In this document: positions 1 to 64,000 of the stretch, one piece after another
How the letters are laid out: every line of letters begins with the position of its first letter
How positions within the stretch are numbered: the stretch's first letter is position 1
From: Hormiphora californensis
Taxonomy: Eukaryota > Animalia > Ctenophora
Length of the DNA: 64,000 bases
NCBI GenBank assembly: GCA_020137815.1
Contig: CM035361.1
Coordinates: 4,588,001-4,652,000, forward strand
Direction of reading: 5' to 3'
The notes under the pieces: model-generated
Seen by the model: the letters and a program-made list of their open reading frames with translations, nothing else
What the model was told of the DNA's origin: nothing
Databases searched by the model: none
Made by a program: the position numbers and the translations under genes

Positions 1-195
1 AGCTCTGATTGGTTGTTTACTTGTTTCGGTCGGTTCATAGTTGATATCTTCACATAATAATATAAAGTAAGTAGAAATAATGATTTGATTCGAAACAGCC
101 AAACTCAACATCTCTCGGGCCTCCAAATCCTAAACTTACCCCATTTTAGCTGATCTCTAGCAACTAGAAAATAACACCCCATCTTCAATCTCCAG

Positions 196-3100
196 CCGAT
201 GAGAAAGTATCGGACCTGAATAAGGACCCCCGAATGAGGGTGGAGATATTGCCCAACATTGACAAGTGCCTACAATTCTCCAAGGTAATGACATTTCCAT
301 ATAAGGCTCTGTCCATATATGGCTCTGTCCATATATATGCATTTTTAATCTTGATTCTGTTTTTTTACAGGAATTTGATCTCCTTCAAGGGGATTGTTTT
401 TCATTTGGAAAAGTATACCACTTGTTATTGTCCCAGCTCGTAAAACATACCTTGATCATATATTAATCTTGTAATTTATGTTTAATTATTATATCTAAAT
501 CTCTCGTGTGCTCTAATTGGCGGGCGCACGAATGGCAGTCTAGCTTGGCAACTAATTGGAGGCCTGTAAAAAAACAAATGAAAACAAGTGGTTTTACCAA
601 ACAATTGTTTCACTACCAGCGGTAGATGAAGATCATCAGTGGAATAAAAAAACATTAAAATCCAACTTTTCTCTCCAGAACAAGCACATGATGATTGGAG
701 ATGTTGCTTCTCGCGATGTTGTCAAGGGGGATGAACTGCAGATAACTATTCTCCTGGAACAACTTAGAGCGGCACATAAACGCAGATTAGAGGTGAGAGA
801 ATTACCAAATATGGTACATAGTATAACCATATATGGTCATCACGTGACACTTGACATTTGATATATCACGTGTTTTGTAGCCGATCTCAACTGACTCAAA
901 CAGGATTGAGAGTGAAACACAAGTAGGTTTAATCACACAGCGTGTATTTTGTGTATCTGTTGGGGTTGTCAGTGTTATAGTGGTGTTTTGTATCTGTTGA
1001 CTGTTTGGGTCTCTTTTTGAAGGGGGATCTTTGTTATATTATTTCTCTGTTTTGTCCTTATAATGGTGCAGTTTGACTATACCGCAAAATGGGTATATGG
1101 ACTAAACGGGGTAAGGCACGGACCAATTCTATGATCTCTAAAAGCTAAAACTGTATTTTTCCTCATCTTCTGGGTTTTTTATTTTCTCCATGAACCACAA
1201 CTATCTTGTCCTCTGTGTAGCTTTGTTTCCTTGCTGAATATCTCACCTTTTTCAGTGTCCCTCTATCCCAGTGAGAAGTCCAGATGAAGATAAATGTAAG
1301 TCCACGTCATGATGGTCCCTAATTTTTATTTACGCTACCATGCACGTTCCATAAATTATAAAATGGTATTCGACCAAATAATCCCTAATTCAATGTGAGT
1401 AGTCGATTCACACGAGAGAGCTCAATCGATCCAGGACCGAGAGCAGAAAACAAATGAAAACAAGTGGTAAAACCACGTGTTTTCATTTGTAATCCCTAAT
1501 TCCACTAAGACAAAATCCACCTTCATTCTAACACTCAGGTCTTGCATCAGCAGTGTCAACCCGATCACTCACTACAACCACTCTCGGATCAAATGTGGTT
1601 ACCATCACCAACCACCATCATGGTAACCACCATGGTAACCATGGTAACCAAATGCAGACATCTCACAACATGTCACGTGATGGAGAACCATCCCTTCACC
1701 TCCTACCCTCTTTGCTACACGTGGGAACACCACCCGATCATCATCACCTATTGGGGGAGGGATCACCATCCCATCATCACCTATTTGGTGATGGAACACC
1801 TTTCCTCCTGGGTGATGATGGTGATGGATCACCTTTCCTTCTGGGTATTGATGGTGACGGATCGTCTCCTGGTGAGGTATCAACGGAGGAATTCCACTCA
1901 CTTGACACCTCCCATTTCATGTATTTTACCGAGACTACAGAGTCACCCATGGTGATGAATGTGTCACCCATGGCAACACCCATGGTGATGAAAGTGTCAC
2001 CTAGAGAAACACCATCACCCATTGTGGCACCCACACCTAACAATGTCACCCTGGACTGGGATATCTCTAGCACCTGGCTGAAATACCTCGGTAGGAACAC
2101 AAATCACAATCATTTTCAAGTTACCCATTTTCTTACCTTTCATCAATCACAATGCTGCTTATCTCCTCATTATTATAAAATTGAATTTTTTGAAATTGTC
2201 ACCCACCTTTTCACACGCGGCGTCATAATTTGCGCGTGACAGCCCCCACTTGCTCTCACTTTACGGCATAAAATCGCATATCACCGGAAAGAGCATAGCT
2301 TTGTGAGTCCGTAAAACTTTTGATCGACGAAATCAGTCCAAAAACAAAAGCGTGAGAGCCAAAACAAGTTTCCTACACGCAAATAAAACATCGCACGCCA
2401 CGCAGGGGGTGACAACTTCAAAAAATCCGACTTTACACCTCCCCCTGGTTATTATGATGTCATCACAATGACGTCACTCCCTAGTCCCCATATGATGACG
2501 TCATAATGACGTCATACACATCCCCTTCCTCGTTCAGTATCAGAAGCTGAGATGACTGATGACGAGAGTGTTGTACCATTCCGGAGGATGAAAACAGTCG
2601 CAGCACCCCCATCGTGCCAAACGGACAAACACAACCACCTCAAGCAGGTATAATATGGCCTTATTTGGTCGTGTGACACCACCAAATATTGTGTTCACCA
2701 TATATCTCCTAATATGGCAGTAATTGTGTTCACTATCTCCTTAATATGGCAGTAACTGTATTCACTATCTCCTAATATGGTAGTAACTGTATTCACCATC
2801 TCCTAATATGGCAGTAATTGTGTTCACCATCTCCTAATATGGTAGTAACTGTATTCACCATCTCCTAATATGGTAGTAACTGTATTCACCATCTCCTAAT
2901 ATGGTAGTAACTGTATTCACCATCTCCTAATATGGTAGTAACTGTATTCACTATCTCCTAATATGGTAGTAACTGTATTCACCATCTCCTAATATGGTAG
3001 TAACTCTGCCCCTTTTTTTTAGAATGAAGTATTTGCATTTTTTAAGTTTCGAGAAAATCGACTTTAAAGTTTTTTAGAGGGTTTTTCGGAACTAAAATTG

Positions 3101-6100
3101 TCATAGAAGCCCAAATAGTACGTCAAACGATTTATGACTTATACCACAAGAATCCTGAAGGAATTCTGCAGGACTTCCAATTATCAGCTATCATCAAATT
3201 TGTCTCAAATTGATGTCAGGCATCAAAATTGATGCCTTACTCTGTTGGTTACTTCACTTATATTACAGTTTTGAAAATACTTCCGTTGCTAGACTGATAT
3301 CGACTGAAGCATAATTTTTCGTGGTAGATACTTCAGTAATTACTTCACTCAAAAAAATACTTCATCATAATAGCAACAAAAGCACCTAAAAAGTACTTCA
3401 CTTGCATATACTTCAGTAATTACTTCATTCCTAAAAATACTTCTTCAGAACTGTATTCAAAATGCCTAAAAGTAACTTAATCGAACAAAAGTGTACATGT
3501 GCTTCAAAATCGCAATCTTACTTCAATATTTTGGATAAAATCACAAACGAAGTTAATTTTCATTTAACACGCAGTGAAGTATAAAATGTGTTAGAATTCT
3601 TGCTAGTCTTGAAAGTAACTCCAGAGCAGCAGCTGCAGACAAACAGACGCACAGACAAACAGACGCACAAATTACAACTGCAGCAGCCTGCAGCAGCCTG
3701 CAGCAGCATAAAGAGATGGGCCGCCCGCCCTTCGGGCGGAATGTTAAAATCATGGTGCTGATAAATTGAGCGAAAACAGAAAAACGCTATGGCAACCCTC
3801 AAACTAAGACGAACCTGCAGATAAAATCTGGAAGATTAATCTGTTCCGGTACGAGTCATACTTTGAAATTGGTTGAGTTCGGCTTGTAATATCAGAGTGA
3901 AACATGGAGATTGGAGATTCAAGAATTTTCTTCCGACCTCTACACAGGTCCGTGTTCATAAAATATGACAGACATACAAACAGATCACAGACATACAAAC
4001 AGATCACAGACAGACACACAGACAGACACACAGGCCAGTTCATTACATGTTTTAACAATCGATTGGCTGATAACCAGTCACGTGACCTGAATAATGAGCT
4101 CGGATTGGTTGTTTATTTGGTCCGGTCGGTTGCTGAGAGATAGAGAAAGGGTCTGACAGAGAGATAATATCGATGAGAGGGAACGGGAGTGAGATTGTCT
4201 CCATTCGGGTTATTCACGAAGAGGAGTATTTGTCTAGGAGTGTGGGAATGTAAGGACAGAACAGTTAGATGACAATATATTTTGTTAATATTTGGATGAT
4301 TTGTATCCGTATTCTTTAATTTTTTACAAACATTTCAAATTCCCGTGAGTGTGATAGTTCAGTGACATGGGAGACAGTGGGAGGCAAAGTGACAGGGGTT
4401 ACAATGGGAGGCAAAGTGACAGGGATTACAATTGGAGATAAGGTAATCATAATAAAAACGGTTTATTGTAATTGCAATAGGAGAGACAAAACGAAACGGG
4501 TATACATTCAATGTACATGGTGGCTAACTAAGCAGCAGCTGCGTGTGGTGGGAGAAATGGCTTACCCTATATTTTTTACTATTTTACAACAAATGTCTGA
4601 GAGTGACAGAAACATTGTACCGCTGCAGCATGATACGATACACACGGATGTCCGTTAGCTACTATTTGAACTCCAGACAGGTTGAGTTTTCAAACCAGCT
4701 GCAGCTGGCCCCCTAGCCTTTCGGAATGATGTAAATTTGAAACCAAACGCTAGGGCAATCACTGCACTGGCAAGTGCCCCGTGGCCTTAGGGGGGTCTGG
4801 GGGCACAGCCCCCAGCATGAAAAATATCCCCAGTCATAACAAATCATGACTCTGAAACAATTAAGTCCGGCGCGAGAAGTTCATTTACCCCCCCCCCCCC
4901 CACAGTGGGGGCCAGTGCAGTATACCATACGGATGCGACAAACGCCATTTTTGAGCGCCTGTTTAACCATGTTCCCGATAAGCTAGCGAGCTGAAATTTT
5001 GTAGTTATAGGTACCTCTACCATTACTGTTAGTGATATAAATTGCAAGTGGATCGGTCGTTTCGTTCAAAAGTTACGAGGGGGGTCCCAAACACACCCTG
5101 TGTAGACACTATACATACATACATACATACATACAAGGCACCACCATTTTGCAAACATTCGCCTGGAAAAACGGCTTAAGCTAGAGCCCTGAAATTTTAA
5201 ACTTAGGTTACTCTAGCTATTCTGTGTGTCATAAAGTATGTGGCATCTTGATTGGAGATCATTAAGTCATTAATTATGCATAATTTATGTATAAATTTAT
5301 GAATATCTCGGTAATGACGCATACTGGAGATAAATCGACGGTTCTAACCGACGCAAAATATTCGATTTATGGGGGGTCTTACTCGGGACAATTTTCTCTA
5401 ACTTTTACCGTTAATTATGACAATATGCATATCTGAATATCTCAAGTTCTACTTATCATAGCGGCTTTTCATTGGTCGCATTGGACGGAGAATAGTCGAT
5501 TTATGGGGGGTCGTCCCCCGGACAAAAAGTCATATCTTGCACCGTTTAGCCGTTATTTGCATATTTATGCACCGATTCAAGATTTATGCATTTTCCGAAT
5601 ATTTCCACTTCAGCTGGTCCTAGAAAGTTTTCATGGACATATTTCGACGCAGAATGGTCGATTTATGGGGGGTCGTTCCCCGGACAAAAAGTCGTATCTC
5701 GCACCGTTTAGCCGTTATTTGCATATTTATGCACCGATTCATGATTTATGCATTTTCTGAATATTTCAACTTCAGCTGGTCCTAGAAAGTTTTCATGGAC
5801 ATATTTTGACGCAAAATGATCGATTTATGGGGGGTCGTCCCCCGGACAAAAAGTCGTATCTCGCACCGTTTAGCCGTTATTTGCATATTTATGTGCCGAT
5901 TCATGATTTAATGCATATTCTGAATATTTCCACTTCAGCTGGTCCCAGAAAGTTTTCATGGACATATTTCGACGCAGAATGGTCGATTTATGGGGGGTCG
6001 TTCCCCGGACAAAAAGTCGTATCTCGCACCGTTTAGCCGTTATTTGCATATTTATGATACCTGTTTACAAAAATCCTGAGAAACTAGACCAAAAAACAAA

Positions 6101-9100
6101 AGAAATTTGTTTGGAAAACCCGTGGCCTTTTGTCGATACTTGACGCTGCGGGAATTGCACCCTTCGTCAGAGCAAGACGTGTGGAAGAGTGAGACAGAGA
6201 ATGTGCGTGTGTTAGAACTTAGAGAGAGATGGCACAACAATACCTAGTAGCTCAGATTATGGGTGCATTTCCCGCAGCGTCAAGTATCGACAAAAGGCCA
6301 CGGGTTTTCCAAACAAATTTCTTTTGTTTTTTGGTCTAGTTTAACTTATAAAACCTTATGAGGTCAGTGTTTGACAACATTGTTTGTGGTGTCTCTCTCT
6401 CTTTGTCTCAGAGTGACACTCTTACATAGAGATAATCCCAGAATCATGATCACCCCGGCCCCCAGACATCTCTTCTCCACTTGTTGAGTTACCTAACAAC
6501 TGGTTGTGTTGTGTCGTTACGACAGTACGGTACTGGAACATAATGCTACCTTTGAATGTGGGGTTCTAAGTTCGAAGAATGAGATTGGAGTGACGTAGTT
6601 GTGACGGTGAGGATGAGTAATTCGAGATGTGAACGATAATTATAATTACTCAGAATAGAATAATTATTATAGGGATCGCCTCCGTTCGACCTTCATCATG
6701 ATGATGCTGCAGCAAAGAACAAATCTTGGAAATTACTTCATTTGGCCGGACTTGTGTTATAAATGGCACATATTATAATAAAAAATGAAGTATTCTTAAG
6801 TTATGAAGTATTTTTTCTGGATGCGACAAGAAGCATTTGAATTCCACAGATTTATGAAGCATTTTCAAATTGAAGTAAATGAAGTGAAGTATCTTCTGAT
6901 TTGAAAATACTTCAAACAAAATCTGCAACTGATTTATGAAGCATTTTCAAATTGAAGTAAATGAAGTGAAGTATCTTCTGAGTGGACAATACTTCAAACA
7001 AAATCTGCAGCTGATTGAAGTATTTCAATAGAATTTTTTAAATGAAGCAAACAACTGAAGCAAATTTTTCTGCGGTAATTACTTCTATGGTAGAAAAGTT
7101 TAACGAAGCAGTATTTATTTCCGAATTATATTAGCGAAGCAATTGCCATTTGCTTCACTTTTCTGCAGTTTTTCAAAAATAAAAGTACTTCACAAAAAAC
7201 ACTTCACTCTATTTTTTGAAGATTGAGACACGAGACTTAGCCCATCTTGTAGATCTTTTTCTCCTGATCAAGATGGTATAAATAACTCAAAATCGCCAAA
7301 ATTGCAAATACTTCATTCTAAAAAAAAGGGGCAGAACTGTATTCACCATCTCCTAATATGGCAGTAACTGTATTCACTATCTCCTAATATGGTAGTAATT
7401 GTGTTCACCATCTCCTAATATGGTAGTAACTGTATTCACCATCTCCTAATATGGTAGTAACTGTATTCACCATCTCCTAATATGGTAGTAACTGTATTCA
7501 CCATCTCCTAATATAGTAGTAACTGTATTCACCATCTCCTAATATGGCAGTAACTGTATTCACTATCTCCTAATATGGTAGTAACTGCATTCACCATCTC
7601 CTAATATAGTAGTAACTGTATTCACCATCTCCTAATATGGTAGTAACTGTATTCACTATATATCTCCTAATATGGTAGTAACTGTATTCACCATCTCCTA
7701 ATATGGCAGTAACTGTATTCACTATCTCCTAATATGGCAGTAACTGTATTCACCATCTCCTAATATGGCAGTAATTGTGTTCACCATATATCTCCTAATA
7801 TGGACATTTTACCAGTGAGGTGGGTGATAAGTCGAGTGGTGGAACAGTAGAGAAGATGCTTCTGCAATCGCTCAACGAACTTAGTCTGCAGCTCAGGGAC
7901 AAGATTGATAAGTCTGCTGTTTATTCCCTGTAAGATTTGTTTTTTTGTGCCCGCGGAAATGTGACTATCCCCTTTGAGAAGTGAGGGGTCAAGTGTAACT
8001 TGTTTCCATGTTGTACTGTTCTTACTAGAGGATCTTAAAAATAAATTGTAATTTCCTCGACCCTACTGATCGCTGTATATTTCTAAACCCACTTCTAAAC
8101 CCACTTCTAAACCCACTTCTAAACCCACTTCTAAACCCACTTCTAAGCCCACTTCTAAACCCACTTCTAAACCCACTTCTAAACCCACTTCTAAACCACT
8201 TCTAAACCCACTTCTAAACCACTTCTAAACTCACTTCTAAACCCACTTTCCTCCTCTCAGTCATATTCGGGAAGAGTTGGACTCCCTGGCTAACGATGTC
8301 CCGGATGATTTCAGCCCAGAGCCCCTGATTTGTCCCCCTCCCCCTGGTAGTGACAACAACCAACACCCTGACTCGGTTAGTATCACCATATATGGTGATA
8401 TGTGACCATATATGGGCATGTATATGTCATGAAACTGACAAACAAAATAACTATTTGACTGACCGAAAATAATTAATATATCAGGTTGACAGACAGGGTG
8501 ACAGACAGACAGACAATCGTGTTATACTGGAGCTCCAGACAATCTCGGAAGACTCAGCTGAGAGTGACAAAAGCAGTTCTGATGAAGAAGAAGAGAGTTA
8601 CTGCCCAACTCCGACCCACTCACGATCACCTTTCTCTGTTTTATCACCGAATGATCTCACCCCTGCTACCTCTCCAGCTGGAGAACTGTTCTCACTACCA
8701 ACATCACCACACACACCACCTAAAACATCACCACATACATCACCACATACATCACCGACCTCATCACCCAAAGCATCACCCTGTTCCTCCCCCTCCCTGA
8801 CAGACAAACAAACGGAAGAAATCATACTTCACTTTGCAGAAATTCTCTGCCCCGGTGAATCTTCCCCGGATGATACAGACCGTTCAATCTCGCCCTACCT
8901 GGAAGAATCACCTCTCTTCACCCCGACACCACGACCCCGTGCCAACTCAACTCTCCGGAGCTCTACAAGTGGCTCTCCTCGTGAGATGAAAATTAGGATA
9001 ACGCGGAAGATACCAGCTGGGGAGCCGTCTTTGTGTGATTCCCTGCCCAGGGCGGTGACACTGACGGAGTTTGCCGAGCACAACCCGGAGGTGATGGACA

Positions 9101-12100
9101 AGTTGAGGGATTTACAGCTCCCTGAGATGGTCATGGAGAGAACACATGTGACGGTGAAACAGAGGAAGAGGAGGGGAGGGAAGGAGGAGGGGATTAGGGG
9201 TCCAGGAAGGAGGGAGGAGGGGGTTAGGGGTCCAGGAGGGAGGGAGGAGGGGGTTAGAGGTCCAGGAGGGAGGGAGGAGGGGGTTAGATGTCCAGGAGGG
9301 AAGGAGGAGGGGATTAGGGGTCCAGGAAGGAGGGAGGAGGGGATTAGGGGTCCAGGAGGGAGGGAGGAGGGGGTTAGAGGTCCAGGAGGGAGGGAGGAGG
9401 GGATTAGGGGTCCAGGAGGGAAGGAGGAGGGGGTTAGAGGTCTAGGAGGGAAGGAGGAGGGGATTAGATGTCCAGGAGGGAAGGAGGAGGGGGTTAGAGG
9501 TCCAGGAGGGAGAGAGGAGGGGATTAGGGGTCCAGGAGGGAAGGAGGAGGGGGTTAGAGGTCCAGGAGGGAAGGAGGAGGGGGTTAGAGGTCCAGGAGGG
9601 AAGGAGGAGGGGATTAGATGTCCAGGAGGGAGGGAGGAGGGGGTTAGATGTCCAGGAGGGAGGGAGGAGGGGATTAGATGTCCAGGAGGGAGGGAGGAGG
9701 GGGTTAGATGTCCAGGAGGGAAGGAGGAGGGGATTAGATGTCCAGGAGGGAAGGAGGAGGGGGTTAGAGGTCCAGGAAGGAGGGAGGAGGGGGCTAGGGG
9801 TCCAGGAGGGAAGGAGGAGGGGATTAGATGTCCAGGAGGGAAGGAGGAGGGGATTAGATGTCCAGGAGGGAAGGAGGAGGGGATTAGATGTCCAGGAGGG
9901 AAGGAGGAGGGGGTTAGAGGTCCAGGAGGGAGAGAGGAGGGGATTAGATGTCCAGGAGGGAGGGAGGAGGGGGTTAGATGTCCAGGAGGGAGGGAGGAGG
10001 GGGTTAGATGTCCAGGAGGGAAGGAGGAGGGGATTAGATGTCCAGGAGGGAAGGAGGAGGGGATTAGATGTCCAGGAGGGAAGGAGGAGGGGATTAGATG
10101 TCCAGGAGGGAAGGAGGAGGGGATTAGATGTCCAGGAGGGAAGGAGGAGGGGATTAGATGTCCAGGAGGGAGGGAGGAGGGGATTAGAGGTCCAGGAGGG
10201 AGGGAGGAGGGGATTAGAGGTCCAGGAGGGAGGGAGGAGGGGATTAGAGGTCCAGGAGGGAGGGAGGAGGGGATTAGGGGTCCAGGAAGGAGAGAGGAGG
10301 GGATTAGGGGTCCAGGAAGGAGAGAGGAGGGGATTAGGGGTCCAGGAAGGAGAGAGGAGGGGATTAGGGAAGAAAGTAAACCTGATCATGACGAAGATGA
10401 AAGTTCAAAAGATGACAGTCTACAAAGTACTTCAAAATCAGAAGACATCTCCATCTCCGATCACCAATTCATTGATGACGTCACCTCGACATCAAACAAC
10501 CTGCCATCAGATGACGTCATTAGCGGTGACGTGATCACCATGGCAACGGATGACGTCATCACTATGGCAACCACGGAGGATGATAATTCTCTCACATCTT
10601 CTACCTCTGATTTCGCACAAATGTTGGAAGCAGAGCTAGCTGCACCAGATGGAGAGTGCGTTGTATCACCCATCCCACGACACCACATCACCCCCTCACC
10701 CCGTCACCACAGAACATCACCCTCACCCACTGCACGTGACCAGATGGTGACGTCATCACGTGATGTGACGTCACGTGACCACTGGTTGGCCCAGTTGGAG
10801 GATCCCCAGTGGTTGTGTTGGTATCTGTGCTGGCAGTGCGGTGCCGGGGAGTGGAGGGAGGTCGAGGAGGGTGTGGAGGAGTTGAGGGGAGAGAAACCGC
10901 AGTTTGTGAAGGTGTGCAGACATTTAATTAGTGCCAATTAATTACAGTGGCACCCCGATTTAGTGGCAGGATCCCCCCCCCCCCCCCCCCGAGGATGCCA
11001 CTAAATCGGGGTCCGACTGTAGTTAATTAGTGCTAATTAGTTGTTTTTGATAATTTAAACACATGACTTGACTGACACATCTCATTTCGATTAGAAATAA
11101 TGAAATAATGAAATATCGGCATTTTCAAATAATACCCATCTCTCTCTCAGGATATAACACAAGCTCTAAAAAATCTTGGGTTCCTTCAACGGAAATTGGA
11201 GGAGATCGAGAAGAATCTAACTCATGTTCGACACGAAACCATCCCTACGGTAAGAAGATGACGTCATAATACATGAGTGACGTCATTAAAAATATGTGAC
11301 GTCATTAAAAATATGTTTTGGATCGTTTACAACTTCCTGGTATATGTTTTCCTAATTTCCTCTTTCTTTTTACAGTTAGCCAAGAAAGATTCGGAGAAAA
11401 GCAAAAAGAAGAAGAAAGGTAAGCTAACATGTGTGTCTTGCTACAACACTTATCACTCAGTTACCATGGTTAACTTGATATAACGTGTATGGTTACCATG
11501 GTTACTATGGTTACCATGGTTACATCATGTGGTTACCATGGTTACCACAGCAACTCTTTCTCACGCTACTCACGGCTCATATTCTCTATAGGAAGTCGAA
11601 CTAAATAATATCACTATCATTTATATTCCTCTCCTCTTTTTGGTAAGCTTGCACACAGTCAATGAAGCACAGAATTTTATTAAAAGCCACTGGGCAAACT
11701 CGATAGTTGTGAAATATATTCTACCAGAACTTTACGATTTATCTCTCTCTCTCTTTTTAACATAAAATTCTCATTTTATTAGCATTTAAATATATTGTTT
11801 TGGGGTATTGTCTTCTTTTTTTAGTTATCCCATCGCTTGATAGCATGTTGTATATATTAGAAGCACAGCATGGTTATGACGTCATATATATGTCCATATA
11901 TGGACACATACACCCATATATGGGCATGTTGGTTTTTAGCATTGTTTGATCCCCTCTGCTGCTTTGATGGTGTTTGTAGAATGAAGTATACCTGCTTTAG
12001 TTTGTCGGGATGTTATATATTGCGATGAGCAACCTTGGAAGTGTTTAGGTAGCGCACAGCGTGACCAGTTTTAACCAATCACAGTTCAGCACGCATATAT

Positions 12101-15100
12101 GTGACCTGTGTCTCATAAGAGCTGTTCTGAGCTGTGATTGGTCAAATGCGGTCAAGCTGTGCGCTACCTGAACATTTCCGATGTTGCTCAAAAGGACAGA
12201 AAGGGAAACAGGGACAAAATGAGAGAGAAGAAGGTTTTAAAAAAGAAACAAAGTTGTCTGTCATTTTCTTGGAAAGTTTCCCTACAAAACTTTCCAAGAA
12301 TTAAATACATACTGTGGTCATGTAACGGACAGTTTTTGAAAAACAAAATATAGTTTTTACATCAGTCATAGGTCATAGTCAGTATCGATACAAACAGAAT
12401 AAAACTTACCACTTATATACTTACCACTATTACTTACCACTAAATAACTTACCACGAACTAGGCATTTTTCACCGGTAACCTCGGTTGTCCAATTCCCAT
12501 CACTGGCACACGTAAAATTCAGTCCAGTTCCGATGTAATTTAGAGATTCAGGGTCGACACACACCTACGAAAAAGTTAAAATTAAAATTTTGATTTTAAA
12601 CCCTGACACACCAGCGAAATTTTCTCCCCTATTCTTACAGTCACAATCCACGGCGTGCCTGGTGAAATTTTAACACGACCTAGCATGCAACGGGAAACCA
12701 CCACTTGTACGTGGTAGCTGAGGGTCTACAGAATGGCGCTACGGTGCGGGAAAAAAAATTCCATTCCCTAAAATCGTTTTTTTTACTTTTATTTGATTTG
12801 GGTCAAAATTGGCTATATTAAACGTGGTCCCGAAAAATCCATAATGACTTAGCACACGAAATATGTCACCCCTACCTATTTTTGCACGTAGAATCAATTG
12901 CCGTTGAAGTCGAATCTCTAAAATGACTGTAAAATGGTCAAAAGTTGATTTTTTACCATTTTTTGGAGGTTTTTGGCCCCTAAACCATTGAAAACGTTGA
13001 GATAGGAATTTGAAACTAGTGCCAATCGTTAAAATGGTCATTTTTCTACCAAGAACCAAGTTTTCGTGTATATCCGATTTATGGTTAGATTTGGGCAAAT
13101 TGTTGAAATCTGCCAACTAGGAGAACCGTAACTTGATTTTCTTGTTTTTTGGATTTTGGCATTTTTGACAAACTTCTGATTGAAATGGTCAATCGGGACC
13201 ATGCTTAAGTTGTTTATGGGACAATTTTCGACTAAAATCCAAGATTTCATACCAATCCAATAACAGATCGTTGATTTATAGAAACTTTCAGTAGGCAAAA
13301 CGGTGAAAATAAGCATGAAAAGTTGTCATTTTCACCGTTTTGCCTACTTAAATTTTCTATAAATCAACGATCTGTTATTGGATTGGTATGAAATCTTGGA
13401 TTTTAGTCGAAAATTGTCCCATAAACAACTTAAGCATGGTCCCGATTGACCATTTCAATCAGAAGTTTGTCAAAAATGCCAAAATCCAAAAAACAAGAAA
13501 ATCAAGTTACGGTTCTCCTAGTTGGCAGATTTCAACAATTTGCCCAAATCTAACCATAAATCGGATATACACGAAAACTTGGTTCTTGGTAGAAAAATGA
13601 CCATTTTAACGATTGGCACTAGTTTCAAATTCCTATCTCAACGTTTTCAATGGTTTAGGGGCCAAAAACCTCCAAAAAATGGTAAAAAATCAACTTTTGA
13701 CCATTTTACAGTCATTTTAGAGATTCGACTTCAACGGCAATCGATTCTACGTGCAAAAATAGGTAGGGGTGACATATTTCGTGTGCTAAGTCATTATGGA
13801 TTTTTCGGGACCACGTTTAATATAGCCAATTTTGACCCAAATCAAATAAAAGTAAAAAAAACGATTTTAGGGAATGGACTTTTTTTTCCCGCACCGTAGC
13901 GCCATTCTGTAGACCCTCAGCTACCACGTACAAGTGGTGGTTTCCCGTTGCATGCTAGGTCGTGTTAAAATTTCACCAGGCACGCCGTGAATCTCGCGTG
14001 CCATTTTGATTGTGACTGTGAGAACAGGGGAGAGAATTTGAGAGAGAATTTGAGAGAGAATTTGAGAGAGAATTTGAGAAATGTGCTGACCCTCACTACA
14101 TACCACAATGGAGGTACTGGGAGGTAGGGCTGGTACTATTACATCAGGGTCTTGGATCTTACTGGCACAACCTGTGGGAGGTAACGTCGGGTTATCATAC
14201 ATGAGAGAGAGAGTGTGAGAAAGAGATGCAGGGAGATGATTTTGGTATTTTTAGGGAAAGAAAGTCTGGTGTTTTTAGAAGTTGGAGAGCCAATGTAAGA
14301 ACAAATGGAGAGTCTCGAGCCCACTTGGGAGAGGTTGCGCCCTGTAGATGGGAGAGGGTGAGGGAGAGAAACAGATACAAATGGAGGGGGAGAGAGAAAA
14401 AGAGGGTGTGGTAGAGAAAAATAGGGAGTGGGAGAGAGGGAAAAAAGAGGGAGTGGAAGAGAGAGAAAAAGGGAGTGGGAGACAGAGGCAGGAAGATGAT
14501 TTTAGTATTTTTAGGGAAAGAAAGTCTGGTGTTTTTAGAAGAGGGAGAGCCAATGTGCCGAGAGAACAGATTCCTAGAGTTCTATGAATGTAAGAAAAAA
14601 ATGGAGAGTCTCGAGCCCACATACGGACAAAAAAATATCATCTAAGTCTTACCAGCGGTGTAGCCTGCAGATCCGGTATCCCATTCATTAAACCTCATCT
14701 GAGACACAGTAGTGACCCCCCAGAAATTACTGTTAGGGCAATCTTCTGCGAACACGATTCTAGCTGCCTCAACACCATCACAGAAGAAAGAGAGGGAAGT
14801 TGAAGTTTTGTAGATTGTCCATGGTTGGTATCTGTCACTGGAGAGATTGGTCTTTTTGAGGAACTCTGAACGATAGAAATATCTAAACATAAATGAAAAA
14901 GTGAGCAAATAGTTTGTGAAAAATATGAACGTAGAGACAAAATGTATCCCTAGACCATACCTTGGGTTATTAGTGACTTTAGCCCATTCATTGTCCATAC
15001 AGCCGTCAACTAAGAACGTCGGTATGCTCTTTGTAATATTTGGCAAATAAATTTGCACGGTTTTTCTGTTATCATCGCTGCTATAAAATTCCACCGATAT

Positions 15101-18100
15101 TTTGGCCCACGGTTTATCTCTATAAACCTGAACCACCAGGGGTGCGGTTTCCAAGTTCCAATCGATTCTGTTCCTTGGTGATATTGTAACTGGGTTCACT
15201 TTTTCAGTGTCGTTACTGGTCGTGTAGCTTACAGAAGCAGTGTCGCTGTACCTGTGGCCGATGTTAGATTATATAATGAGAATTTAAATCATTAGCTAAC
15301 TGGGGGGGGGGGGGGTTCAAGCCTAATTACTGCTTTATGACCATCTATGGTCACAATGTTACTACGTAGTACGTACTGAAACCTGATGAATCCGATCTGG
15401 TCGCCGCCCCAATACGTTTTACAATTGCCTCCCAATTTTGTGAAATTCAGGCTTATCAGGGTCGTATCGCTCTCGGAGATAGTCAGAGTATCATTAGTTT
15501 TCACGATTTTCCACTCTCTTGCGGTGTCAGCGCCAGTAGTAGAAGCGGGTTGAATTGGAAAGGGTTGATCAGTTCCATTTTCCGATGTCATGCAATAATT
15601 CACTTTGTAGTTAAATGCGGTCCTGAAGGTGGAGTAAAGATGGTCAAACTGTGTTGTGTTCTAATCCTTTTAATTTATGAAAGGGTTTAGAAAGGCAACT
15701 GGTTTTTGTAGCGAGTACGATTACTCCCGGTAGATTTTTGTTTTACACTTGATTGGCCAATTGATTACTTACCGAAAACGTATAGCAATCCATCCGCGAT
15801 AGACCTTATCGTTATTATAAACGGATAGCCGTACATTCTTTTTACTTGCATCTGCAGCTGTGGTCTTGATAGTCAATGATGTCTTCTCTAGGTCCAAACT
15901 TAGGAGGGGTTGATTCGGGATCTTTGTGTATAACTCTGAAAAAGGGGGATGTTTTTTTCGCTTTTTTCGCTATGGACGTCATAGGAACCTGAGATACGTC
16001 GCATCACCCCTCACTTTAGCTATAATAGTACATGTACATGCGGGCTTTAGTGGAAGCATTAGGGTGAGCTCCGTAAAACAGTCTTAGTCCTTGAACTGAC
16101 ATACACGGAACCCGGTGATTAGTATCTAACCGACCACAACGTCAAGGCTGGGTGCATGCATGTTGTCCCGGGTTCCGTGCCGGATCTTGAACTATATCCG
16201 ACGTGGAGGGATTTTGGAAGAAGGGAGAGACGCGTAGAGTCATGGCAGCGCAATGACAGTGATGGGCTTTATCATGAAGTAGAGTTTTGCAGTTGATGAG
16301 ATCCTGTCCATCGAGCTGATAGAGTTTCCCCTTACCTGTTGGTTTTCCTCTGTAGCTGTCAGATGCAGTGTCCTGGGTGCCAAATTTTATCTTTTCCACT
16401 ACATCTCCTCCCCACGTCGATACACAAATACTTTTACTACTGTCACTGAACTGGTAGTTCAGAACCTCCACCCCGTTGCACTCTATACTGAGAGCGGTGG
16501 CCGTCTTTCGAATTGTCCAAATCTTGTCCACTTCCTCTGGTGGTTGTACTGGGAGCTGGGAGGTCGAGCCGGTGCAGTGGCCGATAAAGTATTGGAAAGG
16601 TGAGGTGAACATCACAATTCACCACTTCAATATAACTCCCATCTGCAGTGTATGTAGGCACATCAATCCTGTCCTCACTCCCAGCAGTAGAGTCGGTTTT
16701 GATTTGAAGAGGGGTGCTCTCCAGATCAAATGGGATCTTAGTATCACGTACCACTGGACTCCATGTAACTGAAATGTGATGAATTAGCCACAGCTATTAT
16801 ATACCAATAAGCGATTTGTCTATCAGCCATGTTCAAATACCAGATTAAAAGGCCATGATTTTATTAAACCTTTCGTTGGGGAAGTTGCCTAGAGCGACGG
16901 AGAGACCTCTCAAGGGGGATGTTTAGGTGGTATCGATTGGTCTATCGCTTTCTCTCTCTCTTTCTATCTCTCTCTCTCTATCTTACCGGTAGAAATGGAG
17001 TTTGTCAGCAGAACAAGGACGATTCCGAGACAACAGCTAGGCATCATATGCAGCTTGGGTCCCATCTGATACAATCAGTATCTGATGTTGTATCCCCGCT
17101 ACTTCAGTTTTATCCGCGATATATTTAATAATCCACCATGCAAAGGGTATTTATTTTGGATCTTAGCCAACAAGGCAGACAAGTAACACAAGCAACGTAG
17201 AGAGCTAACTTGAGTTGTGAGTGTAGAACGTTTCTCCTGCTCTCTCTCTCTCCTCAAACAACGATTTGCCTTTTCCACAAACCTTTCCTCTCCCTTTTCC
17301 TCCCCAAGATTGTTATGTTTCTCTCTTTCTCTCTCTTCTCTCTCTCTCTCTCTCTCTCTCTCCTCTCACACCCTTTCTCTCTCTCTCCTCTCTCTCTCCC
17401 CTCTCTCTCTCTCTTCTCTCGTCTCTCTCTTCTCCTCTTCTCTCTCTCTCTCTCTCTCCTCTCTTCTCCTCTCTCTCTCTCGCTCTCTCTCTCTCTCCTC
17501 TCCTCTCCGCTTCTCTCTCCAGTTGTGTAATCGTCTCGATCGTCCTCCTTTTCCTCCTCATTTTGATTATGAGAAAGGAAAGTGTACTCCATAAACAGTA
17601 GTCAAGCCTCGATTTACCGGACGCTTGATTTATCGTGCACCTCGAAAATATATATATTGCAAAACCTCCCGATTAATCCGATAGATTTAGGTTCCTCGAT
17701 ACTATAGTCGGATCCCGATTTACCGGCATGCTCGGTAAATCTTGGTGCCCGGTATATCGGGGTGAAATACTGATGTTTTCGGCAGGTGAGTAGAACTTCG
17801 CTCCTAATAAAAGGCTGCAATAAAAGGCTGCAATAAAAGGCTGCAGAAAAAGGCTGCAATAAAAGGCTGCAATAAAAGGCTGCAGAAAAAGGCTGCAATA
17901 AAAGGCTGCAATAAAAGGCTGCAATAAAAGGCTGCAAGGGATCACGTATCCAACCAGACTAAAGCGGGGGATAGACCGAATCGTCCTCCCCTAATAGTGT
18001 TTCGTATCACGTATCGGCTGTAGTGAGACCGAATAACCCTCCCCTAATTATAGTGATTCGTGTCACGTATCCAACTAGACCATAGGCAATAGAGAGAGAC

Positions 18101-21023
18101 CGAGATAGAGAGCGAGTACGAGTGAGAACTGAGAGTGTGAAAAATCAGAATCGCGGTATGGTATCACGTACCATGGTATCCTCTAATGAAAAGCGGTTAC
18201 CAATTGACAATGAGACCTCATCGGTCCCGATACGTGATTCTCTACCGCTATGTATTCTCCATTAGTCTTTCCGTATCGATCCACGATTCAGTACAGGTAG
18301 TCAGTAACTACTGAGAGTGTTGGTCTAATGAGGTAGGGTAGATCTATTGATTGAGCGTGTAGCACAATCACAGGTGAACCACTCAACCACTTGGTTCACC
18401 TATCATAGTATTATGTGTGATTCCGCTCTACTGAATTGTGTACATAAAGACTATTGGCGAATAACGGTAGAAAATCAGTAATCACGTATTGGCACCGATT
18501 AGGTCAAATTATAGGTAACCGCCTTTCATTTAATTAATTAGAGGATATCATGAAACGTGATACAATACTTGATTAGTCGTCCATGATTCGGATCTCTCAC
18601 TCTCACCTCTCTAACTCTCTATCTCCGTCTATCTACCGCCTATGGTTTAGTTGGATACCAGGCACGAATCACTATAATTAGGGGCGGGTGATTCGGTCTC
18701 TCTACCGCTTATGGTAGAAACCGATACGTGAAACAAAACACTATTAGGGGAGGACGATTCGGTCTATCTCCTGCTTTAGTGCTTTAGTCCAGTTGGATAT
18801 GTGATCCATTGCAGCCTTTTATTGCAGCCTTTTATTGCAGCCTTTTATTGCAGCCTTTTTCTGCAGCCTTTTTCTGCAGCCTTTTTCTGCAGCCTTTTAT
18901 TGCAGCCTTTTTCTGCAGCCTTTTATTGCAGCCTTTTATTAGGAGCGAAGTTCTACTCACCTGCCATGTTTTCTTATATTGGAGGAAGTTTATCCTCCCG
19001 GTAAATCGGGGTTCCGGTAAATCGAGGTTTCTCGATACTATATTTCTCATACAATTCTTCCCTCTTTTTAAATTGTATCACCAAACATTTCCAAAAGCAC
19101 ACCAGCTCAACTAGACACCCCTATAATGCTGAATTCATGAATGTGTTTATCTGCATATAGCTAGCATGACCTCTATCTCAATTTCTCTATGCAACCTCTT
19201 ACCTCCTCTCTTCTTTTAGGTGTTGGTAGTGTCCTGGGTTGTCTTACTCCGCGTCATCCGACCCCTATCATGGATTAGAGAGATATGGTTACCATAGCAA
19301 CCCGCCGCGTCATCCTTCATGTGACGTCACAAAGATAGACATTCTAATGGTTACCATGGCAACACACTCAGTTGGGATTTGTAGGATTTAGGACTCTTTG
19401 AATAGGAGATATTTTTCGTTGCCATGGCAACATGTATTTTGTAGAATTATAGGTATTGATTTGGACAGTTTATATAATAGCGATCTGGGTTGGTAGCGTG
19501 TGAGATGGGAATGTGCAATGTTTGCAGGCATGGGGAGTTTGGAATGAACGTTTCTGTTGTTAGATTTTGGCGTTTTTGTTGATACAATTACAAGTTAGAA
19601 AATGGCAAAAATGCTTGGAAATGTATGCTTGAAAAGGTTTTTTTGTGTGAGTTTTTGGAAGAGATAATTTTTTCATGTAAATACTTAATTAATTAATCTG
19701 AATAATTATATCCTATCTACTTAATTAATTACATCTGTTTTAATTGACCTGCCAATTATAATATTGTTACTGACCATTTGATAATCTGAGATAATGTTAA
19801 AAGTGGTGGATGAAATTGAAACTTACCAAAACCAAAAACACGTGCGTTTGACTTGAATACCCTGACCTTCGAATGCCGAATGATATGTATAATGCTGTCC
19901 ACAACCTGTCCACAATGCGCCCTCGATGTGTCCTCAATGTGTCCTCGATGTGTCCTCAATGTGTCCTCGATGTGTCCACAATGTGTCCTCAATGTGTCCT
20001 CAATGTGTCCCCAATATGCCCACAATGTGTCCGTAATGTGTCCTCAAACGTTCCATAGGCAGTATGTCATTCTACTCTCCACCGGCCTTAATTAATGAAC
20101 TAGGGATATATTTATCTTCCCCAATTCTTCACAATCATGGCATGATCCATTCTCGGAGGACACGTTCATTTTCAAGTCCAACAACCACTATAAGGGTCAC
20201 CACACACCAAAGTTAAAATTAAAATTAAAATTTTGATTTTAAACCCGCACACACCAGCGGCCGTTAAAATTTCTCTCCCCCATTCTAAAAGTAACAATCT
20301 CGCGCGCGATTTTAACGGTGTGTTAAAATTTTGTCATCCAACGCGACCGTCAAAATCGTGCGTGAGATTGTTACTTTTAGAATGGGGAGAGAAATTTTAA
20401 CGGCCGCTGGTGTGTGCGGGTTTAAAATCAAAATTTTAATTTTAATTTTAACTTTGGTGTGTGGTGACCCTAAGTGTAATCTGATTATTTCATTCAAGTT
20501 CCAATATTAAATAGTATTCACCCTATTCATTCAAGTTCCAATGATAAATTGTATTCACCCTATTCATTCAAGTTCCAATATTAAATACATTGTATTCACC
20601 GTATGTGTGTTTGCAGATAGTAAACAGGAAAAGGATGGAAAGCGTAAGTTTAGTGTTTGTATCGTGAAGCAGCGCTGAGTTATAAATTGTGTAACTTTCA
20701 TCCTAGAAGATGAAATGTGATCCAGATCCTCTTTTTAAACACAACTGATCCTCATATAAATCCTTACAAACCAAATCAAATGGTATAAAACCATAAAACA
20801 CGCTTCTTAATTAATCAGCCTCATTTTTTTCTAATTATCTACTCCCTGATTATTCCCACCCCCCAATCTTTTTACAACCCACACACTTGAATAACACCTC
20901 TCTCTCACCACAGGACTGAGCGCACTGTTCAAGAGTAAATCAGAGAGTTCGGATCTCAAGAAGGCGTCCTCTAAACTCAGTCTCAACAGCAACGTGTCGG
21001 ACAGTGGTGTCCAAAAGGGATAG
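196..21023 (+). CDS. Spliced gene, 5' incomplete: CH-domain protein with long low-complexity region and short C-terminal coiled-coil/basic tail
   Basis: Exons with AG/GT ends: 196-284, 679-792, 881-922, 1256-1295, 1539-2090, 2538-2647, ~7816/7820-7929 (acceptor phase uncertain), 8261-8375, 8485-10911, 11151-11249, 11376-11418, 20617-20643, 20914-21023 (TAG). All junctions but one are phase-compatible. The first two exons read DLNKDPRMRVEILPNIDKCLQFSK|NKHMMIGDVASRDVVKGDELQITILLEQL, matching the C-terminal half of a CH domain (KMRxxxLENVxKxLxF...IGAxDIVDGNxxLIL). Confidence 0.7.
5496..6056. repeat. 162-bp tandem repeat (~3.5 copies) inside the TIR element
   Basis: tcgatttatggggggtcgt starts at 5496, 5658, 5820 and 5983; a degenerate copy lies near 5362. 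Confidence 0.9.
6081..6342. repeat. Inverted repeat with ~80-bp arms
   Basis: 6081-6162 is the near-perfect reverse complement of 6261-6342. Confidence 0.9.
8082..8248. repeat. 12-bp minisatellite (ctaaacccactt)
   Basis: About 14 tandem copies just upstream of the acceptor at 8260. Confidence 0.9.
9172..10370 (+). repeat. 30-bp coding minisatellite, ~40 copies, encoding G(G/R)(K/R)EEG(I/V)R(G/C)P
   Basis: Exact 30-nt period; open in the frame of exon 8485-10911. Confidence 0.9.
10945..11019. mobile_element. Tc1/mariner-type MITE (TA-flanked, CAGT termini); second copy at 38294-38392
   Basis: ta-cagt..ccccgatttagtggca / tgccactaaatcggggtccgactg-ta; same family seen at two loci. Confidence 0.75.
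11936..17065 (-). CDS. Nested secreted protein: signal peptide, three ~140-aa repeated beta-rich domains and a sushi/CCP domain; one frameshift in exon 2
   Basis: Exons (-): 17065-16987 (MGPKLHMMPSCCLGIVLVLLTNSIST), 16768-16336 (frameshift ~16615-16631), 15935-15773, 15622-15377, 15251-14961, 14837-14653, 14171-14104, 12564-12453, and tentative last exon 11991-11936. All junctions are phase-compatible. Repeats share (D/N)LExxxL...WxIxKT...WG...F...DT(A/G)SxxY. The sushi part reads C...VC...FTCASDGNW...C. Confidence 0.75.
12027..12190. mobile_element. Degenerate MITE-like hairpin
   Basis: tgagcaac..tgtttaggtagcgcacagc..tgacc / ggtca..gctgtgcgctacctgaaca..gttgctca. Confidence 0.6.
12551..14092. 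mobile_element. PIF/Harbinger (Tourist-like) MITE, diverged, interrupted by a foldback element
   Basis: GGGTC...GACCC termini; 3-bp TSD TCA (12548-12550, 14093-14095); left arm matches the intact copy at 20194-20470. Confidence 0.8.
12649..13989. mobile_element. 1.34-kb near-perfect palindromic foldback element, Chapaev-like (CMC) termini
   Basis: CACGG...CCGTG ends; 4-bp TSD AATC (12645-12648, 13990-13993); ~660-bp arms differing by only a few bases. CAC termini with a 4-bp TSD are typical of Chapaev. Confidence 0.85.
17781..18965. mobile_element. Foldback TIR element with 8-bp TSD (Merlin-like GG termini)
   Basis: ggcaggtgagtagaacttcgctcc / ggagcgaagttctactcacctgcc; TSD ATGTTTTC (17773-17780, 18966-18973); 13-bp subterminal arrays (aataaaaggctgc) inverted at the two ends. 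Confidence 0.85.
19900..20047. repeat. 11-bp minisatellite (tgtgtcctcaa)
   Basis: Tandem copies read directly. Confidence 0.85.
20194..20470. mobile_element. PIF/Harbinger (Tourist-like) MITE, intact
   Basis: Long TIRs starting gggtcaccacacaccaaagttaaaa; TSD TAA on both sides. Confidence 0.9.
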
Positions 21024-21272
21024 TTAACATCTGGGAATGTATGATGGTAACCATGGTAACATAATGCAGAATGGAAGCTATCACTGAACTGTTTTTTCTT
21101 TGGAGAAATTGTCTTGACGATCTGTGATATGACATGTAGATCTGATCTGCCGGTGATGGTGAATCTAATTTTATAACTGGAACGTTCTTTTTGTTTACAA
21201 TTTCAAGTAATTGAGTGACGTAGGCCTATAATAATCTAGCACGTTCTTAATTATACTATCAGTTAAAGTCTA

Positions 21273-21379
21273 CAGTCAAACCTAACCTCGAAATACCGCT
21301 GTCAGGCCAATGCTCTGACAAAAATACCGTGAATTTCTCTTTCCCCCATGATCTGAGCCCATTAATGGAGGTTTGACTG
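21273..21379. mobile_element. Small TA-flanked MITE
   Basis: ta-cagtcaaacct ... aggtttgactg-ta. Confidence 0.65.
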
Positions 21380-21532
21380 TACTTGCATGAGATTGAGTGT
21401 GTGTTTTTTTTCGGGTGAATTTATTATAGGGTATATTTTGAGGCCTCTACTTCTTGAAGCTTGCCATGCTACGCAGTCTGTCGTTCGCACGTGTGAGAGC
21501 CGGCAGACTGCAGGAACATGTCAATTGTAGCT

Positions 21533-21781
21533 CAGTAAACATACACACACATTGAGCAGGCTCAATTTAGCTAATCACTGGCGGGGTATGGGTCCCAGAG
21601 ACCACCCAACCCTTTTAAATTCGCAATTCGGGATACACATGAGATGTGGGAAGTAGCGATCCCACTATATCTTGCCAGTGCCTCAGCCCCATACCCCGCC
21701 AGTGATTAGCTAAATTGAGCCTGCTCAATGTGTGTGTATGTTTACTGATCTTCCTCCTGGTGTTCCAACCCCCTCTACTAA
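21533..21781. mobile_element. Hairpin insert with ~60-bp perfect arms, flanked by a 12-bp direct repeat
   Basis: Arms at ~21532-21592 and 21688-21748; tcaattgtagct at 21521-21532 and 21782-21793. Confidence 0.7.
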
Positions 21782-21928
21782 TCAATTGTAGCTTATCTTC
21801 CTAGTTCCTATTACATAGTGATTTAAGTCTAATAGTCTTTGGACGTGTCCTAAATCAATACAGCTATATTGAACTTGAAGAAGAGTATTTCCATGCGTGT
21901 GCATAATTCAAGTGTTCCCTAGCCTTGA

Positions 21929-22037
21929 CAGGAACCGACCGAAACAAGTAAACAACCAATCAGAACTCGTTATTTAGGTCACGTGACTGGTTATTAGCCA
22001 ATCAGGGACCAGTATTTCCTGATTCGGTCGGTTCCTG
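21929..22037. mobile_element. ~110-bp hAT-type MITE family (caggaaccgaccgaa TIR), at least 13 copies or fragments in the window
   Basis: Other copies: 1-36, ~4060-4133, 25425-25533, 38769-38877, 39263-39357, 41591-41701, ~45620-45713, 47220-47303, 54582-54690, ~55290-55382, 55816-55924, 57399-57507. Exact 8-bp TSDs at 41591 (GAGTTTGA) and 54582 (CTCAAAAC). Confidence 0.9.
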
Positions 22038-23338
22038 CTTGATGATAACATTTTTGAGGTTGTAATTTACTTTCAGTTTTGGTTCGATTAATTACACTCA
22101 TGGTAATTTTTGTCCGTTTAGTGCTCTCATGAACTATATTAGATAATTTGTTATGATCCTGTGTGAAATCTTTTTGCAGTGCGAATGTTATATACTAGCT
22201 ACTCAGTTTTCTCCTTTTGAGATATCTTGTTTCAAGGATTCAGAACACATAAAGGAAACCCCGAGAAAAAATAATAGCCATCTTCTGCGTTCCCCCAGTC
22301 AAAATGCAGGACGCTCATCTCTGACTGACCCCCATTTGATTCTCGAGGCGCCAGATAAGTCTCTGAAGGGTAGACAGTAATTGACAAGACCTTGTTAATT
22401 ACTTCCTCCCCAAGATAAAGTCTTTATCTCTCTATAAAGTCTTTATCTCTCTATCGTATCAGGGAATAGAGCTGTGACCGCGAGTGAGGGCTACTGTCAG
22501 GCCAATGCTCTGACCACAGTTCTCGCGCGCGAAGCGAGAATGGGTCAGGCCAATGCTCTGACAGGAGGGCTATGATTGTGGCGTGGGCCCGGCCCATGCG
22601 GGGTTTCCTTTAGCAGGACGCACAATTCCTTCAAAGGAACCATGGTCAGCAGCGATAGGGGGAACATGAACAGCGCTGTATATATCTTGGCACGTCAATT
22701 GTCAAACCTGCACGGCCACATTCTCGGACTCGACTGGTGGGCTTGGGTCTGTCTGGCGCCGCCAGACAGGTTTGTGTACTGCACTGGTAGGCATTCCCTC
22801 TGGCTCTATAGAGGCATCTTACACTCTATTACTCTAATCGCTCCCGGGGGAGCGATTAGAGTGTTATAGAGGCCGTGTTGTGGCCGTGATAAGTGCTCGG
22901 GGAATAATCGGATAATGAGATAATAATAATTTGTTATCCCATAATAATATTATTATCCCATTATATATACATAATGGCAATGCATGTGGCTACAATGCAA
23001 GATGAAGATCTATCTTGCATTGCAGCCGCCAGCCACCTCTCTCCATACTTTTCTCTGACAGACCGATCTCTTTTCGTCTCTCTCAGCCCTCCGTGCATAT
23101 TGCATATCTCTCAGTCTTCCTACGATTCCCGATAGCCAGCTGCGGCATGCCGGCATTTTTTTCCGATGCAAATGTGATCACCACATTTTCAATTCCCGGC
23201 AAATTAAAAGTGTTCCTATTTTCTGGAAAACATTGTATTTATATTTAACGAAAAGCTAAAACAACGATTGCACGGTGCCCCTTAAGGACGTTCCACCTCG
23301 ACCGAGTCCCCCAGCAAAACGAACGGTTGTGTGACTTA

Positions 23339-23582
23339 CACGGGGGATTACGGGGGCTCGAATAGATCGCCCGTATAGATCGCCCGTACCAGTCGCCCGT
23401 ACATTTACTTTGCGCATTACGTTTCATCGCACTTTCACCACAAATAAGGTACATGCGCGTTACGCACATGTGTTTTGTTGTGGTGAAAGTGTGGTGAAAC
23501 GTAATGCGCAAAGCAAATGTACGGGCGACTGGTACGGGCGACTGGTACGGGCGTCTCATCCGGGCCCCCGTAATCCGCTGCC
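23339..23582. mobile_element. Harbinger-type MITE nested in the left arm of the foldback
   Basis: TSD TTA; absent from the mirror arm; internal inverted repeat ggattacgggggc / gcccccgtaatcc. Confidence 0.8.
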
Positions 23583-24808
23583 TTAAAGGGGACCTCTGGG
23601 AACTACGGAGGACCGTGGGGGAAAAGATTTAAAAGTAGCCTAAAAAATTAAAACGATAGAAAGATAGCTATCGTTTTTTTCACTTTGAAAATACGACATT
23701 TCTTTAACAAAATCCTTGATCAGGAAGATGCAAGTGTCTCCCACCTATTTTTTGACGTAGAATCGAATGCCGTTGAAGTCAAATCTCTAAAATGTTAGAA
23801 AAATGGTGAAAATCGCGTTTTTAGGTGTTTTTTGGTGAAAAAAGCGTTCAAACTGGTACTAGATGATGAGATAGAGTCCCAAAAGTATAACAAATCGCTT
23901 TTTTGGGACCTTTTCGCCCTAGAAGCAGATTTTTATGAAAATCTGGTTCAGCGCCTATTCTCTGTATACTTTCAAAGAAGGTCAATATTGCTCTAATTTA
24001 GCCAATTTTGAAGAAAAGTCATCCAAAACAGTACTAGATGATGAGATAGTGGCCCAAAAATATAACTAATCGATTTTTTGGGTCTTTTCCGTCCTAGAAA
24101 CAAATTTGCATGGCGGTCGGATGATACGTTTCCTCTCGGTAGGCCTCTGAAGTAGGTGGAAATAGCCGAAATATAGCGATTGCGGCAAATGAATGTGAAT
24201 AAACGTTGACCAAACCCACTTTAGCATCATGTATGACCTATCTCTGGGCTACTGGACTATGCAAGAGCCATACATGATGATGAAGTGGGTTTGGTAAACG
24301 TTTATTCACATTCATTTGCCGCAATCGCTATATTTTGGCTATTTCCACCTACTTCAGAGGCCTACCGAGAGGAAACGTATCATCCGACCGCCATGCAAAT
24401 TTGTTTCTAGGACGGAAAAGACCCAAAAAATCGATTAGTTATATTTTTGGGCCACTATCTCATCATCTAGTACTGTTTTGGATGACTTTTCTTCAAAATT
24501 GGCTAAATTAGAGCAATATTGACCTTCTTTGAAAGTATACAGAGAATAGGCGCTGAACCAGATTTTCATAAAAATCTGCTTCTAGGGCGAAAAGGTCCCA
24601 AAAAAGCGATTTGTTATACTTTTGGGACTCTATCTCATCATCTAGTACCAGTTTGAACGCTTTTTTCACCAAAAAACACCTAAAAACGCGATTTTCACCA
24701 TTTTTCTAACATTTTAGAGATTTGACTTCAACGGCATTCGATTCTACGTCAAAAAATAGGTGGGAGACACTTGCATCTTCCTGATCAAGGATTTTGTTAA
24801 AGAAATGT

Positions 24809-25031
24809 TCGCCTGATGTCCCAACCCTGACGGGCTGGTACGACGGGCTGGTACGACGGGCTGGTACGACGAGCTTAACACTGAAGAGGACATTCTTATG
24901 TCGAAACGTTTGTTATAATAGCTATTTGATTTTGAACAACTGAATCAACGTCTTTTTTCCTGAATGCCTGATTACACGCTAACATACGCGAGACCAGTTC
25001 GGAGGTCCAACAGTGGCCCCCACTCCAAGCA
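24809..25031 (+). mobile_element. 223-bp retroposon-like insert (Penelope pLTR-like or retrozyme-like)
   Basis: 12-bp TSD TTAAAGAAATGT (24797-24808, 25032-25043); absent from the mirror arm; no TIRs; contains a hammerhead motif. Confidence 0.75.
24876..24915 (+). ncRNA. Minimal type I hammerhead ribozyme
   Basis: taaca-CTGAAGA-g-gacat(tctt)atgtc-GAAA-cg-tt|tgtta: stem I taaca/tgtta, stem II gacat/atgtc, palindromic ACGT stem III, predicted cleavage after GUU (24910). Confidence 0.75.
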
Positions 25032-25656
25032 TTAAAGAAATGTCGTATTTTCAAAGTGAAAAAAACGATAGCTATCTTTCTATCGTTTTAATTTTTTAGG
25101 CTACTTTTAAATCTTTTCCCTCACGGTCCTCCGTAGTTCCCAGAGGTCCCCTTTAAGTCACACAACCGTTCGTTTTGCTGGGGGACTCGGTCGAGGTGGA
25201 ACGTCCTTAAGGGGCACCGTGATTGCACAAAATCACTAACAAGAAAAACACATACTCCCATTCCATTGCCAATGTCAATTTCTTTACACACGTGTTTACA
25301 GTGTCAAAAGATCTTCATCTTGCTATAAAATTAAAAGCTATGGTTCCTGATCTGGATACATATGATCTTAGCCGCGGGGTAGATAGTTTTGTAGGTCAAA
25401 GGTCTTGTCCATCATCATGTAAACCAGAAACCGACCGAATCAGGAAAAACTGGTCCCTGATTGGCTGATAACCAGTCACGTGACCTAAATAACTAGTTCT
25501 GATTGGTTGTTTACTTGCTTCGGTCGGTCCCTGATAAACAGGCTACCAAGTCATGATAAAGCTGTCAAATCTGCGGTTCCATTATTTAGTCTTGTCATTG
25601 TATTTCCAAGCCTTTCACTGAGCAGAATTATACATGATATCACATGGAACAACTCT

Positions 25657-27395
25657 TCACTGCCCAGAAGCACTAGAACTCGTAATAAACTCAACAGCAG
25701 AGTCCAAACTCCCCGGATCCCTGTGTACAAATCTGTGCTCCCCCGTCTTGGCGGTATACATCCCCACTTTCTTGCCCTCCCTCTCACATGCCTCCCTGAG
25801 CACCTCGGAGTGCCGGAGGGGAATTGTCCTATCATTCATAGCGTGGATAAGGTGTACCGGGAGGGATATGGTTGGAAGTAGGTCCACGGTTGGAAAAATT
25901 GACTCCATTGACCGGGGATTCTATCTCGTGTTATCCTGAAGTAGTCCCAGTACTTGGCCGCTGGGAACGATTTGCATGCTTCACTCGCGCTGATAAAAGC
26001 TGACTCTAGGATCAGACCAATGACCCTCCCTGACACTTGTCCCGGTGATTCGTCTAACATGGTCGCCAGGAATCGTGTTGAGATGCCGGTTCCCAGAGAG
26101 TGGCCCCAGACAACGAGGCGGTGGGTTGGGAAATTAGATGTCACCCATTGGTAGACTATTTTGCAGTCTCGGACGGTGCTCCCCTCGCTGGCCCTAGCTC
26201 CCTTACTGTCCCCAAAGCCGCGGTAGTCAAATGTGACGGTGGTGAATCCAAGGTCTTGGAGTTTTTGGTAAAATTCAACACGGTGCGGTTTACCTGCAGA
26301 TATAGAGAAGGGGTGTTAGTTAGGGTGTTAGTCAGGGTGTTAGACGTTAGTTAGGGTGTTAGATAGGGTGTTAGTTAGGGTGTTAGATAGGATGTTAGTT
26401 AGGTATTGGTGACATAGACACCGTGCGCGACCAAGATTAAGCTCACACAATGTGCGAGCTCGATCTCGCACGCACTAGGTGTCAATGTCACCAAAGTTAG
26501 GTAGAGAAGATACGCGGTACTACCATGCCACTACCGGTAGTATATGTGAGTTGTAAAGTTTGAAACATAGCTTAGAGAAAAGGGAAATGGATTATGGACC
26601 CCTGGCCTGATCGGGATCCTTCCATTGACCAGCTGCGCTCTGCAGTTGGCTCCATTGCAACCTATTCTCGCTCCGCAAAGAATGTATGTCACAAACTACC
26701 TATGTGAGATCGATCTCGATCGCTGCGCGACCTCGATCTCACTTAGGTATCAATGTGGCCAAACTCTGCAGTAGTCTCCTACTTCTGTTCGTTATTGACA
26801 TTGTTGGGTAACACCCCTTACTCAACAAGTTCGTTATGAATCTCTTCAGCTTCTGTTGTACAACAAAGAGCCTCCGCAGTGTCCAAATTTATTGGTTCTC
26901 CCACCGCGGTGCACTCAGATCAACTTACCTCTGTTGTTGGATGCTCCATGACAGTAGAAAATGAGAACCTTCTCAGCTCTCTCCTCGACTGTCGGGTTTA
27001 TCACCCACAGACCAATCTTCCCCGTTGAGCCAGGCACCTGGGGGAAGTTATGGTTAATTTGGTGGCATGGATTGAGCTCACAATTAGTGGTGTGAACAAG
27101 ATGTCTCATTCTCAAAAATTTGAGTCAAGTATTCAAAATCAGACTGAAAGGTTGTGGGAATACTTACGTCGAGAAAGAAATTCTCAGTAAGTGTGAGGCC
27201 CAATTTCTCCGGGTCCGCCAGGTGTCTATCATGTTTTGCGGGGTAGTTGAACACTCCAGAAAACAGGAATCTGTTCTTGAATGCTCCCCAGTGGAGAAAG
27301 AGATAGGGGACCACAAAGAACAGGATGGTGGATATGATGGTTAGGGAGAGAACGGTTGGGAAGAGGAAGTGGCTGAAGAATGATAGGGATAACAT
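25657..27395 (-). CDS. ABHD12: ABHD12-like alpha/beta hydrolase (lysophosphatidylserine/monoacylglycerol lipase family); one frameshift at a homopolymer
   Basis: Exons 27395-27168, 27037-26929, 26293-25657. N-terminal TM segment; motifs YCHGASNNRGKPHRVEFY, TFDYRGFGDS, WGHSLGTG (nucleophile), LILESAF, LIHAMNDRTIP (acid) and GEH (His). Frame change at the G4 run 25914-25917. Confidence 0.85.
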
Positions 27396-28338
27396 GGCTC
27401 GCTAGAAGGAAGAGAGAGTGTTTTTGGATGGTTTTCAAGACCGAATGAGATCCACCACCTGACAAAGATATTAAAACTGAATAGAATTTCAAGAATCCAA
27501 TCTCAAACCGCAATCATTCGTGCAGTACGTGGTTAAGAATATCAGCTCATATAGTTACAGCAAACATAAACAAAGCAAGTTGTCATTAATTAACACCAAA
27601 TCGTGCATAACTCACCGGTACAAGGCCCAAGCAGTGCAGTTTCAAGATGGGGGTATACTAGGCCGGCACAATGTCCAATCTAGCACGTGCAAAGTGCGTG
27701 CTGTAACGTAGCAATTTAGGAGTCAACAAGTATTGGCGAGTAGCCAGAACCACATAATTAGTTGAGTGACAGTGCGGTCATCTCATGAGGTGGTCATGAG
27801 ATATACTAGTATGAAGTAATAATAGCTGTCATAAGACGACGAATAATTGCAGTCGGGAAGGTGAATAAAAAGAGAAAAGAAAGGAAACAGAATCGGGAAT
27901 AAAGCTTGTGATGATCATATTCTAATCCAAAATATCTACCCTACTCAAATCTGGATTTACAGTTTCTTTTCTCTATCAAATGGGACAGCTCCAAATCGCA
28001 ATGACGAAAATCGCGATAGTTCTTTAGGGTTTCACACCCGACACTCATAGAAGAAGAAGAAGAAGAAATGGGACAGCTCTTACAACCTCACAATTTGTAA
28101 AACTGATTTGAAAATTGGGAACAGTTTGTAGACATCTTTCTCAAATCGGGTTGGCGCCGCCAGTTAGCCATCAGTTGAGAAGTAGAGAACAGTAAAACAG
28201 AACTGGAACTGAATATCAGCTAGTTCAATGTCACTGTCAGAGCATGTAGAGATCTAAGAACTCCAGGAAGTTTCATAGAACAAGAACAAGCTCCCGTTTA
28301 GCTGTAATACTAAACGAAGGATGGAGTTTAGCTGACGT

Positions 28339-28378
<40 letters not shown>

Positions 28379-29188
28379 GAGGATGAAGATGAGGGTAGAG
28401 AGAGAGGAGTAGGAGATGAGAAATAGAAGATCTGCCTACGCTCTTGCTTTCTCCTCTCTCTCTCTCTCTAGATACGCACGATCCTCGCTCACCAACGGAT
28501 CGTATATCAATTCACACTCTATCAACCTCTGAATAATCTTGCTCCCTTGTTCTTAATCTTGGCTGCACAAACCTGTATTCATGGAAAATACATTTTCTTT
28601 GCAAGGGCCTTTCTGGTCTGTTCCCACAACATTACAATACACCACTAATTGTAATTTCCTAATCTGCCGAATAATATTTTCAAATCTCTAAAATTAAATC
28701 AAGAATCAAGATCCTATAACAGAGACTACAGGGATGTAATGATTTAATAACGCATGGTTAATGGTGGTCATCCGGCATAATTTTCACTGCTCGCGGCGCA
28801 TTCCAGGTCGAATTTCAGGTCGAATTTCTCGTCGGATTATGTCGGATGACCACTGTATGATATGTCTGTGATATGTCTGTGACTCAAAAAGGAAATATGT
28901 GCACTGTGCAGATCAATATCAAAAGGAAAAGGCTAATATAATATGTTTTAACTCTCCTTGACAAACAGGGTCGAGCAAAGCAACAATATATGTGCGATAC
29001 CGGATTCTCTTCTTTTGGTGCAGTTGTTGTATATTCACCGCGAACATTATTCCAAAAACAGTCAAATTGGGGCCCAACACGTACACAGAATCGTTGTTGT
29101 ATACACATGATATTATTATTCACGAGCATTGAAACACAATCGTCCACGAGTCAGTGGATGAATTTATCATGTTTATTTGAGTAAAAAA

Positions 29189-29638
29189 ACTAGATCCAAA
29201 AACCAAACAAGTTTGGTGGATAGCCGGGGCCGCAGAAATTAAAAAACGTGCGAAAGTTTTGATACATGAACTTTCGGGGCCTGGGGTGCTGTTAAATTCG
29301 CGTTTCCACGATCATAACCAGCAACACTTTCAAACTATACGCCAGGAAAACTACTGCAATGATCAAATTATCATTATTTATTTATATTCCACATTTTCAT
29401 ACATACAGATCCACAAAATATATCACACATAATTTGTACTGCACACAGTGGGTCGTTTCAGAGTCTGTTTTACAGAATCATAGTGTGTTTTGAAAGAACG
29501 GCTGACTATCATCTATCATGGAAACGCGAATTTAACAGCACCCCAGGCCCCGAAAGTTCATGTATCAAAACTTTCGCACGTTTTTTAATTTCTGCGGCCC
29601 CGGCTATCCACCAAACTTGTTTGGTTTTTGGATCTAGT
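29189..29638. repeat. Inverted repeat with ~124-bp arms (MITE-like or transposon-internal)
   Basis: 29189-29312 is the reverse complement of 29515-29638. Confidence 0.8.
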
Positions 29639-32600
29639 ATCAGGCATTTTGTTATATTAATACTATAACATGCATTTTGTAACGCGGATTGGGGATTCAC
29701 GGACTTTTACAATTGTAGGTAGCCTCATAACAATCGCTGATATAGATATCCAATATCGGACATCAATTGCGAATCACTAATATGTGATAGTAATCGCAGA
29801 CAACCAATCGCGGATAACTGATCGCGAATCCGTTATAAGATATCGCAATCAGTTATCGCGATCTTAGCTATCTGCGATTAGCTTCCCGCGAATGGTTACT
29901 ATGTACTTACTATATTACTTATTTACGATAAGTTATCGTGATTAGTTATATCCGCGATTATTCTATGATTTTGATTATTAGTCACGGATAATGATCACGG
30001 ATAAGCATTGATAATCAGATATATCTGATACAATCAGGTTCTACGTACTAATTCGCCCTTTTCTCAATGGTTTTTAAAATCGTCTTATATTTAAGACAGT
30101 CATAACTCTAGATATGACTACCAATTATAACTGAAAATGCGGCAGTAAACCTAATTTTATAAAATAAATCTGATTCAATGTTAATTCAGACTCTGAATCG
30201 CTTCTTTCTAGGTGTTTTATAAATCGTCTTAAATTTAAGACAGTCATAAATCTAGATATGACTACCAATTATACCGGAAAATAAAGCAGTTGACCTACGT
30301 TGGCAAAATATATATGATGAAATCATGATTTATAGTTTAATTTACTCTTTTCTGGGTTTTTTTGAAAATCGTCTTAAATCTTAATACAGTCAGATGCCCG
30401 TAACTGAAGAACCGTAACTAGGATTTGCTTGAAATTTTGAACGTATGTTCAAGATGTCAAGGCAACACCACGTACCAAGCGGCGTATTCGTAAAACGACG
30501 GGAATGCCGTCTTAAGCGCCAAACAAAACTTAAGATAGTCATAACTTTTGCTATGACGGTCCGTTTTCTCTGCCCAAGCTTTAATACAAGGTACACCACT
30601 AGACCTACCGACTCCCAAAGTTTCATGGCGATAGCATTAAAACTGTGGCCTCCATTTTGTACGCAAAAAAGTCGTTACTTTACGGTGGTTCGTGACGCGA
30701 AAAACGGACATTTTGTCTAAAATACGACCCTCTGTAACGTAAAAACCGTAACTCCGATTTACATGAAATTTTGAACGTGTGCTCTAGGTGTCAAGGCAAC
30801 ACGAACTACCAAGCGGCAAGTTCGTAGGACAACGGGAAGGTTGTCTAAAACAAAGTTGAAATTGCCGATTTCAGACAATAAGTATAGTAGCGCTGTCAAA
30901 ATTTTCAAAAATTTTCAAAAAATTTAAAAATTTTTTTTTTCGCAATTTCGATTTTCCATTCACTGGAAGCAAGAATGCTTGGAAAATGGACATTTTTAGG
31001 GGAATGATGGTTGGGGGGAGGGAGGATTGGGCCCCGGGCGCTTGCCAGCGCTATGATTGCAGAAGAATGAAATATCTAGACAACTACTGGAATCAGCAAA
31101 AAATAAAACTGGATAGGAGCATGTGAAAGGGACTGGACTAGGAATACAATTAATGTAGTGTGTGTGAGTGTACAGTGTACACTGTACACTGCAGTGTACA
31201 TGTACAGTGTACACGCGTGGGGCCCAACGCGCGTGACACACAGACAGACGGAGTGGGGTGAGAGTTTCTACCATTCGCACTCAGAATTGTTGGAGTCATT
31301 TTTTAATTTCATATCTCTCCAAATCACTGTGTATTTGTTTATCAGTGGTTCTTTTTGTCATGTTTTGTGATTGCCACATGAATTGAACAAATAACATCTG
31401 AATACGGGTATGCTCACTTTCAGAACTCTTCCTTAGTTCCGAATATGAATCTTCTTCTTCTGGGAGGACGCTGGCTAGTGCAGCGAAGCACTAGCCAGTA
31501 AGGGGTGGGTGCCATGGGGCTCCCGTTCCCCGTCCTGGGTGGAGTGAATCAATTTCATCGAATCTATCAAGTGTTCGATGCCCATTACCCGTTATTGTAA
31601 CTTCACATCTGGATAACTAGCATGGTTATATTGAAGTGTCTCCTGTTATATAGTCCAATCATCCCATATTAGGAGTTTAGTTATTAAACATTCAATGACA
31701 CTTTTGACAGTTTCAAATCGTTGACTCCTGATCGCTCTTCAGCTTCTCTAAAGTATTTGTTCCCGAGCTGGTATTTTATTCTGAACTAGATGTGTCTCAC
31801 CCTGAATTCCATCTTGTGGTCACCTCGACAACTGAAGAACGATTCTTCTACGAAGCCATCACGTTGTCCTAAAGTTGTAATTAGTTGTACACGGTCCTCC
31901 TTCCTGTGACCATCGTCACCTAAAGATGTTAGCAACACTTTGTAATTTGTTGTTCTTCGTTCGACCCTCTCTCTCATCAACAGTAATTTGTTGGTTACGA
32001 TCAAGTCACCCGTCCTGGCGCTCGTGTTGAGGGTTCATTTCATTACCATGGTAATGTGCAGATTAATTTACTGGTTTGATGAGCCATCATCAACTCACTA
32101 ACAGTTGTTTAATAAACTACAAGTTCAATATATCAAACAGAGAAACACGTGTTTTGATTTATCGAACTTGTCAGGAAATTGTCGCAGATAATTTTGTAAC
32201 TGTTGAGTGATGTGCTATTTTTTAGAATCTCTGCTGTTTTTTGTCTTTCTGTATTGGCTATCACGTGTGGATGACATGATATTGGTAGCTGATGATAATA
32301 TACCGCCCTCTTTATCTGATTTCACGTTCCAATTTTTGAGAAAGGTTATATTGGTGACAAATGTTGGCTGCAGCCTTAGATATTGATACAGATATTGATA
32401 CAGTTTCCCAACTTGAACTCTTGTTAAGCTCCAAACGTTTGCAAACATGAGTGCCTGCCTTCAGCACACAATTTTTTCTCACATTGTAGTCTCAGTTCCA
32501 CGCTTATCCTGATTCCCTTTCAATAAAATGTAACAAATTCTGTTTCAGCATTTTATTTTCAGGGTGTTGGACCCTTTCAACAGGTGTGTGTTTCACAATT

Positions 32601-33826
32601 TCAGCACCGTGCCGGCCGAACCCGCAGCTCACAAAATATTTCAACACATTTATTAGACTATCCTGATTCGTGGCAGCCCTATCATGCTAGCATATGAATT
32701 GTTACATTTCGACTGTCATAGTAGTATTTCGATCTAGACGTGATGCCACGTGGTGTCATAAAAACAGCTTATGTCGAGTAAAACAATGCAAGGGTTATCA
32801 GCTGTATATATGGCGGTGCCAGACCCCGTTTTGATTCTCAATGCTTATCAGGTTTTTAGTTTTTTCTTCAGTGCTTTCTGAACACCTTACATCATTTCTA
32901 TCGGCTTTGCAAAGTAGAAGCAAAAACATACCTGCGGCATGGTGGTTTTTAATTTCATTTTATGTCACGGCCCCCGTCGTGTGTAGTATGTGATTGTGAA
33001 TATACCTGGCCACTCTGCAGCAGAGGTACTTGGACATGAGTACTCTCCTTATGCAAACCACAAGACTAAGAGTGCAAGTGACTAGCTAATAGCTTGTCCT
33101 TGCACCTTGGCGCTCGAATGCTCGATCCAGTTTCACCGCGCCCCACACAGCAAAACAAAATGTAAAGTACAAAAATCATTTTTGTGTCTTGTCATTCACA
33201 GTCGTGTATGACAATGACAATGACAATGACAGTGTCATTTTCATTTTTATATACGATCACTGTGTCTTTGCTGTAGCTTCATTAGCTTCACTGCAGTTAT
33301 AGCCTACCACAGCTGCACTGCAGCAGCAGTGTAGGCCTGTTTTGAAGAGACCAGTGTGTTACGAAACACTGTAGCAACCCCTTGTTCGAATGTTCGACTC
33401 TCAATAGCCTTTGAAGCCGAAATCACACCGACATACCCAAAATGTGTACACGCATCGCTGCGTCTGTACAAAGTGCCTTTACTGTTACATACTATGACGT
33501 AATAGAATTCGAGTTTGTTACATGTAGGATATGTGTCCTAGATTTATTGTCACATTCTTATTTCCAATTACATTCTTATTTCGGTTTCGGGAAGTCCTAA
33601 CTTGCGGGAGTCTTTGGAGTTAGCTCAAGAATACTTTTAATAAAAAAAGAGTTGCCTTATAATTTCAAGAGAAAAAAAGAGATAGAGAGAGAGGGAGTGA
33701 GAAAGATAGAGAGTATGAAAAGAAAAAGATAAAGAAGAGTATGGAAGGACAGGTGGCGGACGTAAGTTCATGTGGGAGCTGATCATCAGTCTAAAAAAGA
33801 GAGACTCTCACTCTCACTCTCTCTTT

Positions 33827-33891
<65 letters not shown>

Positions 33892-36116
33892 TCACTCTCT
33901 CATTCTCTCTGAAAGGACCAGTCCCGCACCGTACTACTATAATAACTCTACGAGTTGAATAATGTTATCCTTTCAAACGCCTGGGCTTGTGTTACATGTA
34001 TAACGACCAATGTGTTTTGTCCGAGGCCCGGTGCGGAATGCAGTCGTGTTGTATCACAAGATTTTCTCTGAGATTCGCTCGAGACGTACAACGGTACGTG
34101 AGAATTGACAAGTATGGACATATACCATGAACCAATCTATAGTTATGGTTACCAAAATAAATCGAATATGAAATCAGTTTCATACGGCAAGGTCATTCGC
34201 GGGTCCTTTAACCTTTTTATCGATATTCCGGCGGGAATATCATATTGCCCTTATGTGTGGTGTGACAACATACGCTCCGAAATTATCTAACTCAGATCTG
34301 ATCTGAGTTAGATAATTTCTGATTCAGTAGGTAATGCTCCGACATCAGATAAGCGCCATATAATTAGATGAGTTACCGAGCTGAAGTGGTAGGTAATTTG
34401 ATTCTGATATTAAATTAAATAACACGTCAGTTACTTGATATCTTATACGGACATGATCGGTCGGCAGTCGCTAAATCGTAAATGAAATTGAATTTTGTTG
34501 ATAGGCCGGATGCATGTAGCCTCTTTTATTATTATTATTTCCTCTTATTTCAGGCCAGGTCTCACGTTGCGTCCTGACTCCGGCGTCCCTTTTTAACTAT
34601 CATTTACCTCTGCTCTGTCATTACTAGTTATCCTCGCCTTAAAACATGTCACAATTTTGTTGTTTTCTACTTTAGATCCTCTCTACCTACCTTGTTTAAA
34701 CTAACACGGCGTACTGGTCCATGCGTTCAGTTTACTAATTTGCGGTCGCAAGTTTGCTAAATTTTGCCATATTATGCACCTTAAGATTAGATTATGCGCT
34801 TTAGACCAGGATTTATTGACTTGTTACATAAAAAACTGGAATTTCAAACCCGGTACAATAACTGGACCTACTTGTTGAGTAAGGACCTATACTTGAAGAG
34901 GGTGTGGCGCCTTTCTGACCGTCCTACATTGCCCTAATTTAAATTCTACAAAGCTGTTGACATATCGTGGTATTGAAAGTAATCGTTTTGCTGCTAGGCT
35001 GTTACCAATAAACAGCATCAGCGGCAAAACATCGACCAACGTACCCGGTACAACTACAATTCGCTGCGTAAACACTGTGTATTCATTGCGTAAACACTGT
35101 CGATTTAAGAATATGGAGGATGCAGGCCGTCGCGTACTACCCATGAACGTCCAACTTGTGTTTTACCAGTCATCTTAACGTGAAATAGCTCTTTATTAAA
35201 AACAAAGGTAATTCCATACCGCCCTATAGCTAATAACCTGAACACATGAGCTGCCTTTGTCTCAGCTGTGGATCCCACGTACAAGGCACCAATTGAAAAT
35301 TAAAACTTCTCCTACTACATTTAACTTGCCTAGCTAGACTGTGTTAGGGTTAGAACATAACAACATTTTGCAATGTAGGTGGCTAGTAATGGATGCTAAT
35401 ACACACATGTGCATGTTATTGCGATTAAGACTATCCATTGAGAGAATGTTAAGAGAAAGCCCCCTGATGTGTGAGTGTGTATGACCTAAATTCAGTTATC
35501 CCTACTCAGCCTATAAAGCTATAAGAAGTGTGCTAACGGTAAAGCCACCGACTGGCACTTAGAAAAATTTACTCTACTGATTCTTAGTATTAATATGTCA
35601 TACTGATTAATCGTCTGTCGGCGCCAGAGCCCGATTTGCCTCTGATTTACGCGCCAATCAGTAAATCGTTGTTTTCTTAAATTTTACTCTATACCCGGCA
35701 CACATTCTGTTAATCTTGTCTAACGATTCTTTCTGTAGCTAATTGTAATACTTGTCTATTCACACCTCTTTTACTATCAGTGCAAGCTATACCTACAAGC
35801 ATGCCTACTTGATGTGAGTAGTTTATACACTCAAAAGTGTCCCATAAACGCATATTGTATTAGTACTAAACGCATTATTTGAATCTGTGCTTGTTAAGCT
35901 TCGTTGCTTTGATTATTCCAAGACCGTTTTAGTCATTGCCACTCAACATAATTCATTCACTACTTAGCTGCTTACCATGGACCCATTAGTTGCCCAATGC
36001 CCAGTAAGCATGCAGAGTAGAGTTGAGTTATTCAAAATACTGTCTCTTGATGTTTTCTGTAAAATCCTATCCAAAATAGTTCTAAAATAATTCAAATTTT
36101 GGCCGCGTATTCACAG

Positions 36117-39100
36117 ATGACAGACCAGAAGATGGATAAGCAGCTGACGGTTGAGGCAGCAATAGATTTGGTTTCAGGACCTGGATTATCAATTAAACAC
36201 ATCTTATTGTGGACAGCTCTCATGTCCTTTCTGGCAGTGAGTAATTTACATATTGATTAATTAACACATTGATTAATTAACATATTGATTAACATATTGA
36301 TAAATTAACTAATTTAATGAAAATGTGCCATCTGAATTCAGCTTTCAGAAAAGCTCCGTTCTCCTAAGGGTTTCCAGACCACAGTCAGACCTATCAGTCA
36401 GAACTATCTGCCATTTAATTATACGTTTTAACATTTTCCATCTAATCAATTTATTTTCAGTCGGCCTCCTTCGGGTCCTATTTTCCTACCTTCGGAGGCT
36501 ATATCCCCTATGATTCCTTCACCTGTATCAGCCCCAACTGTACCTTACGAATGGAGAAACTGGAAAACAAGAATGATTATAAAGGTCTAGGTAAGAGTGA
36601 TCAGCCGATCAGCGCTGCACTGCTATAGTTGTGTCATCAAGCAAGCCATGTAACAGTCTAGTATATAGGGTAGCGACTGGCTATTTGAAATGGCGGCTAA
36701 TTTGAAACACCCTCTCTACAGGCCAGCAGGTGCACCGCCATATTTGGATTTTTAGACATCAGTGGGCTCATGCCAAGCACACTGATGTCTAAAAATCCAA
36801 ATATGGTGCACTTGCTGGCCTGTAGAAGGGGTGTTTCAAATTAGCCGCCATTTCAAATAGCCAGTCGCTACCCTACATATTGATGGACGAAGGGCAGAAA
36901 GGAAAACCATCCCCTTAAAAAAATGCAACTCCCAATTTAGGCCATGAGCCATCCCTCTTCCCTGCTGTTTGTGCAGATCAGTACATATTTCCCCAGATCT
37001 GTCCAATGGAAAGCTGCTCCTTTGTGGACTTGGAGAGGACTACTTCGAAGGGGAGGCAGAGCTGGTCGAGGGGACAGATTTCTCCTGGACGACCGACAGG
37101 GACACTTTTGGGGTTTCCTGGGGTCTGTTTTGTAGTAGGGCTGATCTTACGACCCTCAGTAGTTCTTTGGGTTATGTGGGACATCTTATTGGATCATTTT
37201 CTGGGTAAGATATAGTGATAGATCCCAATATTACATGTAATTATAATACTACAATATATATGGTAAATTAGTGACATCACATGCCCATATATGGGTGTGC
37301 AGCTATTATTATACTCCCCCACAGGAATCTATTTGACGTCTTTGGTAGGAAGAAAGGAGCCTTATTTGGAATTGCTGCAGTACTTGTTGTCAACTGTATT
37401 ACCATTGTGTCTGTGTCAATCTACATGTACATGGTCATGAGGTGAGAAAGGGGGGCTGCAGTACTCAACAAGATAAAGGGTCGGGGGTGCAGTGGGGGTA
37501 TAATGCTAAATTATAGAAAATTATGGATTGTGGGTGCAGGTAAGGGGAGTTAATGAAAAGGAGAAAGATGAATCTGGATCCACTTAGGAAGAAATTCCAC
37601 TGATTCAAGATCTCCAAAAAGGACCCTATTTGTGCCCTAATTGTAGCCTAACTGTACCCTAATTGTGCCCTAATTTCACCCTAATTGCACTGCACCCTAA
37701 TTGTACCCTACAATTGTGCCCTAATTGTACCCTACAATTGTGCCCTAATTGTGCCCTAATTGTACCCTAATTTTACCCTAATTGTGCCCTAATTGTGCCC
37801 TAATTGTACCCTAATTGTACCCTAATTGTACCCTAATTGTGCCCTAATTGTGCCCTAATTGTGCCCTAATTGTACCCTAATTGTTTCAGGGTACTTTGGG
37901 GTATTGCGCTTATGGCTGCAATGGATGGAATATTTGTTTTTATGATGGAGCACACTGCTAGCAATCACAGGTATTACCACATGGTGTGTTTATATATAAT
38001 TTGATTGTTATCAGTATAATTTTAAACCTCTTTTCCAAAAAAAAATCACAGGTATATAATTGTTCTCCCAATTATTTGGACCACTCTGAACTCTTTTTGT
38101 CCAAACAAAGTTTTAGATGTCCGGTACCCGCTTCATCCTATTCTTTTCCGTCCACTTCAATTCAAAGCTAGGCATATCTATTAAACCACTCCATTCAAAT
38201 TCTCGAAGATATACACATTTGAAACGGGGGGGGGGGGGGGGGGGGTAAACACACCGCGTCACACCGCTCAGCATGGTAGAACGTTTGCTAATACAGTCGG
38301 ACCCCGATTTAGTGGCCCCCGATTTAGTGGCACCCCGATTTAGTGGCAGGATTTTTTCCCCCCGAGGGTGCCACTAAATCGGGGTCCAACTGTAGTATCA
38401 CCAACCAACCGACCACTCCACCTTCAGAACGATAACTAATGGTGGTTACCAGTTATTCTGGGCACTGGGTTACATCCTCGTCACTGCGTGTGCATACCTT
38501 ATCAAAAAGTGAGTTTGTTATCTTATTAGATTGTAGAGAAGTTTGATAACAATTCAATTAATCAGTAGACTTAAATAATTGATGCTTACTAGACATAAAT
38601 TCTAAGTGTAATTATTTAAAACTCAATTATTACCACTAATTAATTCACTCAGTTGGCGGTGGCTCCAAGCAGTTAACTGTATTACTCTGGTAGTGCCTGT
38701 TGTTGCTATAATTCTCCTTCCCGAGTCACCTTACTACGCATTTATCAACAGTAAGTGGTGAAGTTAAGCAGGAACCAAACGAAACAAGAAAACAGCCAAT
38801 CAGAACTCGTTATTTAGGTCACGTGACTGGTTATCAGCCAATCAGGGACCAGTATTTCCTGATTCGGTCGGTTCCTGCATCGTACTAAGTTACTGGGTAG
38901 TCCAGTTAATGACTAAGTTACCAGGCGTACTAATCCTTGCATAATTTCATCACTACTTTAGCTATTACTGGCCTTACATTCCGCCCATACTTCTCTACCC
39001 CCGGCCCCCCTTACCTTGCTCGACCATGTTTCACTGCGCCCCTCTTCACCTCACCCCTATAGATAAAGAAAAGGTGGCTAAGGAGAGTTTAAGATGGCTG

Positions 39101-41590
39101 GCGCGGCTCCACAACAAGCCAGATACCGTGTTTGACAATGTAACCCTGGTCGCGGAGGAGGCTGAGGGGGGAGGGAAGGTGGAGGAAGTATCGTTCCTGG
39201 AGAGTATGAAGGATTTCCTTGTTTACAGGTTTGTACTAAATATGTATCATATGTGTTTAGGTCAGGAACCGACAACCAATCAGAACTCGTTATTTAGATC
39301 ACGTGACTGGTTATCAGCCAATCAGGGACCAGTATTTTCTGATTTGATCGGTTCCTGCACATTATTTGTGTTTAGGTTTCTGGTTGGAGTAGAGAATTTG
39401 TTTATGCAACCAATTTTGAAAAATTATTACTAAACATTATTAAACAGATTAAACTGATTATGTAAGTAGATCTATAATTAACTATTTATACAATTCTCCT
39501 ACAGTTCTGCAAATATTTCAGGGAGTTGTTGGTTCAAACGTTGATACAGCTGTACATGTGGTTCGTAGTTGGCATTAGTTACTACGGTTTTGCCTTTGTC
39601 TGGGGTCAAATCGGATCCAACTTCTATATTAGCTACCTACTACCTGGAATAGCGGAGGTAGGTCTGGCGTTTTACTAATGTTACACTAACATTACGAAGT
39701 CACCCCTGTTATTATATTGGATAAGCTATATTAACGGAGAGGTAATTTCATTACCAAAACATTCACTACATACGTGTGTAAACACTTAATGAAACATGTG
39801 TTTTCCCGGCCGGTTGCTCCCCACTTTCGCAAAACTGAAATTGTTCATATAACATTGCAATTGATGACAATTTTTAGCCCTAATATAAACCAATCCATAC
39901 AGGCGTGTACGTATATCCTAATGATGATACCCCTAACGTACATAGGAAGGAGATCTACTATTGCTGCTTTCTTTCTTGTAGGTTAGTATTGGTTAGTATT
40001 GGTTAGTATCTTGGGGTTAGTATTGGTGTCTTTCAGTTCGACCCTCGCTGACCTAAGGCAGCGGATTACGGGGGCCCGAATACTCTGAGTAAGTCACTCA
40101 TACTGATCTGTTGGTGACATAGACACCTGGCGCGACCGAGATTGAGCTCACGAGCGGGGGTCGCTCGTGATGATAACCCGCAATCATTTCTCAATTTATT
40201 CTGATTCTCTGCAGCATGAGCAGCACGTGTTAATATCCAATGACAGCGCAGCTTCTTTCAGCCGGTATAGCGTTCCTGATATCCCTAATCCGGGTTGAAA
40301 TCCCGGGGTTCCTGTCTGTTGAGTACCTGGCATGTCTAATTGGGGCCATGGGCGTGTCAGGAGGGTTCGGGTCGGTCTACATGTACAGTGTTGAGCTAGC
40401 ACCTACCGCACACAGGTATAAATTTTAATCGACCTTCTATTTTATTTTTTATTCTGTACCTAGTCACATCATTTATCATTCATTACAATAATCAATTTAA
40501 TTCTAAGACTTACAGAATATAACTAACTGATCCTCTGTTCTTCTGATTCTCATGACATATTGTATAATACAATACATTACAATACAATTGTATTCCTGCA
40601 GGGGTAAAGTGATGGGATATTGTCACTTTGGGAGCCAGATCGGGGCTATTCTGGGGCCAATTGCTACAACCATTGTAGCAGATGCGTGGAGCAGGTACAT
40701 AGTTATTAATTAATGATTATTAACTTGTTAATTATTAATTAGTTTTCTAAACTTGTTAAATGTTATATTTATAACCATTCAATCTTAAGATATTCGCTTG
40801 GTGCGATTGTCATCTGTTCACTTCACATATGTATATGAGCTCACATAGGTGTCAATGTCTTGTCACCATTGGTGGTACCCAATAAAATATCCACCTAATT
40901 GACCCTAATTAACCCTAATTAGCCCTAATTAACCTCTGCAGTGAGGGAGTCATGACTGTATTCTCGGTGCTGTGTCTGATAGCTGGTTTCCTAATTCTCC
41001 GGCTCCCGGAAACTAAAGATCGGCCCGTTCCAAACACTGCCGCTGAGGTAAATTGAGTGTGTGACTGTGTGTGACTGTGTGTGTGACTGTGTGTGTGACT
41101 TTGTGTGACTGTGTGTGACTGTGTGTGACTGTGTGACTGTGTGTGACTGTGTGTGACTGTGTGTGACCGTGTGTGACTAGGTGTGTGACTGTGTGACTGT
41201 GTGTGTGACTGTGTGTGTGACTGTGTGTGACTGTGTGTGACTGTGTGTGTGACTGTGTGTGACTGTGCTCAGTGCTGTCAGGACATTGGCGGAGCGTGCG
41301 AAAACCGCGGTCAGAGCATTGACCTGACAGTGACTGTCATGTGGTAGACACTGTCTGGCGGCAGCTTTTACAGTGCGCTCAGATGGGGTCGGTGCCGCGA
41401 GACCCAAGGTAGACACAAGCCGGGTAAATTGGCCTTTTTGAACTGATATTCTCTTCTCTCGTTTAATTCACTCAGTAATTGTGTAAAGTAAGTGACAACC
41501 AATGATCTCTATTAGGTGAAACGAGTGAGGAAGGTCAAGGAACCTGACCCAGCGCCTGCCGAACCCAATGCTTACAGAGTTGGAGTTTGA
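36117..41590 (+). CDS. SLC22-like organic cation/anion transporter (MFS), 14 coding exons
   Basis: Exons 36117-36236, 36461-36590, 36997-37204, 37325-37441, 37890-37970, 38428-38508, 38653-38750, 39063-39228, 39522-39657, 39903-39981, 40262-40415, 40602-40694, 40942-41047, 41516-41590, all phase-compatible. Motifs WGLFC, GNLFDVFGRKK, NWRWLQ, LPESP, YYG, IGRR, ELAPTAHRG and LPETK. Confidence 0.9.
36666..36875. mobile_element. Palindromic MITE in an SLC22 intron
   Basis: ~100-bp arms, tagggtagcgactggctatttgaaatgg / ccatttcaaatagccagtcgctacccta. Confidence 0.8.
37630..37884. repeat. 11-bp minisatellite (ccctaattgtr) abutting a splice acceptor
   Basis: Tandem copies ending at tttcag (37889). 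Confidence 0.85.
41057..41267. repeat. (GT)n-GACT compound microsatellite
   Basis: Read directly. Confidence 0.85.
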
Positions 41591-41904
41591 CAGGAACCGA
41601 CCGAATCAGGAAATACTGGCCCCTGATTGGCTGATAACCAGTCACGTGACCTAAATAACGATTTCTGATTGGTTGTTCACTTGTATATCGGTCGGTCCCT
41701 GGAGTTTGATAGACTTTGTTTTGTTCAAACCCCTTTTATTTTATTTTATTTTATAAGTAGTGTCGAACAAGGCAAGATATAATAGACTATCAATAAAAAA
41801 ACGAACATATGTGTCACATATGTGGTCTGAAACCCTCTAGGAGCACGGAGCTTTTCTGAATCACCTTTTCGAGACGAATCCAACGCAACCGGAATTAGCC
41901 CCCT

Positions 41905-42001
41905 CATTTTTAGTCATTTTTCGGTGCGCGAGCCAATCAGAGGCCTTTATTTCGAAATCTAACCTCTGATTGGCTCGCGCACCGAAAAATGACCAAAAAT
42001 G
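41905..42001. repeat. Hairpin with CCAAT-containing arms
   Basis: tcatttttcggtgcgcgagccaatcagagg / cctctgattggctcgcgcaccgaaaaatga. Confidence 0.7.
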
Positions 42002-42877
42002 AAGGTGCTCAAGCCCAAACTTCCCAATAGAGCATTCTGATATATTACCGGGATGCTCGGGGAAAGAGTTTTTCTCGATAAATCGGGGTTGAGTGTTGAC
42101 CCGGGTTAACGGGTTTTGGTAAATCTGGGTCAGAGCTGACAGACGAGGAACATGTCAATGAAATTGAATACTAATAGAACGAGAACCACGAGAAACAAAA
42201 TAAAGCGGCGATCGCGAAATATCGTGTGTGTCTAGTAGAATTCTGTATGGTACTTTATTTTTAACACTTTTAAAGGAATTTATCTGATTTTAGATTTTTT
42301 AATAAATATGCAATGCATGTTACATGATGCACAAGAAGCAATCCTAGCGCACACGCGATATTTCTCAAAAAGCGTTGCAAATGGGTGCCGCGCATTAAAC
42401 ACTATGCGCGCTCTAAGAATCAGAATTGAAATTTTATAATATAAAAAATAAAACTTTTTAAAAATCAAAATTTTTGATCCTTGAAACTTTCGCAAATGGG
42501 ACATGGGACGGGAATCAAGACGCTCGGAAATGAGGGTCCCTAATAAAGCTGTTACTTGCCACTGTAGTCTTACTGAGCCCCGAGTTACTGAGCCCCGTGT
42601 GGTGCGTGTACCAAAAACCGCGTGGAGGGGCGTTGGGCGAGACCACCGGCCCAACTTGGGTGGTCTCGGCCCTCTGCGGACGGGGCTAGGTGCCCCGGTT
42701 AGGGGAAGTGGAGATGAAACTGTCGGGGGTTCCCAACTTTCCAGCGCTGCTAAAACTCGAGGTTCACACGGCCGGGTTTCTTGGCGTGATAGTGTCTTGA
42801 AACCGCCTGTGTGCCGCAGTATATAGTTTCATGAAGATTCAAAGATATTAAATAAAAACCGGATATTCATGTTCTAG

Positions 42878-45800
42878 ATGTTTAGACCCGCTGCTCGGTT
42901 GCTCGGGTCATGTACCCGGCAGATCAGCACCAAAGTTACCAGGACATCAGAACGGGCTGACCATCCAGGTGAGTTAGACAATGTGTGCAGATATATAGGA
43001 TATTAGTGTTTCTACTAGCAGACCCCAGTTTGTGTTTGTAGAGATCTCGAGTCTATACTACTTCCGAGTGTACTCAGACTGCAGCATGCTGGTAATATAT
43101 TGTCACGTCACCCCACTCACCCCATACAGATTTGCTAACAACCATCCCTAACCATCATCCCTAACCATCATCCCTAACAACCATCCCTAACCATCCCTAA
43201 CAACCATCCCTAACCATCACCCCTAACCATCATCCTTAACAACCATCCCTAACCATCATCCCTAACCATCATCCCTAACAACCATCCCTAACAACCATCC
43301 CTAACAACCATCCCTAACAACCATCCCTAACAACCATCCCTAACAACCATCCCTAACAACCATCCCTAACAACCATCCCTAACAACCATCCCTAACAACC
43401 ATCCCTAACAACCATCCCTAACAACCATCCCTAACAACCATCCCTAACAACCATCCCTAACAACCATCCCTAACAACCATCCCTAACAACCATCCCTAAC
43501 AACCATCCCTAACAACCATCCCTAACAACCATCCCTAACCATCATCCCTAACAACCATCCCTAACAACCATCCCTAACAACCATCCCTAACAACCATCCC
43601 TAACCATCATCCCTAACAACCATCCCTAACAACCATCCCTAACAACCATCCCTAACCATCATCCCTAACCATCCCTAATTTCAGGTTCCAGTACCGTATT
43701 CACTGATGATCTTGTGTTTATAAACCCCAGAGAGGAGCTGCCCGTACCTACTTACAGAGTGACGGATCGATCTGGAAATGTCAAGGGAAAAGCTAAGGTA
43801 GGTTTATACAATTACCACGTGTTCATTTTGTAGCGTATAACCCCTAAAAGCTCACGGACGACTCAGCGATCCAAACCAAACCAAACCGAACAACCCCTAA
43901 AAAGCGTTGGAGAGTGCTGATTCGGGTACTACTGCTATGTGCGATAAGAGATTGTACTGTCATATAACCCAAGATTCTGTTTTTCAAGAATTGTTTTTCA
44001 CCAACCAGTATATACAAAGAGAATCACGAGTTTTGAGTTTTGAAGAAAGGCTACTAAATTTCAAATCAAACATCACTTGTGCACGCATAAATAGGGCTGT
44101 TCCTTCATAAAACACTATGTAAACACGTCACAAAGCTAGTGTATCACACACCGTGACAGAGAATCTCGTGTAGGGTTCCTTGCTTGGTCGAATAACGAAT
44201 GAATCAGGCATCACTGTAGGCTTTCCACTAATCTTCTTTTTAAGTGCTCGCAGGGGTTTTAGCAGCATTTTCCGAACTTGATCAGATTTCCTCTTCCTCT
44301 CATTTCTGTGATCACGGGGGTGGGTAGGACAGGTTTTCCCCAGGGCATCTGCTAGAGCGTACACATCACGAACCGACTGGATGAACTCCTTGTTACTCGT
44401 TGTCTTGTTGTTCACTGTGGAAAGGTCCGGCATGGAACCTCTGAGAGTCCGGACACAGGTACACACAATGGGAGTTTCAAAGGTCCGGTGGGGCATGTAG
44501 TGGATCATTACGGTGGGTTTATCAACTCCCTCCTCCCTCGGGCACAACCCGCTGGATGGTGAGGAATAGGATGGCGGGGAAGATGTATTGAAGGAGTAGG
44601 ATGGCGGGGTGTTGAAGGAGTAGGGAGTGCTCAAGGAGTTGGATGGCGGGGAAGATGTGTTGAAGGAGTAGGATGGCGGGGTGTTGAAGGAGTAGGGAGT
44701 GCTCAAGGAGTAGGATGGCGGGGAATAATAGGAAGTACTGAAGGATGGCTGTGGAAGTGGTTCGCTGTAGTAACCTCGGTGATGCCTGACGTTGTTCTTG
44801 TCATGGTGGTTGAAAGACTTGGAGGAGGCACCACCACGGGAGATCCTGTTTCTGTTGTGGTGGTTGAAGGATCGGTTGAGGTTGGCCATGTTGGATCGTT
44901 GTTGTTGATGGTTGGAGGAAATGGTTTGGATAATAAAAGTGTCAATACGGAGAGCTTATATATCGCATTACCAGACAAATTAGGGGGTGGTCGCGTGTCT
45001 GGAATACCATCACCCTGATGATGGAATGCCCCCCATAGTGGCATCTAATTGGGTGTGGTTGGCCCGCCATGGAATACACTAATCACCAGCGGTACTACGT
45101 CACGTGGTATCTAGATAATCGTACAGACCAGAGAGAGAGAGCTATGTGATCTACTAATTACAATGTCTCCCACAAGTTTTTTTTAGTTCTTGTAAAAATG
45201 TCTGGGAGCCTCAGACATTGTTATAACTAGGAGATCACGTAGCTCTATGAGACACCGGCCGAAACTAGTAAACGACTATAGTGTGATCCGATTACAACCG
45301 CGTCTGCTAGGACACTCAGACAAATCTTACTAGCAAGTACTGCACAAATAGGGCCCATTGCGTTTAAATAGGGGGTTCAGCTAGCCGACGAGTTGGGTTC
45401 TTACGCCATGATATATTGGAAATCACCTTATTTTGGTTGGCCATTTACGCGGAAGAATTAAATGTGTCGTGGCAGTTTGCGACGTCGAGTTCTCCAAGTT
45501 TTGCTTTGAACATTCAGTTTCCTCAAAGTCTTGGATCTGGTTCCTATTTCTAGTCCTAGGTGAGTAACTGTCTAACATGACAATGATTTAGCAAGATTGA
45601 GCGATGGCATGACACCTGTACAAGTAAACAACCAATCAGAACTCGTTATTTAGGTCACGTGACTGGTTATCAGCCAATCAGGGACCAGTATTTCCTGATT
45701 CGGTCGGTTCCTGGAATACACTAATCACCAGCGGTACTACGTCACGCGATATATCTAGACGACCGTACAGACCAGAGAGAGAGCTATGTGATCTACTAAT

Positions 45801-48800
45801 TACAATGTCTCCCACAAGTTTTTTAGTTCTTGTAAAAATGTCTGAGAGTCTCAGAAATTTTTATAACTAGGAGATCACGTAGCTCTATGAGACACCCCGA
45901 AACAAGTAAAGGACTATAGTGTGATCCGATTACAACCGCGTCTACTAGGAAACTCTGACAAATCTTACTAACAAGTACTGTAACTAAAATAGGGGCCGCT
46001 AATTGTCGTTTAGATAGAGACGTTTCAGCTAGCCATTTGTCCAGCCGGAAGGAGAAAACAAAACTTGTTCACTGTAAATCTATTGTGAGAGTGAGATGCA
46101 CCCGGGTTAACAAATTTTTGATAAAATTTTGGGGGATTAAATTGTTCGTGTCAGTTTGTCAGTTTCACTCTCAATTTCCTTCCAACATCTTCAATTTTCC
46201 TCAAAGTTATATTATTCCCCTGCAGCTACCAGATATACCTGACGACAAGCTAGTGGAGATGTACAGAAAGATGGCCCTGCTCAGCAAGATGGATAAGATA
46301 TTGTTACAGTCACAACGACAGGGCCGTATCTCCTTTTATATGACGTGTAGTGGTGAAGAGGCTGCAGTAGTAGGTAGGTGAAATTGGGGAACCTATAGGT
46401 TATTTAGAAGGCTGCAGTTGTAGGTAGGTGAAATTGGGGAACCTATAGGTTGTTTAGGAGGCTGCAGTTGTAGGTAGGTGAAATTGGGGAACCTATAGGT
46501 TGTTTAGGAGGCTGCAGTAGTAGGTAGGTGAAATTGGGGAACCTATAGGTTGTTTAGGAGGCTGCAGTTGTAGATAGGTGAAATTGGGGAACCTATAGGT
46601 TGTTTAGGAGGCTGCAGTTGTAGATAGGTGAAATTGGGGAACCTATAGGTTGTTTAGGAGGCTGCAGTTGTAGGTAGGTGAAATTGGGGAACCTATAGGT
46701 TGTTTAGGAGGCTGCAGTTGTAGGTAGGTGAAATTGGGGAACCTATAGGTTGTTTAGGAGGCTGCAGTTGTAGGTAGGTGAAATTGGGGAACCTATAGGT
46801 TGTTTAGGAGGCTGCAGTTGTAGGTAGGTGAAATTGGGGAACCTATAGGTTGTTTAGGAGGCTGCAGTTGTAGGTATGTGAAATTGGGGAACCTATAGGT
46901 TGTTTAGGAGGCTGCAGTTGTAGGTAGGTGAAATTGGGGAACCCATAGGTTGTTTAGGAGGCTGCAGTTGTAGGTAGGTGAAATTGGGGGACCTAGGTTC
47001 ATTAGAAAAGGGATTTAGGAACACTTGAAGGGATACATTATTCAATAAATTGTTCAAGTCTGAAAATAAAAAACTAATTTCCTAACTTCCACACATTCCC
47101 ATTTTATCAGAAACATTCCCTCTTTTTTTAATAACTTGCTAGTTCAGCTCTCTCTCTTTGTTATATTATTTGTTAGTCCCTCTGTTATAGTATCAGGTAG
47201 TGCATCATTCCCTCATCACCAGGAACCGACCGGAGCAGGAAATACTGGTCCCTGATTGGCTGATAACCATTCATGTGACCTAAATAACGAGTTTTGATTG
47301 GTTACCCCTTTGTTTTGATCAGGTAGTGCAGCGGCGCTAGAGATGGTCGACACGGTATTCACTCAGTATAGAGAAGTTGGTGTCTATCTGTGGAGAGGAT
47401 TCACACTGGACAACGTTATGAACCAGTGCTTTGCTACACACAAGGTATGTGACTAGGGGGAGGGAGGGGTGGGCATGGCTAGGAGGGGGAAAGAGTGGTT
47501 TGCCGGAGGAGAGAGGGGGGTGGGGTGGTGGGGTGGTGGACGTGTGGGTGTCTATCTGTGGAGAGGATTCACACTGGACAACGTTATGAACCAGTGCTTT
47601 GCTACACACAAGGTATGTGACTAGGGGGAGGGAGGGGTGGGCATGGCTAGGAGGGGGAAAGAGTGGTTTGCCGGAGGAGAGAGGGGGGGTGGGGTGGTGG
47701 GGTGGTGGACGTGTGGGTGTCTATCTGTGGAGAGGGTTCACACTGGACAACGTTATGAACCAGTGCTTTGCTACACACAAGGTATGTGACTAGGGGGAGG
47801 GAGGGGTGGGTATGGCTAGGAGGGGGAAAGAGTGGTTTGCCGGAGGAGAGAGGGGTGGGGGTGGTGGGGGTGGTGGACGTGTGGGTGTCTATCTGTGGAG
47901 AGGATTCACACTGGACAACGTTATGAACCAGTGCTTTGCTACACACAAGGTATGTGACTAGGGGGAGGGAGTGGTGGGCATGGCTAGGAGGGGGAAAGAG
48001 TGGTTTGCCGGAGGAGAGAGGGGGGTGGGGGTGGTGAGATGGTGGACGTGTGGGTGTCTATCTGTGGAGAGGATTTACCCTGGACAACGTTATGAACCAG
48101 TGCTTTGCTACACACAAGGTATGTGACTAGGGGGGAGGGAGGGGTGGGCATGGCTAGGAGGGGGAAAGAGTGGTTTGCCGGAGGAGAGAGGGGGGTGGGG
48201 GTGGTGGGGTGGTGGACGTGTGGGTGTCTATCTGTGGAGAGGGTTCACACTGGACAACGTTATGAACCAGTGCTTTGCTACACACAAGGTATGTGACTAG
48301 GGGGGGGGGGGGGGCAATGGGTATGGCTAGGAGGGGGAAAGAGTGGTTTGCCGGAGGAGAGAGAGGGGTGGGGGTGGTGGGTTGGTGGACGTGTGGGTGT
48401 CTATCTGTGGAGAGGATTTACCCTGGACAACGTTATGAACCAGTGCTTTGCTACACACAAGGTATGTGACTAGGGGGAGGGAGGGGTGGGCATGGCTAGG
48501 AGGGGGAAAGAGTGGTTTGCCGGAGGAGAGAGGGGTGGGGGTGGTGGGATGGTGGACACGGTTTTGACACGGTTTTGACACGGTTTGTAAATAGTTCTAC
48601 TCATGTTCCCATGAGTGTAAGAACTGGAAGATGCTCCCCAAGAGTAACTAAGATGTCACTCTCGGGCAACACCTTCCTGCTCGTGTAAATTATAATAATG
48701 AATTAAAATATTAACGAACACACAAGTAGATGCCGGGATTAATCCTAGAAATTACCAGGTGGTCACTTAATAAATCGAAAATCCTAACTATTAGTGGGGC

Positions 48801-51800
48801 CATTGCACAAAAACTGTATAACCCCTCTCTTCAGTTCGAACTGTCTCTCAGGGTTATCTCTTCTTAGTTTTTCAAGTGTCTGTAGATTCTCTCTTCTCTC
48901 TCGTCTCTCCTCAATGGTCCGATCTGGACAGAGATACACTCTGCTGTAGATTTCACTACTTCTCAGCTGTCGGGCCTTCCTCAGTAGAGTCAGAACACTG
49001 TCTCTAGACTCCAAGGTGACCCTGATGGGCCGAGTTTTCCCTTCAGCGGCGGTTCCAAGTCTACAAGATGATGATATAGGAGGCTTCTCGTCGAGCTCCT
49101 CAAAAACAGTCAGTACACGATCAGTAACTGTCTCGTTCTCCTCCTCTGGCAGGCCAAAAACAATAAGGTTCTTAGCTCTGCTATCTTCTTTGGGGGGCTG
49201 CGGTGTGCGGAGAGCCGCCCCAATCTTCCTCGGTGCGGTAGCTGCTGCACAGTTTTGGGCCACTACAGCAGACCAAGAATTAAGGTCTTTCTGTACAGTC
49301 TCAGTTACAGATCTCACAGATTTCAATTCCTCGCTCTGCATGTCGATAATCTGCTTTTGGAGCTGATTTACTTCTCGCTGGCATTTCAACAGTTCATCTT
49401 TCAGTGAGGTCATTTCCTCTGTCATTGATGAGTTGGCTGACCTAAAACTTTCCTCAGCCTCAGCAGCCTCAACATGGACCTCTTTTCCTTTCTTGTTACT
49501 GACAGCGTCATTGTACACGCGGAACAGTACTTTATGAAAAAGGAGGTAATAGCACTTCCCCAGGGCACGTCTCATCTCCTCCTCACTCATTTCCTTAATC
49601 TCGGAGTCACGGGTTCTGCCAATCACTAGACCCTTGCGGGCCTTCCTATACAGGTCACGTACAGTATCCCAGTTGTTGTCATCCTCGTCCGCGTCATCAA
49701 GTCTTAGTACCTGTGCCAACTCTGCAATGTCATGACAAAGGTGTCTGGCCGCTATTTTATGCAGATCAATCGTTAGATGTTTTCCACTCCGCATAAGTAG
49801 CTCGTCATTAGAGCGGTTGCTCATCACGGTGCGTGTACAAAGGTGACAAGGTCGCAGGTGGACGTGTGGGTGTCTATCTGTGGAGAGGGTTCACACTGGA
49901 CAACGTTATGAACCAGTGCTTTGCTACACACAAGGTATGTGACTAGGGGGGAGGGAGGGGTGGGCATGGCTAGGAGGGGGAAAGAGTGGTTTGCCGGAGG
50001 AGAGAGAGGGGTGGGATGGTGGGGTGGTGGACGTGTGGGTGTCTATCTGTGGAGAGGATTTACCCTGGACAATGTTATGAACCAGTGCTTTGCTACACAC
50101 AAGGTATGTGACTAGGGATGGGTGGGCATGGCTAGGAGGGGGAAAGAGTGGTTTGCCGGAGGAGAGAGGGGGGTGGGGGTGGTGGGTTGGTGGACGTGTG
50201 GGTGTCTATCTGTGGAGAGGGTTCACACTGGACAACGTTATGAACCAGTGCTTTGCTACACACAAGGTATGTGACTAGGGGGAGGGAGGGGTGGGCATGG
50301 CTAGGAGGGGGAAAGAGTGGTTTGCCGGAGGAGAGAGAGGTGGGGGTGGTGGGGTGGTGGACGTGTGGGTGTCTATCTGTGGAGAGGGTTTACACTGGAC
50401 AACGTTATGAACCAGTGCTTTGCTACACACAAGGTATGTGACTAGGGGGAGGGAGGGGTGGGCATGGCTAGGAGGGGGAAAGAGTGGTTTGCCGGAGGAG
50501 AGAGAGGGGGGTGGGGGTGGTGGGTTGGTGGACGTGTGGGTGTCTATCTGTGGAGAGGGTTTACACTGGACAACGTTATGAACCAGTGCTTTGCTACACA
50601 CAAGGTATGTGGGGGAGGGAGGGGTGGGCATGGCTAGGAGGGGGAAAGAGTGGTTTGCCGGAGGAGAGAGAGGGGGGTGGGGGTGGTGGGGTGGTGGACG
50701 TGTGGGTGTCTATCTGTGGAGAGGGATTTCACACTGGACAACTGTTATGAACCAGTGCTTTGCTACACACAAGGTATGTGACTAGGGGGAGGGAGGGGTG
50801 GGCATGGCTAGGAGGGGGAAAGAGTGGTTTGCCGGAGGAGAGAGGGGGGTGGGGGTGGTGGGGTGGTGGACGTGTGGGTGTCTATCTGTGGAGAGGGTTC
50901 ACACTGGACAACGTTATGAACCAGTGCTTTGCTACACACAAGGTATGTGACTAGGGGGAGGGAGGGGTGGGCATGGCTAGGAGGGGGAAAGAGTGGTTTG
51001 CCGGAGGAGAGAGAGGGGTGGGGGTGGTGGGGTGGTGGACGTGTGGGTGTCTATCTGTGGAGAGGGTTCACACTGGACAACGTTATGAACCAGTGCTTTG
51101 CTACACACAAGGTATGTTGGAATGGAGATGGAAATGTGGGGGGGGGGGGGGGGCGCTGGGAGAGGGCGTTGGTAGCTAAGGGGGGCTTTACCCTTTGCTA
51201 CACACAAGGTATGTGATAATGTAAAGGATGGTTAGAACATTTAGACACCCTGTAAACTTAGAGGGGGTTACCTGGCAGGACCTCACTGCTGAAGGGAGTG
51301 CGATTATTTCAGGGGGTGTATCATGGCCAACACTAATTCACTTAAAACACATACAATTATTTGTAGGGGTATATGTAAATTATGTAAATTATGTAAATTA
51401 ATTTATATTGATCAAACGAACACTAATTCAATACCCCCCTTTCCCCAAGGACAATACCAAGGGAAGGCAGATGCCGATCCATTACTCCGCTAAACACCTG
51501 AACATCCAAACTGTCAGCTCAACTTTGGCTACCCAGGTCCCTAATGCTGTTGGTTATGCCTACTCCAATAGGATCAGTGGTCGAGACGCGGTAAGTAATA
51601 ATAATTCAAGTTCATGAGTAAATTAAGTAATTTAACTTGTAATTTAAGTTCACGAGTAAATTAAGTAATTGTGTGCGATGTTGATTATACAAAATACAAC
51701 CTAGCATGTTCACACACACGCCCTCTGTACAACCGATGATTGGGGACATCTCACATTATCACACATACTCGGTTAATTAATTTATATTCTGAACAGTGAT

Positions 51801-52064
51801 CAATGAGATCTGAGGAAGAATTAAAATTCTGGCATGTATCATGTCAATTTCCTCGCCCCTATCCGCCTTGAAATTGAATAGGAGCAGTATAATAATAGTA
51901 GTGGTAAATTATAATGAGTAAGCATTCTACACGTAGCGACCTTGCGTTGTTTATATAATTCCTCTCATTTCCTCTATCACTTTTTACCTTTCTCTTTTTG
52001 TCTTTATCTCTCTCTCTCACTCTCTCTCACTCTCTCACTCTCTCTCTCTCTCTCTCTCTCTCAC

Positions 52065-52153
<89 letters not shown>

Positions 52154-54973
52154 GTCACTCTCCGTCTCTATGATTCTTCTTCCTTTGCTCCAGTTCTTTA
52201 CCCGTCCTAAATGTTGTAATAATATTCTCATCTCATTATTATTTGATTTTCTATTTTAGTTTGCAGCTTTCAATACCCTCTTATTATTATTTTTATTCAA
52301 ACAGAGTTAGTTTGTAGGAAATCATATATGCAGCTAAGCATCATAGAGACTCTATCTAATAACCAATCTTCCACCTTCCTTCTACCTTCCTCTAACAGGA
52401 CTCTCCCTCTATCTCCCTCTCCTATCTCCATCTCTCTATTCCTCCAATCTTCCATCTCCCTCCAACAGGACTATCCCTCTATCTCCCTCTCCTATCTCCA
52501 TCTCTCTATTCTTCCAATCTTCCATCTCCCTCCAACAGGACTATCCCTCTATCTCCCTCTCCTATCTCCATCTCTCTATTCCTCCAATCTTCCATCTCCC
52601 TCCAACAGGACTATCCCTCTATCTCCCTCTCCTATCTCCATCTCTCTATTCCTCCAATCTTCCATCTCCCTCCAACAGGACTATCCCTCTATCTCCCTCT
52701 CCTATCTCCATCTCTCTATTCCTCCAATCTTCCATCTCCCTCCAACAGGACTATCCCTCTATCTCCCTCTCCTATCTCCATCTCTCTATTCCTCCAATCT
52801 TCCATCTCCCTCCAACAGGACTATCCCTCTATCTCCCTCTCCTATCTCCATCTCTCTATTCCTCCAATCTTCCATCTCCCTCCAACAGGACTATCCCTCT
52901 ATCTCCCTCTCCTATCTCCATCTCTCTATTCCTCCAATCTTCCATCTCCCTCCAACAGGACTATCCCTCTATCTCCCTCTCCTATCTCCATCTCTCTATT
53001 CCTCCAATCTTCCATCTCCCTCCAACAGGACTATCCCTCTATCTCCCTCTCCTATCTCCATCTCTCTATTCCTCCAATCTTCCATCTCCCTCCAACAGGA
53101 CTATCCCTCTATCTCCCTCTCCTATCTCCATCTCTCTATTCCTCCAATCTTCCATCTCCCTCCAACAGGACTATCCCTCTATCTCCCTCTCCTATCTCCA
53201 TCTCTCTATTCCTCCAATCTTCCATCTCCCTCCAACAGGACTATCCCTCTATCTCCCTCTCCTATCTCCATCTCTCTATTCCTCCAATCTTCCATCTCCC
53301 TCCAACAGGACTATCCCTCTATCTCCCTCTCCTATCTCCATCTCTCTATTCCTCCAATCTTCCATCTCCCTCCAACAGGACTATCCCTCTATCTCCCTCT
53401 CCTATCTCCATCTCTCTATTCCTCCAATCTTCCATCTCCCTCCAACAGGACTATCCCTCTATCTCCCTCTCCTATCTCCATCTCTCTATTCCTCCAATCT
53501 TCCATCTCCCTCCAACAGGACTATCCCTCTATCTCCCTCTCCTATCTCCCTCTCTCTATTCCTCCAATCTTCCATCTCCCTCCAACAGGACTATCCCTCT
53601 ATCTCCCTCTCCTATCTCCATCTCTCTATTCCTCCAATCTTCCATCTCCCTCCAACAGGACTATCCCTCTATCTCCCTCTCCTATCTCCATCTCTCTATT
53701 CCTCCAATCTTCCATCTCCCTCCAACAGGACTATCCCTCTATCTCCCTCTCCTATCTCCATCTCTCTATTCCTCCAATCTTCCATCTCCCTCCAACAGGA
53801 CTATCCCTCTATCTCCCTCTCCTATCTCCATCTCTCTATTCCTCCAATCTTCCATCTCCCTCCAACAGGACTATCACTCTATCTCCCTCTCCTATCTCCA
53901 TCTCTCTATTCCTCCAATCTTCCATCTCCCTCCAACAGGACTATCCCTCTATCTCCCTCTCCTATCTCCATCTCTCTATTCCTCCAATCTTCCATCTCCC
54001 TCCAACAGGACTATCCCTCTATCTCCCTCTCCTATCTCCATCTCTCTATTCCTCCAATCTTCCATCTCCCTCCAACAGGACTATCCCTCTATCTCCCTCT
54101 CCTATCTCCATCTCTCTATTCCTCAAATCTTCCATCTCCCTCCAACAGGACTATCCCTCTATCTCCCTCTCCTATCTCCATCTCTCTATTCCTCCAATCT
54201 TCCATCTCCCTCCAACAGGACTATCACTCTATCTCCCTCTCCTATCTCCATCTCTCTATTCCTCCAATCTTCCATCTCCCTCCAACAGGACTATCCCTCT
54301 ATCTCCCTCTCCTATCTCCATCTCTCTATTCCTCCAATCTTCCATCTCCCTCCAACAGGACTATCCCTCTATCTCCCTCTCCTATCTCCATCTCTCTATT
54401 CCTCCAATCTTCCATCTCCCTCCAACAGGACTATCACTCTATCTCCCTCTCCTATCTCCATGTGTTCATTTTATGCAATATATAATATGTGGGTATTCAA
54501 GACCCACAAAAATAACACAGTTTTGTAAATGTCTGTGTCTTATAAATGCTGCTTGCCCCGTTCCATTTCATTACTCAAAACCAGGAACCGACCGAATCAG
54601 GAAATACTGGTCCCTGATTGGCAAATAACCAGTCACGTGACCTAAATAACGAGTTCTGATTGGCTGTTTACTTGGTTCGGTCGGTTCCTGCTCAAAACAC
54701 CGAATATGGTATCATTATTCACCTGGAGCCCCCTGCTTCTGTCTGCTATATCTGTAGCTGTCATCTCTCTTTACTTTCCCTTCTTGAAGTTGTACCTCTC
54801 TCAACAATCTCTTACAAAATACTAGATATATCGACATATTATTCGTTGATATGGTGCTTAACAAAAATGCTGCTTAACAAAAATGCTTAAACTCGGTACT
54901 ATGTTTCACCCTTCCTCTCTCTCTCTCTCTCTCTCTCTCTCCTTCTTTCTCTCCCTCTCCCTCTCTCTCTCAC

Positions 54974-55057
<84 letters not shown>

Positions 55058-58000
55058 CTCTCTTTCTCTCTTTCTCCCTCTCTCTCTATATCTCTATCTC
55101 TCTGCATCTCTCTCTATATCTCTTTATTTCTGTCTTTCTGTCTTTATGCTTCATGGAAACATGCCCAGATATACGATGTTCTCTGACGCCCTCTCTTATT
55201 TGTTTTCGTGTCTCATCCCAGTTTTTATGAAGCTGCACAGTCCACACTATTCAATGTTGTTTGCCTGCCAGCCCTTTCCGTATTCACATCAGCAAATACT
55301 GGTCCCTGATTGGCTGATAACCAGTCACGTGACCTAAATAACGAGTTCTGATAGGTTGTTAACTTGTTTCGGTCAGATCCTGCTTCACAACCTAACGAGG
55401 TTTACACTGTTTGTACAATTACTAGTTTACAGTACATCACATTGTATTTCTTGGCCTGGGTTTGGCCGCTTGCCAGCGCTGTGATATTCTATTTAGCCAC
55501 CTGTTACAGATCAGTGTGTGTAACAGCTGGCAGCTATATTAATATAGGGTTCTGATCGGTGTAATTTGAGTAATATGATATTGTAATTCTCGTGTCCATT
55601 GGCCTTTGTTGTTAGTGTTGCGCTGGTGATGCTTCTTTAGTATTAAAGGGAGTGTTATATTGATGAGATAGCATGATGGATAGGGATAGAGATATTCATT
55701 TTATTCATTATCAATTCATTTTGTTATTGTTGCGTACATTTATGATTTAATTCTCCTTTTGGTATCTTTGTCTAAGCTGGAATGATTGGTGTTTCCCCGT
55801 AAATACATTATATTGCAGGAACCGACCGAAACAAGTAAACAACCAATCAGAACTCGTTATTTAGGTCACGTGACTGGTTATCAGCCAATCAGGGACCAGT
55901 ATTTCCTGATTCGGTCGGTTCCTGATATATTGCATGTAAATTGTAATAGACCATACAGTTGTTTTGTGTTTGAATTGAAGTACAATATATATCGTTTATG
56001 ACACGGTGAATTGTTTTAGTGAGAACTGAAATCTACATGAGACGACTAAGATCTCTCCGGAGTCTCTCTCCCTATGGACAGAAAATTCTCCTTCTCCTTC
56101 TTACCATTTCTCTAATCCTCTCCTTTGCCTCTCTCTTCACCTCCCTACCTTCCCTCCCGTCCTACCCAGACCCTTACCAGAACCTAGCCCTCAAATCAGA
56201 TCACACCCCTCAGTTTGACACCACAAACTTTGCAAATATCTCACAGACCCTTGAGGCGAGAGGGAACCATATCAGAGCGTTGTGCGGGCTGGAGGGGAAC
56301 CCAAATTATAAACACACCCATGGGTACTATTTTGACCAATTTGGTATCAGTTGGTTGCCCCTGCTCAACTCGGGGGAGTTACCATGGAAACGATTATTCG
56401 TTAAAACTGCACTTCCATCTGGTACATACCGCGGTGACTACTACCCATTTGAACTGTTAGAACGGTTCAGGTTCTTAGACAACAAGAACATAATCCTCAA
56501 CCCTCCTCCTACGCTCAATCACCGAAACAGGACATTTGTTGGGGAGGAGAGGGGTAGTACTAGGTTTACCAGTGATAAGGCATCCCATAGCACGGTTAGT
56601 GGAACACTACCTGTCCACAATGGGTTCTCAGTGGGAAATCAGACTAAGGAAGAAGGAATGGATCATACCTACAATTCTCCGTGCTAGGTCCAACAAGAAA
56701 TGGATATCCTCAGTCAGACGAACATTTGCGAACCAGCTAGATGTGTTCCTAGAAGGGAGATTTATATACTGATGCAACAGAGAGAAATCCCTATCTCTCT
56801 CTCCCTACTTTCCCGGAATTTGTTGATTTTGTCCTTGCACACCCTGACAACCCACAATGGAGGGCGGGCAGTAAATACTTGGATGTGTGTCAGATGGATA
56901 TTGATTATTTTGTGCAGTTTGAACGCCAGGGTGAGGAGATTCCGTTTTTGTTGCACCGCCTACAAATGTCACCGAAGTTGCTGGAAATGGTTGTGGATAG
57001 GGGGGTTGATGGTGATTTTAATGTGTGGAGAAAGATTCGTGAGCTAAGTGGGGCTCAACAGAGTAACCTCAATAAAATGTACACGACGGATTATAAATAT
57101 TTTGGGTATAAGCCCATTATTTTTGTATGAGTTTTTTATTTTTAGAAATTATATTTATGTAATCTTATGTGAAATTAAAAAATAAGAGATCATCATTATA
57201 TACTGTAAAAGAGAGATAGTAAAAAAGACAATTGTACCCACCGGTTTTGTAGTCAGGTCTGACCCAGTAATGTATGCGTGTCGTGTACAGGGTGTCCCAC
57301 TGTCTTTGTACTATCATGTGAGGAGAGGTAACTGAATTACCAAGGTCCCAGGGGAAATATATCATTTTATCCTCACGGCTGCATATAATCCTATCAGGCA
57401 GGAACCGACCGAATCAGGAAATACTGGTCCCTGATTGGCTGATAACCAGTCACGTGACCTAGATAACGAGTTCTGATTGGTTGTTTACTTGTTTCGGTCG
57501 GTGCCTGCTATCAAGTTTACCAAGTTCTATCTCATAGTTTTGTTTTGTTCTTTTATCAATTCCAAACCTCAGTCATCTATTCGCTCACAATATATAGGAA
57601 ATCAAATGCACATTATAAACCGGTACCCGCCCTCCCTGCCGACGGACCTCCCTGCCGACGGGTCGGCAGGGAGGTCATTCGGCAGGGAGGGCGGGATATA
57701 GGGGTATAATGTCCTACGTGCCGACGAGATTGGGATGAGATCGCCGTCGGCACGTAGGACATTTGACCCCTATATTCCGCCCTCCCTGCCGAAAACTCAC
57801 TCCGAGAGAGTATTCGGCAGGGAGGACATTTACCCCTCCTATTCACCCTCTGTACCGACGATCGGCAGGGAGGATATTTCACCCCTCCTTTTACACTCTG
57901 TACCGACGATCGGTAGGGAGGGCGTTTCACTCCTTCTGTGAGCTCGAGAATTTGGCCGGTAGGCCAAATACGAAGAGTTCACTGTGTATTGTTCCTCTGA

Positions 58001-61000
58001 GTATCGTTAGGGTTAGGGTTAGGGTTAGGGTTAGGGCCATAAACAATCGAATTCCTGCCAGCGAGGGCGCGGTTAAGATCAATCGATTTCCTGGCAGGCC
58101 CACGGTTAGGAACACAGTGTACGGAAATCCGATACATTTTATTTTTAAGTGCTACTTTACTTAATCACTGCTAATTAGTGGTTGAATATTTTGAAGTTTT
58201 AAGAACGGAAAAAGGGAAAATAAGGGATTATCTATCCAGCTATGTAATTTTTAGTTGAATTTTCAGATCATAACATAAGTCTATCCTTCCAGAACACCAG
58301 GTCATTTTTGGTCAATTTTGGACATAATTGATCAATTATCTAATTGACCAATTAACTTTTTTTAAGGTTAAGCTGGCCTAACCTTCACGTCTCAACGTCC
58401 TCTTTCAGATGGTGTAATTTTTTTGGAATTTTGTAAAACACATTATCACTCAGACTGCATCTAACTGTTTAGTACTAGCCTATTGTACCGTCTTCATAGT
58501 GAAGTGCAATTTCGGGTCGAAAAAGTCAATTTTGTAACAAAGTCATATCTTAACTGTTTTTAATCGAATAAATTGTTGCATTAATGTTGTCGATACAGTT
58601 ATCCGCTTATTACTACTTACTTTTATTAAGTTTTTTGGCCAAAATCGAGCCAATATAGCGTTTTTTGGTCAATTTTGGACATATATGACTAAAAAATCCC
58701 AAAAATTTTTATGCATAAATGACCTCAGACAGTGCTTGGCATCTGAAGATAACTTTCAGCTCTTTAAATGAAGTCAAACAGGTCAAAAATCACTTAGATT
58801 GGCATAAATGGTGATTTGGCCAAATTTGGCTGGCAGATCAGCATTGGTGTTAAGCTGAGCACTAACAATATGATTCTTTATTGGTTAGAAATGATCGAAT
58901 TCCGTTCAAATCATTCATATTCCGTACAACAAAACCCTGGTTAGAAAGTATCGAATTCCGTACAACACTTGAACTCTAACCAAAATATACTCCATTGGTT
59001 AGAAACTATCGAATTCCGTCCAAATCGTTCCTATTCCGTACAGGTCCTAACCGGTTAGAAAGTATCGAATTCCGTACAACACATGAACCCTAACCATTCA
59101 TACTCCGTTGGTTAGAAACGATCGAATTCCGTCCAAACCGTTCTATTTCCGTTCTATGAGGCCAGGGTTAGAAAATATCGAATTCCGTACACGCAGGGTA
59201 CTTACAATAGCACTCTCTGCACTCTTGTACGGAATTCGATAGTTTCTAACCTTGCCCGTGGACGGACATCATACAGACTGGACGGACATCCGACAAACTG
59301 TACGGATAGTAGACTCAGTGGATGCATCAGAAAGATCGGACGGATACTGCACAGTTTGTCGGATGTCCTGCCAATATGTCGTACGGATTTCGATTGTTTA
59401 TGGTGAGGGTTAGGGTTAGGGTTAGGGTTAGGGTTAGGGCGGTGGTTAGGGTTAGGGTGGTGGTTAGGGCGGTGGTTAGGGTGATGGTTAGGGCGATGGT
59501 TTGGGCTTAGTTTGGGTTATGGTTTCGTCGGCACAGAGGGTGAAAAGGAGGGGTAAATGTCCTCCCTGCCGATCGTCGGTAGTGAGGCTGAAAAGGAGGG
59601 GTAAATGTCCTCCCTGCCGACGGCCCTACTTGCCGATCGTCGGTACAGAGGGTAAAAGGAGGGGTAAAATGTCCTCCCTGCCGATCGTCGGTACAGAGGG
59701 TAAAAGGAGGGGTAAAATGTCCTCCCTGCCGATCGTCGGTACAGAGGGTAAAAGGAGGGGTAAAATGTCCTCCCTGCCGACGGCCCTCCCTGCCGATCGG
59801 TAGGGAGGTCCGTCGGCAGGGAGGGCAGAAAATAGGGGTATAATGTCCTACGTGCCGACGGCGATCTCATCCCAATTTCGTCGGCACGTAGGACATTATA
59901 CCCCCATATCTCGCCCTCCCTGCCGAATGACCTCCCTGCCGACGGGTCGGCAGGGAGGTCCGTCGGCAGGGAGGGGGTGACTCTTATAAACCACTACAAC
60001 TAACCCACCATAGTCCATACATGCAACTAACAACTGACACACAACACTATAACTGCAACTAACAACTAACACCCAGTACTATTACTGCAACTATAACAAC
60101 TAACACTAACTATTACTGCAACTATAACAACTAACACCCAGTACTATTACTGCAACTAACAACTGACACACAACACTATAACTGCAACTAACAACTAACA
60201 CGGTCGCTTGTAGTGGGAAAACGGTAATGGAAAACGAAGATACAGTAAGACGACGCGCAACCGTGACCAATCAGGGCGCTAGTACGTGCTGACACATGAA
60301 CTTTTTGCTGCGCATTATGCACCGTGCGCGTCTCCTTACTGTATTTTGCGTTACCGTATTTTGACTACAAGCAGCACTGTAACACTATAACTGTACAGGT
60401 ATCGGTAGCGTTCTTTGGGGAGGGAGCAGCTAGTGAGGGAGATGTCCATGCAACCTCTCTTCTACTTTCTCACTCTCCCCCACTCTCCACCCTCTCCACC
60501 CTCTCCACCCTCTCCACCCTCTCCACCCTCTCCACCCTCTCCACCCTCACTCCCCACTCTACCCCACTCCTCCTAACCCTCCCTCTACAACTAACTATAA
60601 CTGCACAGGTATCGGTAGCGTTCTTTGGGGAGGGAGCAGCTAGTGAGGGAGATGTCCATGCAGCGATGAATATGGCAGCAACTTTATCTTGTCCTACACT
60701 CTTTATATGCAGGTAGTCCTGCAAACTATATCTCCCCCACCCCGGCAGCCCTTAATCATATAATTGTTCAGACTCATTAAATATAAAATTAATTGATTAA
60801 AATTAATTAAAATTGTAACGTCTAATAATTGACATGTTTTTAGGAATAACGGCTACGCTATCTCCACCTCTACTAAGGACCAATATGTTGGCGATGGTAT
60901 TGTAGTTAGGGCTGTAGGTTATGGGATAAGATGCATACGAATTGATGGTAAATGATGAAAAATTGGCTCTCGAAGGATTGCAGAGGAGCGAGCGGAGCGC

Positions 61001-61071
61001 GAGGAGCGAGAGGACGCGACGAGAGAGAGGAGAGAGAGGAGGCGAGAGAGAGAGACGCAGAGAGCGCGAGA

Positions 61072-61124
<53 letters not shown>

Positions 61125-61139
61125 GCGAGCGAGACGAGA

Positions 61140-61206
<67 letters not shown>

Positions 61207-61225
61207 CAGAGCGGAAGAGCGAGAG

Positions 61226-61265
<40 letters not shown>

Positions 61266-61711
61266 GAGAGAGAAGGCAGTCGGAGAGAGAGAGAGAGCGA
61301 CGAGCGCGAGAGAGACGAGAGCGAGAGATGAGAGAGCAGAGCGAGAGAGAGCGGACGAGAGAGAGGAGAGGAAGGAGAAGAGGCGCGAAGCGAGAGAGAG
61401 AGCGAGAAAAGAGCAGAGGAGGACTATCATCTCTATCGCATCTCAGACTATCTGCCCTATCTAAGACTCTCTCTCGCTTCGCATCTCTTCTCTATAATCT
61501 CTCTCCTTCTTCTCATCTCTCTTCTCCCCCTCTCTCTCTCCCTCTCTCTCCCCTATCTCTCTTTCCCTCCAGGAAATGACGTGTTTGCAGTGTATGCTGG
61601 TGTGAAGGCCGCTCGTGCCCTTGCACTGGAGCACTCCTGCCCTGTTCTGATTGAGTTGATGACGTACCGGGTGGGCCACCATTCTACTAGTGACGATTCT
61701 ACTGCATACCG
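42878..61711 (+). CDS. BCKDHA: Branched-chain 2-oxoacid dehydrogenase E1 alpha subunit, mitochondrial (3' incomplete)
   Basis: Exons 42878-42968 (MFRPAARLL.. transit peptide), 43685-43797, 46226-46373 ([12 protein letters not shown]), 47323-47444 (QYREVGV), 51450-51590 (KGRQMPIHY), 60609-60712 ([10 protein letters not shown], ThDP motif), 60844-60947 (NNGYAIST), 61573-61711 ([13 protein letters not shown] phosphorylation loop). All phase-compatible. Confidence 0.97.
43135..43678. repeat. 14-bp minisatellite (aacaaccatcccta) abutting the exon 2 acceptor
   Basis: About 38 tandem copies. Confidence 0.9.
44128..44889 (-). CDS. Intronless 253-aa ORF of unknown function nested antisense in BCKDHA intron 2
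   Basis: ATG-to-stop ORF; TATATAAG ~65 bp upstream (44955-44962); His/Asn/Arg-rich N-terminus, S/P/Y internal duplication, CxC...CxxH residues and a basic C-terminus. Family not recognised. Confidence 0.5.
   Translation of the reverse strand: MANLNRSFNHHNRNRISRGGASSKSFNHHDKNNVRHHRGYYSEPLPQPSFSTSYYSPPSYSLSTPYSFNTPPSYSFNTSSPPSNSLSTPYSFNTPPSYSFNTSSPPSYSSPSSGLCPREEGVDKPTVMIHYMPHRTFETPIVCTCVRTLRGSMPDLSTVNNKTTSNKEFIQSVRDVYALADALGKTCPTHPRDHRNERKRKSDQVRKMLLKPLRALKKKISGKPTVMPDSFVIRPSKEPYTRFSVTVCDTLAL
45071..46035. repeat. ~320-bp diverged direct duplication (45071-45388 and 45713-46035)
   Basis: Both copies start ggaatacactaatcaccagcggtactacgtcacg and end near ttcagctagcc. Confidence 0.85.
46358..46992 (+). 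repeat. 50-bp tandem array of the BCKDHA exon 3 donor junction (13 copies including the real one)
   Basis: Unit GAGGCTGCAGTWGTAG|gtaggtgaaattggggaacctataggttgtttag. Confidence 0.95.
48558..49856 (-). mobile_element. Non-autonomous ORF1-only LINE-like element (CR1/L2-type ORF1)
   Basis: TSD GGTGGAC (48551-48557, 49857-49863); short 5' UTR; single ORF; 3' stem-loop; 3' tail of 11-bp tandem repeats (caaaaccgtgt). Confidence 0.8.
48784..49824 (-). CDS. LINE ORF1-like protein (coiled coil plus RRM/CTD-like region)
   Basis: Intact ORF from ATG 49824. Coiled coil followed by NLIVFGLPE...RLG...RPIRVTL...LLRKARQLR...[12 protein letters not shown], typical of non-LTR ORF1p. Confidence 0.8.
   Translation of the reverse strand: MSNRSNDELLMRSGKHLTIDLHKIAARHLCHDIAELAQVLRLDDADEDDNNWDTVRDLYRKARKGLVIGRTRDSEIKEMSEEEMRRALGKCYYLLFHKVLFRVYNDAVSNKKGKEVHVEAAEAEESFRSANSSMTEEMTSLKDELLKCQREVNQLQKQIIDMQSEELKSVRSVTETVQKDLNSWSAVVAQNCAAATAPRKIGAALRTPQPPKEDSRAKNLIVFGLPEEENETVTDRVLTVFEELDEKPPISSSCRLGTAAEGKTRPIRVTLESRDSVLTLLRKARQLRSSEIYSRVYLCPDRTIEERRERRENLQTLEKLRRDNPERQFELKRGVIQFLCNGPTNS
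52363..54460. repeat. 70-bp pyrimidine-rich satellite, ~30 nearly identical copies
   Basis: Unit cctccaatcttccatctccctccaacaggactatccctctatctccctctcctatctccatctctctatt. Confidence 0.95.
56037..57130 (+). CDS. Intronless carbohydrate sulfotransferase-like gene (Sulfotransfer_2 / CHST8-14 type) nested in BCKDHA intron 5; two +1 frameshifts (pseudogene or assembly error)
   Basis: Type II TM anchor; 3'-PB-like [13 protein letters not shown]; [14 protein letters not shown]...E; C-terminal [11 protein letters not shown]. Three consecutive frames are joined by indels near 56569 and ~56760. Confidence 0.7.
57622..59983. mobile_element. 2.36-kb Mutator/foldback-like non-autonomous element with internal TTAGGG tracts
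   Basis: 9-bp TSD TTATAAACC (57613-57621, 59984-59992); modular 300-460-bp TIRs built from ccctccctgccgac units; internal ggttagaaaNNatcgaattccgt repeats. Confidence 0.8.
60385..60452 (+). repeat. Partial duplicate of the BCKDHA exon 6 acceptor and 5' half
   Basis: actataactgtacag|GTATCGGTAGCG...GTCCATGCA is identical in its exon part to 60609-60662, 210 nt downstream. Confidence 0.9.
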
Positions 61712-63375
61712 GTAATTGATCTGCCTCTCTCCCCCTGACCCCACTCTTCCTTCTCCTACTATATCTCTCTTTCTAAACCCCATATCGGGTGGGCCACCAT
61801 TCTACTAGTGACGATTCTACTGCATACCGGTAATTGATCTGCGTCTCTCCCCCTGACCCCACTCTTCCTTCTCCTACTATATCTCTCTTTCTAAACCCCA
61901 TATCGGGTGGGCCACCATTCTACTAGTGACGATTCTACTGCATACCGGTAATTGATCTGCGTCTCTCCCCCTGACCCCACTCTTCCTTCTCCTACTATAT
62001 CTCTCTTTCTAAACCCCATATCGGGTGGGCCACCATTCTACTAGTGACGATTCTACTGCATACCGGTAATTGATCTGCGTCTCTCCCCCTGGACCCCACT
62101 CTTCCTTCTCCTACTATATCTCTCTTTCTAAACCCCATACCGGGTGGGCCACCATTCTACTAGTGACGATTCTACTGCATACCGGTAATTGATCTGCCCT
62201 CTCTCCCCCTGACCCCACTCTTCCTTCTCCTACTATATCTCTCTTTCTAAACCCCATATCGGGTGGGCCACCATTCTACTAGTGACGATTCTACTGCATA
62301 CCGGTAATGATCTGCGTCTCTCCCCCTGACCCCACTCTTCCTTCTCCTACTATATCTCTCTTTCTAAACCCCCATACCGGGTGGGCCACCATTCTACTAG
62401 TGACGATTCTACTGCATACGGTAATTGATCTGCGTCTCTCCCCCTTGACCCCACTCTTCCTTCTCCTACTATATCTCTCTTTCTAAACCCCATATCGGGT
62501 GGGCCACCATTCTACTAGTGACGATTCTACTGCATACCGGTAATTGATCTGCCTCTCTCCCCCTGACCCCACTCTTCCTTCTCCTACTATATCTCTCTTT
62601 CTAAACCCCATATCGGGTGGGCCACCATTCTACTAGTGACGATTCTACTGCATACCGGTAATTGATCTGCCTCTCTCCCCCTCACCCCACTCTTCCTTCT
62701 CCTACTATATCTCTCTTTCTAAACCCCATACCGGGTGGGCCACCATTCTACTAGTGACGATTCTACTGCATACCGGTAATTGATCTGCCTCTCTCCCCCT
62801 GACCCCACTCTTCCTTCTCCTACTATATCTCTCTTTCTAAACCCCATATCGGGTGGGCCACCATTCTACTAGTGACGATTCTACTGCATACCGGTAATTG
62901 ATCTGCCTCTCTCCCCCTGACCCCACTCTTCCTTCTCCTACTATATCTCTCTTTCTAAACCCCATACCGGGTGGGCCACCATTCTACTAGTGACGATTCT
63001 ACTGCATACCGGTAATTGATCTGCCTCTCTCCCTCTGACCCCACTCTTCCTTCTCCTACTATATCTCTCTTTCTAAACCCCATATCGGGTGGGCCACCAT
63101 TCTACTAGTGACGATTCTACTACATACCGGTAATTGATCTGCGTCTCTCCCCCTGACCCCACTCTTCCTTATCCTACTATATCTCTCTTTCTAAACCCCA
63201 TATCGGGTGGGCCACCATTCTACTAGTGACGATTCTACTGCATACCGGTAATTGATCTGCCTCTCTCCCCCTGACCCCACTCTTCCTTCTCCTACTATAT
63301 CTCTCTTTCTAAACCCCATATCGGGTGGGCCACCATTCTACTAGTGACGATTCTACTGCATACCGGTAATTGATC
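61665..63375 (+). repeat. 118-bp tandem array of the BCKDHA exon 8 3' end plus donor (15 copies including the real one)
   Basis: Unit TAYCGGGTGGGCCACCATTCTACTAGTGACGATTCTACTGCATACCG|gtaattgatctgc...aaacccca. Confidence 0.95.
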
Positions 63376-63527
63376 AATTAATACTATACTGCCTCTCTCC
63401 CCCAATCTGACCGCACTCCCCCACCTTTCTCCCAACTTCTACTTTCTCACTGCTCCCCACTCCCACTTTCCCTCTAAACCCCCTCTCCACCCACTCCCCA
63501 CTCTCACCACCCCTCCCTCTCCACTCT

Positions 63528-63717
63528 CTCCCTAATACAGAAGTATAGATGAGGTAAACTACTGATCCCACTATCCCCACTCTACCCCACTCCTAACCCT
63601 CCCTCTAAACCCCCACTTTACCCCACTCCCATTCTACCCCACTCTCACCACCCCTCCCTCCCCACCCCCACCCTCGCCACTCTCCCTAATACAGAAGTAT
63701 AGATGAGGTAAACTACT
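63528..63717 (+). repeat. Two truncated copies of the BCKDHA exon 9 acceptor and start
   Basis: ctccctaatacag|AAGTATAGATGAGGTAAACTACT at 63541 and 63695 encodes (R)SIDEVNY and then stops; the complete exon must lie beyond the window. Confidence 0.8.
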
Positions 63718-64000
63718 AATCCCACTATCCCCACTCCCACTCTACCCCACTCCTGTCTCCTCCTAACCCTCCCTCTACTCCCACTCTACCCACTCCTCCT
63801 AACCCTCCCTCTAAACCCCCACTTTACCCCACTCCCACTCTACCCCACTCCTCCTAACCCTCCCTCTAAACCCCCACTCCCACTCTACCCCACTGTTCCT
63901 AACCCTCCCTCTAAACCCCCACTCCCACTCTACCCCACTGTTCCTAACCCTCCCTCTAAACCCCTACTCCCTCTCTACCCCACTGTTCCTAACCCTCCCT

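What the first reader, a model, noticed from the sequence alone, without database searches (positions are those of the whole stretch)
12548..14104. Intron apparently born from a MITE insertion, with transposon codons restoring a sushi-domain cysteine
Seen: removing the Harbinger MITE (12551-14092) and one TCA TSD gives a continuous minus-strand frame ATT GTG GTA TGT AGT GAA TCT CTA AAT TAC (IVVCSESLNY). In the present sequence a donor inside the old exon (GTG|gtatgt, 14103) and an acceptor inside the MITE terminus (ctttttcgtag|, 12565) splice in frame to IV-VCVDP-ESLNY, so MITE bases replace the lost Val-Cys. The intact MITE copy at 20194 lacks this AG, so it arose after insertion or is subfamily-specific. 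A 1.34-kb foldback later landed inside. Inference: intron gain by transposon insertion with a readable before/after state.
Basis: partly seen in the sequence, partly recalled or inferred. Interest (0 to 1): 0.85.

Follow-up and report, generated by a model that had tools for sequence, protein, structure and literature searches.

The report
Transposon-split sushi exon, possibly a new intron
A small cut-and-paste transposon, later hit by a second one, sits inside a protein-coding exon of a comb-jelly-type gene and has the right signals to be spliced out in frame as a new intron, but no RNA data could be reached to show that this happens.

Summary
The DNA observation is confirmed at every point checked. 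On the minus strand, a 1,542-bp terminal-inverted-repeat element (12551-14092) with a 3-bp duplication (TCA) sits in the last sushi-like exon of an otherwise intact secreted-protein gene. Removing it and one duplication restores IVVCSESLNY. The strongest donor (GTG|GTATGT, 14103) and much the strongest acceptor (tttttcgtAG|, exon resumes 12564) are in frame and stop-free. They give IV-VCVDP-ESLNY and keep all four cysteines.

The acceptor AG did not arise after insertion: an older, degenerate MITE subfamily carries CCTACG in its repeats. The 1,341-bp foldback is an independent, very young family (at least 40 copies at 98-99% identity, 4-bp duplications) nested in the MITE.

A pre-existing intron is excluded, because the empty site leaves only 8-11 nt. 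Paralogous sushi modules are uninterrupted.

Splicing itself is untested. The only reachable runs do not cover this gene, and no orthologue or empty allele was found. The family does not behave like an introner. A competing donor at 14096 would shift the frame.

Verdict: a credible single-locus transposon-born intron candidate, about 50% likely to be spliced as proposed. The scan has noted similar transposon-in-exon cases elsewhere in this genome.

The parts
16987..17047 (-). First coding exon: ATG at 17047, signal-peptide-like MMPSCCLGIVLVLLTNSIST, ends in phase 1 before GTAAGA
   Evidence: Read from the sequence. The phase fits exon A.
14653..16768 (-). Six exons encoding three copies of an unnamed ctenophore domain of about 150 aa. 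A 16768-16623, B 16555-16336, C 15935-15773, D 15622-15377, E 15251-14961, F 14882-14653. All are open with consistent phases.
   Evidence: Family hits come from Pleurobrachia and Mnemiopsis proteins.
14104..14171 (-). Upstream part of the sushi-like exon kept in the proposed mRNA. The acceptor AG is at 14173-14172 and the exon starts in phase 1. It encodes CASKIQDPDVIVPALPPSTSIV.
   Evidence: Exon F ends in phase 1, so G+GT gives Gly.
12565..14103 (-). Proposed new intron of 1,539 nt, from GTATGT to cgtAG. Before the foldback landed it would have been about 194 nt, within this gene's intron range of 67-481 nt.
   Evidence: Splice-site enumeration. Splicing is not shown by any RNA data.
14096..14103 (-). 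Eight former exon bases (GTATGTAG, holding the old Val-Cys codons) that would now be intronic. A competing donor GTA|GTGAGG starts at 14096.
14093..14095 (.). Target-site duplication copy 1 (TCA on the plus strand, TGA in gene sense)
12548..12550 (.). Target-site duplication copy 2 (TCA on the plus strand), exonic
12551..12648 (.). MITE arm on the acceptor side. It is of the old-subfamily type, with CCTACG and CACAGTCACAATC.
   Evidence: Alignment A3.
12551..12564 (-). Fourteen MITE bases that would be exonised (GTG TGT GTC GAC CC, giving Val-Cys-Val-Asp-Pro with the duplication)
13994..14092 (.). MITE arm on the donor side. The terminal GGGTCAGCACA is kept and about 55 nt of the repeat are missing. 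In their place stands a 12-nt tandem (AAATTCTCTCTC, four copies, 14027-14081). This 100-nt end is unique in the genome.
12649..13989 (.). Nested foldback transposon of 1,341 bp, with termini CACGGCG...CGCCGTG and arms 99% complementary. Its 4-bp duplication AATC lies at 12645-12648 and 13990-13993.
   Evidence: at least 40 full copies at 98-99%; 4-bp duplications at other copies.
12453..12564 (-). Downstream part of the sushi-like exon, encoding VCVDPESLNYIGTGLNFTCASDGNWTTEVTGEKCLVR. It ends in phase 1 before GTAAGT.
12400..12452 (-). Four tandem copies of the GGTAAGT donor. Read-through gives GKLFSGK and a stop at 12432-12430, so this is probably the last coding exon.
   Evidence: Family member P0007 ends 9 aa after its sushi.
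20194..20470 (.). Intact 277-bp copy of the young MITE subfamily (duplication TAA), without the acceptor AG

Best explanation
Shown: a MITE of an old, degenerate subfamily inserted into the C-terminal sushi-like exon of a secreted protein gene. The gene encodes a signal peptide, three ctenophore-specific domains and one sushi-like module. The MITE has 3-bp duplications and GGGTC...CACACACC termini and looks PIF/Harbinger-like. It landed one codon after the second cysteine. A young 1,341-bp foldback transposon later landed inside it.

Inferred: the gene survives because the spliceosome removes bases 14103-12565 as a GT-AG intron. The donor is a cryptic GTATGT that already lay in the exon 8 nt upstream of the insertion. 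The acceptor, with its T-rich tract, is the ...TTTTTCGTAG that the subfamily carries 14 nt inside each terminal repeat. The mRNA loses 8 exon bases and gains 14 MITE bases, a net gain of two codons. Val-Cys-Ser becomes Val-Cys-Val-Asp-Pro, and the second cysteine is now encoded by the transposon terminus.

The donor-side repeat has lost the part complementary to the acceptor region, so the acceptor is left unpaired. The huge foldback hairpin would bring the two splice sites within about 190 nt of each other.
For: DNA anatomy:
- The repeats, the duplication and the restored frame are all present.
- The gene is otherwise intact. Eight exons have consistent phases and no stop.
- Its architecture equals that of Pleurobrachia protein P0007, which is 455 aa and ends in a Pfam Sushi.

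Splice signals:
- Among all GT and AG sites in the region, 14103 is the top donor (2.6) and 12564 is much the top acceptor (6.4, against 2.0 for the next). This pair is in frame, stop-free and keeps four Cys.
- GTATGG donors and TAG acceptors are used elsewhere in this gene.
- In the minimum-energy fold of the pre-mRNA, the pyrimidine tract before the AG is unpaired.

Age and origin:
- The acceptor motif is inherited from the subfamily.
- The MITE looks long-resident. It is about 80% identical to any other copy, one arm is eroded, both ends are unique in the genome, and a younger transposon is nested in it. The coding sequence has nevertheless stayed open.
- Six or more paralogous sushi modules are single uninterrupted frames.
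Against: - No RNA evidence exists. The only reachable runs (two marine metatranscriptomes and one small run) give no depth on any exon of this gene.
- No homologue of exons E or F, or of the sushi exon, is in the protein collections. Two metagenome scans for the junction or the exon found nothing.
- A second plausible donor (GTA|GTGAGG at 14096, score 1.0) gives a frameshift and a stop with the same acceptor.
- An in-frame pair is expected one time in three by chance.
- The age of the insertion is not established, because an old-looking element can transpose late.
- The gene belongs to a family with at least 446 domain copies, where dead members are expected.
- Earlier scan notes in this genome found comparable transposon-in-exon cases to be young alleles.
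Confidence: 0.5

Rival explanations
1. The insertion is a disabling or neutral-null allele, or this is an early pseudogene. It broke the last exon of one member of a very large gene family. Transcripts are then unspliced, mis-spliced (donor 14096 gives a premature stop) or degraded. The in-frame solution would be a coincidence.
For: - No transcript evidence at all.
- The gene is absent from the protein collections.
- The family has at least 446 domain copies.
- A competing frame-shifting donor exists.
- The genome fits a species reported with about 3.2% heterozygosity (PMC8527503; the identification is an inference).
- Earlier scan notes judged similar cases to be young insertion alleles.
- The MITE family shows no tendency to sit in open frames.
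Against: - The MITE looks old and eroded in place, yet about 520 codons in eight exons carry no stop or frameshift.
- The best donor and the best acceptor happen to be the in-frame pair that preserves the cysteine.
Confidence: 0.35
2. The gene makes a truncated or tail-swapped protein. Transcripts read from the exon into the MITE. They add about 56 transposon-encoded residues (including SQIL four times, from the 12-nt tandem) up to the stop at 13923-13921. The three N-terminal domains stay intact and half of the sushi module is lost.
For: The frame stays open from 14250 to 13924. The 12-nt repeat is a multiple of three. The sushi module is C-terminal, so truncation spares the rest of the protein.
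Against: A strong donor and a strong acceptor flank the element. Half a disulfide-bonded module with an unpaired cysteine is unlikely to fold. There is no RNA evidence either way.
Confidence: 0.12
3. An intron already existed at this position and the MITE merely landed inside it.
For: Some sushi modules in other genes are split by introns (general knowledge, not tested here).
Against: - The repeats and the duplication fix the insertion exactly. Without the element, only 8-11 nt lie between the donor and the downstream coding bases, too few for an intron.
- The acceptor lies inside the MITE.
- Paralogous sushi modules are uninterrupted.
Confidence: 0.02

Closest known systems
Single transposon-derived spliceosomal introns, that is, transposon insertions in exons removed through cryptic or transposon-borne splice sites (reviewed in PMC11282704; the maize Ds/dSpm alleles are recalled from memory)
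   Same: A DNA transposon with terminal repeats and a duplication lies inside a former exon. The splice signals come partly from the element and partly from nearby exon sequence. The product is in frame with a few residues changed.
   Different: Splicing is not demonstrated here. The element is compound, a MITE plus a nested foldback. The host appears to be a ctenophore, for which no such case turned up in the paper search.
Introners, the intron-generating transposon families of Micromonas, Aureococcus, dinoflagellates and others (PMC9860276, PMC12130899)
   Same: A short non-autonomous element with terminal repeats and a 3-bp duplication. One splice site is carried by the element and the other is recruited from host sequence. 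Some known introners also add a few codons, for example 12 bp in Aureococcus (PMC9860276).
   Different: Introners are families whose many near-identical copies each form an intron. Here the copy is unique in sequence. 22 young copies do not sit in open frames more than random sites do. The old-subfamily copies in hand are mostly one-ended relics outside obvious frames. Using the element's own two ends would leave 19 nt and shift the frame.
PIF/Harbinger-derived (Tourist-like) MITEs
   Same: 3-bp duplications that are mostly TTA or TAA (9 of 13 perfect ones). Long terminal repeats, a size of 277 bp and hundreds of copies. DDE_Tnp_4 transposase remnants are present in the genome, one of them 3 kb from a matching terminus.
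   Different: The link to an autonomous partner was not verified. This copy's duplication is TCA, not TWA.
Other transposon-in-exon candidates noted by this scan in the same genome (s1-875000, s1-875014, s1-870277, s1-870283)
   Same: A DNA transposon inside a coding exon with ends that could be spliced in frame, and no RNA coverage.
   Different: According to their follow-ups, those that were followed up are young insertions (a Merlin element and a 4.3-kb element). Here the host MITE is old and eroded, and only the nested foldback is young.

Membership tests
Transposon-born spliceosomal intron (single locus) | A transposon with terminal repeats and a target-site duplication lies inside what was one continuous exon | tested here: met
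   Excision restores IVVCSESLNY, and the exon phases fit the neighbouring exon.
Transposon-born spliceosomal intron (single locus) | Canonical GT-AG sites bracket the element and keep the reading frame | tested here: met
   the top donor (14103) and the top acceptor (12564) are in frame with no stop. The scoring matrix is approximate.
Transposon-born spliceosomal intron (single locus) | The stretch is removed from mature mRNA | not testable with these tools
   One search gave zero depth on all exons in the three reachable runs.
Transposon-born spliceosomal intron (single locus) | Orthologues or paralogues lack an intron at the site | tested here: inconclusive
   Paralogous sushi modules are uninterrupted. 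No orthologue or empty allele was found.
Introner family | Many similar copies, each forming an intron in unrelated genes | tested here: not met
   - No close sibling of this copy exists.
- For 22 young copies the median open frame across the empty site is 17 codons, against 22 at random sites.
- The old copies are relics.
- The sample is limited, because no more genome letters could be fetched.
Introner family | The element itself supplies at least one splice site | tested here: met
   The AG and the T-rich tract lie in the terminal repeat and are shared by the old subfamily.
PIF/Harbinger MITE | 3-bp target-site duplication, typically TWA | tested here: met
   13 of 22 copies have perfect 3-bp duplications, 9 of them TTA or TAA. 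This copy has TCA.
PIF/Harbinger MITE | Termini shared with an autonomous element that encodes a DDE_Tnp_4 transposase | tested here: inconclusive
   The best DDE_Tnp_4 frame is at C4:1000481-1000903. An old-type terminus lies at C4:1003860-1003874 in the fitting orientation. The sequence was not fetched.
Sushi / CCP module (PF00084) | Four cysteines and a tryptophan in the consensus spacing, on a phase 1-1 exon | tested here: met
   Read: C-22-C-14-C-14-C with W, and phase 1 at both ends.
Sushi / CCP module (PF00084) | A significant match to the Pfam model | tested here: inconclusive
   - The halves scanned apart give no hit.
- The downstream half is 41% identical to the Pfam-positive Sushi of P0007.
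- It scores 11 bits against a profile built from the family's sushi modules.

The most novel reading that the evidence does not exclude
The old MITE subfamily carries a ready-made 3' splice site (T-rich tract plus GTAG) 14 nt inside both terminal repeats, followed by GTGTGTG, which is open in every frame. Any exon insertion near a cryptic donor is therefore half pre-adapted to become an intron. Together with the other transposon-in-exon cases noted in this genome, this would mean ongoing transposon-driven intron gain in a ctenophore. That lineage is an early-branching animal group where the process has not been described.
Probability: 0.12. Interest if true: 0.75.

Novelty: new member of a known kind. 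Interest (0 to 1): 0.42.

Why it matters
Clear cases of intron birth with both the before and the after state readable are rare in animals. The large introner survey found introners in only two animal groups (PMC9860276). If junction reads confirm this one, it would be a clean animal example. It would show how a cryptic exonic donor and a transposon-borne acceptor turn a disruptive insertion into an intron, with transposon bases recoding a structural cysteine.

It is directly testable. If the genome is Hormiphora californensis, as its size and contig number suggest, then RNA-seq and Iso-Seq from the sequenced individual are public (PMC8527503). The same test could cover the other transposon-in-exon candidates in this genome.

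If no junction reads are found, the locus is an ordinary insertion allele in a large gene family.

Tried and rejected
RNA and allele searches:
- RNA test: the run search returned only two marine metatranscriptomes and one small run. Laid on 11000-16700, they cover only transposon pieces and a simple repeat. They give no exon depth and no joints, so the test is uninformative, not negative.
- Empty site or haplotig in the same assembly: both exon flanks are single copy.
- Public metagenome and metatranscriptome contigs: a pattern matching either the empty site or the spliced junction found nothing, and a 24-nt exon word found nothing.

Orthologue and annotation searches:
- A profile search of 1.84 billion representatives found the domain family in Pleurobrachia and Mnemiopsis. 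Nothing matched exon E or the sushi exon, and exon F found only distant family members at about 43% identity.
- A 208-aa query across exons E-F found nothing in the 5.8-billion collection.

Ideas rejected:
- The acceptor arose after insertion. Rejected, because the old subfamily carries it.
- The whole 1.5 kb is one long-repeat element. Rejected, because the foldback has its own termini, its own 4-bp duplications and dozens of independent copies.
- Introner behaviour. Not seen.
- A pre-existing intron. Excluded by the geometry.

Limits:
The candidate autonomous element and more old-subfamily copies were therefore not examined.
The only joined step was an in-script translation to enumerate frames.
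Full report
**What is there**

On the minus strand, the window carries a gene whose exons I could read with consistent phases and no stop.
- A first exon starts at the ATG at 17047 and encodes a signal-peptide-like MMPSCCLGIVLVLLTNSIST. It ends in phase 1.
- Six exons (16768-14653) encode three copies of an unnamed two-exon domain of about 150 aa.
- A phase 1-1 exon starts at 14171 and ends at 12453 before GTAAGT.
- Read-through of that donor adds GKLFSGK and a stop at 12432-12430.

The domain has no Pfam match. It has at least 446 candidate copies in this genome. Its relatives in a 1.84-billion-protein library that carry names are from the comb jellies Pleurobrachia bachei and Mnemiopsis leidyi.

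One Pleurobrachia protein, P0007 (455 aa), has the same architecture. It has a signal peptide, three domains and one C-terminal module that Pfam calls Sushi at 30.7 bits, followed by a 9-residue tail.

The genome is 110.69 Mb in 45 contigs. This fits the published Hormiphora californensis assembly of 110 Mb, 44 scaffolds and 13 chromosomes (PMC8527503). That identification is an inference, not a result.

- The last exon is interrupted at 12551-14092 by an element with termini GGGTCGACACA... and ...TGTGCTGACCC. It is flanked by TCA at 12548-12550 and 14093-14095.
- Taking out the element and one TCA gives ...ATT GTG GTA TGT AGT GAA TCT CTA AAT TAC... (IVVCSESLNY). This completes a module with the spacing C-22-C-14-C-14(W)-C.
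- The downstream half is 41% identical to the Sushi of P0007.
- The two halves scanned separately give no Pfam hit, so 'sushi-like' is the safe wording.
- The only joined step was an in-script translation to enumerate frames.

**The two transposons**

The outer element belongs to a MITE family whose terminus GGGTCNNCACACACC occurs 464 times in the genome, against 3 for the reversed control.

A young subfamily is 277 bp long and its copies are 98-100% alike. It has 3-bp duplications that are mostly TTA or TAA. The copy at 20194-20470 belongs to it. DDE_Tnp_4 (PIF/Harbinger-type) transposase remnants exist in the genome. The best one lies 3 kb from a matching terminus in the fitting orientation. 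This is suggestive, not verified.

The exon copy is only about 80% identical to the young copies. It groups instead with an older, heterogeneous subfamily whose copies are 82-89% alike and mostly one-ended relics.

Its donor-side arm has lost about 55 nt of the repeat and gained four copies of a 12-nt tandem. Its centre is shortened, and this 100-nt end occurs nowhere else in the genome.

Inside it sits a separate 1,341-bp foldback (12649-13989).
- Its termini are CACGGCG...CGCCGTG and its arms are 99% complementary.
- It is flanked by AATC on both sides.
- At least 40 other full copies are 98-99% identical, each with its own 4-bp duplication at an unrelated site.

**The splice model**

- The best donor is GTG|GTATGT at 14103 (score 2.6).
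- The best acceptor by a wide margin is taattttaactttttcgtag|GTG, with the exon resuming at 12564 (6.4, against 2.0 for the next).
- This pair is in frame and stop-free. It gives ...STSIV|VCVDPESLNY..., which is two residues longer than the original and keeps four cysteines.
- In that frame the codon just upstream of 12564 is TAG, so 12564 is the earliest possible open start.
- Donors of the GTATGG type and TAG acceptors are used elsewhere in this gene.
- Before the foldback arrived, the intron would have been about 194 nt. This gene's other introns measure 67-481 nt.
- In the predicted fold of the pre-mRNA, the pyrimidine tract before the AG is unpaired. The repeat segment that would pair with it is the one missing from the donor-side arm. 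This is a prediction only.

1. The acceptor AG is not a change that arose after insertion. Eight other copies carry GGGTC[AG]GCACACACCTAC..., and both arms of one complete old copy have it. The exon copy differs only in a purer pyrimidine run, CTTTTTC against TTTTGCC or TTTTGTC.
2. The 'restored' cysteine is partly built in. The terminus reads GTGTGTGT, so TGT appears in all three frames.
3. There is a competing donor, GTA|GTGAGG at 14096, formed by the duplication and the MITE end (score 1.0). With the same acceptor it shifts the frame and meets TGA.
4. The family does not behave like an introner.
   - The exon copy has no close sibling.
   - Empty sites of 22 young copies are not in longer open frames than random sites (median 17 against 22 codons).
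   - Using the element's own two ends would leave 19 nt, which breaks the frame.

**What could not be shown**

Splicing is untested.
Laid on 11000-16700, they cover only foldback pieces and a simple repeat. They show no depth on any exon and no joints. This says nothing either way.
- No empty site, haplotig or paralogue of the exon exists in the assembly.
- No homologue of exons E-F or the sushi exon is in the protein collections.
- Two metagenome scans found nothing.

**Weighing**

A pre-existing intron is excluded. Without the element only 8-11 nt separate the donor from the downstream coding bases, and the acceptor lies in the MITE. Paralogous sushi modules are single frames. So if the stretch is spliced, the insertion created the intron.

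For splicing:
- The best donor and the best acceptor form the one frame-preserving, cysteine-preserving pair.
- The MITE looks long-resident while about 520 codons have stayed open.

Against splicing:
- An in-frame pair is a one-in-three event.
- The insertion is not dated.
- The gene sits in a very large family.
- The species is reported as highly heterozygous (PMC8527503).
- Earlier notes of this scan on the same genome describe similar transposon-in-exon cases. Their follow-ups judged these to be young insertions without RNA support (I did not check them).

I put the in-frame splicing model at about 0.5, a null or decaying allele at about 0.35, and a read-through truncated product at about 0.12.

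**Comparison with what is known**

Insertion of a transposon that becomes an intron through element-borne and nearby exonic signals is a described route of intron gain (review PMC11282704). Introner families show every combination of splice-site recruitment, including the addition of a few codons (PMC9860276).

This locus works like those cases but is a single event, not a member of an introner family. No paper in the held library links introners with ctenophores. The large survey found introners in only two animal groups (PMC9860276).

It is therefore a new member of a known kind. Its interest is moderate until junction reads are checked, which is easy with the public RNA-seq and Iso-Seq of the sequenced animal.

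Noticed in passing
window 12400-12453 (minus strand): The end of the sushi exon and its donor (GTG|GTAAGT) are repeated four times in tandem, in units of 13-15 nt.
   Followed up: no
window 14653-16768 (minus strand); G000 genome-wide: An unnamed two-exon domain of about 150 aa (motif W-I-x-K-T...L...C-x-G...W-G-G-D...D-x-A-S-x-Y) has no Pfam hit. It has at least 446 candidate copies in this genome and is often alternated with sushi modules. Named relatives come only from Pleurobrachia and Mnemiopsis. It looks like a large ctenophore-specific secreted family.
   Followed up: partly
window 12649-13989; L051-L060: A foldback transposon family of 1,341 bp has termini CACGGCG...CGCCGTG and 4-bp duplications. 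At least 40 full copies are 98-99% identical, so it was very recently active. Pieces at 98-100% identity occur in two marine oligo-dT metatranscriptomes.
   Followed up: partly
G000:C4:1000481-1003874: The best DDE_Tnp_4 (PIF/Harbinger) frame in the genome lies 3 kb from an old-type MITE terminus in the fitting orientation. It is a candidate autonomous partner of the MITE family.
   Followed up: no
window about 14545-14640 and 14235-14330 (minus strand): The intron before the sushi exon holds a segment of about 90 nt twice (gggctcgagactctccattt...ctaaaaata.caaaatcatct), with a CT-rich low-complexity stretch between the copies.
   Followed up: no
window 8898-10404: A long minisatellite with a 24-nt period, G+C rich and strongly skewed, is open in several frames on the minus strand. 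Whether it is coding is unknown. Clusters of TGACGTCA palindromes lie next to it at 10400-10800 and 11260-11330.
   Followed up: no
window 25660-26315 (minus strand): Exons of an alpha/beta-hydrolase gene (Hydrolase_4 and Abhydrolase_1 hits, E about 1e-13).
   Followed up: no
G000:C12:5820355-5820496 and C12:5563181-5563322: Old-subfamily MITE copies lie within a few hundred bases of exons of paralogous genes of the same domain family. These would be natural places to look for further exon or intron insertions.
   Followed up: no
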